Positions 1 through 64,000 of a stretch of DNA of 64,000 nt are shown in pieces. The notes under the pieces were generated by a model. The model saw only the letters and a list, made by a program, of their open reading frames with translations. It did not search any database and had not been told where the DNA came from. The translations under genes and the position numbers were made by a program. The DNA is taken from positions 960,001-1,024,000 of the forward strand of contig CM000153.2 of assembly GCA_000004695.1 (NCBI GenBank). The letters run 5' to 3'. The stretch comes from Dictyostelium discoideum. Lineage: Eukaryota. How positions within the stretch are numbered: position 1 is the stretch's first letter; every line of letters begins with the position of its first letter.

Positions 1-276
1 GTTAATGGTAATGGTGTGAAATTCATTAATAAATCTATTAATTTTTATTTCCTGTAAAATCAATATTAAAAAAAAAAAAAAAAAAAAAAAATGTCTTCAG
101 AAACTTTGGATGGCTCTTTTTAATCAATATTAAAAAAACCTTAGAGTTTTTTAAAGAATAAATAATTAATTTTTTTTTTTTTTTTTTTTTTTTGATTTTT
201 TTTTTTTTACCTAAAAGCGGTGTATTTTTTTTTTTTTTTTGATAAAACACCTCCTCGGCTTTTTAATGATAAAAAA

Positions 277-1657
277 ATGACAGTTGACAAAGGTTTTCTT
301 TGAATGTAAGGAAATGTTAGATTTGCTGTAAGGTCAACTTTAATTTTTTTCACATTTTCTTTAAATCTAAACATATAAAATTGAAAACATTTAAATTAAA
401 AATAGAATTATGGGATTTGATCATCCTAAATTCTTATTTTCATATGAAATTAATAAAAAATAATTAATTTTGTTTGGAGATTCTTTTTTTTTTTTTTTCT
501 TTTTTTTCTCAATTTTTTTTTTTTCCCAATAACCCATAAAAAGTTTTAATCAAATATCAATACCATTTTTAAATTTGAATTAAATATATTTTTGATGGGC
601 ATATCAGGACATCGAGTTTAAAACCTATTCAGACTCCAGAATACAAATTAATTTGAGCGGCAACGTTCATTTCAATCTGCACTTATCTAATCATTAGAGG
701 AATGATTGCAAAATCAAACCTCTGAAGGTTAAAAAAATGCTGAGAAGTAACAGCATTAAAAAAAACATTTAGACCATAGTTGAGAGTCTTAAAATCCAAC
801 CAGTTAGTAGAGACTAAAAATTTACAAAACCATAAACTCGATCTGATACCTGAAATGCCTTTTTTTTATTTTTTATAATCTTAATGGTAATGGAAATCGA
901 AATGGAAATGGTAATGGTGTGACATACCTATTTATATCAACAAAAACAGTATTTTGTCTACAGAAACCTACTTGCAATAAAAGAAGTTTAAGAAGAAAAA
1001 AAATAATAATAAAAATTAAGTTAATTTGTTATAAAAATAAAAATAATAATTTAATTGATAATAATAAATAATATGTACATCATATTATTAAAAATAATAT
1101 AAATATTTATTTATTTACTAAATTATTTATTAATATATTTAATATTTTAAATTAAAAAAAAAATTATTTATTATTTTTTTTTTTTAAAATTGATTAATCA
1201 GTGTTTATCCATTAAAGGAAATAAACAATAGTTAAATAGTATTATGTATTTTATTTTTTAAGAAATTAGTTATAAAAAATTTCCTCAGGCCAGGATTATT
1301 TATTATTTAATCATTAAATTTTATTTTTTAATTATTTAATCTAAAAAAAACATATTATTGCCCATGAGTTTTTAAAATGAGAGACAATGACTGTTATCCT
1401 AAATAAATAAATTAAATAATTAATTAATTAAAAAAAAAGATAGTTTGGAGGAAGGTATTCTTAAATAATTATCAAAGAATTAGAGTTTTTAATTTTTTTT
1501 TTTTATTGAAATCCCACAAAATTATTTTTTATTCAAAATTTCTTAAATAATTAATTTTTTTAATCTTATTAAAAATGTGTAAAACATTTAAGTTGACCTT
1601 ACAGCAAATCCTGCAGTTCCTTCATTCTAAGAAAACCTTTCGCCAACTGTCTTTTTT
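277..1657. mobile_element. Candidate non-autonomous DNA transposon or foldback element bounded by ~85-90 bp imperfect terminal inverted repeats. Left TIR ~277-365, right TIR ~1566-1657. The ~1.2 kb interior is AT-rich with one GC-richer ~260 bp core at 595-860.
   Basis: Left 'gacagttgacaaaggttttctttgaatgtaaggaaatgttagatttgctgtaaggtcaactttaatttttttcacatttt'. Reverse complement of the right end: 'gacagttggcgaaaggttttcttagaatgaaggaactgcaggatttgctgtaaggtcaacttaaatgttttacacattttt'. The core 'atttgctgtaaggtcaactt' is perfectly mirrored. No long ORF lies inside. Confidence 0.35.
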
Positions 1658-1785
1658 ATAATTAATCATTTATTTTGGATAACCATCATTACCTCTTGTA
1701 TTTAATTCTTTAGCAATAAAATATGTTAATTTAAGTTTTTTTTTTAATATTTTATTATTTGTTTTTGTATTACTATATCAATTAC

Positions 1786-1820
<35 letters not shown>

Positions 1821-1971
1821 AAACCAAAGAATAAATAAAATATTATTTAACCATGATGATACATAAAAATTCTTTTTTCATATTTTAAATACCAACCTAT
1901 TTATTTGAAAGTAAACAGAAAAAACAAAATTAATTTATTCAACAATAATTTAAAGAAAAATTTTATTTAAA

Positions 1972-3150
1972 TTAAATTAAAAAAAAAACAATTGTAAAAG
2001 AAAAGATAATAAAAGAAAAAAAGGTTATTGAAATTTTACCACTTGAATTTGATTGAGTAGCTATTAAATTATCTTCATGGGTTGATTGACTCCCACTAGG
2101 ATCACTTTCACTAGAATATCCTTCAATAAGATTTGGATCTGGTGTTTTAGCTTCTTCAATAGAACCTGTAATTGTTGGTTCTTCAGTTTCTTCTGGTTCA
2201 TCATCATCTTCATCATTGTCTTCGTCATCAATATTTGGTTTTCCTTTATTCTTATTCTTATTTTTATTTTCATCTTCATCTTCATCTTCATCATCATCAT
2301 CTTTATTATTGTTATTATTTCTATGATTATTATTTTTATTATTATCATTATTATTTAATCTAGTTGGTTTTTTTGTTTCGTCATCATCATCATCATCATC
2401 AATATTTATTGGTTTATGAGTACGAGTTGGTGTTTTAGTTTCTTCTTCTTCTTTATCATCAGTACCAGCACCTGCTGGTCTACCATCACCATAAAAGAAA
2501 TGATGAGATTGTTGGGATGGAGATGGTGTTGATATTTGATGTTGGGTAATTGCTGGAGTAGTTTGAGATTTTGGTGAAATAGTTTCTGGTGGTTGAGTTG
2601 TTGGGGGAAGAGTCTTTTTAGGTTCTGGTTCAACAGGTTTTCTTGTTGTTGGTAAAGTTGGTTCAATTGATGGTTTTAGTGGTAAAGTTGGTTTTTCAGT
2701 TGGTTTAGTTAACGATTGTGAAAAGGTAGGTTTATTAGTTTCAACTATGACATTTGGTGTTACCTCATCAATACTAATTCCAACATTGATATTTTTTGGA
2801 ATTGAAACACCTTGTTTATAAACTGGTGCCGTTTCATCCAAATCATTTGAAGTTTGTTGGTAATAATTTTGATTGGAATAATAATCTTCATTATATGGAT
2901 TTTGTCTTGATCTTCTTTCACTACCATAACGACTATTGTGTCTATTACGTTGACGTGATTGTGGTTGTTGTTGATATTGTTGTTGGTGTTGGTGTGGTGA
3001 AGACCGAGTATATTCTCCAGTTTCCAAATTATATCCAAATCTTTTATAATATTCAATTTCTGATTTTGAATATGTTGCAGTTGAAAATTGTATTATTATT
3101 AAAAATACAAATATTACCGACATAAAAAAAAATGAATTATTTAATTTCAT
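1972..3150 (-). CDS. Secreted or GPI-anchored-type protein: N-terminal signal peptide, Pro/Thr/Ser-rich linker, acidic D/E/N/K-rich block, C-terminal hydrophobic tail.
   Basis: 392 aa ORF starting with ATG ('[28 protein letters not shown]' is signal-peptide-like). It has a PT-rich mucin-like region ('[31 protein letters not shown]') and ends in the hydrophobic tail '[18 protein letters not shown]'. Confidence 0.5.
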
Positions 3151-3494
3151 TTTTAATATTAAAAAAATAAAAAAAATCTTTATTTTTATATTACAGAATA
3201 AATTAATTTATTTTTTAATTTTTTTGAATTGGATAGATTCAATTAATTAATTAAATTTTTATTTTTATTTTTATTTTTAATTTTTTTTTTTTTTTTTTTT
3301 TTTATTTGTATAGAAAATTATAATTATTTATGTTATAAAAAAAAAATTTTTAAAACAACCAAAAGTATTTATATAAAACTAAACAATGTAAAAATGAAAA
3401 AGTTGTTGAAAAAGAAAATTACAACCACACAACCACTCTCACCCACTACTATTCCTCTTGTCAAAATCAAGTTCAACACATAAACTAATTTTGG

Positions 3495-3536
<42 letters not shown>

Positions 3537-3620
3537 AATGAACCCTATTTGTTTATTTATTTTTTTATTATAATAAAATATAGTTTTTAAAAATAAAATG
3601 AATTTTATCATTAAATTGGG

Positions 3621-3656
<36 letters not shown>

Positions 3657-3769
3657 TTTTCCCCGGAAAAAATTTTAAATTTTTTTTAAAAAACCTTTTT
3701 TTTAAAAAAAAAGGGGGGTTTTTAAAAAAGTTTTTTTTTTTTTTGGGGAAAAAAATTATTTTTTAAACG

Positions 3770-3798
3770 GATTTTTTTTTTTTTTTTTTTTTTAATTT

Positions 3799-3863
<65 letters not shown>
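3770..3863. repeat. Long poly-T homopolymer tract (~85 nt with few interruptions)
   Basis: Direct reading. It lies in the divergent intergenic region between the 1972-3150(-) and TTC1(+) genes. Confidence 0.95.
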
Positions 3864-3864
<1 letters not shown>

Positions 3865-3962
3865 TTTGTTTTTTAAATTTTATATTTTTTTATTTTTATT
3901 TTTTTTTTCTGATTTTACATACCCTCCCTCACATTACAAAACAAACAAATAAACTTTTTAAA

Positions 3963-4287
3963 ATGAGCTCAACAGAAGAATTAAATGATAAATTGAAACA
4001 AGATTTGAAAATTGATGAAGAAAAATCAAATGATAAAGAAACTTCAACAACAGGTGAAATTAAGATTCAAGAGATTAAATTAAAAGATAAATATAAAACC
4101 AATAATGATGATTTAAAAGAAGCAAATAATTTAAAAGTACTTGGTAATAAAGCATATACAGCAGCTGAATATCAAAATGCAATTAATTATTATACTGAAG
4201 CAATTTCAATATTAAAAAAAGAAGATGACAATAATAATGATAATAATAACAATAATGATACCACAAATAATGATAGTGATAATGAAG

Positions 4288-4345
<58 letters not shown>

Positions 4346-4844
4346 AAATATAAATAAAACAAAAAAAGTTAATAAAATCATTGAAATTAGAGAGAATACA
4401 GAAGAAGATATAATATCATGTTTTGAAGAATTATCAATTCTTTATAGTAATAGATCAGCATGTTATTTATCAATTAAACAATATGATTCAGTGATTAAAG
4501 ATTGTAACATTGCATTAGAATTTGAACCAACACCAACAACAATTAAAATTAAAATTTATCATAGAAGAGCTCAAGCTAGAGAACAATTGAATAAATTAAA
4601 AGAATCATTAGAAGATTATCAAGAAATCATTAAATTGGATCCATCATTTCCACAAGCTCAACAAGCTTTAAAAAGATTACCACCAAAAATAAAAGAAAAA
4701 GAAGATAAAGAAAGAGAAGAAATGATGGGTAAATTAAAAGATTTAGGTAATACCATCTTAGGTAAATTTGGTATGAGTACTGATAATTTTCAATTTGTAA
4801 AAGATCCAAATACTGGTGGCTATTCTGTTAATTTTAAAAAATAA
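3963..4844 (+). CDS. TPR repeat protein, TTC1 (tetratricopeptide repeat protein 1) homolog
   Basis: 293 aa single-exon ORF. The TPR motif 'LKVLGNKAYTAAEYQNAINYYTEAI' is present. The C-terminal '[40 protein letters not shown]' closely matches the recalled human TTC1 C-terminus '[40 protein letters not shown]'. A poly-N insertion is typical of Dictyostelium. Confidence 0.8.
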
Positions 4845-5062
4845 AATAAATAAAATATATAAAAAAATAAAAAAATAAAAAAAAACCCTTATTATTCTTA
4901 AATTACTTTATTTATTTGTTATTACATTTGCATAAGTTATTTTTTTTTTTTTTTTTTTTTTCCTAAAAAAAATTGAAATTATTCTAAAATTATTTATATA
5001 AATATATTGATAATTTCTTTTTTTTTTTTTTTTTTTTAAATTTTTTAAATTTTTTTTTTTTT

Positions 5063-5800
5063 TTATTTACAACAACTTGGACCAGTTGAAGTTGGTTGTG
5101 GTTGTTTATTGAGATCGCCTGGTTGAATTGTACCTTCAATTGGTTGATTTCTTCTAACATCATTCTTTAAGATATGATCAACCAAGAAACGTGCTGCTTT
5201 TTCAATATTCATATTTTCTTTAGCACTAGTTTCGAACCAACCAATGAAACCATTATCTTTACAATATTTATCCATATCGTTTGCAGTCTTGATGAATGCA
5301 TCTTTACCTAAATCACATTTGTTTGCTAATAAAACTACTGGAATTGGTTTTTCATCTGCACCATAAGTTACTTTAGAATCAATATCTGCTTTCCATTTAG
5401 CAACTGCTTCAAATGTACTCATTCTAGTAACATCAAATGTAATCATTGCTCCAACTGCTTCTTTATAATAAACTCTTGTCATTGATCCAAATCTAATAAA
5501 TAATAATAAATAATCAAAAATTAATAACAAATAAATAAATTTGAATATAATATTAATAAATAAATAAATACCTTTCTTGACCTGCAATATCCCATAATTG
5601 TAATCTAACTTCGGTTTTTGGATCCCAATTAATCACTTTTAATGCAAAATCTACACCAATGGTTGATTTATAATGCATAGAGAATATATTATGAACAAAT
5701 CTTTTAATAATTGAAGTTTTACCAGTACCAATATCACCAACAACTAAAATTTTATATAAATACTCATTATATCCTTCATCATCAGCTGGGTTGTTTGACT
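5063..5800 (-). CDS. Rab32/Rab38-family small GTPase. Two exons resolved (~5790-5573 and 5494-5063). An upstream ATG-containing exon is required but not located with certainty.
   Basis: Exon A encodes '[76 protein letters not shown]'. Exon B encodes '[41 protein letters not shown]...[20 protein letters not shown]...SCCK', matching Rab32 almost motif for motif. Exon A is preceded by the acceptor 'ttatttag' and an in-frame TAG, so the first exon lies further upstream. Confidence 0.8.
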
Positions 5801-5968
5801 AAATAATAATAAAAAAATAATAAAAAAAAAAAAAAGAATTAATAATTTATTTGATAAAAAATAATAATAAAATATTTATAATTTAAAATTATTATAATTG
5901 TTATTGATTTATTATAATTAAAATAAATTTTAATTTATATTTAGTTATAAATTATTTATTTATTATTT

Positions 5969-6001
<33 letters not shown>

Positions 6002-6296
6002 TTTGCAAATATCCATATAAATATTTTTTTCATTTTTTTATTTTTATTTTTATTTTTTTGCAATGAAACAAACCACCACCACACAAATAATTTAAAAAGT
6101 TTATTTTTATTTTGTCATTTTTATTATACTATCACCCTTTTTTTTTTTTATATATACTAAAAAATAATAATAAAAATAATTATCATACCATTTTATAGTT
6201 TATTTATGAATAAAATCTTTTTTTAAGATTTGTTTAATATTATTTTTTTTGAAAAAAAAAAATGTTTAACGTTAGAAAAAAATGATTTTATTTTTT

Positions 6297-6330
<34 letters not shown>

Positions 6331-6733
6331 GGAAGAAAAGGGTTGTTTTTTTTAAAATTAAAAAAATTTTAAAAAAAAAAAAAAAACTTCTTTTGAATTT
6401 TCTTTTTTTAAAAAATTTTTTTTTTATTTTTTTTTTATTTTAAAATAATTAAAGTGTTGGTACCTAAAAAAAATATGAAAATATTAAAAAAAAAAAAATG
6501 GTTAAAAAAAACAAGGAAATAAATTTTTTTTTTTTTTTTTTTTTCTTACCACTACAACAATCGATCCATCATTTTTTTTATTTTTTTATTTTATTTTTTT
6601 TTTTAATCAAAAATAAATGAAAATCGATTTTTCTAATTATATCTTACAATTTTAACCTTTATCTATCCTGGTGAAGAGATCCAGTTTCTCTATCCTAATA
6701 TTTTTAGAATACTTCAATTTTCAAAACAAACAC

Positions 6734-6785
<52 letters not shown>

Positions 6786-7090
6786 GAAAAATGAGATTAT
6801 TAAAATTAAAATTAAAATAACAAATAAATAAGTTTTTAATCTAATAACAACAGCAAAGCAAAAGAAAAGAATTTTTTTTTTTTTGTACATATTTAAAATA
6901 TATTTTTTTTTTATTATTATTATTTTTTATTTATTTTTTATTTGTTTACAAAAATATAAAACATAACCAATAGGAAGTGGAATTATATTATTACTATTGA
7001 TATTTTGGGTTGGTGAGGGTTTTTTTTTTTTTTTTCTTTCCTTTTTGCTATTGTTTTTTTTTTTTTTTTTATTTTTTATTTTTTATTTTT

Positions 7091-7966
7091 TTATTGACCC
7101 ATCATAATATCTTCAATAACTACTTTAGTTGATAAAGGTGCAATATCTTGTTTTAAAACTGGAGTAGTACCTTGCTTAAAGATGTATGGATTATTTCTAA
7201 ATTTACGTTCATTTGGAGTTTGGTAATTTCTTAAAACTGTAACACCACTTGGCTCAATTACGGTAACATCAACATTACTACCAGAACCTAAATCATTAAA
7301 AATACCACTTGAAATTGCTTCTGCTACAAGTGCAATTGCCTCTTCTTTCTATAAAAATTAAATTAAAAAAAATAAAAAAAAAAGTTAATAAAAGATGTTT
7401 TGATGGTGATTATTTATTTTTTTTTTTTTAAAAAATAATAACTTACAGTCATATCATTTTTATATTTTGCTTCAAATACTGCCATAGCAGCTAAAGAACC
7501 AGAACCCATAGTGACGTATGGTAATTGATCAGTGCTACCATGTGGATAGATAGTGTGTAATGATGGACCATTGATATCGATACCACCGAGAATGAGTGCA
7601 GCACTAATGTGACCTTGATATTTGAATAACATTTGTTTTAACATTGTCAAAGCGGTGATGACACGAGTTTGTTTACCAGTTGATAATTTATGTAATTTTA
7701 ATTTTGAACTGATTAATGCTGTTGCACTCTCGGTATCTGCAGCGGTACCTGCACCACAACAATAGATATTGTCTGCAATGTAATGAATCTTTTCACAATT
7801 TTTATCGGCAACAATTGGACCTTCTGTTGCACGAGTATCTGCTCCTAAAACAACACCTCCCTTATATACAACACCAACAATTGTTGTACCTGTCTTCATA
7901 AATCCTTTCATTCTTAATCCTGTCTTTTCTAAAACATTATTTCTAAATAAAATAATTAATTATTTA

Positions 7967-8050
<84 letters not shown>

Positions 8051-8260
8051 TTTTTTTTAATTCAATTGATTATATAATTCATTTTGATAAATATTATTTT
8101 TATATGTATATATAAATATTTAATATTATTTGTATATTATATTTAAAATTTGTATTAGTATTAAATAGGTAAATATTAAAAATATTATTACTTTTAAAAA
8201 TATATATATTACCTGTTACAGAGATCAAAATCAAAGCCACCTCTATTTAAATTTTCCATT
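7091..8260 (-). CDS. psmB7: Proteasome subunit beta type-7 (beta2), 3 exons (~8260-8213, ~7948-7447, ~7348-7091)
   Basis: Exon 1 encodes '[16 protein letters not shown]' (compare human 'GGFSFDNCRR'). Exon 2 encodes '[71 protein letters not shown]...[34 protein letters not shown]', ending at a GTAAGT donor. Exon 3 encodes '[33 protein letters not shown]...'. Confidence 0.85.
7975..8052. repeat. (TTA)n microsatellite, ~26 units
   Basis: Perfect 'attattatt...' run in the psmB7 upstream intron and intergenic region. Confidence 0.95.
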
Positions 8261-8567
8261 TTTAATAATTTGTTATTTGTATTATAAATATATATATATG
8301 AACTGAGAAAAAAAAATAAAAAAAAAAATTAAATTAAAAAATTTTGATGAAAAAAAAAAAAAAAAATAAAAAAAATTAAATTAAAAATTGTGTGAAGTTG
8401 ACAAAAAATTTTTTATTTTTTAATTTTTTTTTTTTTTATTTTTTTTTTTTATTTATTTTTTTTTTATTTTTTTTTTTTATATTTTTATTTTTTCCAAAAC
8501 TACAATTATAATTATTTTATTTATAATAATATTTATTATTCACTAAAGTGATCAACTATAATTATCA

Positions 8568-8615
<48 letters not shown>

Positions 8616-8948
8616 ATAAAAAATAATATTTTTAAATATTTTATACTTTTGTTTTGATCAAGACAAAATTAATTAATTTTGTTTCCAAATTACTGCTTAG
8701 GCATTTATTTAGTTGTTAAAAAATAAATAATTTTAAAAAATAAAATTAAATAACCTTAAAATAAATTTTGAAAAAAAACAATAATAAATAAGAAATATAC
8801 TCTGGATAATTGACAATTCCTTTTTTTTTTTTTTTTTCTTTTTTTTAATATTATTTATTTATTTATTTAATTATTTTTTTATTTTATATTTTATTTATTA
8901 ATTTATTTTATTTATTATTTTATTTTATTTTATTTTATATATAGTAAT

Positions 8949-11451
8949 TTATCTTGAAGCAACACCAACACTTGAAGTGTTAATACAATTTTGACAGGTT
9001 GGAGTTTGATTTTTATTAATTGTAAAAGGTGTGTTGTGTCTAATTACAACATGACAAGTTGAACATTTGAAACATTTTGGATGATAGTTTTGACCCATTG
9101 CCAACATTGATACACCCAAAATTACACCATGACAATAAGCACATTTATCAACTCTACCACTGTGTAAACAAGTATTACAACAATAGTTACTTGAAGTTGA
9201 TGTCATTTGTTCTCTACTAAAATTATTTCCTCTAATAACTTCCTTACAAGATGAACATTTAAAACATTTATTATGATATTTCTCTTTATCAATTACAATA
9301 ATATCTATAGACATAATAATTAAAAAAAAATAAAAAAAAAATTAAATTAAATTAATATGTGTGTGTTAAATATTTAATAAAATAATAATAATATATTATA
9401 TAATTACCATCTTCTTCAGTTAAAAATTTATAACATGAACAACAGAAACCTAATGAATCTCTTTTTGGTTTTGCTAAATCATTTAAAACGATTTGACATT
9501 TTGCACAAAAGATTTTATTTGTTGATGGTTCAGTGAAATATGGATCAACTATTGATGAGAAACAATTTGAACATTTGAAACATTCTGGATGATAGGTCTC
9601 TTGTAAATGATTTATTAATGTATTACCAAATATTTCAAGTTTACATCTTTTACAATTTTTACCTGATGAAACAATTGTTGTAATTGTTTGTGTGTATACT
9701 TTTTCTTTTGGTCTTTGTGGTGGTAAACTATCAACTTTAATTTGTTGTTGTTGTTGTTGATATGGTTGATGTTGATGATGATGATGTTGATGTGAATGAT
9801 GTTGATGTGAATGATGTTGATGTGAATGATGTTGATTTTGATTTTGATTTTGATGATAATTTGGATCATCAGTAATAAATGTTTTTGAATAACTTTTAAT
9901 ACCATCTCTACCATTATTATTATGTAAATTATGACTATGGTGAGTTGAATCTTCAATTATTAAATTATTATTATTATTATTATTATTTTGAATTGATGAT
10001 TGGGGTGGTTTGTATTGTGTGGTAGTTGTTTTTGTTGTTTCTTGAACATGTTGTTGAACAATTGGTTCATCAGAATGAGAAGGATGCTGATGTTGATGCT
10101 GATGATGAGAATTTTTGATATTATGAGAAACATGATGTTGAATTGGAGAATCAATATGCTTATTTTCAATATGTTGGTGTTGAATACTAATTGGTTGAGA
10201 ATGAGTATGGTGGTGATGTTGGAGAGGTTGATGTTGGTGTTGATTATGATCAAATGAGTGAGGTTGAGAGTGAGAATGTTGATGATGATGGTGATGTGAT
10301 GGAGTAGCATTATGTGGGTGAACAACAGTTGAAAGTGAATGTTGTTGTTGTTGTTGTGGTTGCACTGTAGTTGTTGGTTGTGAGTGTGCATGTGAATGGG
10401 AGTGAGATTGGTGTGGATGAGAATGAGGGTGTTGTGGATGAGAATGAGGATGTTGTGGATGAGAATGGGAATGGGAATGAGAATGTGATTGATGTGGGTG
10501 AGAGTGTTCAAGTGGATTTGGATGAGCATGGTGATCATTTTCTTTTAATTTTGCTGTATGAATATCTTCAACAATCATTGTTCCTGATGGATTTGAAATT
10601 GATAAATCAGAACCAGCTTGAACACCTTTATCAACATATTTAACTTTTGCTTGTTCTTCTTCAGCATCATCATCATGTTCTTTTTGTTGTTGATGGTGAT
10701 GTTCTTTTTTACCAAATGTAAAATCAACATCTAAATGAAGACCACCTTTCTTTGATTTTGATTTATCATCAGGGTTTTCATTGTCATTATCAATAACAAC
10801 AGCAGCGCCACCACCACCAACTTCATGATTATGAATATGGTGACCTTGTCTATGTTTTAATTGTTTTTGTTGTTTTTTCTTTTCTTTTCTAGCTTTACGT
10901 TTTCTTTCATGGTCAGATTCATCTTCACTACTTGATGATGAATCATGTACAGAATCGTCTTCACTATCTGAAGAATCTGACGATGAATTATTATTATCAT
11001 CATTTTGATGGTCATGACCATGTAGATGGTTGTCATTATCTTTATTTGGTAAAGTTTTTGTTGTACTTGTGGTGGTTGTAGTAGTGGTTGTAGTAGTTGG
11101 TTGAGTTGATTTTCCAACATTTGGTGTTGGTTGATATTGATTTAAATCTAATTGAGATTTAGTTCTTGGTGAATTTGATCTATGATCTCCAATTACAACA
11201 GGTTCACTTGGATCAGATGATTGACTATTATTTCCATAAGCAATATTCCCTGGTTTTAAATTATTATTATTATTAGAGGAATAAATTGCAACTGATGGTT
11301 TACTTGGTTGATATGAATCATTTACTTCATTACATTTGTTAATTTTAATATCAACTTGTTCATCTAAATTTTCACCACCTCCAATATGTGGTTGCTTTTT
11401 ATTTGAATTATTTTGGTTATTTTCACCATTATTATTATTATTATAATTATA

Positions 11452-11508
<57 letters not shown>

Positions 11509-12236
11509 TTCGTTATGTTTTTTTAATTGAATTTCTTTGAATTTTTCATCATCTTGAATATTGAAAACATTTGAACCAGTGCTTACATTATTCTTTGGTA
11601 TCATTTCCATTGACGAGATAATATCATCTAAAGAGTCGCCAAAAGAATTTGATCTCTTTGCGTTGGTTGGGTTTTGACCTTTATCAGATTCAACAACAAC
11701 AAATTGATTGACCACCTCTGAAGAAGGAGATGGGGTTGCATTGTATTGAGTAGAGTTATTTGGAACACCAGTATTGGAGTTTGATTTTGATTTTGTTGAA
11801 TTGTTTCCATCATTAATTAAACTACCATGTTTTGGTTCTATTATTTGATTTTCAATTGAAGCTGAATAAACATTTACAGGAGTTTGTTTATTATCACTAT
11901 CATTACTATTATTATTATTATTACTATTGTTATTGTTATTACTATTATTATTGTTATTATTATTGTTTTTATTAGTTGAATCTAAAACAACAGGAATAGA
12001 TTGTTGATCAGCACCATTCTTTTCCATGTACATTAATTCAGGATTACCACTACCACTACCACTACCGCTACCACTGCCGCCACCACTAGAAATACCATTT
12101 GAAGATTTCAAATTGTTTTCAACACTAGTACTTTTTTTAAGATTATTTGAGCCAAAACTAGTTAATGGATTATAGTTGGGTTTTGAATTATTATTGTTGT
12201 TATTATTACTATTATTTGTAGTATTATTTAAATTAC

Positions 12237-12282
<46 letters not shown>

Positions 12283-12603
12283 TGAATTATTACTATTATT
12301 ATTATTAATGTTATTATTATTTGTTGGTTTTACACTATTATTCCAGGTTCTTGGTAAATTTGAAGCATCAACTGGTTTTGAAAATGGTTTTTTCTTTAAC
12401 ACTGGAACATTTGTTGGGTCACCTGGTCTTGGTTTTTTGTAATCCAATTCACAATATGGTAATTTATCAATTTCAAAATAGACATCTGATAAACTACAAT
12501 TGCAACTAACACAAACAAAACAATTTGGATGGTAGTGATATCCAAATACAAATATTGTTTCACCTTCAACTCTTGTGTTACACTTTCTGCAAATAAATAG
12601 CAT
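8949..12603 (-). CDS. Large LIM-domain protein (~1190 aa, 2 exons). It has an N-terminal LIM domain and a C-terminal cluster of ~4 LIM domains. The middle is poly-N/T/S low complexity with His-rich HSHSHP/HPQHPHS repeats.
   Basis: ORFs 9352-12603 and 8949-9314 join through a short intron (donor 'GAAGATG|gtaattatat', acceptor 'ctatag|ATATTATTGTAATTGAT'). The C-x2-C...H-x2-C LIM spacing recurs, for example '[32 protein letters not shown]' and '[10 protein letters not shown]...[12 protein letters not shown]'. Confidence 0.7.
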
Positions 12604-12738
12604 TTTTTTATTTTTGGAAATATTTTTTTTTATTTTATTTTATTTTTTATTTTATTTATTTTTTTTTTTCCAGATATTAAATTGTGTGTAGAAAAAAAAT
12701 AAAAATAAAAATTTTAAAAATAAAAAAAAGGTGGTATG

Positions 12739-12787
<49 letters not shown>

Positions 12788-13618
12788 ATTTAATGTAATG
12801 ATTAATTTTATTTATATAATTTTGATTATGATTATTAAACACTAAAAACAAAGAAAACAGTAGTGGAAAAATAATTTTAAAATTATAATAATAAAAAAAA
12901 AAAAATTAGAAAATAAAAAAAAAAAAAAAAATTTATATGTTAAGATGGATACAAGAATGTGAATTTTTTTTTTTTTTAATTATATTATTATTTTTTTTTT
13001 TTTTTTTTTTTTTTTTTATGAGTGTTCAAATTTATTATTATAAAAAAATAATAATTATATTTTTTTTATTAAAAAAAAATATGTATTAAATCATTTTGAT
13101 ATATATAACACCCAGCAAAAAACAACCAACCACCAACAAACACAAAATCGCCACTCTTGAAAAAAAAAAAAATTTTAAAAATAGATACACATATAAATAC
13201 ATTCAATAAAAAAAAAAAAAAAAAAAAAAACCAAAAATTTACAAATAAAAAAAAAACATATTAACACACACACACTTACTTAAAAAGGTATTTAATATTT
13301 TTTTCCTTTCAAACATTACAATACTGCGAGATTTAGGAAGATTAAAATTTCTTAAAAGTAATAATAATAATAATAAAAATAATAATGATAATAATTAAAA
13401 TGATAATAATTATAATAATAATAATATAATAATGCTCACAGTGGTAATTCAACATTGTTGGAAAAAAAAAAAAAAAAATTTAAAATTAGAAAACAGATTT
13501 AAAAGGGTCAAATCTATTTTTAAATGTTTATCAGTTATAAGAAAAGAAAATAAATATTCATTATTTTTAATTTTATTTATATATTTTTTTTTTTTTATTT
13601 ACAATGTTAAATTCTCTC

Positions 13619-13733
<115 letters not shown>

Positions 13734-13797
13734 TTTAATAATATTATTAATCATAAATTAAATATTATTATTTTTCTATTTTTTTTTTTTTTTTTTT

Positions 13798-14264
13798 TTA
13801 ATTAGTAGTTTTTAATTTCTTTTTTGGATCAGTTGGAACTTCAAAATCAGAAGAATCTTCAGATGATGCTCTTTGTTCTTCAATTTCTTGATCTTGATCT
13901 TTTTGAATTTGATCTTTTATGATTTTCTTTTGTCTTTGTAATTCTTCTCTTCTATCTTCTTCATAATCACTTTCTTCACTATCAGGTTCACTCTCTTCAC
14001 TTTCACTTTCTTTTGAAGATTTTCTTCTTCTTTTCTTTGGTGTAGTTTTTTTAGTTGGAGAAACAAATTTTAATTGTTGTTTTATTTTCTTACCACCTGA
14101 AGTTTTTCCAGAAGGTTCAAGATTTTGAATAGTTTGAAATTCAATAGTATTATTAATTTTATTAATTAAATCAATATGTTGGAAGTCATCACTAAATATT
14201 ATTCTTTTTTTAATACTGTTTTTTTTAAATAGAAAATAAAATAAAATAAAATTAGTAATTAATT

Positions 14265-14336
<72 letters not shown>

Positions 14337-15231
14337 CATACAATTCAATTGAAGATTTTTCAGAAAGTTTTGAACCTAAGAAATCCAAGATTTCTAATAA
14401 TTCTTCTAATTTTTCAGCTTGTGGATTCTTTAAAGCATAATTTAAAAAGTGTTCAATTACACCTCTGAGAGTATCAGGATGTTTAATAAAGTCAGTTACT
14501 AACCATTGACAAAGGGAACGGAATCTTGAAAACATATGATGTTGGAAATCGGCATTTGAAGCGACATCCTCTTTAAGGCAAGTTGATTGGAATGAATTGA
14601 TAAGATCAATGACAACTTCCATTTCAAATTTACCAGACTGAATTGGATATTTTCTAAAGAAATCTCTAATGATATCTACTGCTCTCTTTGAAGATGATAA
14701 TGCAATCTGTTTCAATAATGATCTAAACAATTGAGTTGATTGTGTTACAAATGAATATTTAATACAATTACAAATGGTAGTAACTAATTCTACTGCTCTT
14801 TCACCAAATTGTTGATCTGGTATAAAGTCATTCAATAATTGAAGATCATCTTCTTTGATTTTTTGTTGTTGTTGTTGATTTGTATCAGTTTCATGATCAG
14901 AAGTTTCCTTTTCAGAGTGTGATGTTACCTCTTCTTCAGAAGTTGCACCAGCACCAGTTGATTTTTTACTACCACCACTCTTTCTCTTTGATTTATTAAT
15001 TCCTGCCAACTTCTTTTTCTCTAAACTAATTTGTTGATTCTTTATAAATTCTACCTTTAAATATGTCAATGAATATTCATTTTCTTGTGAAAATAATGAT
15101 GAAATATTTTTAAGTAATAAATTTTCTGATGGTAAACTAATATCATATACTGTCATATTTGTTAAATTTAAAACTGGTGAAAATAATGAACGTGTTTCAA
15201 TAAAAGTTGTAAACATCTATATAAAAATATA

Positions 15232-15262
<31 letters not shown>

Positions 15263-18136
15263 TATTAGTAAATTTTTTTTTTTATTTTCCTTTTTAATAA
15301 TGATAATAATAAAAACTTACAAAATGTCTTAATCTATGAGTAATTTCATCATTTTTTAAAGTTGAAATAACTCTTGAAGATAAAAGATAAAACATTTGAA
15401 GAATATTAACATTCATTGGATCGATTTGATAGAATTTTGAAGGAATTGCAGAAAATAATGACCACATTAATAATTGAGAGTATATACTTGTTGAATGAAT
15501 GATAATTGTATCTGAATCATCAATGGTTTGAATTGGAATACCATTAACACTACCATCTGTAAATTTAAAAATCATACTTGCAAACTTTTCATCTGAAAAA
15601 TTAAACTGTTTACATAAACTTTCCAATTTATATAATGTACTAATTACTGGGAAAACTTGACTTTCTTCTTCATTATTATTATTATTATTATTATTATTGC
15701 TGTTGTTTGTTGTATCTGATTGTGATGATGAAGAATGTTGTTGTTGTTGTTGATCTTGACTATTTGCTATTGAATCTTGAGATTGTTGTGATGATTGTTG
15801 TTGTTGTTGTTGTTGTGGTGGTTGTTGAGTAATTTTTGTTAAACGAAGTGTATCAATTAATTCAGTGAATAAATTATGAAGTGCAGCTTTTGATGCAGTT
15901 TCTAATTGTGATGGAGTTTTACCATTATTTAATAAATTTTCCAATGTGACTGATATGGTATCGATAAGTTGGGTTTTTGGTTGAGAAGTGAATATATCGC
16001 TAATTGCCTCCAATAATGCTGTATATTTTGATTGTAATCTAAGGGTTACATAGCAATCTAAAACAAAGTAACGAGCAATTTCAATTAAACTTTGACAAAC
16101 AATTGTATTTGCACGATATAATACAAGTAACTCTGGTAAGATAATAATAAATTGTCCTGTAATTTCACGACACATACTCTCATTAATTGAATCTGATTTT
16201 TCATCATCTTCATCTTGATTTTGTTCATTAGTTTCATCATCATCATCATCGTTATCTTCATCCTCTTCATTTTGTTGCTTAGATTTTGATTGTGATTTTT
16301 GTTTTTGTTTAGGAGCAGCAGTAGTAGCAGATTTTCTACCTCTTCTTTTTGTGACTGGAGCTTGTTGAGTTGTTGTAACCTCCATTTCACCATCTGTATT
16401 AATTGTCATTGGAGCTGCTGTTGTTGTTGAAATTGTTGCTGAAGAATGTTCAGCACGGTATTGAGCTAAATGATGTAATTGAGGTGGAGTGAATATATTT
16501 ACTTTATCATTAACAGCGATTCTAATGGAAGCACTTAAAAATTTACAAATCATACCCATTTGCTTATCATTGATATTTTTACTTTCAATAGATTCTAAAT
16601 AATCCACCCAAAATGGCCAATCAATAAAGAATGATTTACCATTGGTTGACCAAAGTGATTGAACCAAATAATAAGGTTCATCAGGTATAACTGTTTTATC
16701 TAAAAATTCCAATAGTGCATTCAATTGAGTTTCACGATGATGATAAATTTGTGAGCTAATTTGTTGTTGTTGTTGTTCATCTAAATCTGCAGATGTGAGA
16801 TTAGTAGTTTTTGATTTCTTTCTAGCATGCTGACCTGACGTGGTGGAAGCGGCTGAAGTTGAATTTATAATATTTGACAAAGTTGTATCGATTTTAGTTT
16901 GAGTGGATAAAAGATACTTTGAAAATATTAAACCACCAGCTGCTTTGGATATCTCTGGTTGATCAACTAGATAGAGTGTACATATCTTTTGAACATCCGA
17001 TTCATCCAATAGATCCAAAGTAGACATTATACTAACCAAACGAATTGCCTCAACAGCAATGGATGGAGTTTTATCAGAGAATGCAATCTCCACAATTCTA
17101 TGTTTAAAACATTGAGTGAACGGATCCAATTGATTGATGTAATTCTCGTTGGAATATAAAATACAAAGACCACTAATTGCCGCTTGACGAGGCTCATTCG
17201 AATGGTCACCCAATAGCCAGCCAATGAATTTCAAATTTTGATGATTCAACAATTGAATTGGGTATTCCAATATCCAATTGCAATAGGGTATAACGCAAAG
17301 GGCCCTCATCTCTGGCAGACTGTCTTTGAAACGTGATGAAAACACCCCAGTGAACAATCTCACGATCAATATGGATTCCATCGATTTCAATCTATTAGAT
17401 GTCTGTAATTGATTATCCTTGAGTTGTTTCTGACGTGAGCTATTCTTTGTCTCACCCGCCAATTGTCTAGTGGTAACATTTAAATCCTTTCTCAAATCAT
17501 TGCAAATCGATATCAACGATGACGTAATTTGAATGGCAGCCTGAGTTGCAACATGACGAATACCACGCTTTGCTGCGAACGACAACTCATGCAACCATAG
17601 GGCAACCATGTCCAATAGGTAGTTGTCAAATATTATGGACTTTTTGCATTTCTCTACTAACTCACTCCAAAATTGATTGAAATTCTCTATCAATATCTTT
17701 GATCTCTTATTACCCAATGGATAATGTTGTGAATCACTTTGTTCAACAATTGATGTTGCAGCAACTCCAATATCTAAATCTTTAAAATCTTTAAATGTTA
17801 TATTTGTATCTGCACCACCACATTCAAATAAAAATACTAATAATTCCCAAACTGCTTTTTCTGGATCTTGATCTGTATATCTATCAATCCAATCATCTAA
17901 AACTCTTTGTAAATTACATTTCTTTTTTATTGATTCTATAAAGAAAAATAATAATTATAAAATTAATTAATTAATGAATGAATAATCTTTTTTTTTTTTT
18001 TTTAAAAAAAAAAAAAATACTAACCAAATAAATCTGACTGTTTTTTCTTTCCTTTTGAAACTGGTTTTTTCTTTATTATTGGTGTTGTATTTTCTTCTGT
18101 ATTTTCTGAATTCCTTGATTTTGACGATTTTGCCAT
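13798..18136 (-). CDS. Cohesin subunit SA/Scc3 (STAG, stromalin) homolog, 4 exons (~18136-18023, ~17936-15321, ~15216-14352, ~14216-13798)
   Basis: A stromalin conserved domain is recognisable: 'SRFKDSLPEMRALCVIPYCNWILEYP...KFIGWLLGDHSNEPRQAAISGLCILYSNE...FKHRIVEIAFSDKTPSIAVEAIRLVSIM' (compare STAG 'FRDVIPEIRAICIEE...[26 protein letters not shown]...[24 protein letters not shown]'). Exon 1 encodes 'MAKSSKSRNSENTEENTTPIIKKKPVSKGKKKQSDLF'. Frame-preserving introns have GTAAGT and GTATGT donors. The third intron contains a ~75 nt poly-T tract. The C-terminus is acidic and S-rich. Confidence 0.7.
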
Positions 18137-18426
18137 TTTTTATATATATATAATTTTATATTTTTTATTATTTAAAATAAAAATAAAATTTATGAAAAAA
18201 AAATAAAAAAATAAAAAATATTGTTTGTTAATTTTTTTTAAAAAAAAAAAAAAAAAAATTTAAAAAAAAGGCGCAAAAAAAAAAAAAAAAAATTCTTGTA
18301 AAAAATAAAATTAGACGCAAAAAAAAAAAAATATTCTGGGTTTCATTTCCATTAAAAAACAATAAAAAATAAAGAAATAAATAAATAAATAAAATACCGC
18401 AAAAAAAAAAAAAAACTTAATTCCTT

Positions 18427-18466
<40 letters not shown>

Positions 18467-18467
18467 T

Positions 18468-18910
18468 TTATTTCCATCTAAAAACTAATTTCTTTTCTCT
18501 TTTTAAAGAATCGATATTTTCTGATAAAATTTCATAAATATCATCTTCATCTTCTTCATCATCTTCATTATTTTCTTGTTCATTTTTAGATAATTCTTTT
18601 TCTTCTTGTTGTTTTTGTTTTTCTTGTTCATTAGCTAATTGAATCTCATCTTTTTCTTCATTACCTGTTAATTCTAATAATTTTAAAGAGGTAGAATCAC
18701 AATTTTCAAGTAAAAGCTTTGAGATTTCAAAAATGTCTAAAAATTTCATACCAACATTATTTAATGATAAACATTTCAATTGAGTGATTTTATTTGATTT
18801 TATCCAATCGACAATGATTTCTTTAGTTTCACGACCAAATATATTAAAACTAACATCTAAATATTCAATAAAATGTAATGGTTTACTACTATTATTATTA
18901 TTACTATTAC

Positions 18911-18949
<39 letters not shown>

Positions 18950-20033
18950 CAATAACTACTAAACTTTTTAAAGCAATTAATGATTCTATACTAAGTTTAT
19001 TATATGCAACATCCAATAGATTTAAATTTGATAAAATTCCCATAGAAATTGCATTCATAATTGATTTTACACCTTGATCACCAATAAAACAACCACGTAA
19101 TGATAAATGTTTAATATTATTTGAATATGATGACGATGATGATAATGATAAATTTAACCAAGAACTTGTTAAAGATGACCCCATTAATGAATTACCAGTT
19201 GCAGTGAATGAAGTACCTCTCCAATTTAATAATGATTCACCAAATGTTTTACATGATTTTTCATTTAATTCACAATCATTCAATTCAATCTCTTTTAAAC
19301 TATTTGATTCCAATAATAATTTTGAAAGATGTTTACCAACAGAATCAGTGTCACTATCTTGATCACTCTCTTTCAATGGATTTGCACTTAATACTAACTT
19401 TTTCAATTTCTTTCCATTATCAACTATAGATTGTATGAATGAATCTGTGAATTTTGTAATTTGATTACCACCAATATTTAAAAATTCTATATTTTCATTT
19501 GATTTAATTATACCCTCTAAATATAATAACGATTCTGAATCTAATTGATTCTCTCCAAAATTTAAATAACTAATTTGATTTTCACTTTTATTATCATTAT
19601 CATTATCATTATTATCATTTTTAAATATATCATTAATAATTGATAAACTTTTACTATTTATTGATTGTTTTGAAAAGTCAATATTTCTTAAAGTTTTTGA
19701 TTTTAGTACATTGGTTAAGAGTGATTGTAATCCAATTAAATTTAAACCAATTTCTGAATTACCAATTGAAATAGTTTTCAAATTTGGATGATTTCTAATA
19801 CTTTTACCAATTTCAATTAATCCTTGTTCTCCTAATTCATGTCCATGCATATATAATTCTGTTAATGAAGTATTCATTGATAATCCTTGTGAGAATTCCA
19901 TAACATTATTTTCACTGATTGGAATAAATGTTGGTATTAAAAATAATGATTCTGTACTATTCTCTTTTAATTGTTTAATTGTATTATTAAATAATGATGA
20001 TCCATTATTACTATTAACTTGTCCCCAAACCAT
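18468..20033 (-). CDS. Leucine-rich repeat protein of the ribonuclease-inhibitor (RNI)-like type, with an acidic/K-rich coiled C-terminus. Single exon.
   Basis: 521 aa ORF with ATG start. Repeated 'L..L.L..N.IG..G' units (for example 'LTELYMHGHELGEQGLIEIGKSIRNHPNLKTISIGNSEIG', 'LKKLVLSANPLKE', 'LNLLDVAYNKLSIESLIALKSL'). The tail is 'EQEKQKQQEEKELSKNEQENNEDDEEDEDD'. Confidence 0.6.
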
Positions 20034-20286
20034 GATTTTTTTTTTTTTAGATTATATTATATTATGATTTATTTCTTTTTGTGTGTTTGTGGGTGTGAAG
20101 GGTGAAAAAAAAAAAAAAAAAAAAATTTTAAAAAAACTAAAAATAAAAAATAAAAAATAAAAAAAAAAAATAAAATAAAAAAAAAAAAAAATCGAAAAAA
20201 AAAAAAAAAATAAAAAAAAAGGAAAAAAAAAAAAAAAAAAAACGATTATCTCATTTTGACCCAATTACAAATAAACAAATAAAAAA

Positions 20287-21275
20287 ATGAAAATTAAAAG
20301 ACAAAAATTATATAAAAAAACAATTCAATTTTATAAAGCAAATTATTCATATAAAGAGCCTTTCTCTGTTTTAAGTAAGAATTTATTTATTTTTTTATTA
20401 TTATTTAATTTATTATGAAAACCATATATACTAATAATTATATTTACCTTTACAGTGGACCCAGGTTTCATTAAAAAATGTCTAAATATGAATATTTTCT
20501 TTAAAGAAGCGTTACCAAAAATATTAGAATCAAAAGTTAGTTTTTGTATGTATTTTTATTTTTAATAATGCCAAGAAGGGGTTTCCAAAGTTGGCTAAAA
20601 AAAAAAAAAAAAAAAAAAATTTACCAAAAAAAAAAAAAAAAAAAAAAATTTAAAAAAAAAAAAAATTAAAAATTCAATACACATATTTTTATATATATAT
20701 AAATATATATAAATTATGTATATAATATATAGTTATAACACCATGTTGTATTGCAGAAATGAAAAGAAAACCAAGAGAATATTCAAATGATTTAATATCA
20801 ACATGTAAAAGAATTGAATATTTTCAATGTGACCATAAACATTCAGCAGATGAACAAAATATGGTTCAAAAATGTTTTGAAGATATTAGTATTAAACAAT
20901 CAAATACATTCTTTTTCGCAGTTCAAGATCATGATCATAGATTATTATTAAGAAAGAATCCTGGTATTCCAATTTTATTCGTTTTAACCAATTTAATCAT
21001 TTTAGAGAAACCTACAACTTCTTCATATCAAACAATGATTAAAACTCATAAAGCAATCACTCAAATTAATCCAAGAGAAAAACAAATGTTATTAAAATTA
21101 AAACATGGTGATAATTATAATCCTGAAATTCATAATACAAAATCTAAACAACAACCATCATCATCACAAAAACAAACTACCACTACCACCACCACATCCT
21201 CAAAACAAATACCAACTAAACAAACCAAATCTACAACTACACCAAAACAAAAACAACAACAAATACCACAAACAG

Positions 21276-21317
<42 letters not shown>

Positions 21318-21874
21318 CTACTTCTACAGCAACATCAAGTATTGAACCAAAGGAAGAGGAATCTAAGAAAATTGAACAACCAAAAGAAAAAAATAATAAA
21401 AAAGATAAAGAAGAAATCAAAAGTGAAGAAAAGATTGTTGAAAAACCAAATTTAAAGAGAAAATTAGATAGTTTCGATAATGATAAACCAATTTCTGCAA
21501 ATGTAGAAGCAACAACAGCAACACCAGTTACAACAACAACAACACCAGTTACAACAACAAATGAAAATGGTAATAGTGATAATAGCAAGAATACAAAACA
21601 AACAAAAAAATCAAAGAAAGATGAGAAATTAACACCAGAGGAGATTGCATTAAAAAAAGAAAGACTAGAATTAACTGCAGAGGAAAAAGCTAAAAAGAAA
21701 CAAAAATGGGTTGAAGAGAGAAAGAAATTGAGGGAAAAGAAATTAAAGAAAAAAGAAGCAATTAAAAAAGCAATGGAAATTAGGAAAAAGAGAATTGAAA
21801 GTGGTGATACTCATAAAAGAACCAGAAGAAAGAGAAGTAAAACTCTTAAAGTAAAAAAAACTCAAGAAAAATAA
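20287..21874 (+). CDS. utp23: rRNA-processing protein UTP23 (PIN-domain, Fcf1-like) homolog with an extended Thr-rich/K-rich C-terminal tail. At least 3 exons (20287-20374, 20456-20535, ~207xx-21874).
   Basis: Exon 1 'MKIKRQKLYKKTIQFYKANYSYKEPFSVL' followed by exon 2 'MDPGFIKKCLNMNIFFKEALPKILESK' aligns with human UTP23 'MKITRQKHAKKHLGFFRNNFGVREPYQILLDGTFCQAALRGRIQLREQLPRYLMGE'. The large ORF carries 'FFFAVQDHDHRLLLRKNPGIPILFVLTNLIILEKP' (compare 'HYFVATQDQNLSVKVKKKPGVPLMFIIQNTMVLDKP'). The exact acceptor of intron 2 (near 20755) is not resolved. Confidence 0.7.
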
Positions 21875-22028
21875 AAATAACAACATTAATAACAATCAAG
21901 CAATTCTAAAAATAAATAATTTATTTAGTATAAAAATCATAATTTTCTAAAAAAAGAAAAAAAAAAAATTTATTTTAATTTTATTTTTTTTTTTTTTTAA
22001 TTTTTATTTTTATTTTTTTTTTTTATTT

Positions 22029-22070
<42 letters not shown>

Positions 22071-22204
22071 AAAAAAAAAAAAAAACCAACTCTAAAAAGT
22101 TTTTGTGGTATTTTCATAAACAAAAAAAAAAAAAAAAGTATATATACACATATTAATAATAAATATCAAATTACAAAAACAATTATTAAGTAATTATTAT
22201 TATT

Positions 22205-24735
22205 ATGACAACAAATGATTTGGATGTTGATGCGTTATTAGAAGAGTCTATTAATAGAGTATTTATTAATTAAAAATAAAATTAAAAATAAAAATATATA
22301 CATATAAATATAAACATAAATATAAATATATTAATATAAATATAAATATAAATATAAGTATAAGTATAAATAAAAATATTAATATAAATTTTCTTTTTTT
22401 TTAAATTTTTTTTTATTTTTTTTTATTTAAAATAGGAAATGTCAAATAGAGATAGAGAAATAAATGAAAAGAAAAGAAGTGAACCAGATGATTCTCAAGA
22501 TTTAGATTTACTACGCTCAAATGATGAGAAAAGAAGGAGAAGTAGTAGTGAAAGAGATTATAGAGATAGTAGAGATTATAGAGATAGTAGAGACTATAGA
22601 GATAGTAGGGATTATAGAGACAGTAGGGATTATAGAGACAGAGATAGAGATAGAGATTATGGTGGTGGTGGTAGTGGAAGAGATAGAGACCGTGATAGAT
22701 ATGATAGATATGATAGAGACCGTGATAGATATGATAGAGATTATGGTGGTGGTGGTAGAAGTAGTGATAGATACGATAGAGAATATGGTGGTGGTAGTGG
22801 TAGAAGAGATAGTGGTAGGGATTATAGGGACAATAGAGATAGTAGTAGCAGAGACAGTAGAGACAGTAGAGATAGCAGAGATCGTAGTGATAGGGATCGT
22901 AGATATAGTTCAGAGAGTAGTAGTAGTAGGGATAGACACAGTGAAAGCAATGGAAATATCAATGGTAGCAGTGGTGGTTCCAATAGGGACAGCAAAGAAA
23001 AGCAAAAAGATTTACAAAATTCACCAACTACTTCAACCTCTTCTACTTCTTCAAGTAATACTACAACAAACAAAGAATCATCATCATCATCGATTTCGAC
23101 ATCTACACCACCAACATCATCATCGACAACATCATCATCATCAACATTACCAGAACCAGATGAAGAAAGTGATCAAAGAACAGTTTTTGTATCGAAATTA
23201 TCACAAAATATTGTTGAAAAGGATTTAAGTGATTTATTTTCACAAGCAGGTACAGTATTGAATGTAAGATTGATAACGGATAAAGTTACCAAGAGAATGA
23301 AGGGTGTTGGATATGTTGAATTCTCACAAAAGGAAATGGTAGATAAAGCCATAGCTCTTAGTGGTAGTGTATTGGATGGTCAACAGATTTTGGTTCACTC
23401 AATTCAACCAGAGAAAAAGGTTATAAAGAGTAATAGTACAGGTAGTTCTGGTGGTGAGAGTAGAATTTACGTGGGTTACATTCATCTCAGTGTTGCAGAG
23501 GAACAAATCAGAGTGATCTTTCAACCCTATGGTGATATTGATTTCATTAATATTCACACCAAACCTGGTATTTCAAAATATGCATTTATCCAATTCAAAA
23601 CTCAAGAGTCTGCAAAGAGAGCCATCACCGAATTGAATGGTTATGAACTTATGGGAAAGAATTTAAAATTAAATATGGTTAGTCAAGAAAAGAACTCTAA
23701 TGGCACTTATATTCAAATTCCACAAATTAATAATATCATTCATCATAATTATGCACCAAATCAACTTTATAATGCACAAGCCGCTGCTCATATTCATCAA
23801 CAACAGCAACAACAACAACAACACTATAGTTCATTCATACAACAACAACAACAACAACAACAAATGATGATGATGCAACAACAACAACATCACCATCATC
23901 ATCATCAGCAGCAACAACAACAATTTAATTCACAACTTCAACAACAACATCAATTCCAAGCACAAATTCAAGCACATTTACAAGGTACAAACCCTAATAA
24001 CAATAGTAATCAACATACTTTTAAGGAAAATAATGCTTTATCTTCTTTAGATGAAGATGACGGTGGTATACCTTTAACGGCACATGGTAGAGCCTTGTTA
24101 ACTGCAAAATTACAAGGAAAAACTCTTACACCTCCTTCTAATAATTTAAATAATAATATTAATAATAATAATAATAATATTAATAATTTAAATAATAGTA
24201 CTCATACAGTTATTAATCCAAGTTTAGCTTCAACTGGTATCATTACTCCTTATACTCAACTTCCACATTTCGCTTTTGTTTCAACTTGTTTAATTTTAAG
24301 AAATATGTTCGACCCTGAAACGTATGTAGTATTCATTTATTTTATTTTGACAATAATAATAATATCCCTTATTAATTTTTTTTTTTTTTTTTTAAATATT
24401 TTATAGTGAAACTGAAGAAAATTGGGACCAAGATATTCTATCAGAAACTCATGCAGAATGCTCAACTTTCGGTAAAATAATGCACATTTATTTAGATAAA
24501 AATACAAAGGTAACTAGTTTTATGATTGGTAAATAATTAAAAAAAAAAAAAAAAAAATACTAATTTAAAAAATTTTTACTTAAATAATTTTTAGGGATGT
24601 ATTTATATTAGATATGATAATAATGAGTCACCATTGAAGGCAATTCAAAAACTTCATGGTAGATGGTTTTCAAAAAAACAAATTATTGCTGAACTCGTTC
24701 CAGAGCCAGTATATAAATTACAATTCCCATTTTAA
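22205..24735 (+). CDS. RNA-binding protein 39 (RBM39/CAPER-alpha/HCC1) homolog. Domain order: RD/RDY/RS-like N-terminal repeats, RRM1, RRM2, Q-rich linker, C-terminal UHM. 4 exons (22205-22258, 22436-24321, 24407-24509, 24595-24735).
   Basis: Exon 1 'MTTNDLDVDALLEESINR' matches human RBM39 'MADDIDIEAMLEAPY'. RRM1 is 'RTVFVSKLSQNIVEKDLSDLFSQAGTVLNVRLITDKVTKRMKGVGYVEFS'. RRM2 is 'RIYVGYIHLSVAEEQIRVIFQPYGDIDFINIHT...YAFIQFKTQESAKRAITELNGYEL'. The UHM, across two small exons, is 'MFDPETETEENWDQDILSETHAECSTFGKIMHIYLDKNTKGCIYIRYDNNESPLKAIQKLHGRWFSKKQIIAELVPEPVY' (compare 'MFNPQTEEEVGWDTEIKDDVIEECNKHGGVIHIYVDKNSAQGNVYVKC...LHGRWFAGKMITAAYVP'). Intron 1 contains a (TATAAA)n hexamer repeat. Confidence 0.8.
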
Positions 24736-25330
24736 TTTTATATAATAATAATTAAAATAATAGGTAGTTTTATTAGGTGATTTTAACAATTATGTATTTC
24801 AAGTTATTATATAGAACTATTTATTTTGTCCAAACTCAATTTTCCTAAAAAAAAAAAAAAAAAAAAAAAAAACAAAAAAAAACTAAAAACAAAAAAAAAA
24901 AAAAAAACTAAAACCAAAACAAGTATACCAATTGATTAAATATATTTTTATCATCTTAAAAATATTTCTTTTTTAACCTTTTAAATCTTTTTTTTTTTTT
25001 ATTGAAATCCTAATTAAAAAATACCAAATAAAAAAAAAATAAAAAATAAAAAGCATTACTAAATTACTAAATAGGTTATATCAAATTCAAAAATTTTACC
25101 CTTTTTTTTCTTTATTATTATTATTATTTTTAAATTTATATAGGATTTTAAACTAATATATATATAATAAACAAAATTTTAAAAGTTGTAATAATTAATT
25201 TTAGATGGTTTGGTGATTAATAAAATATTTACATTTTTTAAATTTATTTTTTATTTTAAAATGTTATAGGATTCTTTTCCCAAAAAAAAAAAAAAAAAAA
25301 AAAGTTTCTCTGTTTAACAAATCATTTTTA

Positions 25331-25332
<2 letters not shown>

Positions 25333-25400
<68 letters not shown>
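25333..25400. repeat. (TTA)n microsatellite ~22 units, followed at 25556-25640 by a ~10 bp minisatellite (TTTAATTTTA-like, ~8 units)
   Basis: Direct reading of 'tattattatt...' and 'taattttatttaattttatttaattttattt...'. Confidence 0.9.
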
Positions 25401-25401
<1 letters not shown>

Positions 25402-25670
25402 AAATAAAAATAATATAAAAAATAAATAATTATTTTTTCCTTTTAAAATTATAATTTCATTTTAAAATCAATAACTTAAAAGAGTAATAATTATAAAAAT
25501 TAATTTAAATATGGTAATTATATTACAATAAAGTTAATATGTTTAGAAACCAATTATATTTAATTATATTTAATTTTATTTAATTTTATTTAATTTTATT
25601 TAATTTTAACTTTATTTAACTTTATTTAATTTTAAAGGATTTTTTTTTCTTTTTATTTAAGCAGGAAATA

Positions 25671-26213
25671 TTATTTAAATTTTGCCATTTTACAATAATA
25701 TTCATCAGAATCACCAAGAATAGACCAGTTTTTTAAGTATTTTGAATTACCGTAATAGATTTCAAAGTAGTATCTAACAAGGTTAATTGATTCTCTTGAA
25801 AATTTGATAATATTCTCTTCAAAATATGGGTTTTCCAAACCATTTGAATGAAATAAAAAAGTTTGCTGTAAATTATTACCATGGTTGTGGTTGTGCTGTG
25901 GAATTAAACTATCATAGAGACCATATTTTGATTTGGCAATAAAGGTAATTTTATGAAGTTTTAAATCTCTATAATTGTACTTCATTTCAACAAATTGATC
26001 ACGAATACAAACTGCATAAAAAGAGGCCAATTCTTCAAAAGTGTGTTCTTCTCCATCATGAATATTACACCACATTTCAACATTATCTCTATTATTCTCT
26101 CTTTTTAATTCCTTCCAATTAAAACTATTAAAATAAAGGCTTGTTTCTTCTCCTACTTCTCCTACTTCCCCCACTTCTACTCCTCCATCTAAATTATCTA
26201 TTGTAGTTGACAT
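25671..26213 (-). CDS. Hypothetical protein (180 aa), no family recognised
   Basis: Single ORF with ATG start ('MSTTIDNLDGGVEVGEVGEVGEETS...'). Composition is not low-complexity and it is flanked by AT-rich intergenic DNA. No motif recognised. Confidence 0.35.
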   Translation of the reverse strand: MSTTIDNLDGGVEVGEVGEVGEETSLYFNSFNWKELKRENNRDNVEMWCNIHDGEEHTFEELASFYAVCIRDQFVEMKYNYRDLKLHKITFIAKSKYGLYDSLIPQHNHNHGNNLQQTFLFHSNGLENPYFEENIIKFSRESINLVRYYFEIYYGNSKYLKNWSILGDSDEYYCKMAKFK

Positions 26214-26874
26214 ATTTCTTTCTAATATATAAAAATATTAAAAAAATAAATAATAAAATAATTCTATTAATTTTGTTTATATATTACCACACCAAAAAAA
26301 AAAAAAAAAATAAAAAAAAAAAAATAAAAAAACAAAATAAACAAATTAAAAATAGAAAATAAAAATAAAAAAAATAAAAATAAAAATAAAAGAATTAATA
26401 TAAAACAAAAATAGTAAAAATCACTATAATATTTTTTTTCACTGTTTTGATATTTACACTTTTTAAAGATTTCAAGGCAACAAAATCTTCATAAAAAAAT
26501 AAAAATAAAAATAAAAATATAAATAAAAAAAAATATGTATTGATCTTAAAAATAAAAAAAAAAGGAAAAAAAAAAAAATTAAATTAGTATCAATATGATC
26601 ATATTCATATTTTTTTATTTTTTCATTTATTTTTTTATTTATTTAATTATTTTTTTTTTTTTTAAATGATATATCAAATAAACACAGAATATTATGTACA
26701 TTGGGAATGTTTTTTTTTTTTTTTGTTTTTTTGTAAAAAGGGGGTAATTTAATTGAATATTTAATTTGTTATTTATTTTTTTTTGTATATTATTTTTGTA
26801 TATTATTTTTGTTATTATTTTTTTCAAAATATTTTATTACCCAAAATTTTTTTTGGAATAAATTTTTTTTTTTT

Positions 26875-26906
<32 letters not shown>

Positions 26907-26986
26907 CTTTTATTATTATTATTATTATAGTGTATTAGGATAATTACTTAATAATTTAATTTCTCAAATCTGGATATTAAAAAAAA

Positions 26987-28314
26987 ATGAAATTGTTTAA
27001 GATAATATTCTTATTAATTTCAATAATTTATTTAATTGAAAATAGTTATGCAAATACCTTGTTTAAAGATCAAAATAATGCTGCTATTGAAATTATAAAA
27101 CATATTTATGGTGGAGAAGATATAATTAATCCATGCAATTATAAACCTGATCCAGACACTCCTCCAATCTTTGTTTGTAGAGCTTCAATTGAAAGTGAAT
27201 CACTTAGTGAATTAACAGTAAAATCAATTTCAATCATTGTTTTTAACGAGAATCCAAATAGTCAAATCATAGAAATTTCAAATGATTTAACCATTTTCAA
27301 AGATGTCCAATCCATAGATATTCAAGGTGTATCAATTCCATCCGAAACAATCAATAATTTATATAAATTAGAAAGTTTAAAGGATGCGTATGTATATTAA
27401 TATATTTATATATTTATATATTTATTTAATTCATCATTTAACAAATTATTTTTTAAAAAAAAAATATATATATTTTGTAGGGTATTTTTTAAACATTCAG
27501 ATTTTCCATTAATTGATGATGATTTGATTTTACCAAAAAAAATAGAATCATTAGGGTTTACATTTTTTGGTGGGTTGGTTGGTAGAGGATTTTTTGAATC
27601 TCCAACATTGAGAGTATTAGAAATTGTAATACCATCTGATGGTTATAGAATCACCACTGATGAAATACCATTCAATGATCAATTACAATCTTTAAAATTA
27701 CCATTGACTGCAAGTAGTTCAAATCAAGCTGGTGTTACTGGAATTCATGAAAATTTAATTTCAAATTTAAGAGAATTAATTCAATTAAAGTTAATGATTT
27801 TTAATCATTTTGATGGAAAAAGATTTGAAAATCCAATTTCATTTCCAAAATATAATTCAAAATTAATTTCATTGGAGCTTTATTTCCAAGATTCCGTAGC
27901 AATACCATTCCAAGATAAAATTGTAAACTCTAATGATATTCAATTCTTTAATCTTCCATCAATTAATAAAGATATTAAATATTTAACAATTTCTGGAAAT
28001 GGTTTATATTTAGATAAAACTATTGGTTTCACTGATTTATCTAATGCAAATGATGGTTTAGAAATGTAAGTTTTAATTTTATAATAAAAAAAATATATAT
28101 TAAAAAATTAAAAATTATTAAATAACTTTTTTATTTTATATAGTGCAATTGAAGGAAATTGTAAATTTATTACAGATTGTATTGGAAGACCATGTATTAA
28201 ATTCCCATTACAAACAAAATTGTTGGTATAAAAAATTTTAAAATATTATTTTGGATACTATTAATTTTTTATTTTTCATTTGTTAATTATAATATTATTA
28301 TAAATATAATTATA

Positions 28315-28346
<32 letters not shown>

Positions 28347-28610
28347 TATTATTAAAAATTAATAGGAGTTTATTTGATACAGAGGTTGACTTGCAAAAAA
28401 TTGATTTGTCAAATATTTCATCGTTATCAGTTCTTGGAAATGCCCAACCACAACCATATCCTTCTGATATTAATGTCAAGTCATTAGAAAAGATAGAAAT
28501 AAGAGACTCAAGTGTAAGTTTTTTTTTTTTTTAAAAAATATTTAATTTTGTTTTGTTTTTTGTTTTGTTTTTTTTTTTTTAATGGTAAATATATATAAGT
28601 ATTGACTAAT

Positions 28611-28656
<46 letters not shown>

Positions 28657-28734
28657 TTTCAAATATAGTTTTATGGAAATATCCCAAAATCCTACCAAAA
28701 AATAGATAGGAACGCTTTGGTATATATTGAATAA
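26987..28734 (+). CDS. Secreted multi-exon protein with signal peptide and LRR-like repeats, Cys-containing C-terminal exons. Model of 5 exons (26987-27387, 27481-28065, 28144-28225, 28382-28513, 28669-28734).
   Basis: The N-terminus 'MKLFKIIFLLISIIYLIENSYA' is a signal peptide. Donors are GTATGT, GTAAGT, GTATAA and GTAAGT. Acceptors are 'ttttgtag', 'ttatatag', 'gatacagag' and 'aaatatag'. All junctions keep the frame open. Repeats such as 'LRVLEIVIPSDGYRI', 'LQSLKLPLT' and 'IKYLTISGNGLYLDKTIGFTDLSN' are LRR-like. The last exon ends '...FYGNIPKSYQKIDRNALVYIE*'. The 3' exons are speculative. Confidence 0.4.
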
Positions 28735-29597
28735 GAGGACCATGAATAAATGATTTATCCCTTAATATAATTCAATTATAATTGATATTATAATAATGAA
28801 AAAAATAAGAATCTTAAAAAAAACAAAAAAAAAAAAAAAAAAAAAATGGAAATATACATAAACATACAAATATCTTTAAAAAAAATAAAAAAATAAAGGC
28901 CAATGTTTTAAAAAACCAATTGGAAAGGGCCAATGTTTTTTGGAAATAAGAAAAAAAATTAAGAAATCGTTTTAAAATTAAAATTTATTATTTGTTTATA
29001 ATTAATAATACTATATTTTAAAATAATTTTTATGAGAATTACATTTTTTAATTAAATATTAAAAAAATAGTTTGTTAGTAATCTATTTATTTAACAGTTG
29101 AAAAAAAAAAAAAGTAATTTAAAAATGGTTATTTAACATTAGAGTACCTTTTAAATTTTTGTTTTTTTTTATAAAATTAAAATTTTAAAATTAAAAAATA
29201 ATTTTTATTTTGATTGGCTTTTTTAAATCTGTAAAAAAATTTTTTCTAAATTTCAACACTTATATATATTTTATAGGCGATTTTTATTTTATAAAAGAAA
29301 AAAATAAAACACACACACAAAATTAAATTATCGAATTATTAATATACTATCTAAAACCAGTTATATTAATTAATCACTATTAGTTATTTACTAAAAGGAA
29401 ATAAAAAATAAATAAAAATTAAATAAAAATAAAATAAAATCTTGGGATAAAAAAAAAAATTTGTATAAATTGAAATGAAAAAAAAAAATTGAAAACCATC
29501 TTCATTTCAAATACAAATACAAATTTAAAAAAAAAAATAATTTTAAAAATCAATTCAATTTCAAAAAAAAAAAAAAAAAAAACTTTTTTAATTTAAA

Positions 29598-29852
29598 ATG
29601 TTATACAGTAAATATTTAATAAAAATTTAAAATTAAAAAATAAAATAAAATTACTAATAAAAAAAAAAATAAAAAAAAAAAAATAAAGAATCAATCTCAT
29701 CATTAGGTAATGTTAAATCAAGCCAAAACAATTTGAAATCAGTAAACCAATTGACCAACCATACTCAACAAAGTACAAACAATGTTCAATATACTCCATT
29801 AATTAATCTTTCTGCTAATATCCTTGGTCTTGATATTGAATTACACCTTTAA
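29598..29852 (+). CDS. Divergent member of the small hssA/2C/7E-like (sigN-like) family, 2 exons (29598-29607, 29689-29852)
   Basis: Exon 1 is 'ATGTTATACA|gtaaat'. Exon 2 starts after 'aaataaag' and encodes 'KSISSLGNVKSSQNNLKSVNQL...'. This is the same architecture as the 51.2-52.6 kb pair, with a 10-13 nt first exon and a phase-1 intron. The N-terminus is similar ('[16 protein letters not shown]'). Confidence 0.35.
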
Positions 29853-30424
29853 AGGGGTTTTTTTTTTTCAATCAATTGAAACATGATCATTTGAAATTAT
29901 TTTTATATATTATCACCCATCTTTTGGGTTAATTTTAAATAAATAAAAATTTTCAATCTTTTTATTAAAAAGTGTGTTTTTTGAATTTTCATCTTTTTTT
30001 TTTAAAAATAGATTTCCAAGATGTTTTTTTTTTTTTTTTTTTTTTTTTGGTGATTGTTGCAAAAAAAAATAATAATTGTCATCACACACACACTCACAAA
30101 AAACGTTAATCTGAATATTAATTTTCAAAATAACTTTTTTTTGAACAATGATCAATTTTAAAACAATTTTTTTTTTTTTATTTTTAAAAAACAACATTAT
30201 AAAAAAAAAAAAGAATAATTTAAAAAAAAATAAAAAATAAAAAGTATTAACTATTTAATATATTCAAATAATAATTTCCAATTTTAGAAAATGCTTGCAC
30301 GAGGTAATTTTAAAATTATTAATAAAAATATAAAAAAAAAAAAAAAAAAAAAAATACTGACTTGATTCATTTTATTTATTAAAAAAATAAAATAAAACAA
30401 AAGGTTTATTTAGTCCTGGAATTT

Positions 30425-30650
30425 ATCAAACTGTAATTGATGGAACAATAGTGGTAACAAACCAACAAAAACAATTACAATCAACATCTCTATTTGGATA
30501 TTCACCAGCTCCAATTACTGTCCCATTTCCACCATCCATTCCTAATCCAATCAATGTTGCTCCTCCTCCAAATAAATAAAATAAGTCCTTAATTGAAACA
30601 TATCCAATTTGTATACTACTACTACTACTACCGTCACTACAAAAAACAAA
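30425..30650 (-). other. Gly-rich/Cys-cluster ORF segment resembling the C-terminal half of hssA/2C/7E-family proteins. It opens after a stop with no in-frame ATG (acceptor-like 'ttttttgtag' upstream). Possible terminal exon or pseudogene fragment.
   Basis: The minus-strand translation is '...SSSSSIQIGYVSIKDLFYLFGGGATLIGLGMDGGNGTVIGAGEYPNRDVDCNCFCWFVTTIVPSITV*'. It resembles '[35 protein letters not shown]' of the 52.3 kb genes. It sits immediately downstream of the stop of the 30708-31052 ORF on the same strand. Confidence 0.25.
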
Positions 30651-30707
30651 GTCAATAACATTACATTTGAAATTTTAAATTAACACAAAAATAAATTTAT
30701 TTAAAAA

Positions 30708-32008
30708 TTAATCTTTATTATTATTATTATTATTATTTTTATCAAGAGTATTTTCACTAGTGGGTAATGGAGATCCTTCATGTGAAGTAGTTGGATTTTC
30801 TTCTTTGTTTCCAAATAAAAAGAGTAATAATGAATTATTAACCTTTTCAGTGATTGATTTAATAATTGTATTTGATTTTTTAAAATCATCATGAATTGGG
30901 CAATTATTTTCAGGATTTTGGCATATGAATCCCTCTTTTGTTAGTCTTCCACATTTCATAAACATTTTTAATGATGGTGAAAACACACCAACATCTTGTT
31001 CTTTTTCTTGTTCTTTTTCTTCCTTCTCATCTTGGTTATCATCAATCTCCATGCCTTCTGTCCTTTCATTTTCATTTTCATTTTCATTTTCATTTTCATT
31101 TTCATTTTCATTTTCATTTTCATTTTCATTTTCATTTTCATTTACATTTTCATTTTCATTTACATTTTCATTTTCAATTTCTTCTTCAATTTCTTCTTCA
31201 ATTTCTTCTTCAATTTCTTCTTCAATTTCAATTTCTTCTTCAATTTCTTCTTCAATTTTATTTTCAATTTCAATTTCTTCTTCAATTTTATTTTCAATTT
31301 CTTCTTCAATTTCATTTTCAATTTCAATTTCTTTTTCAATTTCTTCTTCTGCATTTTTAATTTCATTTGTATTTTCAATTTCTTCAACAATTTCTTCTAG
31401 ATTTTTAATTTGTTCATGTACATTTTTATTTTTATATTTTTCTTTTTGATTATTGATTATTCCATTTTCAATTTCTTTATGTTTATTATAATTTTCAGAA
31501 GAAACTCTTAACTTTTTGGTAATATTATTATTATTAAGTATTGGTTTTTTATTTGATTGATTCTCATTAAAGTTTCTCTTATTTGTACTTTTGTAAGTAT
31601 TAACAGATTCTATATTTTTTATAATATCTCTAAAACACTCTATTCTAATTTTTTGGGGTAAATCATTAAATGACTTTAATAATGATTCTGCTTCATTTTT
31701 AGCTATTGATCTTAAATTAATTGCTTATGTTAATTATTTAATATAACAATAGAAATATTATGTTTTAATATATAATTAAAAAAAAAAAAAAAAAAAGTAT
31801 ACAAACCTATTTAAATAATCCTCATTTATATTTTTAATAATAGATTCACGATCTGATAATTTGGAGAGGAGAAAGAAAAAAAATAAAAATAAAAATAAAA
31901 AAAAAAAAAAAAAAAAAAAAAAAAGTGAATAAACTAATTTTGAAAAATAAATTTGAAAAATAAATTTGGAAACCTACATTCAAAAACATCGATTTCATCT
32001 ATATTCAT
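30708..32008 (-). CDS. Acidic repeat protein: N-terminal unique region, long (EN)n and (EIEEE)n tandem repeats encoded by hexamer and 15-mer DNA repeats, C-terminal Cys-containing region. The 5' end probably has 3 small exons (ATG ~32008).
   Basis: The open minus-strand frame reads '...KNEAESLLKSFNDLPQKIRIECFRDIIKNIESVNTYKS...EEIVEEIENTNEIKNAEEEIEKEIEIENEIEEEIENKIEEEIEIE...ENENENVNENEN...ERTEGMEIDDNQDEKEEKEQ...KCGRLTKEGFICQNPENNCPIHDDFKK...'. It is in frame with ORF 30708-31052. The upstream model is exon 'MNIDEIDVFE' (donor GTAGGT), then exon 'YRESIIKNINEDYLN' (donor GTTTGT). This model is low confidence. Confidence 0.4.
31060..31400. repeat. Coding tandem repeats: (CATTTT)n hexamer, ~16 units, then (TTCTTCTTCAATTTC)-type 15-mer variants
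   Basis: Visible as 'cattttcattttcattttc...' at 31063-31160, and 'ttcttcttcaatttcttcttcaatttc...' at 31170-31340. It is open in all six frames. Confidence 0.9.
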
Positions 32009-32255
32009 TTTCTATCTGTTTTTTTTTTTTTTTTTTTAATTTTTGTTTTGGCTTATCTCATTGTTCAATTTCTTTCTGTTTTTTTTTTTTTTTTTTTTTT
32101 TTTAATTTTTTTTTTATTTTTATTTTTTTTATTTTTATTTTTTTTCATTTTTTTTATTTTTTTTCAAAAAAAAAGTTTTTATTTTTTTTTTTCAAACTTT
32201 AAAGTGTGAAACCTTTATATTTATTATCAAAATTATTATTATTTTGTTATAATTA

Positions 32256-34188
32256 TGGCACCAAGAAAAAAAGCAGTCACTAAAAAAAAGACTGTTGAAA
32301 AATCGTATGTATTAAAAAAAATAATAATAAAATAAAATAAAATTAAATTAAACAAAAAATAAAAAATAAAGATATATTTTGGTTTTAATCTTTGGAAAAA
32401 AAAAAAAAATAAAAAAAAATCTAACTTTTTTTTTATTTTTATTTTTTTTTTCTATTTTTTTATTTTTTTTAATTCATTAAATTATTAAAAAAAAAATAAT
32501 AAGACCACCAATTGAAGAGGAAATAATTGAAGAACCAGTTGATGAAATTGTTGAATCAGATGGTGATGATAAAAAAAATAAAAAAAAAGGTAAAAGAAAA
32601 TCATCAAAGAAATCAAAAAAAGAAAAAGAGGAAAATGTAGAAGAGGAAGAACAAGATCAAGAAGAGGAAGAAGAGGGAAATAAAAAACAAAAAGAAGAAA
32701 ATGATGCAGATAAAAAAAGTAGAAAACATGATGAACATCGTAAAAAACGTGATAGTAAAAATCGTCGTTCACATAGTAAAAGTGATGAAAATGAAGAGGG
32801 TGAAGAAGATGATGAAGAAAGAAGAAAGAAAAGAAGACGTAGAAAACATAGAGAAAAAAGAAAAAAGAATGGAAATAAAGAGGAGGAGGAAGAAGAAGAA
32901 CAAGATGATGAACATGAAGATCAAAATGTTGAAGAAGATGAAGAAGATGTAAATGTAGAAAAACAAAAACAACAACAACAACAAAGTGATTTTGATGAAG
33001 AAGAAAAAGAAGAAGAGAAAGAAGAGGAGGAGGAAGAGGAGCAAATAGAAATTAAAAAAAGATCAAAAAAGAGAAATAGTATAGATTCAGGTAGAAAAGA
33101 TAAATCTAAAAAAAGAAAATCAAAAAAGAAAAAGAGAGGGCAGAATGATGATGATGATGATGATGATGATAATGACGATGATGATGATGACCAAGATGAG
33201 GAAAAAGAATATGAACAAGATGAAGATGTAAATCAAGAATCAATTGTTAGTGAAAAAGAAGAAGAGGAGGATGAAGAAAAACAATCACAAGGCAGTGAAG
33301 ATGAGGAAAAACAATCTGAAAATGAAAGAAGAAATGATCAAGATTATACAGATAGAGAGCGTGAAAGAAATAGATCACGTGATAGAGACAGTAGGGATTA
33401 TAGTAGTAGAAGTGATCATAGAGATTATAGAGATAGAGATAGAGATAGATCACGTGATAGAGATAGAGACTATAGAGATAGTAGAGATTATAGGGATAGA
33501 GATAGAGACTATAGAGACAGAGATAGAGATCACTATAGTAGTGGTGGTAGTAGTAGTAGTAGTAGAGATCATAGGGATCATAGAGATAGAGATTATAGAG
33601 ATAGAGATAGAGATCATAGGGATAGATCCCGTGATAGGGATAGAGATCATTATAGTAGTAGTAGTGGTAGCAGTAGCAATAGAAGGAGCAGAGATAGGGA
33701 TAATGATAGTAAAAGAGATGAAAAAAGCAGCAGTAGCAATAACAGCAACAACAGCACCTCAACCACCAGCAATAATAACGCCTCATCAAATAATGTAAAA
33801 ATTGTACAACCTCCAAAAGAAAATTTCTTTTCAAATTATAGAGCCATACAATCATCAATTATCCCAACTCATAATAAGAGTAAATTTGGTGAAAGAATTC
33901 TTAGTATAGCTCCAACTGAACCACCTCCAAATTTCCAAATCCCCCTATCAAAACCTTACAGAGATGATTCCTTACAACAAAATAATGATAATAATAATAA
34001 CAGTAGCAATAATAATAGTAATAATAGTAATAATAATTTTAATAATGACAATAACCCGTATAATAATTCAAACAATTATAATATGAATAACTCTAATACC
34101 TCTCCATATAATAACAGTAACAATAGTAATAGTAACAGTAGTTATTATAATGATAACGATTATAATAACAACAACAACAACAATAATA

Positions 34189-34265
<77 letters not shown>

Positions 34266-35015
34266 TTTAATAATAGTAATAGTAACAGTAGTGAATCGAA
34301 ACCAAATTATTTTAATAATCTTAGTAATGTATTTAATCAAATTACAAAACCATTAGAAAATTATAAAAATAATGGTAAAAATGAAAACAATAATAATAAT
34401 AATAATAAAAATAAAAATGAAGATGAAAAGAGAATAGATTTAGTACAAACAAAATTATCTTTGAAATCTTCAAAATCCACACCACAGACATATAATGAAA
34501 AAGAATTTAAGGTTCAAATTTCAAATATTGTTGTTAAAAAATTAAAAAAATATTATAAAACTAAAATTACAACCAAAGAAGATTTCCAATATCTTGGAAA
34601 GAAATTTACAGATTTCGTAATAACAAAAGAACGTGGTAATCAAACTATTAATAAAGACTCTGAAAAGAAAATTGAAAAAGTAATTGATAACTATTTTGAG
34701 AAAAAAGAAGTGTATGATAGAAAAAAAGATAAAGATTATAAAAAAGATGATGGTGATAAACTAATTAATTCTAGTATTGATATTTCCAATGATTCAAACC
34801 TTAGTGAATCTTCAATTACAATTACTTCAACTTCAACCTCAACCTCAACCTCAGCCTTAACCTCACCTAAAACAACAGGAACTACAACTTCAACTATAAC
34901 TACAGTAACTTCAACCTCAACATCCTCTATTGAAAATACAAAAATCTTGGTTGATGACGAAAAATTCAAAACAAATATCCAAAATGAAACATCAAAAGAA
35001 TCAAATTCAATCTAA
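32256..35015 (+). CDS. RD/RDY/RS-like repeat, highly acidic, poly-N protein with a C-terminal SRI-like (Set2-Rpb1-interacting) domain. 2 exons (32256-32304, 32504-35015).
   Basis: Exon 1 is 'MAPRKKAVTKKKTVEKS' with a GTATGT donor. Exon 2 starts after 'aaataataag'. A continuous open frame follows: 'PPIEEEIIEEPVDE...(E/D/K-rich)...RDRDSRDYSSRSDHRDYRDRDRDRSRDRDRDYRDSRDYRDRDRDYRDRDRDHYSSGGSSSS...poly-N...'. It is in frame with ORF 34083-35015. The C-terminal 'EFKVQISNIVVKKLKKYYKTKITTKEDFQYLGKKFTDFVITKERGNQTINKDSEKKIEKVIDNYFEKK' resembles SRI domains as I recall them for SETD2 and RECQL5. Confidence 0.55.
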
Positions 35016-35558
35016 TGAATCAACAAAAAAATCCACCAACCTGTAACAGATAACCAAACACAACTAAAACTGAAGAAAAAAACAATTACATCAGAAAATT
35101 GAATCATCTAATTACAAATATCAATACTATTTATGGATATAATAATAAATAATATAAATAATAATGAATAATAATAATAATAAAATAATAAATAATAAAT
35201 AATAAATAATAATTTTTTTAATATATGCTATATTTTATTTTATTTAAATTGTATTTTATGTATAACTAAAATTGCAGACTACCAGATTCCGAAATTTAAT
35301 CACAAAAAAAAATTTTATGTTTAGAAAAAAAAAAAAAAAAAAAAATAATTAATGATAATAATAAAAATAAAATAAATAAATCATATAATTATCTTGTTTA
35401 TGAAATATTTATATGAAATATCAATTTCGTTAAAAATACATTGTGTGAGTAAGATTTACTCGAATGTCTTTTGTTTTAAATTTTATTTATTGTTTTTTTT
35501 TTTTTTTTCTTTTTTTTTTTTTATTTTTATAATATATTCACATTAAACAGTGTTGTGA

Positions 35559-39815
<4,257 letters not shown>

Positions 39816-40312
39816 TTTTATATTACTATTTATTGTTTTTTTGTGTGGTGTGGCGTATTTTATGATTGTTCTTTTTTTTTTTTTTTTGATTTTATGTGCC
39901 TTTAATTTTTTTCTTTTTCTTTTTTTTTTTGATTTTTGATTTTTTTTTTTTTTTTTTTTTTTTTGAAAAAAAAAAAAAAAAAAATTATCTACAGTTGTGT
40001 TGATTTGCTACAAATATATATACCCTAATATTTTGTAAGAAATAGGTTTAACCATAAAAAAAAAATTAATTAAAATTAATTATAATTAAAAAAAAAAAAA
40101 AAAAAAAATGATTGAAAAAAAAAAAAAACAGACAACGCTGTCGTTCTATGGCGTTGATTAAACTTTTTTTTTTTTCCTCCTCTTCTCTTTTTTTTTTTTT
40201 AAAACTCTACCCTATTCTGTATTATTACTGATTTATATATTTAGATATCTAAATATAAAGTAATGGTGAATGTGATAGAAAGTGCACTAAATTATAAAAT
40301 AGCACTTTTTTT

Positions 40313-40344
<32 letters not shown>

Positions 40345-40527
40345 TTTTTATTTTTATTTTTTATTTTTTATTTATTTTTTTTTTTTAGAGAGAAGAGAGA
40401 GAGAAAAAAAAAACCCAAAAAAAAAAAGGGGGTTTATGGGTGTTAATTATTAAAAGGTATTTGGCCCCATTTTTACCATTTACTATTAGGATTACCTTAT
40501 TTGGATGGGGGTTATACACCCCTAAGG

Positions 40528-40558
<31 letters not shown>

Positions 40559-40721
40559 CCTGGAAAATTTTTTAAAAAAAATTAAAAAATAAAAAAAATA
40601 AAATAAAATGGGTTTTTTTTTTTTTTTTTTTTTTGTTTTGTTTTGTTTTGTTTTTTTTTTTTTTTTTTTTAAAAAAAAAATTATTTATTTTTAGAATTTT
40701 CATTATTATTATTAATTTAAT

Positions 40722-42269
40722 TTAAATAAAATGTTTTTCATATGAGAATAAACTATGTACAGAGCCTTCAACTTGAGCGGCAGCGGTTCTAACTTCGAAT
40801 CTAACTTTACCACCATAAACACTTTCACGTAAATTTGTGACAGAATTACAACCAAGATCTTGAAGACCATGTTTAATACCTTGAATGAGATATGGGACGA
40901 ATTTCTTTACGGAACCTTTATCTACAACACTACCACTAACACCTTGAGCGACTTTAATTTTATCGGTTTCACTAAAGTATCTTTGATCACCACCTTTAAC
41001 CATTGCTTCCAATGAACCCATACCACGATATTTCTTTAAACGCATACCATCCTTGTAGAAATAATCACCTGGAGCCTCTTCGGTACCGGCCAACATACTG
41101 CCCATCATTACAGAGGAAGCGCCCAATGAGAGACCTTTAATGATATGACCGATGGTACGAATACCACCGTCGGCAATGATTGGTACATTGTATTGACTAG
41201 AGTAGAGGGCACATTTGAATACGGCGGTGGCTTGAGGACGACCACATGCCATAACCTCTTGAGTGGTGCAAATGGAACCAACACCCATACCAACTCTAAG
41301 ACCATCTACACCTGCTTGGATTAAACTTTCACATTGAGAAGTGGTGACTACATTGCCACCAATAACATCGATCTTTGGATAGTTTCTCTTGATGAATCTA
41401 ATCATTTCACGTTGATAGGTTGAGTCACCTTGAGAGGAATCTAAAATAACAACATCGACACCAGCATCACTGAGTGCGGCCAAACGTTCTTTATCGGTTT
41501 CACGAGTACCCAAAGCGGCACCGACCAAGAGTTTCTTATTTTCATGGTCTTTGGTTGCCATTGGGAAATCTCTATTCTTTACAAGATCATCACGTGATGC
41601 CAATGCTACGAGCTCACCTTTATCATTTACAATTGGTAACTTTCCTTTCTTACAACTCTTTAGGATGGAATTTGCCTCCTCGAGTGTACAATTTTGTTGA
41701 CCAGTGATGAGATCGGTGGTCATTACCTCGGAGAGGGTGGTGGAACGATCCTTGATGAAATCGGTATCACGACTTGTAACAATACCCACTAATTTGCCTC
41801 CGATTCTACCAGTGTCTGTAATTGGAATACCAGAGAACCCATACTTTTGTTTGATCATATCCACATCGGATAACTTGTGTGTTGGTGATAAAACGATTGG
41901 ATCTGTGATAAAGCCATTCTTAAATCTTTTCACCTTTTTAACTTCAACAACTTGCTCTTCAACGGTATTGTTGTAATGAATGATACCAATACCACCCAAT
42001 AATGCCATATTGATTGCCATGAGATGTTCTGTAACTGTATCCATTGGTGAACTAACTAATGGAGCATTCAAACTGATATTCTTGGTTAATTTGGTCTTTA
42101 ATGATACATCATCGGCTGAGAAATTAATATGTCCTGGTAACATAATTAAATCATCATATGTATATCCATGTCTTTGTTGAAATAATTCAAAACAATCGAA
42201 TCCATCGACAAACCATTCGGATTTATATTCACTATTTGTACCTTGTAAAATTTTATTGATTTTTTCCAT
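40722..42269 (-). CDS. impdh: Inosine-5'-monophosphate dehydrogenase (IMPDH), single exon
   Basis: 515 aa ORF with ATG start. It has the CBS pair and a catalytic TIM barrel. Motifs include '[24 protein letters not shown]' (catalytic Cys loop), '[41 protein letters not shown]' and '[12 protein letters not shown]'. Confidence 0.92.
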
Positions 42270-43126
42270 CTTTTTTTTTTTTTAAAAAAATTTTATTTAT
42301 TTATTTATTAATGATGGTTGGTAATAATAATAATTTTAATATGAAACAGAGTTGAATTTAAATTTGAAAATAAAAAAAAAAATTAAAATAAAAATAATAA
42401 AAAATTTTTATTTATTTAAATTTCTATTTGTGTGGTATTGAGTGTGAAGTGGAATTTGTAATTTAACTCCCCCGGAAAAAAAAAAAAAAAAAAAAAAAAA
42501 TTTTATTTATCATTTTTTTTTTTTTTTTTAATAATAAATAAAATTTAAAAAAAAATAAAATAAATTAAAAAAATATTAAAAATAAAAAAAAAAAAAAAAA
42601 AAAAAAATTAAAACGGCATAATAATATTTTTTAAACTTTTTAATAAACGGCCCTATTCACGGAACGAATTTACTTCCGGAAATCGGTTTTTCAATATTAA
42701 AAAAAAAAAAAAAAAAAAAAATAAAAAAAAAAAACTGAAAAGTCCAAAAAGGTAAGATCTTTTTTTTAAGATTTTTTTGATGGTATTAAAATTGAAAATA
42801 AAAAAAAATAAAAAATAAAAAAAATAAAAAAATAAAAATAAAAAAAAAAATAAAAATAAAAATAGATTGTTGTTAGTTTAACTCATTTATTAAGTTTTAT
42901 TAAAAAAAAAAAAAAAAATATAAAAAAAAAAAATAAAAAAATAAATAAAAATAAAACAAAAAAAGATTTTAAAAAAAAATTAACAGATCCCAAAAAATAA
43001 AATAAAAATAAACAAAAACAAAAAATAAAATAAAAATAAACAAAAAACAAAAACAAAAATAAAATAAATAAAAAAAAAAAAAAAAAAAAAGATCAGAATA
43101 AAAGATTGATTAAAACGTACATATAC

Positions 43127-43161
<35 letters not shown>

Positions 43162-43191
43162 AAAGAATTTTTTTTTTTTTTTATTAAATTT

Positions 43192-43627
43192 ATTTGTATT
43201 TTTGGAGATTTTTGTATAATTTGTTACCCCAACCATATTTCATTAAGAGAGAGCTGTGATCTAATTTATATAATTGAACTGGTACATCTGCTTCAGTCCA
43301 ACTATACCAATTTTTTTATTAATAAAAATAATTTATTGTTAGTATTGTTTTTATTAATTTTTTTAATGAAAAAAATAAAATAAAAAAAAAGTGAAAAAAC
43401 GAGGGGGTCGTGTGTGTATGTGAAGAGAGAAAAAAATAAAAAAAAAAGATCACATACTCTCTTGGTTTTGGAAGTTTCTTTGAAAAACAAGTATTATATT
43501 TTCTTAAAAAGCCTTCAATCTCTTTTAAGTGATTCTTTCTCTTTTTATGTGACATTCTCCAAGTATGAGTTTGTTTGATTGGTTTATGAACCAAACCACT
43601 GAATAACATTCTTGTAATTTGAAACAT
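43192..43627 (-). CDS. Small basic protein, 2 exons (43627-~43460, ~43305-43192), function unknown
   Basis: Exon 1 is 'MFQITRMLFSGLVHKPIKQTHTWRMSHKKRKNHLKEIEGFLRKYNTCFSKKLPKPR' with a GTATGT donor. The acceptor is 'aattggtatag'. Exon 2 is 'DWTEADVPVQLYKLDHSSLLMKYGWGNKLYKNLQKYK*'. Possibly a small mitochondrial or ribosome-associated protein. No family confidently recognised. Confidence 0.35.
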
Positions 43628-44081
43628 TTTTTACTTAAATATTTATATATTCTTTGATTTATATTATATTATTAATTATTATTGTTATTGTTATTTTTGC
43701 TAAAGATATATTTTATTATATACACACAAATTGAATTGTTTAAATGGCAGTAAATTATAATCTGATAAATATTAACAACTATTTACTCAATGAAAAAAAA
43801 AAAAAAAATATGAAAAATTTTCGTCAAAATTTTTTTTTTTTTTTATTTTTTTAATTTTTTTTTTATTTTTTTATTTTTTTTTTTCTATTTGTTTGTTTAT
43901 TTTTTTTTATTTTTTTTTATGGAAACAATTAGATTTTGTTTGCCAAAAACTATTTTTTTTTTTTTCTTTTTTTTTGGTAAATTATTAATGTGTTTTATTT
44001 TTTGAAAGAGGAAAAAAAGTTTACTAGTAGTTTTTTACCTTTTTTCTCTCTTTTAAAAAGCTAAACACATTAATTATTCAC

Positions 44082-44129
<48 letters not shown>

Positions 44130-44198
44130 GTTTTAACTCTAACATATACACACACGCACACACACACGAATTTTTCAAAACAAATAAAAATAAACTAG

Positions 44199-44234
<36 letters not shown>

Positions 44235-44271
44235 ACTTACCTCTCGATCAAATAAAATCATAAAATGTAAC

Positions 44272-44305
<34 letters not shown>

Positions 44306-44905
44306 AAACTCAACCAAAAATGTAATCTCTTAAAGCACTACAAGTACAATCTACCAGCACCTTGGACATCAGTCAAAGAAATTTACACAGAACAAATCTC
44401 CAAATGAATTCACCCAGAACCTGCAACTTCTCTACTTCAAAAACATTAATAGTGAAGCCAATCGACAAATGGTCAACCCCACACAATCTTTCTCATCACA
44501 CCAAAAATGAAAGAAATCCAAGAATGGCACAACAGATTACCAGTCAAAAACTCCATCTATATTCAACAACCATAGAAGTCCTTTGCCCCACAACTGTATC
44601 ACCACATCCCTACTACTAAAAATCTCATAACTTTTTTTTAAAAATAATAAAAATAAAAATAAAAATCTATTTTTGAAAAATTGAATCGGCACTATTCTTT
44701 TAATTGGAAAAAAAAAAAAAAAAAAAAAAAAATGAATAGTGTAAGATCAATTTTTGGAAAAAAAAAAATGAATAGTGTCAGACCAATTTTTGGAAAAAAA
44801 AAAATTTAAAAGGAGAAGAATTTTTTTTTTTTTTTTACACTAATTGTTTTTATTGATAGAAGTTTCATGTAAATATTTTTAAATAGCTTTTAATATTTTT
44901 TTTTA

Positions 44906-45051
44906 ATGTTAGGAATCAAATTAATAAAAATGGAGTTAGTAAAATGTCAACCTGGTATATGCAATTGTTCATGTAAACCCGAGTCATTGATACCAACAAC
45001 AACCTCAACCTCAACAACAACAACTTCAACAACAACTTCAACAACAACTTC

Positions 45052-45083
<32 letters not shown>

Positions 45084-45250
45084 AAGATTTCAATACAGAA
45101 ACATAAAAATCACCTCAAGTTAAAAAGTCAGAAGAATTCGGATTTAAAAAGAAAACATACAATCAAGGTTATCCAAATAAATTTGTTTCAACGAAATGTG
45201 GTAATACTTGTGCCAAAAATATTATGAAAAAATCATTCAATTGATAATGA
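44906..45250 (+). pseudogene. Small Cys-rich/Thr-rich ORF interrupted by an in-frame TAA (45104-45106) and followed by 45 more open codons. Candidate pseudogene or readthrough.
   Basis: 'MLGIKLIKMELVKCQPGICNCSCKPESLIPTTTSTSTTTTSTTTSTTTST...KDFNTET*KSPQVKKSEEFGFKKKTYNQGYPNKFVSTKCGNTCAKNIMKKSFN*'. The frame is uninterrupted across the TAA. 45 sense codons in a row in ~25% GC DNA is unlikely by chance. Confidence 0.25.
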
Positions 45251-45469
45251 ATCATTCATCTGTAAATGGGTTAAAGATAATGTAATTAGAATCATTTGCA
45301 GATAACATTACTGTCTCCACACTCACACACCACACCACCAAAACCTGTAAAATGCAATGAATCCAATAAACAATCATTTAAAAAATAATAATAAATAAAA
45401 TGGGTAATAATAATAATAAAAGAGTTTAAATATTTTTGTTTTAAGTTTTTATTAATTCCAATTTCCATT

Positions 45470-45556
45470 TCCCTATCTGAATTATCGATTTAACTATTTA
45501 TTTTTTTTTAAAAAAAAAAAAAAAATAGTTAAATCGATAATTCAGATAGGGAAACC
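45470..45556. repeat. Near-perfect ~85 bp palindrome: 28 bp arms 'ccctatctgaattatcgatttaactatt' / 'aatagttaaatcgataattcagataggg' flanking a T-run/A-run centre
   Basis: Arms are exact reverse complements. The centre 'tattttttttt aaaaaaaaaaaaaaaa' is itself self-complementary. Confidence 0.85.
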
Positions 45557-45689
45557 TAATTAATATTGAAAAATTGGATTATTTAATTAAATAATTATTT
45601 TTTATTTTTTTATTTTATTTTATTTTTTTTTTATTTTTTTTTTTTTATTTTTTTTTTTTTAAATATATATATTATATTATATAAATTAA

Positions 45690-47306
45690 TTATACACGAA
45701 TTTTAGCTGGTTTATCTTTTGGTTTAATGAATAAAAAGATAGCAGTAAGAACAGCCATAACAAAGACACCAAAGATGTAGACAACCCAGAACCATTTTAA
45801 GATTTTAAGATTTTTAACTGCAGTTTCAAAGAGTGAATTGATTGCAGTTGTTGAAGTGAATTGAGAGAAAGCCATCGTACAGAAATGAGTGATTGAGACG
45901 GAAGTGATAAGGATTAAACCAACATTGAAGAGGAAAGCATTCATCATGGTATTACCAACCCTCATAGGATGAATTGGGAAGAGGAAGAAAAGACGTAACC
46001 CAAATTTGAAATTACCCTTGACAACACAAAACAATAAATAGAATGAGAGTAAACCATAGACAATGACACCAAGGAAACCCCAAGCATTGTTCAATGCAAT
46101 GACCAAACTGTTTAAGAATGGGTGGAATGGCTCTGGTGCGGTGATCATGTAGATGATGATGTGAAGCAACCATCCAAGACTGACGCCCAATGCAACGAAG
46201 CCCCCAAAGAACTGGGCGTAGTAAAAGATGACCTTGCCACCTTGTCTCTTGTAAGAGATCTTCAAACGCTCGTAATCCTCCTCCAACAAGAAAATAGCTT
46301 GACGGAAACGATTGTAATTCTTTCTATCACGTTTGCTCATGATGCCACCCGATGTACGTGACTGGATGGTCTTGCCGATCTCCACTAACTCAGTGGCACG
46401 TTCACCAATCTTCTTCTTTCTTTCCAAATATTTGTCATATGGTATACGTTGTGGACGATTCTTAAAGTCGCCAATCATATCGAATGGCAAGGCGACCAAG
46501 CCGATACCACCGAAAATGATGAATAACAACCAACCAAAGAATGCAACCATTGTGATGATGAAAAGTGCGATGGACACACGGAATTGTAAAAATTCTTTAT
46601 CCAAACGATATTCTACATACTCCGATCCGTCTCCTAAAAGATCTGGATTTCCAGGATCGAATCTGATCCTCTCGTCATTTCCACCAATGATTGCTGCTAT
46701 CTCTGGTAATGCATATGTTATATTACTAATATCTGACATGAATGGATAGTTTAGAACTTGGAATCTACCCAATACAACAATGGTTGGAATCTCTGCCACA
46801 CCAAAGAATACATATAAAACAATGGTTAATGCTGTAAATGCAAATAGAATTGCAAATGTACCCTTGAATGCTCCTGCAATTTGACTACCTGCTCCTGGAT
46901 CTGCTTCTTCTGATTCATAGAAGAACATTGCAAATGGGCAAATAACAACTGCAAATACTGCCACTGCAATATATATAATAATCCATAATATATCCATAGG
47001 AAATCCACCACTTCCTCCATCATTTGCTACATCCAATGGTAACATTAAAATACTTGTTGCTGCTAATGTTAAACCTAAAATCTATAATTATAAAAAATAA
47101 AAAGTTATTAGATATTTTTCAGATATTTTTATTTTAAATTTAAAATAAAAATGGAAAAAAAAAAAAAAACTTACAACAATAATTTTCGGGAAATAGGCAA
47201 CATTTTTGTCATCTGGATGTTGGAAATATGCAATTAAATACAAACTTGCTAAAACTACAAGTGCTGGTATAACAACAGCAATAATAATTAAGAAGACGTT
47301 AACCAT
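45690..47306 (-). CDS. LMBR1-domain (LIMR/LMBR1-like) multi-pass membrane protein, 2 exons (47306-47175, 47080-45690)
   Basis: Exon 1 is '[44 protein letters not shown]' with a GTAAGT donor. The acceptor is 'ataattatag'. Exon 2 is '[23 protein letters not shown]...'. There are ~9 hydrophobic helices and a central cytoplasmic loop '[34 protein letters not shown]...[24 protein letters not shown]' typical of LMBR1 family topology. Confidence 0.65.
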
Positions 47307-47969
47307 CCTCTTTTATTTTATTTATTATATTTATTTTTTTCTTTTTTTTTTTTGTATTATTTATATTATATTCGTATGTGATTATTTTTATTTATTAATT
47401 TATTTTTTTTTTATTTATTTATTTTAAAAGTACGGAAAAAAAAAAAAAAAAAGATTTTATTTGTTGATGAGTTTGTGTGTGTTGGTTTTGATTTTTTTTT
47501 TTTTCTTTTTTTTTTTTTTAATTTAAAAAAAAAAAAAAAATTAAAAAATTATATAATTAAATAAATAAAATGATTGAAATAATAGACAAAACAAAAAAAA
47601 AAAAAAGAAAAGAAAAAAAAAATAAAAAAAAAAAAAGATTAATTAAAAAAATATAAAATACCCAGTGGTAGAGAAAAAAAAAAAAAAAAAAAAAAAATAA
47701 AAAAAAAAATAAAAAAAATTTTTTTATACCAGAGCCTAAAAAAAAAAATTAAAAAAAAAATAAAAAAAATTTAAAAAAAAAAAAGACCCCACGTTTTTTT
47801 TTTAAAAGTTATAAAAAATACAACGTGGTCGTCTGTAAGACAATTGTAATTCGATGAAAATTTTTGTGGTTTTGGGAATTAATAAAAATGAAAATAATTA
47901 AAAGAGGAGGAAATAAAATATACATTGCAAATATTACAAAATAAGTGTTAAATTGAGAATTTTATAACA

Positions 47970-48018
<49 letters not shown>

Positions 48019-49390
48019 GAATATTTTTTTTTTTCCCAAAATTAGTTAAAAACCAATAATTAAAATATTCAAAAATGTAAGTGGAGAAAAAAGGAATATT
48101 AAAAAAAAAGATGGTTTGGTTAAAATAGAAAACCAAAGATCACTTAGTTTTAGCAAAATTGGGATAAGTTTTAAAACTTTTTTTTATTTTTTAAAAATAA
48201 ATATTACTATATTTATTTTTTTCCAACATTTAAATCTATTTTAATCCAGTCCCTCCTTTTTATAATAAAATTTTTAAGGCTAAAAAGATTTAATTCTTGT
48301 TATAATAACTCTCCTTTTTAAATTAAAAGGAAATATAAAAAAAAAAAAAAAAAAAAAAATTTTTAGGCATTAATTATTTTATTATAAAAAAATATTATTT
48401 AACTTTTTTAAATTTTCCTATCTCATTTGAGCCCAGCTTTTCAAAGTAATAAATTTAAAATTATTTATTATTTTTAATTTTTTTTTTTTTTTTTTTCTTT
48501 TTCAAATAATGGTTTGAAAAAAAAAAAGAATTACAAAATGGTAAATAAAAAAAAAAAAAATAATAATAGTTTAAAAAAAGATAATTAAAAAAAAAAAAAA
48601 AGGATTAGATAGAATATTTATAACTTTTTTTTTTATTCAAAATATATTATTTTTATTTTTATTTTTTTTAAATTTTTTATTTATTTTTTATTTATTTTTT
48701 ATTAATTTTTTTAAAAAAAAAAATTTTTAAAAAAAAAAACACACAAAGAAATTATTTATTTTATATTTTTAGAAACCCCATTTAAAAACAGTGTAAATAT
48801 TTAATTATTTAATATATAAATATCTTTCTTATAAAATAATTATTTTTTTTTTTTTTATTTTTTAATTTTTTTATAGTTTTATTGATAAAGTTAACTTTAA
48901 TTTATTTTATTTTTTTATTTTTTTTTTATTTTTTTTGTTTAAGTTAACCTTATTTTTTTATTTATTTTTTTTTTGACGCGTGACCTTACATGAAATAACA
49001 CCACCAACATGTTGTCACGTACCCGGATTTCATTTTAGAAATCATAAAAAACGGCCAACCGCTGTTATTTAATTTTTTTTTTTTAATTTTTTTTTTTTTT
49101 TTTTTTTTTTTGGATTTTTTTTTTTTTTTTTTTAAAAATTATTTTTTTTTTTTTTTTTATTTTTTTTTTATTGGTTTCTTTTCACCAAATTTCAATAAAA
49201 TTTTTTTAATTTTTTATTTTTTATATATTCCTAATAAAATTTTTTTTTTTTTTTTTTATTAAATCAAAAACTCTCAATACCAATAGATTTTATATCATTA
49301 CATTCCTATAGATATTATATTCAAAACCAAAAAGTCAAAAGGTTTTTTTTTTTTTTTTTTTTTCAGTAACATTAACAAATAAAGCAAAAT

Positions 49391-50770
49391 ATGTTTTCAG
49401 GAGCATTGAATTATATGAAGGGTTTAGTAGGTACCAACGAAAACTTACAAGTCGAAGAAAGTGGTGATAATAAAGGTGATATTGAACCAGAGCAAAGAAA
49501 GGGTTTACTCAAACAATTATCATCATATGTTGGTAAAGATATTACATCTTTAATCTCATTACCAGTTTGGATTTTCGAACCAGTATCATTCTTACAAGTT
49601 ATGTCCGAACCATTACAATATAACGCTTTATTATCTAAAGCCTCAAAACAAGATAGCGAATTTTTATGTTTAGCTTATTTAGCTGCCTTCAATTGTGCAT
49701 TATATAGTACTGCTGTTAGAACAAGTAAGTTTTATTAAATATTATTAATTATATTTTGAAAAATATAATAGTAAAATAAAATAAAGAAAAAAAAAAAAAA
49801 AAAAAGAAATACTAAAAAATTTTTTTTTTTTTCTTTTTTATTTCTTTTTTTCTTTTTATTTTTATTTTTTTTTTTTTTTTTAAAAAAAAAAATAGGAAAA
49901 CCATTTAATCCAATTTTAGGTGAAACCTTTGAAATTGTTGATAAAAAAGGTGAATTTAGATTCCTTGCAGAACAAGTTAGTCATCACCCACCAATTGGTG
50001 TATCAGAGACAATTTCAGAAGATTATACTCTTCAATTAGAAACATTATTGAAATCCAAATTCTATGGTAACTCATCAGAGGTTGAAATTGATGGTACCAA
50101 TCATTTCTTCAATAAGAAGACCAACCACCATTACACATGGAATCATTTGGTAACTTGTTGTCATAACATTATCATTGGTTCATTATGGTTGGATCATTAT
50201 GGTGATTTAGTCATCGAAAATCACACTACCGGTAGCAAGGCAGTACTCAAATTTGCTAAATCTGGTTGGTTAGGTGCCGGTCGTTATGGTGTCACTGGTG
50301 AAATTGTGGATTGTGAAGGTGATGTTAGATACAGAATCACTGGTAAATGGAATGAATCCATTCAATTATTCCAAGTCATGGATAATGGTTCATCCTCTAC
50401 CACTTCCACTTGTCTTTGGGAAGCCAGCAAAGAACCAATCAATAATAAATTTTTATTCCCAAGATGGGTCGAAGAAAACGTTATTGATCTCAACGATGAA
50501 TACAAAAAGATATTACCAGTCACCGATTCTCGTCTTAGAGCAGATCGTATCGCTTTAGAAGAAGGTAACTTGGATGTCGCAGCTAAAGAAAAACACAACT
50601 TGGAAGAGAAGCAAAGAGAAGACAAAAGACAAAGAGTTGCTGAAAACAAAGAATGGGAAACTGCTCAATTTAAAAAAGTCGATGATGCTAAATTTGGTTA
50701 CAGATGGAATTATTGTGGTAATTATTGGGAAGAAAGAGAAGAAAGAGTTAAAGCAGCAGCTTCAAATTAA
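49391..50770 (+). CDS. Oxysterol-binding protein (OSBP)-related protein, short ORD-only type, 2 exons (49391-49724, 49896-50770)
   Basis: The OSBP fingerprint 'EQVSHHPPIGVSE' is present, with flanking 'PFNPILGETFEIVDKKGEFRFLAEQ'. Exon 1 ends '...STAVRT' at a GTAAGT donor. The acceptor is 'aaaaaaaaaatag'. Confidence 0.85.
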
Positions 50771-51157
50771 TAAAAACAATAATAATTATAATATTTTAAT
50801 CGTAAACAATTTATTCATTCAATTTCCGCTGTTATTAATTAATATATAAATAAAAAAAAAAAAAAAAAACAAAAAAATAAAAAATAATAAAAAACATTTT
50901 AAAAAAAAAAAAAAAATAGTGAATATCTCCATTCATAACTTTTTATTAAAATTTTAAATGCTTTAAGATTTTTCCAAACTAAGATCAAATAAGTTAAATA
51001 TTTAAATACTTCACAAAATTAAAATTATCTGATTTTATTAATCGGCAAATAAACAAATCCTTTAAAATAAAAAAGATTTATTTTCAAGAAGAAAGTGGAG
51101 TTTTTTTTTTCTTTTTATTTAGTTGATATTTACAAATACTATAATACATTTAGAATT

Positions 51158-51491
51158 TTAATTGCAACCACAATCTGGATGTAAAATTGGAGTTGTAATA
51201 TTGCCAACAGTGTTTAATACTGAACCAACAATAACACCAGTACCAAATAAAACTCCTCCAACAAGATTTCCAACTGTATTTCCTAATGCCGGACTACAAG
51301 AACAACATTGAATTGAGTTTAATGATTGAAGTGATGATGATGAAAATGAGGCAATATTGGATTTTGATGATGATTTAATATTTCCAATTGATGAGATTGA
51401 GGCTAAATAATTAAATTGATTTTAGTATTTAGGTAAAAAATAAATTAAAAATTTAAAATTAAATTTAAATGTAATTACCTAAGATTGTCAT
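51158..51491 (-). CDS. hssA/2C/7E-family small Ser/Gly-rich protein with C-terminal CGC. 2 exons (51491-51479, 51402-51158).
   Basis: Exon 1 is 'ATGACAATCTTAG|gtaattac'. Exon 2 starts after 'ttatttag'. The protein is '[85 protein letters not shown]'. It is a near-identical inverted paralogue of 52257-52584. Confidence 0.7.
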
Positions 51492-51954
51492 TTTTTAGGT
51501 TTAATTGTTTTAGTAAGAAAAAAAAATAAAAAAAAAAAAAAATGTTTTTAAAGGTAAAGTATTCACTTTAAAAAAAAAATTATAAAATTTTTTATATATA
51601 ATATTAAATCAATTTTTTTTTAATTTATTACAAATTATTTGAAAAATAGTTTTGGAATTTTAGATAATGGATGATATCATTTTAGTGATAAAATAATAAA
51701 TAAAGATTTATTTATTTAATTTTAACTATATGAACGGTTTATAAAAAATAGTTCAAATTAATCTTTCAAATAGAGATTTTAAAAATGGCCTTTAATCTTA
51801 TTTCCCTACAAATATAAAAATATTATCGGTCAAAAAAAAAATATTAAATAGCTATATCTTTTTTTTTCTTTTATTGAAATGTTATATTAAAAAAATTAAT
51901 CAATTTTTTTTATTATTTTTTGTATAGAAAACAAATTTATATGTTTTCCAATCT

Positions 51955-51990
<36 letters not shown>

Positions 51991-52256
51991 AGTAACAACC
52001 CCTTCTAACACAGATTTTTTATTAAATAAGTAAGATTAACACAGATGAAAAAACTAATATAGATATCTAAAATTCAAATTTGGATTTTACTAAATTTAAA
52101 TTTTTTTTAATAATTTTCACATTTTACTCTTTTTTAAATATAATAATAATTATATGTTTCAAAATTAGTATAAAAAAATTTTTATTTTCCAATCATTATC
52201 AAATATTAGCCAACTCTTTAAAGCATAAATAGAAAATTGAAAAAAAAAAAAAAAAA

Positions 52257-52584
52257 ATGACAATTTTAGGTAACTATATATATATTTTATAATTCTTTTA
52301 TTTAATAATTTCTAATTTCTTTAAATATTATTTTAGCCTCAATCTCATCAATTGGAAATATTAAATCATCATCAAAATCCAATATTGCCTCATCATCATC
52401 ATCATCATCAAGTCAATCATTAAACTCAATTCAATGTTGTTCTTGTAGTCTGGCATTAGGAAATACAGTTGGAAATCTTGTTGGAGGAGTTTTATTTGGT
52501 ACTGGTGTTATTGTTGGTTCAGTATTAAACACTGTTGGCAATATTACAACTCCAATTCTACATCCAGATTGTGGTTGCAACTAA
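52257..52584 (+). CDS. hssA/2C/7E-family small Ser/Gly-rich protein, paralogue of 51158-51491. 2 exons (52257-52269, 52337-52584).
   Basis: Exon 1 is 'ATGACAATTTTAG|gtaactat'. The acceptor is 'tattttag'. The protein is '[86 protein letters not shown]'. Confidence 0.7.
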
Positions 52585-52993
52585 AATCGAAAATAATATA
52601 TATATTTAATTAAATTAATTCAATATATAATTATTAAATACATAAAAGTGTATAAAAAAAAAAAAAAAAAAAAAAATTTAAAAAAATAAAATAATAATAT
52701 AAATTTTATATTATTAATAAATGTTTCTTTTTTAAATATAAAAATATAATATTATTGTGATTAAATTTAACAGAATAAATAATAAAATAATTAAAGAATT
52801 TGTTTTTGATTTTTAGGTTTTAAAATAGAAAAATTATTTCTATCTTTTTTTTTTTTTGGTTTCTTTTTTTATTATAATCATTATGACAATATTAATTTTT
52901 ATATATATATGAGTATTAAAAGTTTTTAATTGGGTAATATTATAATATTATAATAAAATTGAAATCCAATGATAGAAAATATTAATACTATCA

Positions 52994-56773
<3,780 letters not shown>

Positions 56774-58004
56774 GTTTTTTATTATTGTATTTTCTTCCTA
56801 CTTCACTACTTCACCCAAATAACTTTTATTTTTTTTTTTTCTTACTTTTTCTTTTTTTTTATTTTTTTTTTTTATTTTTTTGAAACTATTATAATTTTAT
56901 TACTATTATTATTAATTCAATAATGTATTTGCTTTATACTTGTTTGGTTTTTTATTTTTTTATTTTTTATTTTTTTCTTATTAATTTTGTTATTGTTTTT
57001 TTTTATTTGTTTTTATTTATTTATTTATTTATTTATTTATTTGGTTTAATTATTTTTTTTTTGTGGTTGGGGGATTTACTAAAAGAAAAAAAAAAAAAGC
57101 AAAATCAAAAAAAAAAAAAAAAAAAAAAAATCTGTTTATAAGAAAAAACGTATATTTATAATTAATTTAATTAATATATTTTAATCGTTTGAACAATAGT
57201 TTTAATAATAATGAGAAGGGTAATAAATAAAAGAGTATGGTGTTTGGTAGTGAATAAAGGAGAGAGGTACCAATAAATTGAAACAAAAATTGAAATTTTT
57301 TTATTTTTTTTTAATTTTTTTTTTTTTTAATTTTTTTTTTTAATTTTATTTTTATTTTTATTTTTTTTTTTTTTATTTTGAAAACTTTAAAGAAATCTTG
57401 CTGATTTTTGGAAGAGTGTACGGATATTTATGAAATATAAAAAAAAAAAAAAAAATTTTATGTTTTTTTCCCAAATCCCCCAAATAAAAAAAAAAAGAAA
57501 AAAAAAAAGTTTATTCAAATAAAGAGAACCTGGAAATTACCTTTTTTTTTAAATTTATTTTATTTATGATGGGGGCGCTCCTATGATAAATAAATAAATA
57601 AATAAATAAAAAAATAAAAATAAATAAATAAATAAATGAAAAAATAAAATAATTAAATAAATGAAAAAATAAAATAAAATAAAATTAAAATAAAATTAAA
57701 ATAAAAAAAAAAATTTAAAAAAAAATAAAAAGTTTATTAAATTAATTAAAAAAAAAAAAAAAAATTAAATTAAATTAAATTAAATTAAATAAAAAAAAAA
57801 GAAAAAAAGATTTTAAACCCAAAACACTTACACACTGTTTATACCATTCAACAATGTGGGAACATTTTTTTTTTTTTTTTTAATTTTTTAAAATTTAATT
57901 TTATTTTTTATTTTTTTCATTTTTTTTATTTTTTTCATTTTTTTTATTTTTCTATTTTTATCCTTTTATTTTTTTTCTATTTTTATCTTTTTTTTTTTTT
58001 ATTT

Positions 58005-59153
58005 TTATTTTTTTTTTTGTAATAAATTTTTTTTATGAGTTATAAAAATAGTTATAATTACTAATATTGAGCCAATAACAGTTACCAATAATGTATAGAA
58101 TTTAACAGAATCATTATCATTTAATTGACCAACTGGGACATTTATAGAAATTGATTTTGAAATATCATCTAATAATAAATTATAATTTGTAATTAAATTC
58201 CAATTATCATTATTTGAGTTGTCATTGTTATTTAATACACTATTTGTTGGTTCACATGATAGATAAATTTGAGGAGATGAAATTATAGATTGACGAAAAG
58301 TATTACTATCACCATTATCACTGAATAAAGGATTTTGATAACGTAAATGAATTGGTAAAGTTAATTGAATATCTTGAGTAGCAGAACCGGTTGTATTGAA
58401 TTGTTTAATGATTGAAACGAAATTTTGAGTACTTGAGGTAGAAGGTTTCTCCAAATCGATCAATTGATAAATTACAACTTTTGGACCTCCAAATCTCTCA
58501 ATTTCATCCACTTCATATCTATCAACGAAAATACCTTGATCCAAATTCTCCAAAACCATAATTTTACACACTCCTGGTACAGTATCTCTCAATGGTGATT
58601 TCAAAGTAACATTAATAACAAGTTCACGATGAAATCCAGATTTCTTCACCAAATGATCTAATTTCAGTATAACCCATTCACTATCATCACCATCTTTAAC
58701 AAGAGTTGTTGTTTCAATATTATCAATCATTTCATCCAATTTACTTGCTTTTGAATTCTCTAATTTATAAATTTCTTTACTTTTATCAGCATTTAATAAA
58801 GCTAAAGTAGTGGAGGTAGTGGTAGTGGTAGTGGAGGTAGTTGAAATTGGATTATATTTAATTGTTAATTTATTAGTATTGATTAAAGTTTGTTCATTAA
58901 ATTCAATTGAATTTTTATTAATAGTTAAAGTGAAACCTAATAATTGATCATATGAATTTTCAATTGAATATGAAACTTTATGACTATTACAAAGTTTATG
59001 ATGATTAAAAATTGATAAACAATTTAGATAACTATTACTATTGAATAATTCAAGATATGATTTCTCATTTTCTTGTTTATTGAATTTACTTGATTGAATA
59101 ATACGTTGACGTTTAATTGAAATATCATTTATTGGCTTAAGAATATTACTATC

Positions 59154-59186
<33 letters not shown>

Positions 59187-59789
59187 TGTAAGGTAAGGTG
59201 GATTCATTGTATTTGGAATTAAACCCATATGTAATAAATTATCAAATATTGGTGATTCATTTGAAGAACATGGTTGAATTGAAGTATCCAATACTGATTC
59301 TAAAATTTTACAAATATTTAAAGTTTGATTGAATGTCATTGTTTTTATTGTTGAAAATTCATCCATTTGAATCTCTTTTGAACCATCTTTAAAATTTACT
59401 ACTATTCTAATTATTGGTTCAATTAAAGTTGGATATTTTGATGATGTTTTACTAAATTTACCTTTTAAATGATTATTATTAAAATAAACTATAATTGATT
59501 CAATATTATTATTATAATTATCATCATTAAATAAATTATTTTTAAAATTTGAAGTATGTTGATGTGATATTAAAAAATTATTAATTGAATTATCAGCACT
59601 ATTTGTTGTTGTAATATCGATTTTATCACTGTTAACATGATTTTTTAAATTTAATTTTTCATTCTCTTTTAAATCTTGTATAATTATAATATCATTTGAT
59701 TGATATGATTGATAATTTATATCTACAATTGCTGAAATAATTATTAAATTTATTATTATTAAAAATAATAATGATATTAATTTATTCAT
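58005..59789 (-). CDS. Type I membrane protein (signal peptide and C-terminal TM) with a PIG-X/PBN1-like domain in the C-terminal third
   Basis: 594 aa ORF with ATG start. The N-terminus 'MNKLISLLFLIIINLIIISAIV' is a signal peptide. The C-terminal 'FYTLLVTVIGSILVIITIFITHKKN' is a TM helix. The segment 'VLENLDQGIFVDRYEVDEIERFGGPKVVIYQLIDLEKP...LTLPIHLRYQNP' resembles the PIG-X family (VDPYEL...LE.P...LHLRY). This is recall-based and not searched. Confidence 0.4.
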
Positions 59790-60191
59790 TTTTTATAAAT
59801 AAATATTTTATATGTGAAATAAACAATGAAATTCATTTTTTTTTTTTTTTTTTTTTTTTTCCAAAAATTCATTTTTTTTTTTTTTTTTTTTTTTAAAATT
59901 TAAATTTTTTTTTCATTTTTTTTATTTTAAAACAGGTTATATTTAATCAATTATATTTAATTTTATTTATTTTTAATATGAATTTTGTATAAAAATAGAG
60001 TGAGCAATCAAAAATATAAAAAAAAAAATTTTATTGGAATTTAGAATTTGTTTTTATTCAGAAAAATATATTTTTTTTTTTTTTTTTTTTCATTTATTTA
60101 CTTATTTATTTACTTATTTATTTTATTTGTTTATTTTATATTTATATATATTTAAATATATTTTTTTTATTTTTTTTTATTTTTTTTTTTT

Positions 60192-62856
60192 TTATGTATC
60201 AAATAAAACTTCTTCTTCATTATGATAATAATTATTATTACTATTTATAATTGAATTATTATATTGTTGAGTAGCAGATTTATGTTTATAGTTTTTATTT
60301 TTAATGATTTCATTCATTCTTTTTAAGAATCTTTGTTTATAAGGTTCAGGTCTAGTTGCAGAGATACCATCACCATCCTTTCTAAATAAATAAACCTTTA
60401 AAAATCTTTCCAATTTCTTACTAAAATCATAAAGTTGAAGTATATCAATAACACCAATATAATAGATTTCTTTTTCATCTGCTGATATAATACCATTTGA
60501 AAAATCGAATGAATTTGAAATTAATGATGAATTTGTAAAACTACCTTTTAATAAACCACCACTACCATGTCCATTATTATTATTATTAAAATTACTACCA
60601 CTACTACCACTACCAATACCATTACTATTACTATTACTATTATTATTATTTAAATTTGAACCACTTAAAATATTATTAATATTACCACCAGATTCAATTA
60701 ATTTCTTTTTAAAATCATCATTATTTGGAATTACACCAATTAGTAAAGAATAATCCATAATATTTAAAGAGGTTAAGAAAGCAGAATCATTTTTTAATTG
60801 TTGAATGATTGAATGACTAAAACCATCTGGTAAATTTAAAAATTTTCTAAAGTTTACAAAATCTAAATCTAAACCTAATCCATCACCTTTGAACAAAGGA
60901 TCATTGCCACCTCTGTTAACTTTTGAACCTTTAAGATCATACCTTTCTCTAATCTTTATACCTTGTGGAATTGTACCAAATACATTGGACATGATAGCCA
61001 AATAGATAGTATGATCATTTGGCATTGAAATCTTATGACAACCATAGAACCTCAATAGGAATGAATGGTTGTTCTTTACGAGATAGTTGTAAAAATTGTT
61101 GATTTTCTTTTTCAATAATACCGATTCTTGACGAGTGATAGTTTTAATTAAAAATTTATTATCTGGTGAGAAACACATAAAACTTCCACTTTTACCCTCT
61201 GAGAATTTCTGATTCGATAAATTCTCAAAAAACAACGATGAATCAAATGATTTCAAATAATCTGATGGTGTTATATTATTTAATGCTCTAATCTTTGCAA
61301 ATATATTTGGACAATAATCTTTAAATTTATGACTACCCATATTTGTATCTGGTGAAATATCAAAAATATCTTTAAATAATTCTTTTTCTGTATAAACTTT
61401 AAATTGTTCATTTATATTATCAAAATTATCATTACTATTATTATTATTATTATTAATATTATTATTACTATTATAATTATGATTAATTGGTGTTGATGAA
61501 GATGATGGTGATGATGATGATAATGAGTCAAATGGTAAATGTTGATGAATATCACCACCAATATGAGATTGATTATTATTATTATTTAATGAGGAGGAAT
61601 TTGATAAATTTAAATTATCATTTACAGATAATGCAATACCACGTAATGAACATGTTAAAATATTATTACGTAACATTACGGCCAATTGAGTTGGATCTTG
61701 ATTTTCATCTTGAAGTGAACGAATTAGTGGTGTGTTTTCACCATCTTTAATGAATTTCTTTGAGAATGGTAAATATTTCATAATGTTACCAAGGAAACCT
61801 CTGAGAATTGAAGGATTTGTAATCCAAATGAGTGCATTCATAAAACCTTGAATCGATACACCAATTGCATCGAAAAACATTAACACACTCGCTTGGTTGG
61901 GTGCATCATGGTGGCCTGCGATCTGCGAGATTCTGTGTGCCAATGGGCCTGCCCAACAGAGGATAAACACCAATGTGTAGGTCGACATTCTCAATAACAT
62001 TCCAGTACGATTACGATCTGACCATGAGTTATTGGTGGTTGATGATGTTAGTGATTTATTTCTAGTGGAGATTGCTGCTATGATCAATGAGGAGATCGAG
62101 ATTGAAAAGTATGCTAAAAGTGGTATGAAAAACATCAATAGCAATGGCTTGTCCTCTGCCTTGATCCAACATGTGCCATCGCCACTTGGTCCTATGACAT
62201 CGTAATTCTTGAACAGTATCGCACTTGTCACTATCGAGTACGACCATATCCAACCATGATAAAACTTGGAATAGGTTGAACTATTCTCGAATGGTCTACT
62301 CGTGCTAATGATCAAATTCAACGATATCATACCACTCCATCCAATAGATGCCAATCCAAAGAATTGCTGTATACCTGCTTGTAAATAACATGCCACCCTT
62401 TTCGTTTGAAAACTGTCACTATGTGGTAACACTGCTGTCACCAAATACTTTAAACTAAACAACACATCACAAACTGATAAAAAAAAGATCATACGTGTTG
62501 GATGTTTCTTTAAATCTTTAATAGTAATAAATGTAATAATAACAAATAATGCTCCAATACATGATAATAATGCTAAAGATCCTGATACTCTATATAATGT
62601 CTAAATATATAAAATAAATATATAAAATAAATAAATAAATAAAAAAAAAGTAGGTTAAAAAATTTTTTTTTTTTTTTTTTTTTTTTACAAATGTGAGAAT
62701 TGTTGTGTGTAGATATAAATCGGTTTGACCTATTTTTTTTTTTTTTTTTTTATTATTATTATTAAAAAAATTACTTACATGAATTTCTGGACTTTCACTT
62801 GATCCACCATGAGAAGAATCAAATGCATCTAATGAAATTCTTCCAGCAAAAGACAT
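60192..62856 (-). CDS. rpkA: Receptor phosphatidylinositol-phosphate kinase: N-terminal 7TM GPCR domain fused to a C-terminal PIP5K catalytic domain (RpkA-like). 2 exons (62856-62779, 62600-60192).
   Basis: Exon 1 is 'MSFAGRISLDAFDSSHGGSSESPEIH' with a GTAAGT donor. The acceptor is 'atatatttag'. Exon 2 starts 'TLYRVSGSLALLSCIGALFVIITFI...' and has 7 hydrophobic helices. The PIPK core is 'SGSFMCFSPDNKFLIKTITRQE...MDYSLLIGV...YYIGVIDILQLYDFSKKLERFLK'. Confidence 0.75.
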
Positions 62857-63206
62857 TTTTTTAACTATTTTATCTATTTGACTTGAATGACCTTTTGATT
62901 GAAAAAATTTAGGGGAGATTTTTTTTTTTTTTTTATAAAAAAAGTTTTTTTATTTTTTTTTTTTATTATTATTTTTTTTTTTTTTTTACTTTTTTTTTTT
63001 TTTGGATATTTATTTATTTTTTTATTTAATCGAAAAAAATGGTGGCGTGAGGATTTTTTTTACTAGTAAAAGATAATTATTAATGACATATTTATTTTAG
63101 TAAAAATAATGATAAAAAAAAAAAAAAAAAAAAAATTTAACAATGGTTTTTTATTTTTTTTTTTTTTTTTTTATTTTTCAGAAAAAAATATACTAAATAA
63201 ATGAGT

Positions 63207-63250
<44 letters not shown>

Positions 63251-63672
63251 CGAAAATTCAAACATGATCAAAAAACTTTTTTCTTTAAGGACGTCATGGG
63301 TTAAACATTTGTTTTTTTACTTTTTTTATAAAATTAACAAAAAAAAATAAAAATAAAATAAGGCTGAAAATAAAAATAGAAAGGAATAGATTATATTATT
63401 TATTTTTTTTATTTTTCAAGTTCATTACAGGAAAAAAACAAAAAAAAAAAAAAAAACCTTTTAATTAAATATCATTAAAACCCCCAATCCCAGTATCAAT
63501 AGCAGGCTTTTTTTATATTTTTAGTTTTGGAAAAAAAAAAAAAAAAAAAATTTAAAAAATTTAAAATAGTAAACTTTAAATAGCCAAAATAAATTTTTTT
63601 AAAAAAAAATTACACCCTTTAGTTAATTCCCATAATAATAATAATAATACTTTACAAACTTTAAAAAAAAAA

Positions 63673-63713
<41 letters not shown>

Positions 63714-64000
63714 TTAAATATAAAATATCTTTAAAAAATATCTTTAAAAAAATATCTTTATAAAATATCTTTAAAAAATATATTTATTTTATTATTATTT
63801 TAAAATTTACTTTATGTTTTTTTTTGTATATTCTTTTTTTATAAATATTCAAATTTTTTAAAATAAATAATAATAATACATTTTTGGATATTTATAAAAA
63901 AAAAAAAAAAAAAATATATACTCATATAAATTATTTTAATTAGAAACTTTTGGAGTAAGAATTCTAAGTCTTATTCCTTTTTCATTTATTAAATTTATAA

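Follow-up and report, generated by a model that had tools for sequence, protein, structure and literature searches.

Two tandem small genes, one a short hssA/2C/7E (sigN) member, probably account for an antisense Gly/Cys-rich open frame on Dictyostelium discoideum chromosome 4

A region of D. discoideum chromosome 4 is best read as carrying two tandem small genes on the plus strand, gene A and the gene model B', and a minus-strand frame that looks like a Gly-rich, Cys-containing hssA tail would be the antisense shadow of the second. A probability of roughly two in three is assigned to this reading. The two genes would be co-oriented, each with two exons, and about 440 nt apart. The preliminary description had presented the region as a convergent pair; the arrangement is tandem instead if the B' model is right, since B' is a complete plus-strand two-exon model over the same bases. 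The window, that is, the whole 64-kb stretch of DNA that was analysed, has a G+C content of ~20% and short, AT-only introns. The sequence of this window directly shows the anatomy of the region, its scores against profiles and how seldom gene models of this kind occur. Transcription, splicing, translation and regulation of A and B' are predicted from the DNA.

The hssA/2C/7E (sigN) family has ~96 genes in D. discoideum (PMC2257962). A first-exon open reading frame of 13 nt is the hallmark of the family, present in 89 of the 96 genes; 10 nt are listed for three, sigN132, sigN176 and sigN183 (PMC2257962). Family genes are split into two exons by one short intron in phase 1, and their second exon measures ~120–290 nt. 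Members are expected to show developmentally induced expression in prestalk or cup cells. Promoters of sigN genes were described to contain the GBF-type consensus (T/G)G(T/G)G(T/G)G(T/G), and the secreted or adhesive role proposed for SigN proteins is based on a hydrophobic Gly-rich segment and Cys pairs (PMC2257962). The window contains a canonical, divergently transcribed pair of the family:

52257-52584, plus strand: sigN102, canonical hssA/sigN gene, divergent from sigN101
51491-51158, minus strand: sigN101, canonical hssA/sigN gene, divergent from sigN102

The pair was identified from the lengths of its exons, introns and proteins, which agree with the published table once an off-by-one there is allowed for (PMC2257962 Additional file 1). 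The sizes given there are 13//247, an intron of 66 nt and 86 aa for sigN102, and 13//244, an intron of 75 nt and 85 aa for sigN101. One gene of the pair reaches 81 bits with the Pfam family PF05710 ('Coiled', curated cut-off 21.4 bits). The sigN101/102 neighbourhood is ~20–21 kb away from the locus at 29598-30650. A D. dimigraforme locus, L001, spans this neighbourhood only, ~20 kb off the locus studied here.

A local family HMM was built from five proteins: sigN101, sigN102 and one protein each from D. dimigraforme, D. cf. discoideum and D. purpureum. The D. purpureum protein belongs to a cluster named 'HssA/2C/7E family protein'. The profile is limited to five close sequences because an exhaustive profile search yielded only four proteins. 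A word-indexed homology search with a canonical member gave a single match, the D. dimigraforme protein.

Gene A has the following parts:

29598-29607, plus strand: exon 1, ATGTTATACA, 10 nt, ending in phase 1
29608-29688, plus strand: intron, 81 nt, phase 1, GTAAAT donor, TAAAG end, 4% GC
29651-29658, plus strand: branch-like site, TTACTAAT
29689-29852, plus strand: exon 2, 164 nt including the TAA stop

The 3' end of the intron is A-rich, with AAAG as the acceptor. The product, MLYKSISSLGNVKSSQNNLKSVNQLTNHTQQSTNNVQYTPLINLSANILGLDIELHL, has 57 aa and a family-type N-terminal half, SISSLGNVKSS...STNNVQ. This half fits the local HMM with 25.2 bits over HMM positions 3–38, a score reached by none of 1000 shuffles. 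The Pfam comparison also aligned the N-terminal half alone; PF05710 gave E=0.0017 and 19.5 bits against the cut-off of 21.4. The C-terminus, ...YTPLINLSANILGLDIELHL, is different, with no Gly/Ser-rich hydrophobic segment and no CGCN pair; the whole protein contains no cysteine and only two glycines. A remnant of the tail was searched for downstream of the stop and found in none of the frames. The earlier account of this gene was borne out in all three features it named: the mini-exon with a phase-1 intron, the 'SISSLGNVKSS' N-terminus and the missing Gly/Cys tail. These findings support placing gene A in the hssA/2C/7E (sigN) family, as a diverged member that is short at its C-terminal end. 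It would have kept the family N-terminal half and lost the Gly-rich hydrophobic segment together with the CxC end. Gene A is like the sigN family in its mini first exon, its AT-rich phase-1 intron, the upstream presence of a GBF-like element and an N-terminal half of the type SISSxGNxKSS...S.N.[IV]Q. It is unlike most sigN genes in the 10-nt exon 1, the absence of a Gly-rich segment and of CGCN, and a score just below the Pfam cut-off.

The second part of the region was first described from the minus strand, where three features are needed for orientation:

30426-30674, minus strand: open frame of 82 codons (30674-30429), then TGA at 30428-30426; no start codon
30614-30631: (TAC)6 microsatellite, forming six codons of the flank part of the minus frame, which reads SSSSS there
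32008-30708, minus strand: acidic-repeat gene as modelled here, exons 32008-31978, 31852-31807 and 31710-30708; 359 aa

The peptide noted in the preliminary description, LFGGGATLIGLGMDGGNGTVIGAG...DCNCFCW, is present, but the frame that encodes it is longer than the segment 30425-30650 given for it. The 5' end carries no ATG, as had been stated; one in-frame ATG does exist internally and encodes the M of GLGMDGG. As for the position directly 3' of the acidic-repeat gene, the frame follows that gene in the same reading frame and starts 31 nt past the TAA, with two stops in between. The acidic-repeat gene ends with TAA at 30710-30708, has an AATAAA just after it, at ~30695, and converges on B'.

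The name 'hssA-like' was not confirmed for the minus frame. With the family HMM it scores -1.7 bits, a value that shuffles of its own sequence equal or exceed in 948 of 1000 cases. Smith-Waterman comparison with the canonical members gave z values of 0.5–1.4. There was no Pfam match at E up to 10, where the HMMER filters drop per-model P > ~1e-5. At the DNA level, the B' region aligned with the canonical genes and gene A in poly-A/T matches only, and neither the window nor L001 of D. dimigraforme contains a paralogue of it. Rfam had no match over 29000-32200. The exon-shuffled variant suggested before, which would need a mini first exon, finds no counterpart in the DNA: on the minus strand, a mini-exon that starts with ATG and is followed by a GTA donor is absent 55–200 nt upstream, and every acceptor within the first third of the frame is in phase 2 or phase 0. 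The length of the frame is unremarkable because the window has 340 open frames of at least 50 codons, and because an open antisense shadow frame accompanies 9.6% of the 82-codon coding windows in this stretch (20% of the 49-codon ones).

Homologues of the minus frame were not found among 5.8 billion proteins, in collections that evidently do not hold the proteins of D. discoideum itself. The same holds for exact look-ups of the gene A product, the sigN101 and sigN102 proteins, the acidic-repeat gene model and the ATG-started minus peptide, all absent from these collections, and for a kinase encoded nearby, taken as an anchor for synteny, for which no Dictyostelium orthologue was obtained. A look-up for contigs encoding open reading frames of the window gave none. 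Two metagenome scans with B' and the C-terminus of the acidic-repeat gene had no match.

On the plus strand, the same bases fit a complete gene model, B':

30291-30303, plus strand: exon 1, ATGCTTGCACGAG, 13 nt, phase 1
30304-30403, plus strand: intron, 100 nt, phase 1, GTAATT donor, A-rich 3' end, 8% GC
30355-30361, plus strand: branch-like site, TACTGAC
30404-30579, plus strand: exon 2, 176 nt including the TAA stop, 35% GC; an AATAAA overlaps the stop

Exon 1 is an isolated G+C-rich island within AT-rich DNA. The acceptor, AAAAG at 30403, is the first AG past the TACTGAC site, and the predicted splice junction reads ...GCACGAG|GTTTATTTAG (30303/30404). The predicted product, MLARGLFSPGIYQTVIDGTIVVTNQQKQLQSTSLFGYSPAPITVPFPPSIPNPINVAPPPNK, is a Pro/Gln-rich peptide of 62 aa. 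An example of a predicted peptide for the locus is GLFSPGIYQTVIDGTIVVTNQQK. The introns of gene A and B' resemble each other in the A-rich 3' end and the AAAG acceptor.

Models of this kind are rare in the window. Of the 340 open frames of at least 50 codons, four can be joined through a GTAA donor and an AG in phase to a first exon of exactly 13 nt; these are sigN101, sigN102, B' and one model within a long coding open reading frame. A stricter filter asked for an exon 1 of 10 or 13 nt, a GTA donor, an intron GC of at most 0.10 and an exon-2 GC of at least 0.29. Exactly four models in the window passed it: gene A, B', sigN101 and sigN102.

The B' protein itself is not recognisable as a family member. 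It scores -0.9 bits with the family HMM, has no Pfam match and reaches z values of at most 0.5 in pairwise local alignments with the family and gene A (z=0.54 with gene A). A global alignment of its N-terminal half with that of gene A gave z=2.1, p ~0.03. B' was considered as a paralogue of gene A and dismissed, as neither the local nor the global alignment amounts to significant similarity. It was also considered as sigN176, a gene of chromosome 4 with a 62-aa product, whose 10-nt exon 1 and 94-nt intron do not fit the sequence. Because no homologue or family similarity was found, the gene status of B' is drawn from the gene-structure signals. These suggest that B' probably keeps the sigN gene layout without detectable sequence similarity to the family. 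Its 13-nt exon 1, its AT-rich intron in phase 1, its second exon of ~180 nt and its TAA stop all correspond to that layout. B' is like the sigN family in these dimensions, in having one intron, in its overall size and in a GBF-like element upstream; it is unlike the family in its N-terminus, MLARGLFS instead of MTILASISS, and in its tail, which is Pro-rich instead of Gly-rich with Cys.

The relation between the two strands offers an explanation for the tail-like appearance. The minus frame is antisense to exon 2 of B' with coinciding third codon positions. In this register, a plus-strand CCN (Pro) becomes a minus-strand GGN (Gly), and CAA (Gln) becomes TGx (Cys or Trp). Thr and Val are exchanged for each other, and Ser turns into Asp or Glu. 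The stretch read as a 'Gly-rich tail' is complementary to SPAPITVPFPPSIPNPINVAPPP, and 'DCNCFCW' is complementary to NQQKQLQS. The Gly-rich, Cys-clustered look of the minus frame follows from its being the complement of a Pro/Gln-rich exon with coinciding third positions. The minus 'Gly/Cys tail' is therefore probably the antisense shadow of B' exon 2. Beyond the B' stop, the minus frame extends for 33 codons into the 3' flank; it would run through this short flank by chance, helped by the (TAC)6 repeat. The minus frame is like antisense shadow frames in that wobble positions are common with B' and its amino acids are the predictable complements. It is unlike typical ones in these 33 codons and in its openness, which is rare on resampling (see below).

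Gene A and B' are also preceded by a common module:

29276-29320, plus strand: upstream module of gene A, GGCGATT (29276-29282), a spacer of ~25 nt and (CA)5 (29308-29320)
30049-30097, plus strand: upstream module of B', GGTGATT (30049-30055), a spacer of ~27 nt and a (CA)5-type run, CACACACACACTCAC (30083-30097)

The GGYGATT-N25-(CA)5 module lies 210–320 nt before the ATG, with the (CA)5 runs 288 nt (gene A) and 208 nt (B') before it. The (CA)5 run is the complement of (TG)5 and fits the GBF-type (T/G)G(T/G)G(T/G)G(T/G) consensus, which makes it a candidate element. Exact CACACACAC occurs at only four loci in the 64 kb, two of which are the modules of A and B'. GGYGATT occurs 21 times in the window, counting both strands. 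The common module suggests that A and B' probably share GBF-type regulation. Both would be switched on together after aggregation via GBF-type elements, as reported for sigN genes.

Evidence on the coding strand points both ways. Stop codon usage favours B': the 18 long open reading frames of the window end with TAA (16) or TAG (2) and never with TGA; B' ends with TAA, the minus frame with TGA. The codon score per codon is 0.200 for B' exon 2 (39th percentile of coding windows), near 0.212 for gene A and 0.238 for sigN102; the minus frame has 0.097 (13th percentile). Over the 49 shared codons, the log-likelihood difference is +4.8 for the plus strand, a weak difference at the ~2nd–3rd percentile for true sense strands. 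The flank speaks for the minus strand. Positions 30600-30660 have a coding-like GC of 27–33%, and codon usage there is better on the minus strand (-3.71 vs -4.06 per codon). Synonymous resampling with the B' protein fixed left the antisense frame open in 2.2% of trials; with the minus protein fixed, the plus frame was open in 100%. Through this asymmetry, the double openness is more easily explained by selection on the minus frame.

In one rival reading, the minus frame is a truncated or decayed hssA pseudogene whose 5' end, with the mini-exon, the intron and the SISS N-terminus, was lost beside the acidic-repeat gene, the plus-strand model being a coincidence. The order of features is family-like, with a Ser run containing 'SIQ', a Gly-rich stretch containing 'LIG' and, towards the end, DCNC. 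SIQ and CxC lie at a similar distance from each other as in sigN101/102, and GGGATLIG resembles GGGSPLIG of P0008. The plus frame would necessarily be open given the minus protein, and the 5' third of the open reading frame has the better codon usage on the minus strand. A relic should nevertheless leave traces: a young one should be recognisable, and in one too old to be recognised, 82 open codons are unexpected. The profile and pairwise scores at chance level, the missing Pfam match, the lack of DNA similarity to the canonical genes and the TGA stop, which none of the 18 long frames uses, all argue against it. The split or decayed family member of the preliminary description is not maintained on these grounds, as there is no profile or pairwise similarity beyond composition. 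A relic would also not account for the 13-nt ATG island with its donor, GTAATT, the first AG being in phase, or the module resembling that of gene A, at a chance rate of ~1 in 336 open frames for a B'-type model. This explanation is considered unlikely.

It is similarly doubtful that neither frame is functional. B' itself would then be a non-coding transcript or a family-like locus that is dead or was never translated, and the two open reading frames would persist by chance or owing to recent decay. Neither reading has a homologue, the codon evidence is modest for both, and for hssA an RNA-mediated phenotype was reported, as the frame-shifted gene still suppresses (PMC6198379). The plus-strand signals, however, are all intact, from the ATG, donor and branch-like site to the in-phase first AG, 62 codons and the TAA. 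The exon and intron differ in GC (35% vs 8%), and the upstream module is common to gene A and B'.

An inversion or overprinting event could reconcile the plus-strand family layout with minus-strand features that follow a family-like order. A hssA-type second exon would have been inverted, or overprinted, behind a family-type promoter, exon 1 and intron, and the Gly/Cys frame would persist in antisense. This fits the resampling asymmetry, but the minus frame has no statistical similarity to the family, and no breakpoints or repeats were seen. The probability of such an event is very low. If true, a Pro/Gln-rich peptide was born from the complement of a Gly/Cys-rich one, with the old frame still open.

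The idea that the minus frame serves the acidic-repeat gene as a terminal exon, either alternative or unannotated, is hardly credible, although it shares strand and frame with the end of that gene and has a good pyrimidine-rich acceptor, tttgttttttgtag, before a possible exon start at 30636 (minus strand), as the gene has its own TAA and AATAAA and lacks a suitable donor. The donor for 30636 must supply 2 nt, and the candidates in the acidic-repeat gene (GTCATT, GTGTTT, GTTAAG, GTTTTC and GTTTAT) include none that starts with GTA. The only GTAAAT donors, 31163 and 31145, are in phase 0 inside the EN repeat. The one acceptor available to them is weak (exon start 30587) and lies 559–577 nt away, and the whole C-terminal domain of the acidic-repeat protein would be deleted.

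The reading as two tandem plus-strand genes can be compared with known small genes. Short sigN members have been listed, including sigN183 (10//160, 56 aa), sigN176 (10//178, 62 aa, chromosome 4) and sigN172, sigN173 and sigN181 (13//178–181, 63–64 aa, chromosome 4) (PMC2257962 Additional file 1). Identity of short members to sigN1 is as low as 12–28% (PMC2257962). Gene A (10//164, 57 aa) and B' (13//176, 62 aa) match these members in dimensions and layout, as far as sizes in the table can be compared. When the lengths of exons, intron and protein are compared, no row of the 96-gene sigN list fits gene A or B' (PMC2257962). Prestalk-specific proteins of 57–59 aa that are 'not significantly similar to hssA' were reported as DDB_G0283421, G0283465 and G02835xx (PMC3640940). 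The published primer of G0283503 translates to a KSLQSITS-like motif (PMC3640940). With its 57 aa, gene A is like these small proteins in size, which makes them a lead. A literature search for DDB_G0283421 gave no match. Many gene numbers of these small proteins lie in the DDB_G0283xxx range, which presumably belongs to chromosome 4.

The result is mainly a correction: the best reading of the apparent split, decayed or shuffled hssA gene is an ordinary small gene seen in antisense. In a genome as AT-rich as this one, exons rich in Pro and Gln automatically resemble hssA Gly/Cys tails when read from the opposite strand, which calls for caution by annotators. By size comparison, A and B' are unlisted in the published 96-gene sigN set and would add one truncated member and one with layout and module only. 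If both are expressed, the coding sequence of this fast-evolving family drifts far while the architecture with a 13-nt exon and the GBF-like elements persist. Since A and B' are without the hydrophobic Gly-rich segment or Cys pairs, their products may act differently from the SigN model or at the RNA level. Expression of both would thus bear on the question whether some members of the family act as RNA, not protein.

The canonical hssA pair of the window is divergent, and its members agree with sigN101 and sigN102 in exon, intron and protein sizes (PMC2257962). These two genes are DDB0185642 and DDB0185643 on chromosome 4 (PMC2257962), and the agreement assigns the window to that chromosome of D. 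discoideum. The pair and its counterpart in D. dimigraforme, on the locus L001, are located as follows:

51158-51491 (-) and 52257-52584 (+): canonical hssA pair, with the sizes of sigN101 and sigN102
L001 10001-10727 (+): P0001, the annotated orthologue in D. dimigraforme
L001 9780-9545 (-): divergent partner of P0001, unannotated

P0001 has 105 aa. Its first 24 residues, MIKKVIFWMRYKKFFYSKINKKKT, seem to stem from upstream or intronic DNA annotated by mistake, not from the 13-nt exon. The divergent partner has a first exon and donor, ATGACAATCATGG followed by GTAAAT, and a 68-nt intron. Its frame comprises only 55 aa with the C-terminal end ...GNTVVTLLVVF, and the gene is apparently frameshifted or truncated.

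Around the Pro/Gln-rich two-exon gene model B', the following features were distinguished:

30614-30631: perfect (TAC)6 microsatellite, in the 128 nt that separate the stop of B' from that of the acidic-repeat gene, which converges on it
30708-32008 (-): acidic-repeat gene, modelled with three exons and 359 aa
30370-29913 (-): model with a 13-nt exon 1, ATGAATCAAGTCA followed by GTATTT, a 107-nt intron and 116 aa
32255-32310 (+): Lys-rich start, MAPRKKAVTKKKTVEKS then GTATGT

The microsatellite encodes the 'SSSSS' of the minus-strand ORF antisense to exon 2 of B'. The acidic-repeat gene carries long EEI/EN repeats, a tandem array at 31064-31382 with a period of 12/18. The C-terminal part of its product contains CGRLTKEGFICQNPENNCPIH, with three Cys and one His. 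No Pfam families were assigned to this product, and the metagenome scan revealed no relatives. The minus-strand model with the 13-nt exon is most likely due to chance, since its 'exon 2' has 15% GC and yields a poly-F/K low-complexity product. The Lys-rich start resembles a first exon, one that would belong to a further gene; the 1.4 kb after it (32480-33860) are of low complexity, with several frames open on both strands.

Further features of the window concern a kinase and the CA runs:

35559-39398 (-): large kinase ORF with long Asn/Gln runs
13263-13275 (+) and 44147-44167 (+): the two exact CACACACAC runs other than those upstream of gene A, the short hssA/sigN-family gene, and of B'

The closest database relatives of the kinase are just 39% identical, and one of them, labelled 'zak2-like', is assigned to Drosophila hydei. 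A Dictyostelium orthologue was not among the matches, an indication that the collections searched lack the proteins of D. discoideum itself and those of close relatives. With up to one mismatch, CACACACAC has 34 matches in the window versus 3.2 expected from shuffles. The exact runs at 13263-13275 and 44147-44167 are possibly GBF-type elements, the promoter element reported for sigN genes.

Follow-up and report, generated by a model that had tools for sequence, protein, structure and literature searches.

Within a 64,000-nucleotide stretch of Dictyostelium discoideum DNA (hereafter the window), we find a two-exon protein-coding gene whose 2562-nt spliced coding sequence (CDS) specifies an 853-aa protein, mostly intrinsically disordered, with a single folded module: a C-terminal Set2-Rpb1-interacting (SRI) domain. 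On balance, this protein is probably a catalytically inert RNA polymerase II (Pol II) adaptor that couples elongation to pre-mRNA processing in a SCAF1-like manner. The evidence comes from the gene model, the fold and family of the SRI domain, a conserved island upstream of it, and an arginine/aspartate-rich block that recurs in a neighboring splicing-factor gene.

Gene model and coding evidence

Exon 1 (32255..32304, forward strand) opens with the ATG at 32255–32257, one base before the start at 32256 given in an earlier sequence-only reading of this DNA. Its 50 nt (GC 32%) amount to 16 codons plus 2 nt and yield the basic segment aa 1–17, MAPRKKAVTKKKTVEK-S. The exon is thus present as that reading had it, but with 16 complete codons rather than 17: codon 17 spans the junction, with TC on the exon 1 side and A on the exon 2 side. 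The intervening phase 2 intron (32305..32503, forward strand; 199 nt, GTATGT...AATAAG) has its GTATGT donor at 32305 and its acceptor AG at 32502–32503, and its removal restores the frame exactly. Read without splicing, exon 1 runs into a stop within 10 codons. The base composition follows the same boundaries, with a GC content of 7% in the intron versus 28–32% in the exons and 15% in the flanks.

Exon 2 (32504..35015, forward strand) encodes aa 17–853 and continues uninterrupted to the TAA stop at 35013–35015. The stop-free frame that contains it starts at 32481 and extends for 844 codons, ranking fifth by length among 9,489 open runs in the window, whose median is 5 codons. The longest open run in 200 shuffles of the region reached 103 codons, against 844 in the real sequence, and the GC content at codon positions 1, 2, and 3 is 38/30/14% across the whole CDS. 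Frame length, shuffles, and codon-position GC together make the open frame coding beyond reasonable doubt. The ~850-aa spliced product that had been proposed, a ~2.5 kb open frame joined to a small first exon through the donor at 32305, is therefore upheld at 853 aa.

We enumerated every upstream combination of ATG, GT, and AG as first-exon alternatives. The ATG at 32255 is the sole ATG with a consensus donor that reaches the open frame, and the exon-1 splice, a prediction from sequence, appears to be the only sensible start for it. An alternative first exon from the ATG at 31416 is in frame, but was rejected for its non-consensus GTTTAT donor and a ~1 kb intron through simple repeats. M1 and M544 are the only Met residues of the protein, and a track of open reading frames (ORFs) that begins each frame at an ATG therefore lists only the final 310 aa, as had been noticed earlier. 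The unannotated look of the gene likewise stems from applying an ATG-to-stop, bacterial-style ORF track to a spliced eukaryotic gene.

The 1.2 kb upstream of the gene is homopolymer-rich intergenic sequence (15% GC) with no evident coding sequence. It adjoins an ORF on the opposite strand (30708–31052), which suggests a divergently oriented neighbor. The gene sits between this neighbor and a tyrosine-kinase-like kinase gene, with IMP dehydrogenase about 6 kb away. ORFs on the minus strand within the locus (e.g., 33247–33858 and 34068–34340) are of low complexity and arise from reading the RD and poly-Asn repeats in antisense.

The surrounding window has a GC content of 23% and abundant poly-Asn and poly-Gln tracts. 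It holds two Rfam 'Dictyostelium Class I RNA' genes, a 7TM-receptor/PIP5-kinase fusion matching the slime-mould cAMP-receptor family, and genes for IMP dehydrogenase, LMBR1, PIG-X, and LIM proteins. An exact look-up in a 15-billion-protein collection returned neither the 853-aa product nor the 310-aa ORF. Four neighboring products, IMP dehydrogenase included, were equally absent, so the look-up is uninformative on annotation. In the literature library searched, no paper names both Dictyostelium and the SRI domain. The gene itself is probably ordinary and already catalogued in this sequenced model organism, and the domain assignment routine.

Architecture of the 853-aa protein

The basic N-terminal segment leads into a charged low-complexity region (aa 18–300, 32505..33353, forward strand) composed of 27% E, 18% K, and 15% D, with a net charge of −48. 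K/R clusters in this region, such as RRKKRRRRKHREKRKK, appear by sequence to resemble nuclear localization signals. A mixed-charge block of RD, RDY, and RDS repeats follows (aa 301–420, 33354..33713, forward strand; R 33%, D 28%, S 20%), with the sequence RDRDYRDSRDYRD... and a net charge of +6. It holds 31 RD dipeptides versus eight RS/SR, and 33 when all R[DE] dipeptides are counted; at the DNA level, it has tandem periodicities of 39 nt and 6 nt. Across the entire protein, RD occurs 34 times and RDY six times.

C-terminal of the repeats, a conserved non-repetitive island (aa 446–505, 33789..33968, forward strand), HNKSKFGERILSIAPTEPP, contains the core SKFGERI (nt 33879–33899). Next comes a poly-Asn/Asn-Ser low-complexity tract (aa 506–655, 33969..34418, forward strand) that is 59% Asn and carries (AAT)n arrays at 33981–34285. 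The acidic N-terminus, RS-like repeats, and poly-N stretch described in the sequence-only reading are all there. The SRI domain occupies aa 688–751 (34515..34706, forward strand), C-terminal of the residues ~640–720 where it had been placed, within a folded domain of aa 684–755. A Ser/Thr-rich tail without a domain match (aa 756–853, 34719..35012, forward strand) completes the chain. In a Pfam scan of all 853 residues, SRI is the sole family found, with no SET, helicase, RING, or PHD domain.

The C-terminal module is a SETD2-type SRI domain

On the whole protein, the Pfam SRI family (PF08236) matches aa 688–751 with 36.9 bits and an E-value of 4.7e-9, above the curated gathering score of 23.5 bits; the isolated domain scores 43.0 bits. 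We built a profile, A1, from the SRI segment of the 853-aa protein and 28 relatives. Searched against the PDB, A1 retrieves the human SETD2 SRI domain (2a7o) with an E-value of 5.6e-19, SETD2 cryo-EM entries (e.g., 9egz) with 2.9e-17, and the RECQL5 SRI domain with 6.5e-9. For A1, AlphaFold2 predicts a three-helix bundle with confidence (pLDDT 84.1, pTM 0.71), its helices at about aa 682–700, 708–725, and 734–750, and this fold can be superimposed on solved SRI structures. A Foldseek search against the PDB gave nothing significant. The SETD2 SRI domain is the nearest by sequence and fold, at 33% identity.

A single-sequence PDB search had placed yeast Prp21 (E-value 7e-4) ahead of the SETD2 SRI domain (E-value 0.0098). 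We discarded Prp21 as a compositional match of K/D/E-rich helices because the family profile does not retrieve it at E ≤ 1, whereas the SETD2 match improves from its single-sequence value to that of 2a7o above. Three partly independent routes thus agree that the domain is, as judged from sequence and predicted fold, an SRI domain. The SRI-like C-terminal segment of the sequence-only reading, which had been made to depend on an SRI-domain hit, is borne out by both the Pfam and the SETD2 matches.

In SETD2, the interface with the Pol II C-terminal domain (CTD) comprises V2483, F2505, K2506, R2510, and H2514, and the substitutions F2505A, K2506A, and H2514A lead to loss of Pol II binding (PMC8294582). 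The same domain has a second ligand, the C-terminal tail of α-tubulin, bound via overlapping residues (PMC8294582). Among the equivalents in the 853-aa protein, V694 and F711 are identical, K716 is conservative, and Q712 and D720 take the places of K2506 and H2514, respectively. In an alignment of the 29-sequence family, Lys occupies the K2506 position in 26 sequences and His the H2514 position in 19. The folded domain (aa 684–755) is net basic, with 18 K+R versus 12 D+E. As Q712 and D720 are non-conservative, ligand specificity may be weakened or altered. The proposal that the protein is a Pol II CTD-associated coupling factor would still fit, slightly weakened by the two changed residues out of five.

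Relatives share an upstream island and an SRI domain

When the C-terminal 119 aa served as query, word-indexed searching for homologues found no match. An exhaustive HMMER search of 1.84 billion representative proteins recovered the 28 relatives, the best at 45% identity, and a C-terminal SRI domain is present in all eight homologues scanned. By Pfam, SRI is the only domain in P0006 (597 aa), P0007 (566 aa), P0013 (710 aa), P0024 (507 aa), and P0022 (406 aa). In the three that were looked up (P0006, P0007, and P0022), a complete ORF takes up the whole of a short metagenome contig that resembles a transcript. The SRI-only relatives have in common an acidic N-terminus, a K/R/D/E/S-rich block, an island of the form 'SKF[GAT]E.[IL]', and the C-terminal SRI domain, and a 'PRYR[DNT]Y' motif is frequent among them.

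We built a hidden Markov model of the island from six homologues only, leaving the 853-aa protein out, and ran it over the window. Its best match among 1,767 six-frame peptides is aa 474–492 of the protein, with an E-value of 0.0015 versus 0.35 for the runner-up. The region upstream of Met544 is therefore evolutionarily tied to the SRI domain. A SET-less family of SETD2-type SRI proteins with this upstream island appears to be present in several microbial eukaryotes.

The closest relative recovered, P0001, lies on a contig of 30% GC (L001). Like the 853-aa protein, P0001 carries an acidic region, the island, poly-Asn, and the SRI domain, but no RD repeats, so the extent of the RD block is specific to the lineage. 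Given P0001, the block may be a lineage-specific low-complexity expansion and not a functional module. Two other relatives, P0009 and P0026, combine the SRI domain with zf-4CXXC_R1, an RRM, four CCHC knuckles, and RDY repeats, a domain mix that underlines the portability of SRI as a docking module.

RD repeats recur in an RBM39-type neighbor

Only two products of the 64-kb window have at least six RD dipeptides: the 853-aa protein, with 34, and the product of a gene 10 kb upstream (22439–24406), with 31. The latter encodes two RRMs and an RBM39 linker domain, which identify it as an RBM39/CAPER-type splicing factor, and carries RDYRDS repeats at its N-terminus, of the same RDY/RDS type as in the 853-aa protein. 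Animal RBM39 has an RS domain at its N-terminus. From the position of the repeats in this neighbor, we read RD(Y/S) repeats as this genome's counterpart of RS domains.

RS domains behave like phospho-tunable arginine-rich mixed-charge domains (R-MCDs) (bioRxiv 10.1101/771592). Pure RD repeats of at least 30 units localize to nuclear speckles, as tested with synthetic RD30–60, which sets the threshold for a mixed-charge domain at about 30 RD units or more (bioRxiv 10.1101/771592). With 31 RD in 120 residues, aa 301–420 form a block, close to neutral in charge, in which Arg alternates with acidic residues and which falls within the R-MCD class. Compared to the R-MCDs and RS domains of speckle proteins, however, the block is broken by Tyr, Ser, His, and poly-Ser runs.

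Comparison with known SRI proteins

Human SCAF1 (SR-related CTD-associated factor 1, or SFRS19), SCAF11, and PHRF1 are the known SRI proteins with RS-type regions (bioRxiv 10.64898/2025.12.08.691990). SCAF1 has an SRI and a short RS domain as its only annotated domains. Its SRI binds the Ser2P/Ser5P CTD directly, brings the protein to elongating Pol II, is needed for poly(A)-site function, and can be replaced by a CID domain, making it a pure recruitment module (bioRxiv 10.64898/2025.12.08.691990). The 853-aa protein resembles SCAF1 in that both are long, disordered, and otherwise domain-less, with acidic tracts, and both pair an Arg-rich alternating-charge block with one SRI-fold domain at the C-terminus. 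The two differ in the repeats, RS in SCAF1 and RD/RDY here, and in the domain itself, which belongs to the PF23030 subfamily in SCAF1 and to PF08236 here.

We assessed this difference with PF23030 (SCAF11-like_C) representatives retrieved from the database by bait and carrying the source names SFRS19-like or PHRF1. All retrieved SFRS19-like and PHRF1 sequences carry PF23030, their fragments scoring 40–53 bits on this family and weakly on PF08236. Against the SRI domain of the 853-aa protein, PF23030 gives no match at E ≤ 10; this domain scores on PF08236 only and is thus of the canonical Set2/SETD2 type. An hhalign comparison of the SRI family with the PF23030 set yields a probability of 82%, an E-value of 1e-5, and 19% identity, which places the two in the same superfamily but in different subfamilies. 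We therefore rejected orthology to SCAF1, SCAF11, or PHRF1: the domain has no PF23030 match, and the relation is seen at the profile–profile level only. The resemblance to SCAF1 is one of architecture and, by analogy, of probable mode of action, rather than of subfamily or orthology.

The remaining SRI proteins differ in what accompanies the domain. Set2/SETD2 has an AWS/SET/post-SET module that is missing here (no SET-related Pfam match at E ≤ 10 within the 853 aa), and its SRI domain (2a7o, 2c5z) has K2506 and H2514 where the 853-aa protein has Gln and Asp. RECQL5 has a RecQ helicase core and further modules that bind Pol II, whereas no helicase match is found here, and the RING or PHD fingers of SCAF11 and PHRF1 likewise have no counterpart. 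As SET, helicase, RING, and PHD domains are all missing, the protein is no homologue, in the full sense, of Set2, RECQL5, PHRF1, or SCAF11.

Discussion

The reading we favor is that of a Pol II adaptor. The Pol II CTD of D. discoideum is canonical, and kinases of the Cdk7/8/9 type are present in this species (PMC521075). The SRI domain would dock on elongating Pol II through heptad repeats phosphorylated at Ser2 and Ser5, while the RD(/Ser/Tyr) block and the flanking charged regions would engage SR-type RNA-processing factors or speckle-like condensates. The RD block would stand in for an RS domain in the Dictyostelium genome, and the protein, itself without enzymatic activity, would act as an adaptor between transcription elongation and pre-mRNA processing. 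CTD binding, nuclear or speckle localization, and a role in RNA processing are thus proposed for the 853-aa protein by analogy.

The main rival to this reading follows from the changes on the binding face: the SRI fold may have been re-purposed for a partner other than the phospho-CTD, such as another acidic or phosphorylated tail, and the protein would then be no Pol II adaptor. We regard this as unlikely. Q712 and D720 sit exactly where alanine substitutions in SETD2 abolish Pol II binding, and SETD2 itself accommodates tubulin through overlapping residues (PMC8294582). The domain nevertheless remains strongly basic, the His position also varies in a few other family members, and the charged/RD layout is typical of nuclear RNA-processing proteins.

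Two further alternatives concern the extent of the gene and its origin. It is very improbable that the real product is the 310-aa ATG-initiated ORF (34083–35015) alone, with the upstream frame and the 50-nt exon untranslated. The mechanical ORF list gives only this part of the frame; however, an 844-codon run is beyond chance in a genome of 23% GC, given the shuffle maximum of 103, and the codon-position periodicity spans the whole CDS. Moreover, the SKF island lies upstream of M544, and homologues join island and SRI domain in one uninterrupted ORF. A gene for a Set2/SETD2 H3K36 methyltransferase that has decayed or been split, with its SET domain lost or in unrecognized upstream exons, would account for the closeness of the SETD2 SRI domain by sequence and fold, yet strikes us as hardly credible. 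The 853 aa contain no AWS, SET, or post-SET match, the 1.2 kb upstream is GC-poor, homopolymer-rich intergenic sequence beside an opposite-strand ORF, and complete SET-less homologue ORFs of the same layout exist in other eukaryotes.

Returning to the adaptor reading, a broader and decidedly tentative version of it is possible. The 853-aa protein and its environmental relatives might constitute an unnamed, ancient, SET-less SETD2-type SRI family, distinct from metazoan SCAF1/SCAF11/PHRF1, that served as a CTD adaptor predating them; the Dictyostelium RD block would then be a constitutive, phosphorylation-independent mimic of a phospho-RS domain. This would run counter to the view that regulators of the SCAF type belong to higher eukaryotes (bioRxiv 10.64898/2025.12.08.691990); if the adaptor reading is true, SCAF-like adaptors would extend beyond animals. 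It would also allow the role of an SRI plus mixed-charge domain on elongating Pol II to be studied apart from the SET, helicase, and RING activities that confound the better-known SRI proteins. The K→Q and H→D changes, as naturally occurring variants at CTD-contact positions, would bear on which of these contacts are essential. If our inference holds, Dictyostelium would provide a simple, genetically tractable system with a non-catalytic SRI adaptor, in which roles in poly(A)-site choice, splicing coupling, and condensate recruitment could be addressed.

Sequence features flanking the SRI gene

The gene for the SRI (Set2-Rpb1-interacting) domain protein is preceded upstream by a long hexanucleotide-type simple repeat (window 30925-31450, both strands), through which several frames remain open (FSFSFS, HFHFHF, KLKKKL...), giving rise to spurious ORFs in the mechanical, bacterial-style ATG-to-stop list. 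A minus-strand ORF (30708-31052) adjoins this repeat, and its orientation suggests that the upstream neighbor of the SRI gene is divergent. On the other side, the convergent neighbor (35559-39398, minus strand) is an open frame of 1279 residues, as counted from a listed GTG that is perhaps not the true start or first exon. Its product contains a tyrosine-kinase-like Ser/Thr kinase domain (res. 700-960) surrounded by very long homopolymer runs of Asn, Gln, and Thr.

In the SRI-gene product itself, the Ser/Thr tail is encoded around res. ~790-825 by TCAACC / 27-nt tandem repeats (TSTSTS...; window 34827-34921, plus strand). The tail has a sub-threshold match to the Pfam 'Mucin' family and may represent low complexity of the O-glycosylation or phosphorylation type, or mere microsatellite expansion.

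Other genes in the window

RD-type repeats also occur in an RBM39/CAPER-type splicing-factor gene (22439-24406, plus strand), whose product has an N-terminus made up of RDYRDS/RDRDRY repeats, together with two RRM_1 domains and the RBM39 linker; the last ~40 residues of this ORF look like intron read-through. A single minus-strand ORF (60192-62492) encodes a receptor-phosphatidylinositol-kinase fusion, consisting of a 7-transmembrane receptor (Dicty_CAR/Frizzled-like) and a PIP5K lipid-kinase domain. Two matches to Dictyostelium Class I RNA (Rfam RF01414), a group of dictyostelid-specific small non-coding RNA genes, score above the gathering score (281-338, minus strand, 55.6 bits; 1592-1649, plus strand, 43.1 bits).

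Environmental relatives of the SRI-gene product

The closest relative, P0001, shares 45% identity in the SRI domain and is encoded on a metagenome contig of 30% GC (L001, 801-2230, plus strand), where a COMM-domain gene adjoins it. The P0001 gene is broken into three overlapping frames (801-1154, 1144-1527, and 1493-2230), a pattern that suggests short introns or frameshifts. Another relative, the environmental eukaryotic protein P0009 (contig L005, 937-4230), carries its SRI domain at the C-terminus and also contains a zf-4CXXC_R1 domain, one RRM, four zinc knuckles of the CCHC type, and RDY/RDR repeats; P0026, likewise eukaryotic, has the same layout. We know of no characterized protein organized in this way; the predicted architecture joins a Pol II-docking domain to RNA-binding modules.

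Follow-up and report, generated by a model that had tools for sequence, protein, structure and literature searches.

The hssA/2C/7E genes are restricted to Group 4 dictyostelids (PMC8067170) and share a hallmark structure, found in 89 of 96 genes, in which a 13-nt exon-1 ORF and one short intron precede an exon 2 carrying the remainder of the coding sequence (PMC2257962). The described systems closest to the locus studied here are the sigN Group 1/Group 2 pairs of chromosome 2, which belong to the same family, have the same gene structure and are likewise opposite-orientation neighbours with a common intergenic region (PMC2257962). The sigN Group 1/2 proteins, of 85–89 aa, share ~95% identity inside each group (Vicente et al., 2008, PMC2257962), and these groups have already been proposed to derive from two genes arranged in tandem with opposite orientations (PMC2257962). 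Small Ser/Gly/Cys-rich peptides with a 13-bp first exon also characterize the HssA/B-like family, including its cup-cell-specific clade (Kin et al., 2018, PMC6198379). Unlike the sigN groups, which lie in a 7–10 kb cluster, the sigN101/sigN102 pair is isolated on chromosome 4, and the published table gives 60–62% identity to SigN1 for sigN101/sigN102 (PMC2257962). Neither gene conversion, nor inversion, nor presence/absence variation is described in that paper (PMC2257962). The two genes go without mention in the main text of the cited family papers, and our literature search found nothing relevant on sigN101 or the DDB identifiers.

Inverted paralogues remain near-identical by intrachromosomal gene conversion in the divergent Hsp70Aa/Ab pair of Drosophila and in the arms of the human Y palindromes, and a crossover between the arms of inverted duplicates inverts the spacer. 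The sigN101/sigN102 tract differs from both in being only ~250 bp long and in ending at the exon-2 boundaries, so that promoters, first exons, and introns escape homogenization. A family cluster on GL870976.1 (GCA_000190715.1, which we take to be D. purpureum) is likewise arranged head to head, with exon-1 motifs 590–610 bp apart, and its two outermost genes, inverted relative to each other, have one and the same protein product. It differs in lying at another locus, not syntenic with osbH, and in having six members in a nested inverted arrangement.

Structure and Identity of the Gene Pair

The window (the whole 64 kb stretch of DNA that we analysed) contains two two-exon mini-genes located between osbH and a large low-complexity gene. 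They stand head to head, 765 bp from ATG to ATG and thus less than 1 kb apart, and every feature that the first-pass annotation had described for such an inverted pair was found where it had been placed. The features are as follows, in window positions.

51158-51491, minus strand: gene A, sigN101-type, 85 aa by spliced translation
51491..51479, minus strand: gene A exon-1 ORF, 13 nt, ATGACAATCTTAG
51478..51403, minus strand: gene A intron, 76 nt, phase 1, GTAATT..TTTAG, 90.8% A+T
51402..51158, minus strand: gene A exon 2, 245 nt including the TAA stop, arm of the homogenized inverted repeat
52257-52584, plus strand: gene B, sigN102-type, 86 aa by spliced translation
52257..52269, plus strand: gene B exon-1 ORF, 13 nt, ATGACAATTTTAG
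52270..52336, plus strand: gene B intron, 67 nt, phase 1, GTAACT..TTTAG, 91% A+T
52337..52584, plus strand: gene B exon 2, 248 nt including the TAA stop, second arm of the homogenized inverted repeat

The proposed 13-nt first exon and phase-1 intron were recovered in both genes, whose reading frame is intact solely when this exon-1 ORF is joined to exon 2 across a GT..AG intron; the phase follows from the 13 nt, which make four codons plus one base. Across the 64 kb window we counted two occurrences of the motif formed by exon 1 and the donor site, ATGACAATYTTAGGTAA, where 0.14 would be expected by chance, and tblastn found no further family member in the window. Splicing of the two genes is predicted from the intact reading frame, from the published cDNA evidence for the family, and from the 13-nt exon being conserved in six further genomes.

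The two copies of exon 2 align with 238 matches, 7 mismatches, and one 3-nt indel, i.e., 97.1% identity with a dS of 0.056, which agrees with the >95% identity and the few differences announced beforehand. A repeat finder delimited the inverted arms as 202 nt at 95% and 76 nt at 97%. The differences between A and B consist of the length of the Ser run, SF/SS and P/L replacements, and two synonymous changes. Both proteins carry the Ser run, CCSCS, a Gly/Val-rich stretch, and PDCGCN at the end, and contain 17–20 Ser, 10 Gly, 5 Cys, 2 Lys, and no Arg. The N-terminal half of the peptide is rich in Ser, a hydrophobic segment is rich in Gly and Val, and the C-terminal CGCN is invariant. AlphaFold run on a five-sequence alignment gave no confident fold (mean pLDDT 42, pTM 0.16).

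The assignment to the hssA/2C/7E family was correct. Both proteins match PF05710 (HssA/B-related) end to end, over profile positions 1–90 of 90, with scores of 85.9 bits for gene A and 81.4 bits for gene B (cutoff 21.4), and both genes combine this match with the hallmark gene structure and a Ser/Gly/Cys-rich, Lys/Arg-poor product of <120 aa. From what is known of the family, this product would be a developmentally induced small peptide, possibly secreted, matrix- or membrane-associated, and redundant.

The pair is sigN101/sigN102, the match being one of sizes, chromosome, and adjacent identifiers, not of sequence. Additional file 1 of PMC2257962 lists sigN101 (DDB0185642) on chromosome 4 as 13//244 with an intron of 75 and 85 aa, and sigN102 (DDB0185643), on the same chromosome, as 13//247 with an intron of 66 and 86 aa. 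Lengths in that file are end minus start (the 89 aa of sigN1 require 257 nt, for which the file gives 256), and our measured values for exon 2, intron, and protein were 245/76/85 in gene A and 248/67/86 in gene B. The flanking ORF is identical over 239/239 positions to D. discoideum AX4 osbH (OSB8_DICDI), and the pair proteins of a D. discoideum chromosome assembly are identical to those of the window. The PF05710 match, the sigN101/sigN102 sizes, and the AX4 osbH gene at the flank together indicate that the feature was already known.

With the exon-2 translation as query, an exhaustive HMMER search of 1.84 billion representative proteins found relatives in Dictyostelium only; just three hits were genuine, a further one was a spurious repeat protein, and the yield was of little help for a family alignment. 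A word-indexed protein search with the spliced protein retrieved a single relative, in D. dimigraforme, and the exact sequences of the pair proteins were absent from that collection. A conserved block 3′ of gene B, with ATGACAATATTA, was considered as a third member and rejected: it belongs to the neighbouring gene, as its terminal exon and 3′ UTR. Elsewhere in the window, Rfam identified two Dictyostelium Class I RNA genes.

Distribution and Selective Constraint

Using osbH as synteny anchor, we identified the locus in nine additional Dictyostelium genomes and obtained one D. purpureum contig, with one assembly per strain in all comparisons. Counting the window, seven genomes have an intact head-to-head pair downstream of osbH; they represent five named taxa (D. 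discoideum, D. cf. discoideum, D. citrinum, D. firmibasis, and D. dimigraforme). The osbH-linked site of the D. purpureum contig lacks the pair. The 13-nt exon-1 ORF was kept in all six other genomes, and both ORFs were intact, with the 13-nt exon 1 and GT..AG introns, in 6/7 genomes with the pair. In D. dimigraforme (GCA_054859025.1), both copies are frame-disrupted as assembled, by two 1-nt indels that are homopolymer-length changes and may be assembly errors. Two strains beyond these seven carry deletion alleles: gene A of D. discoideum FIR is truncated, its 5′ part being deleted, and D. citrinum FIV lacks the pair altogether. The D. dimigraforme frame disruption, the FIR truncation, and the FIV loss point to a selective constraint that is weak or lineage-dependent, and the locus could be dispensable in some strains.

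The same observations would fit a pair that is decaying or effectively non-functional in D. discoideum, made up of homogenized pseudogenes or of unexpressed ORFs, as would the absence of a phenotype after deletion of 13 sigN genes (PMC2257962) and the poor annotation of the pair, missing or mis-modelled in 7/8 recent assemblies examined. We nevertheless consider such decay quite improbable: beside the ORFs and splice structure preserved in six of the seven genomes, dN/dS is 0.25–0.37, variable sites are enriched at third codon positions (33/19/53), and promoter elements, including an invariant GTATAAA, are kept across species. Invariant positions make up 45 of the 92 protein columns, and no variation across species was seen in the N-terminal, VGNLVGGV, and CGCN motifs.

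Exon 2 might also act mainly as RNA, hence its uniform nucleotide sequence. A frame-shifted hssA has been reported whose transcript is itself active (Kin et al.), and the frame-disrupted D. dimigraforme copies keep an identical 3′ 165 nt of exon 2. However, exon 2 folds no better than its shuffles (z = 0.14 and −0.43), Rfam and tRNA scans gave no match in or near the pair, substitutions are enriched at third positions with dN/dS <0.4, and the D. dimigraforme indels could be artefactual; we find an action at the RNA level very improbable.

Exon 2 Groups by Genome, Flanking Regions by Gene Type

Within genomes, exon 2 of A and B was 91.5–99.2% identical, against an orthologous mean of 83.3%. In the NJ tree of exon 2, A grouped with B in 6/6 genomes compared, whereas the trees of the 250 bp upstream and of the introns grouped the sequences by A or B type; these trees rest on short sequences, and for D. 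firmibasis, the most distant species, there is noise in the AT-rich non-coding alignments. Exon 2 site patterns over 21 genome pairs comprised 653 sites grouping paralogues, 12 grouping orthologues, and 7 of the third pattern. An indirect comparison of two D. discoideum strains gave 5 paralogue-grouping sites vs 1, and strain FIW has T/R in both copies where the window has N/H.

Outside exon 2 the similarity between A and B collapsed ~5–7 nt from both exon-2 boundaries in 7/7 genomes. Introns, promoters, and 3′ flanks could not be aligned between A and B (z no greater than 0.5), whereas the non-coding parts of A and of B each aligned with their counterpart in other species (z = 5.9, 5.5, 4.2). 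In particular, intron A compared with intron B gave a z of 0.5 and resembled the A-type introns of other genomes, whereas intron B gave a z of 4.2 with the orthologous D. dimigraforme intron and was 97% identical to intron B of strain FIW.

In D. dimigraforme, dS between A and B is 0 from codon 35 to the end and 0.85 in codons 1–34, a split that places the edge of a conversion tract inside exon 2, near codon 34. Since exon 2 groups by genome while promoters and introns group by type, the duplication is old, with exon 2 homogenized by continuing, exon-confined gene conversion.

The first-pass annotation had left two explanations for the likeness of the copies, a recent duplication or gene conversion. 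The former, a recent inverted duplication that would make conversion unnecessary, draws on the 97.1% identity and low dS of exon 2 in the window; it is practically untenable, since the non-coding parts that cannot be aligned between A and B match counterparts in other species, the pair with its A-type and B-type promoters is found in all five named taxa, and lineage-specific substitutions are common to both copies in every genome (the 653 vs 12 sites). Gene conversion, in contrast, is strongly supported by these site patterns and by the orthologous A- and B-type flanks. Equally hard to credit is very strong purifying selection acting on an old duplicate at the nucleotide or protein level, with no exchange of sequence, which would account for the dN/dS below 1 and the invariant motifs but cannot give both copies the same lineage-specific changes, synonymous ones included, such as the T/R of FIW against the N/H of the window, nor a dS of 0.47–0.60 across species (the values against D. 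dimigraforme) vs 0–0.06 within a genome in the converted tract.

Organization of the Intergenic Region

Permissive blastn of the AT-rich intergenic DNA returned noise and was replaced by windowed identity with shuffles and by multi-species alignments. We thus obtained four sets of candidate regulatory elements.

51506..51596, minus strand: gene A core-promoter region, TATAAA at -105 from the ATG, TTTAAAAA at about -60
51631..51684, minus strand: A-type conserved upstream element, AAAATGATATCATCCATTATCTAAAATTCCAAAACTATTTTTCAAATAATTTG in gene orientation, ~140-190 bp upstream of the ATG
51996..52046, plus strand: B-type distal elements, C-rich box CAACCCCTTC and two copies of TAACACAGAT
52168..52216, plus strand: gene B core promoter, GTATAAA 52168-52174, oligo-T run, AATCATTATCAAATATT 52191-52207, CAACTC 52211-52216

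On the gene A side, TATAAA and TTTAAAAA are each followed by long oligo-T runs, and either is a candidate for the functional TATA box. The footprint of the A-type element against D. dimigraforme comprised 9 matching windows, compared with a mean of 0.6 and a maximum of 4 in the shuffles, and this element is conserved in 7 sequences, one of which is the distal copy in D. citrinum FIU. On the gene B side, GTATAAA was invariant in 8 sequences. The distal elements at 51996..52046 form the sole G/C island of the intergenic region, and the copies of TAACACAGAT, at 52006 and 52037, are the only two in the window. At the corresponding position D. dimigraforme has GGTGTGT and ACCCACC, which are GBF-type boxes by the definition of PMC2257962; strict GBF heptamers were absent from the intergenic region of the window. 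Unlike that of sigN Group 2, the sigN101/102 intergenic region has neither a palindromic structure nor paired GBF boxes.

The upstream halves of A and B were dissimilar (z = −2), and no shared or symmetric regulatory elements were found, the conserved elements being specific to gene A or to gene B. From its conservation pattern, the 765-bp region is best described as two different promoter modules, conserved independently and each with its own footprints and its own TATA-like box followed by an oligo-T run. Of the bidirectional promoter of ~760 bp initially suggested for the pair, the shared intergenic region is confirmed; a single shared promoter and co-regulation gain no support from two dissimilar and separately conserved modules.

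An Inverted Central Segment in D. citrinum

In D. citrinum FIU, gene A with 190 bp of promoter A and gene B with 240 bp of promoter B aligned reversed, and the exon-1 variants, introns, and footprints were swapped between the two sides. Recombination between the inverted exon copies, with a crossover as its outcome, has very probably flipped the central segment, with its promoters, first exons, and introns, in this strain.

Discussion

We consider it very probable that the sigN101/sigN102 pair of D. discoideum (AX4-type) chromosome 4 is an old inverted duplication in which exon 2 has been homogenized while the A and B promoters remained separate. The inverted duplication took place before the divergence of the five taxa that carry the pair. 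Since then, recombination between the inverted copies of exon 2 (gene conversion) has very probably homogenized this exon alone, repeatedly and in each genome, and exon 1, introns, promoters, and 3′ flanks have evolved as separate A-type and B-type lineages. The locus would thus correspond to one protein, with predicted expression from two different promoter modules. We regard as unlikely the further suggestion that such a module of one peptide and two promoters is actively kept uniform by selection, or alternatively that the transcript itself is active; in the latter case, the continued homogenization of the frame-disrupted D. dimigraforme copies would also be explained.

As a genome feature, the locus is ordinary: a catalogued pair of a well-described, lineage-restricted family in a reference genome. 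The sole new point is that its coding exons are near-identical by gene conversion while the promoters evolve separately, and our literature search on gene conversion and concerted evolution in Dictyostelium found nothing on the hssA/2C/7E family. The added value lies in a compact case of concerted evolution, confined to a 245-bp coding exon and accompanied by deletion alleles and a spacer inversion, which can all be followed in ten closely related genomes. This case bears on how a large redundant family keeps near-identical paralogues and on why knockouts lack a phenotype. Automatic gene callers are defeated by the 13-nt first exon, and family counts in comparative studies are therefore likely underestimates.

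On the same unlikely reading of a module kept uniform by selection, exon-confined conversion, with an occasional flip that swaps the cassettes of promoter, exon 1, and intron between the exon-2 copies, would be a general mechanism. The ~100-member hssA/2C/7E family could then diversify its regulation while pairs keep identical products.

Gene pair and its identity

The first-pass annotation had described a head-to-head pair of near-identical hssA/2C/7E-type mini-genes with 13-nt first exons, and every element of that description was borne out by the rebuilt spliced ORFs, the motif count, the inverted arms and the exon-2 alignment. Gene A lies on the minus strand and gene B on the plus strand, and their elements are as follows.

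Elements of the gene pair
51491-51479, minus: gene A exon-1 ORF, ATGACAATCTTAG
51478-51403, minus: gene A intron, 76 nt, GT..AG
51402-51158, minus: gene A exon 2, rebuilt spliced ORF of 85 aa
52257-52269, plus: gene B exon-1 ORF, ATGACAATTTTAG
52270-52336, plus: gene B intron, 67 nt
52337-52584, plus: gene B exon 2, rebuilt spliced ORF of 86 aa

Both ORFs are intact and spliceable in the window (23% G+C), with 765 bp from the gene A ATG to the gene B ATG. The exon-1-plus-donor motif was found at two sites in 64 kb, those of genes A and B only, against 0.14 expected, and tblastn recovered no further family member in the window. The repeat finder returned inverted arms of 202 nt at 95% and 76 nt at 97%, and the second exons, claimed to be more than 95% identical, reached 97.1% on alignment (238 matches, 7 mismatches and one 3-nt indel). 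The two proteins start with the same 12 residues and share the same layout, with a Ser run, CCSCS, a Gly/Val-rich stretch and PDCGCN at the C-terminus. Their proposed membership of the hssA/sigN (2C/7E) family was confirmed, since both cover PF05710 over its full length (81.4 and 85.9 bits, cutoff 21.4); Pfam lists this domain as “Coiled”, the D. giganteum preprint as “HssA/B-related domain”.

Vicente et al. (2008; PMC2257962) described 96 genes of this kind in D. discoideum. Additional file 1 of that study lists, under adjacent identifiers, sigN101 (DDB0185642, chromosome 4, 13//244, intron 75, 85 aa) and sigN102 (DDB0185643, chromosome 4, 13//247, intron 66, 86 aa). We measured exon 2/intron/protein sizes of 245/76/85 for gene A and 248/67/86 for gene B. 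The lengths in the file correspond to end minus start, as is seen from sigN1, whose 89 aa require 257 nt where the file gives 256; with this counting the sizes fit, and the window pair is thus sigN101/sigN102, already catalogued in the reference species and matched by dimensions, chromosome and adjacent identifiers. The pair proteins encoded by the chromosome-level D. discoideum assembly (L006) are identical to those of the window. Published work already covers the genes, their family, the unusual exon structure and the head-to-head layout.

Just upstream of the pair, the ORF 50048-50770 corresponds to an oxysterol-binding-protein C-terminus, identical at 239/239 positions to OSB8_DICDI, the osbH product of D. 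discoideum AX4. A minus-strand neighbour gene has a short terminal exon (~52994-53110, ending RVKIEREEYSRLHAELIAIKGILNDFQSKKMESLKQVK*), separated from the 935-aa ORF 53242-56049 by an intron consisting largely of an (ATT)n repeat. Its 3' UTR (52820-52993) is unusually conserved with D. dimigraforme for non-coding DNA and contains ATGACAATATTA, a mimic of the family's exon 1. The window also carries two genes for Dictyostelium Class I RNA (Rfam RF01414), one on each strand and separated by ~1.3 kb, at 281-338 (-; 55.6 bits) and 1592-1649 (+; 43.1 bits; gathering score 41.5).

Distribution of the pair in Dictyostelium

A large protein database yielded one close relative only, from D. dimigraforme, whose contig (L001, GCA_054859025.1) is syntenic, with the same order of LMBR1, OSBP, family gene and large minus-strand gene, and includes a further copy, unannotated and facing the first head to head (9453-9780 and 10395-10727). 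Using osbH as an anchor, we listed the members of its cluster and retrieved their contigs, obtaining a comparison set of ten genomes. The intact head-to-head pair was recovered in the window, D. discoideum L006 and FIW, D. cf. discoideum FIY and FIZ, D. citrinum FIU, D. firmibasis and D. dimigraforme (where the frames are disrupted as assembled). It is partly deleted in D. discoideum FIR and almost wholly deleted in D. citrinum FIV. D. purpureum lacks the pair at this site, its OSBP gene being followed by the next gene after only 273 bp.

Gene conversion between the inverted copies

In the window, the likeness between A and B is limited to exon 2, the 13-nt exon 1 and the GTAA donor, the introns and both flanks being dissimilar; similarity is lost within ~5-7 nt of both exon-2 boundaries in 7/7 genomes with the full pair. 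Exon 2 of A and B is 91.5-99.2% identical within a genome, against a mean of 83.3% between orthologous copies. In the exon-2 neighbour-joining tree, A joined the B of its own genome in all six genomes compared, whereas the trees of the upstream 250 nt (from the ATG) and of the introns set the A type apart from the B type across species. Over 21 genome pairs taken together, 653 informative sites grouped paralogues, 12 grouped orthologues and 7 followed the third pattern; the two D. discoideum strains alone gave 5 paralogue-grouping sites versus 1.

A recent duplication had first been offered as one explanation of this likeness, and the Nei-Gojobori dS, computed as had been proposed, was indeed only 0.056 within the window pair. 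It is nevertheless excluded by the separation of the two types in the upstream and intron trees, and by score tests against shuffled sequence, in which upstream regions (A vs A', z = 5.9; B vs B', z = 5.5) and the B introns (B vs B', z = 4.2) stood out while all paralogous comparisons remained at z <= 0.5. Purifying selection alone is likewise excluded, dS being 0.056 within the pair versus 0.47-0.60 to D. dimigraforme. The duplication thus predates the species compared. We consider the other early suggestion, that the copies are kept alike by gene conversion, as established at the level of sequence comparison: exon 2 has been homogenised repeatedly and recently between the inverted copies. 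In D. dimigraforme, A-B dS is 0 from codon 35 to the end and 0.85 in codons 1-34, and this jump therefore places a tract edge inside exon 2.

Two promoter modules

The intergenic region (13.9% G+C) had been described as a bidirectional promoter. It is common to both genes over its 765 bp, but its two halves are unlike each other (z = -2) and separately conserved; although shared, it contains two distinct, independently conserved promoter modules with the following elements.

Promoter elements
Gene A, -105: TATAAA, followed by oligo-T
Gene A, ~-60: TTTAAAAA, followed by oligo-T
Gene A, 51631-51684: conserved block
Gene B, 51996-52005: C-rich box
Gene B, 52168-52174: GTATAAA, invariant in eight sequences
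Gene B, 52191-52207: AATCATTATCAAATATT
Gene B, 52211-52216: CAACTC
Gene B: TAACACAGAT, two copies, the only two in the window

Ahead of the C-rich box, D. citrinum, D. firmibasis and D. dimigraforme have a GTGTGTGTGTT-type box. Strict GBF-type heptamers occur at the C-rich-box site in D. dimigraforme, and none was found in the window's intergenic region. The latter differs from the palindromic arrangement of sigN Group 2 (PMC2257962).

Structural variants at the locus

In D. citrinum FIU (GCA_054859145.1, L009 5650-7020), the central segment, comprising the two promoters, first exons and introns, has the opposite orientation to its counterpart in D. discoideum, D. cf. discoideum, D. firmibasis and D. 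dimigraforme. The copy nearer osbH has an exon 1 (ATGACAATTTTAG), an intron and promoter elements of B type, those of the distal copy are of A type, and with stringent blastn window positions 51154-51683 and 52016-52639 align reversed, well into each promoter. Such an arrangement would be expected from crossing-over between the inverted arms of exon 2, and it alters the products almost not at all because the arms are near-identical.

In D. discoideum FIR (GCA_054859385.1, L013 5800-5990), 51347-51513 is gone, so that gene A has lost exon 1, the intron and ~56 nt from the start of exon 2; what remains of it is 5'-truncated, the deletion abuts a poly(A) run and gene B is intact. In D. citrinum FIV (GCA_054859325.1, L011 5621-6224), the pair is replaced by ~540 bp of sequence that is unrelated and less rich in A+T, followed by the pair's sole remainder, 65 nt of the exon-2 3' end. 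Both D. dimigraforme copies are frame-disrupted as assembled, each through a 1-nt homopolymer-length change: the B copy's exon 1 is 14 nt long (T5 versus T4 in the other genomes) and the A copy is one G short in exon 2. No frame breaks were found in ~2.7 kb of neighbouring coding sequence on the same contig. The database protein from this locus (P0001, KAN0047311.1) has its frame rescued by an implausible upstream exon.

Gene conversion, inversion and presence/absence variation are standard consequences of inverted repeats, seen likewise in Drosophila Hsp70 pairs and Y-chromosome palindromes. We found no account of any of the three in the literature on this family.

Protein constraint and possible role

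Constraint acts at the protein level: dN/dS is 0.25-0.37, variable sites are distributed 33/19/53 over the codon positions and 45/92 protein columns are invariant, among them the N-terminal motif, VGNLVGGV and the CGCN at the C-terminus. By contrast, the Cys motif in the centre takes several forms (CCSCS, CCSCG, CGGCGSG, CGCDG, SCG). The peptide has almost no charged residues and contains a 19-residue hydrophobic Gly/Val segment (mean Kyte-Doolittle hydropathy 1.72); AlphaFold gave no confident fold for it (pLDDT 42), and no unusual RNA folding of exon 2 was detected.

In the literature, genes of this family are switched on during development in prestalk or cup cells, and their products may be secreted or matrix-associated. 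Antibodies against Group 2 proteins cause mounds to disaggregate, and deletion of 13 genes gave no phenotype (PMC2257962). A frame-shifted hssA still suppresses the statA partial mutant (PMC6198379). The FIR and FIV deletion alleles fit a redundant, dispensable role. We suggest that the locus may supply one peptide from two regulatory modules, gene conversion possibly keeping that product uniform.

Annotation of the family

The pair is wholly unannotated in six recent Dictyostelium assemblies (our entries L004, L006, L009, L010, L012 and L013), and both genes are called only in D. firmibasis (L008). A six-member family cluster in GCA_000190715.1 (GL870976.1, L002 2789-8141) shows the same inverted pairing as the window pair, with head-to-head exon-1 motifs at 5411(-)/6001(+) and 7191(-)/7801(+), and its outer two genes, in inverted orientation, have the same protein product. 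In this cluster the annotated model for P0004, 2.1 kb long, combines the first exon of one gene with the second exon of a different one, and P0002 (207 aa; GCA_054859235.1, L003 6001-6975) fuses a family member with ~120 unrelated downstream residues and is without the C-terminal CGC motif. The 13-nt first exon evidently defeats gene callers, and the family counts used in comparative genomics are therefore probably underestimates.
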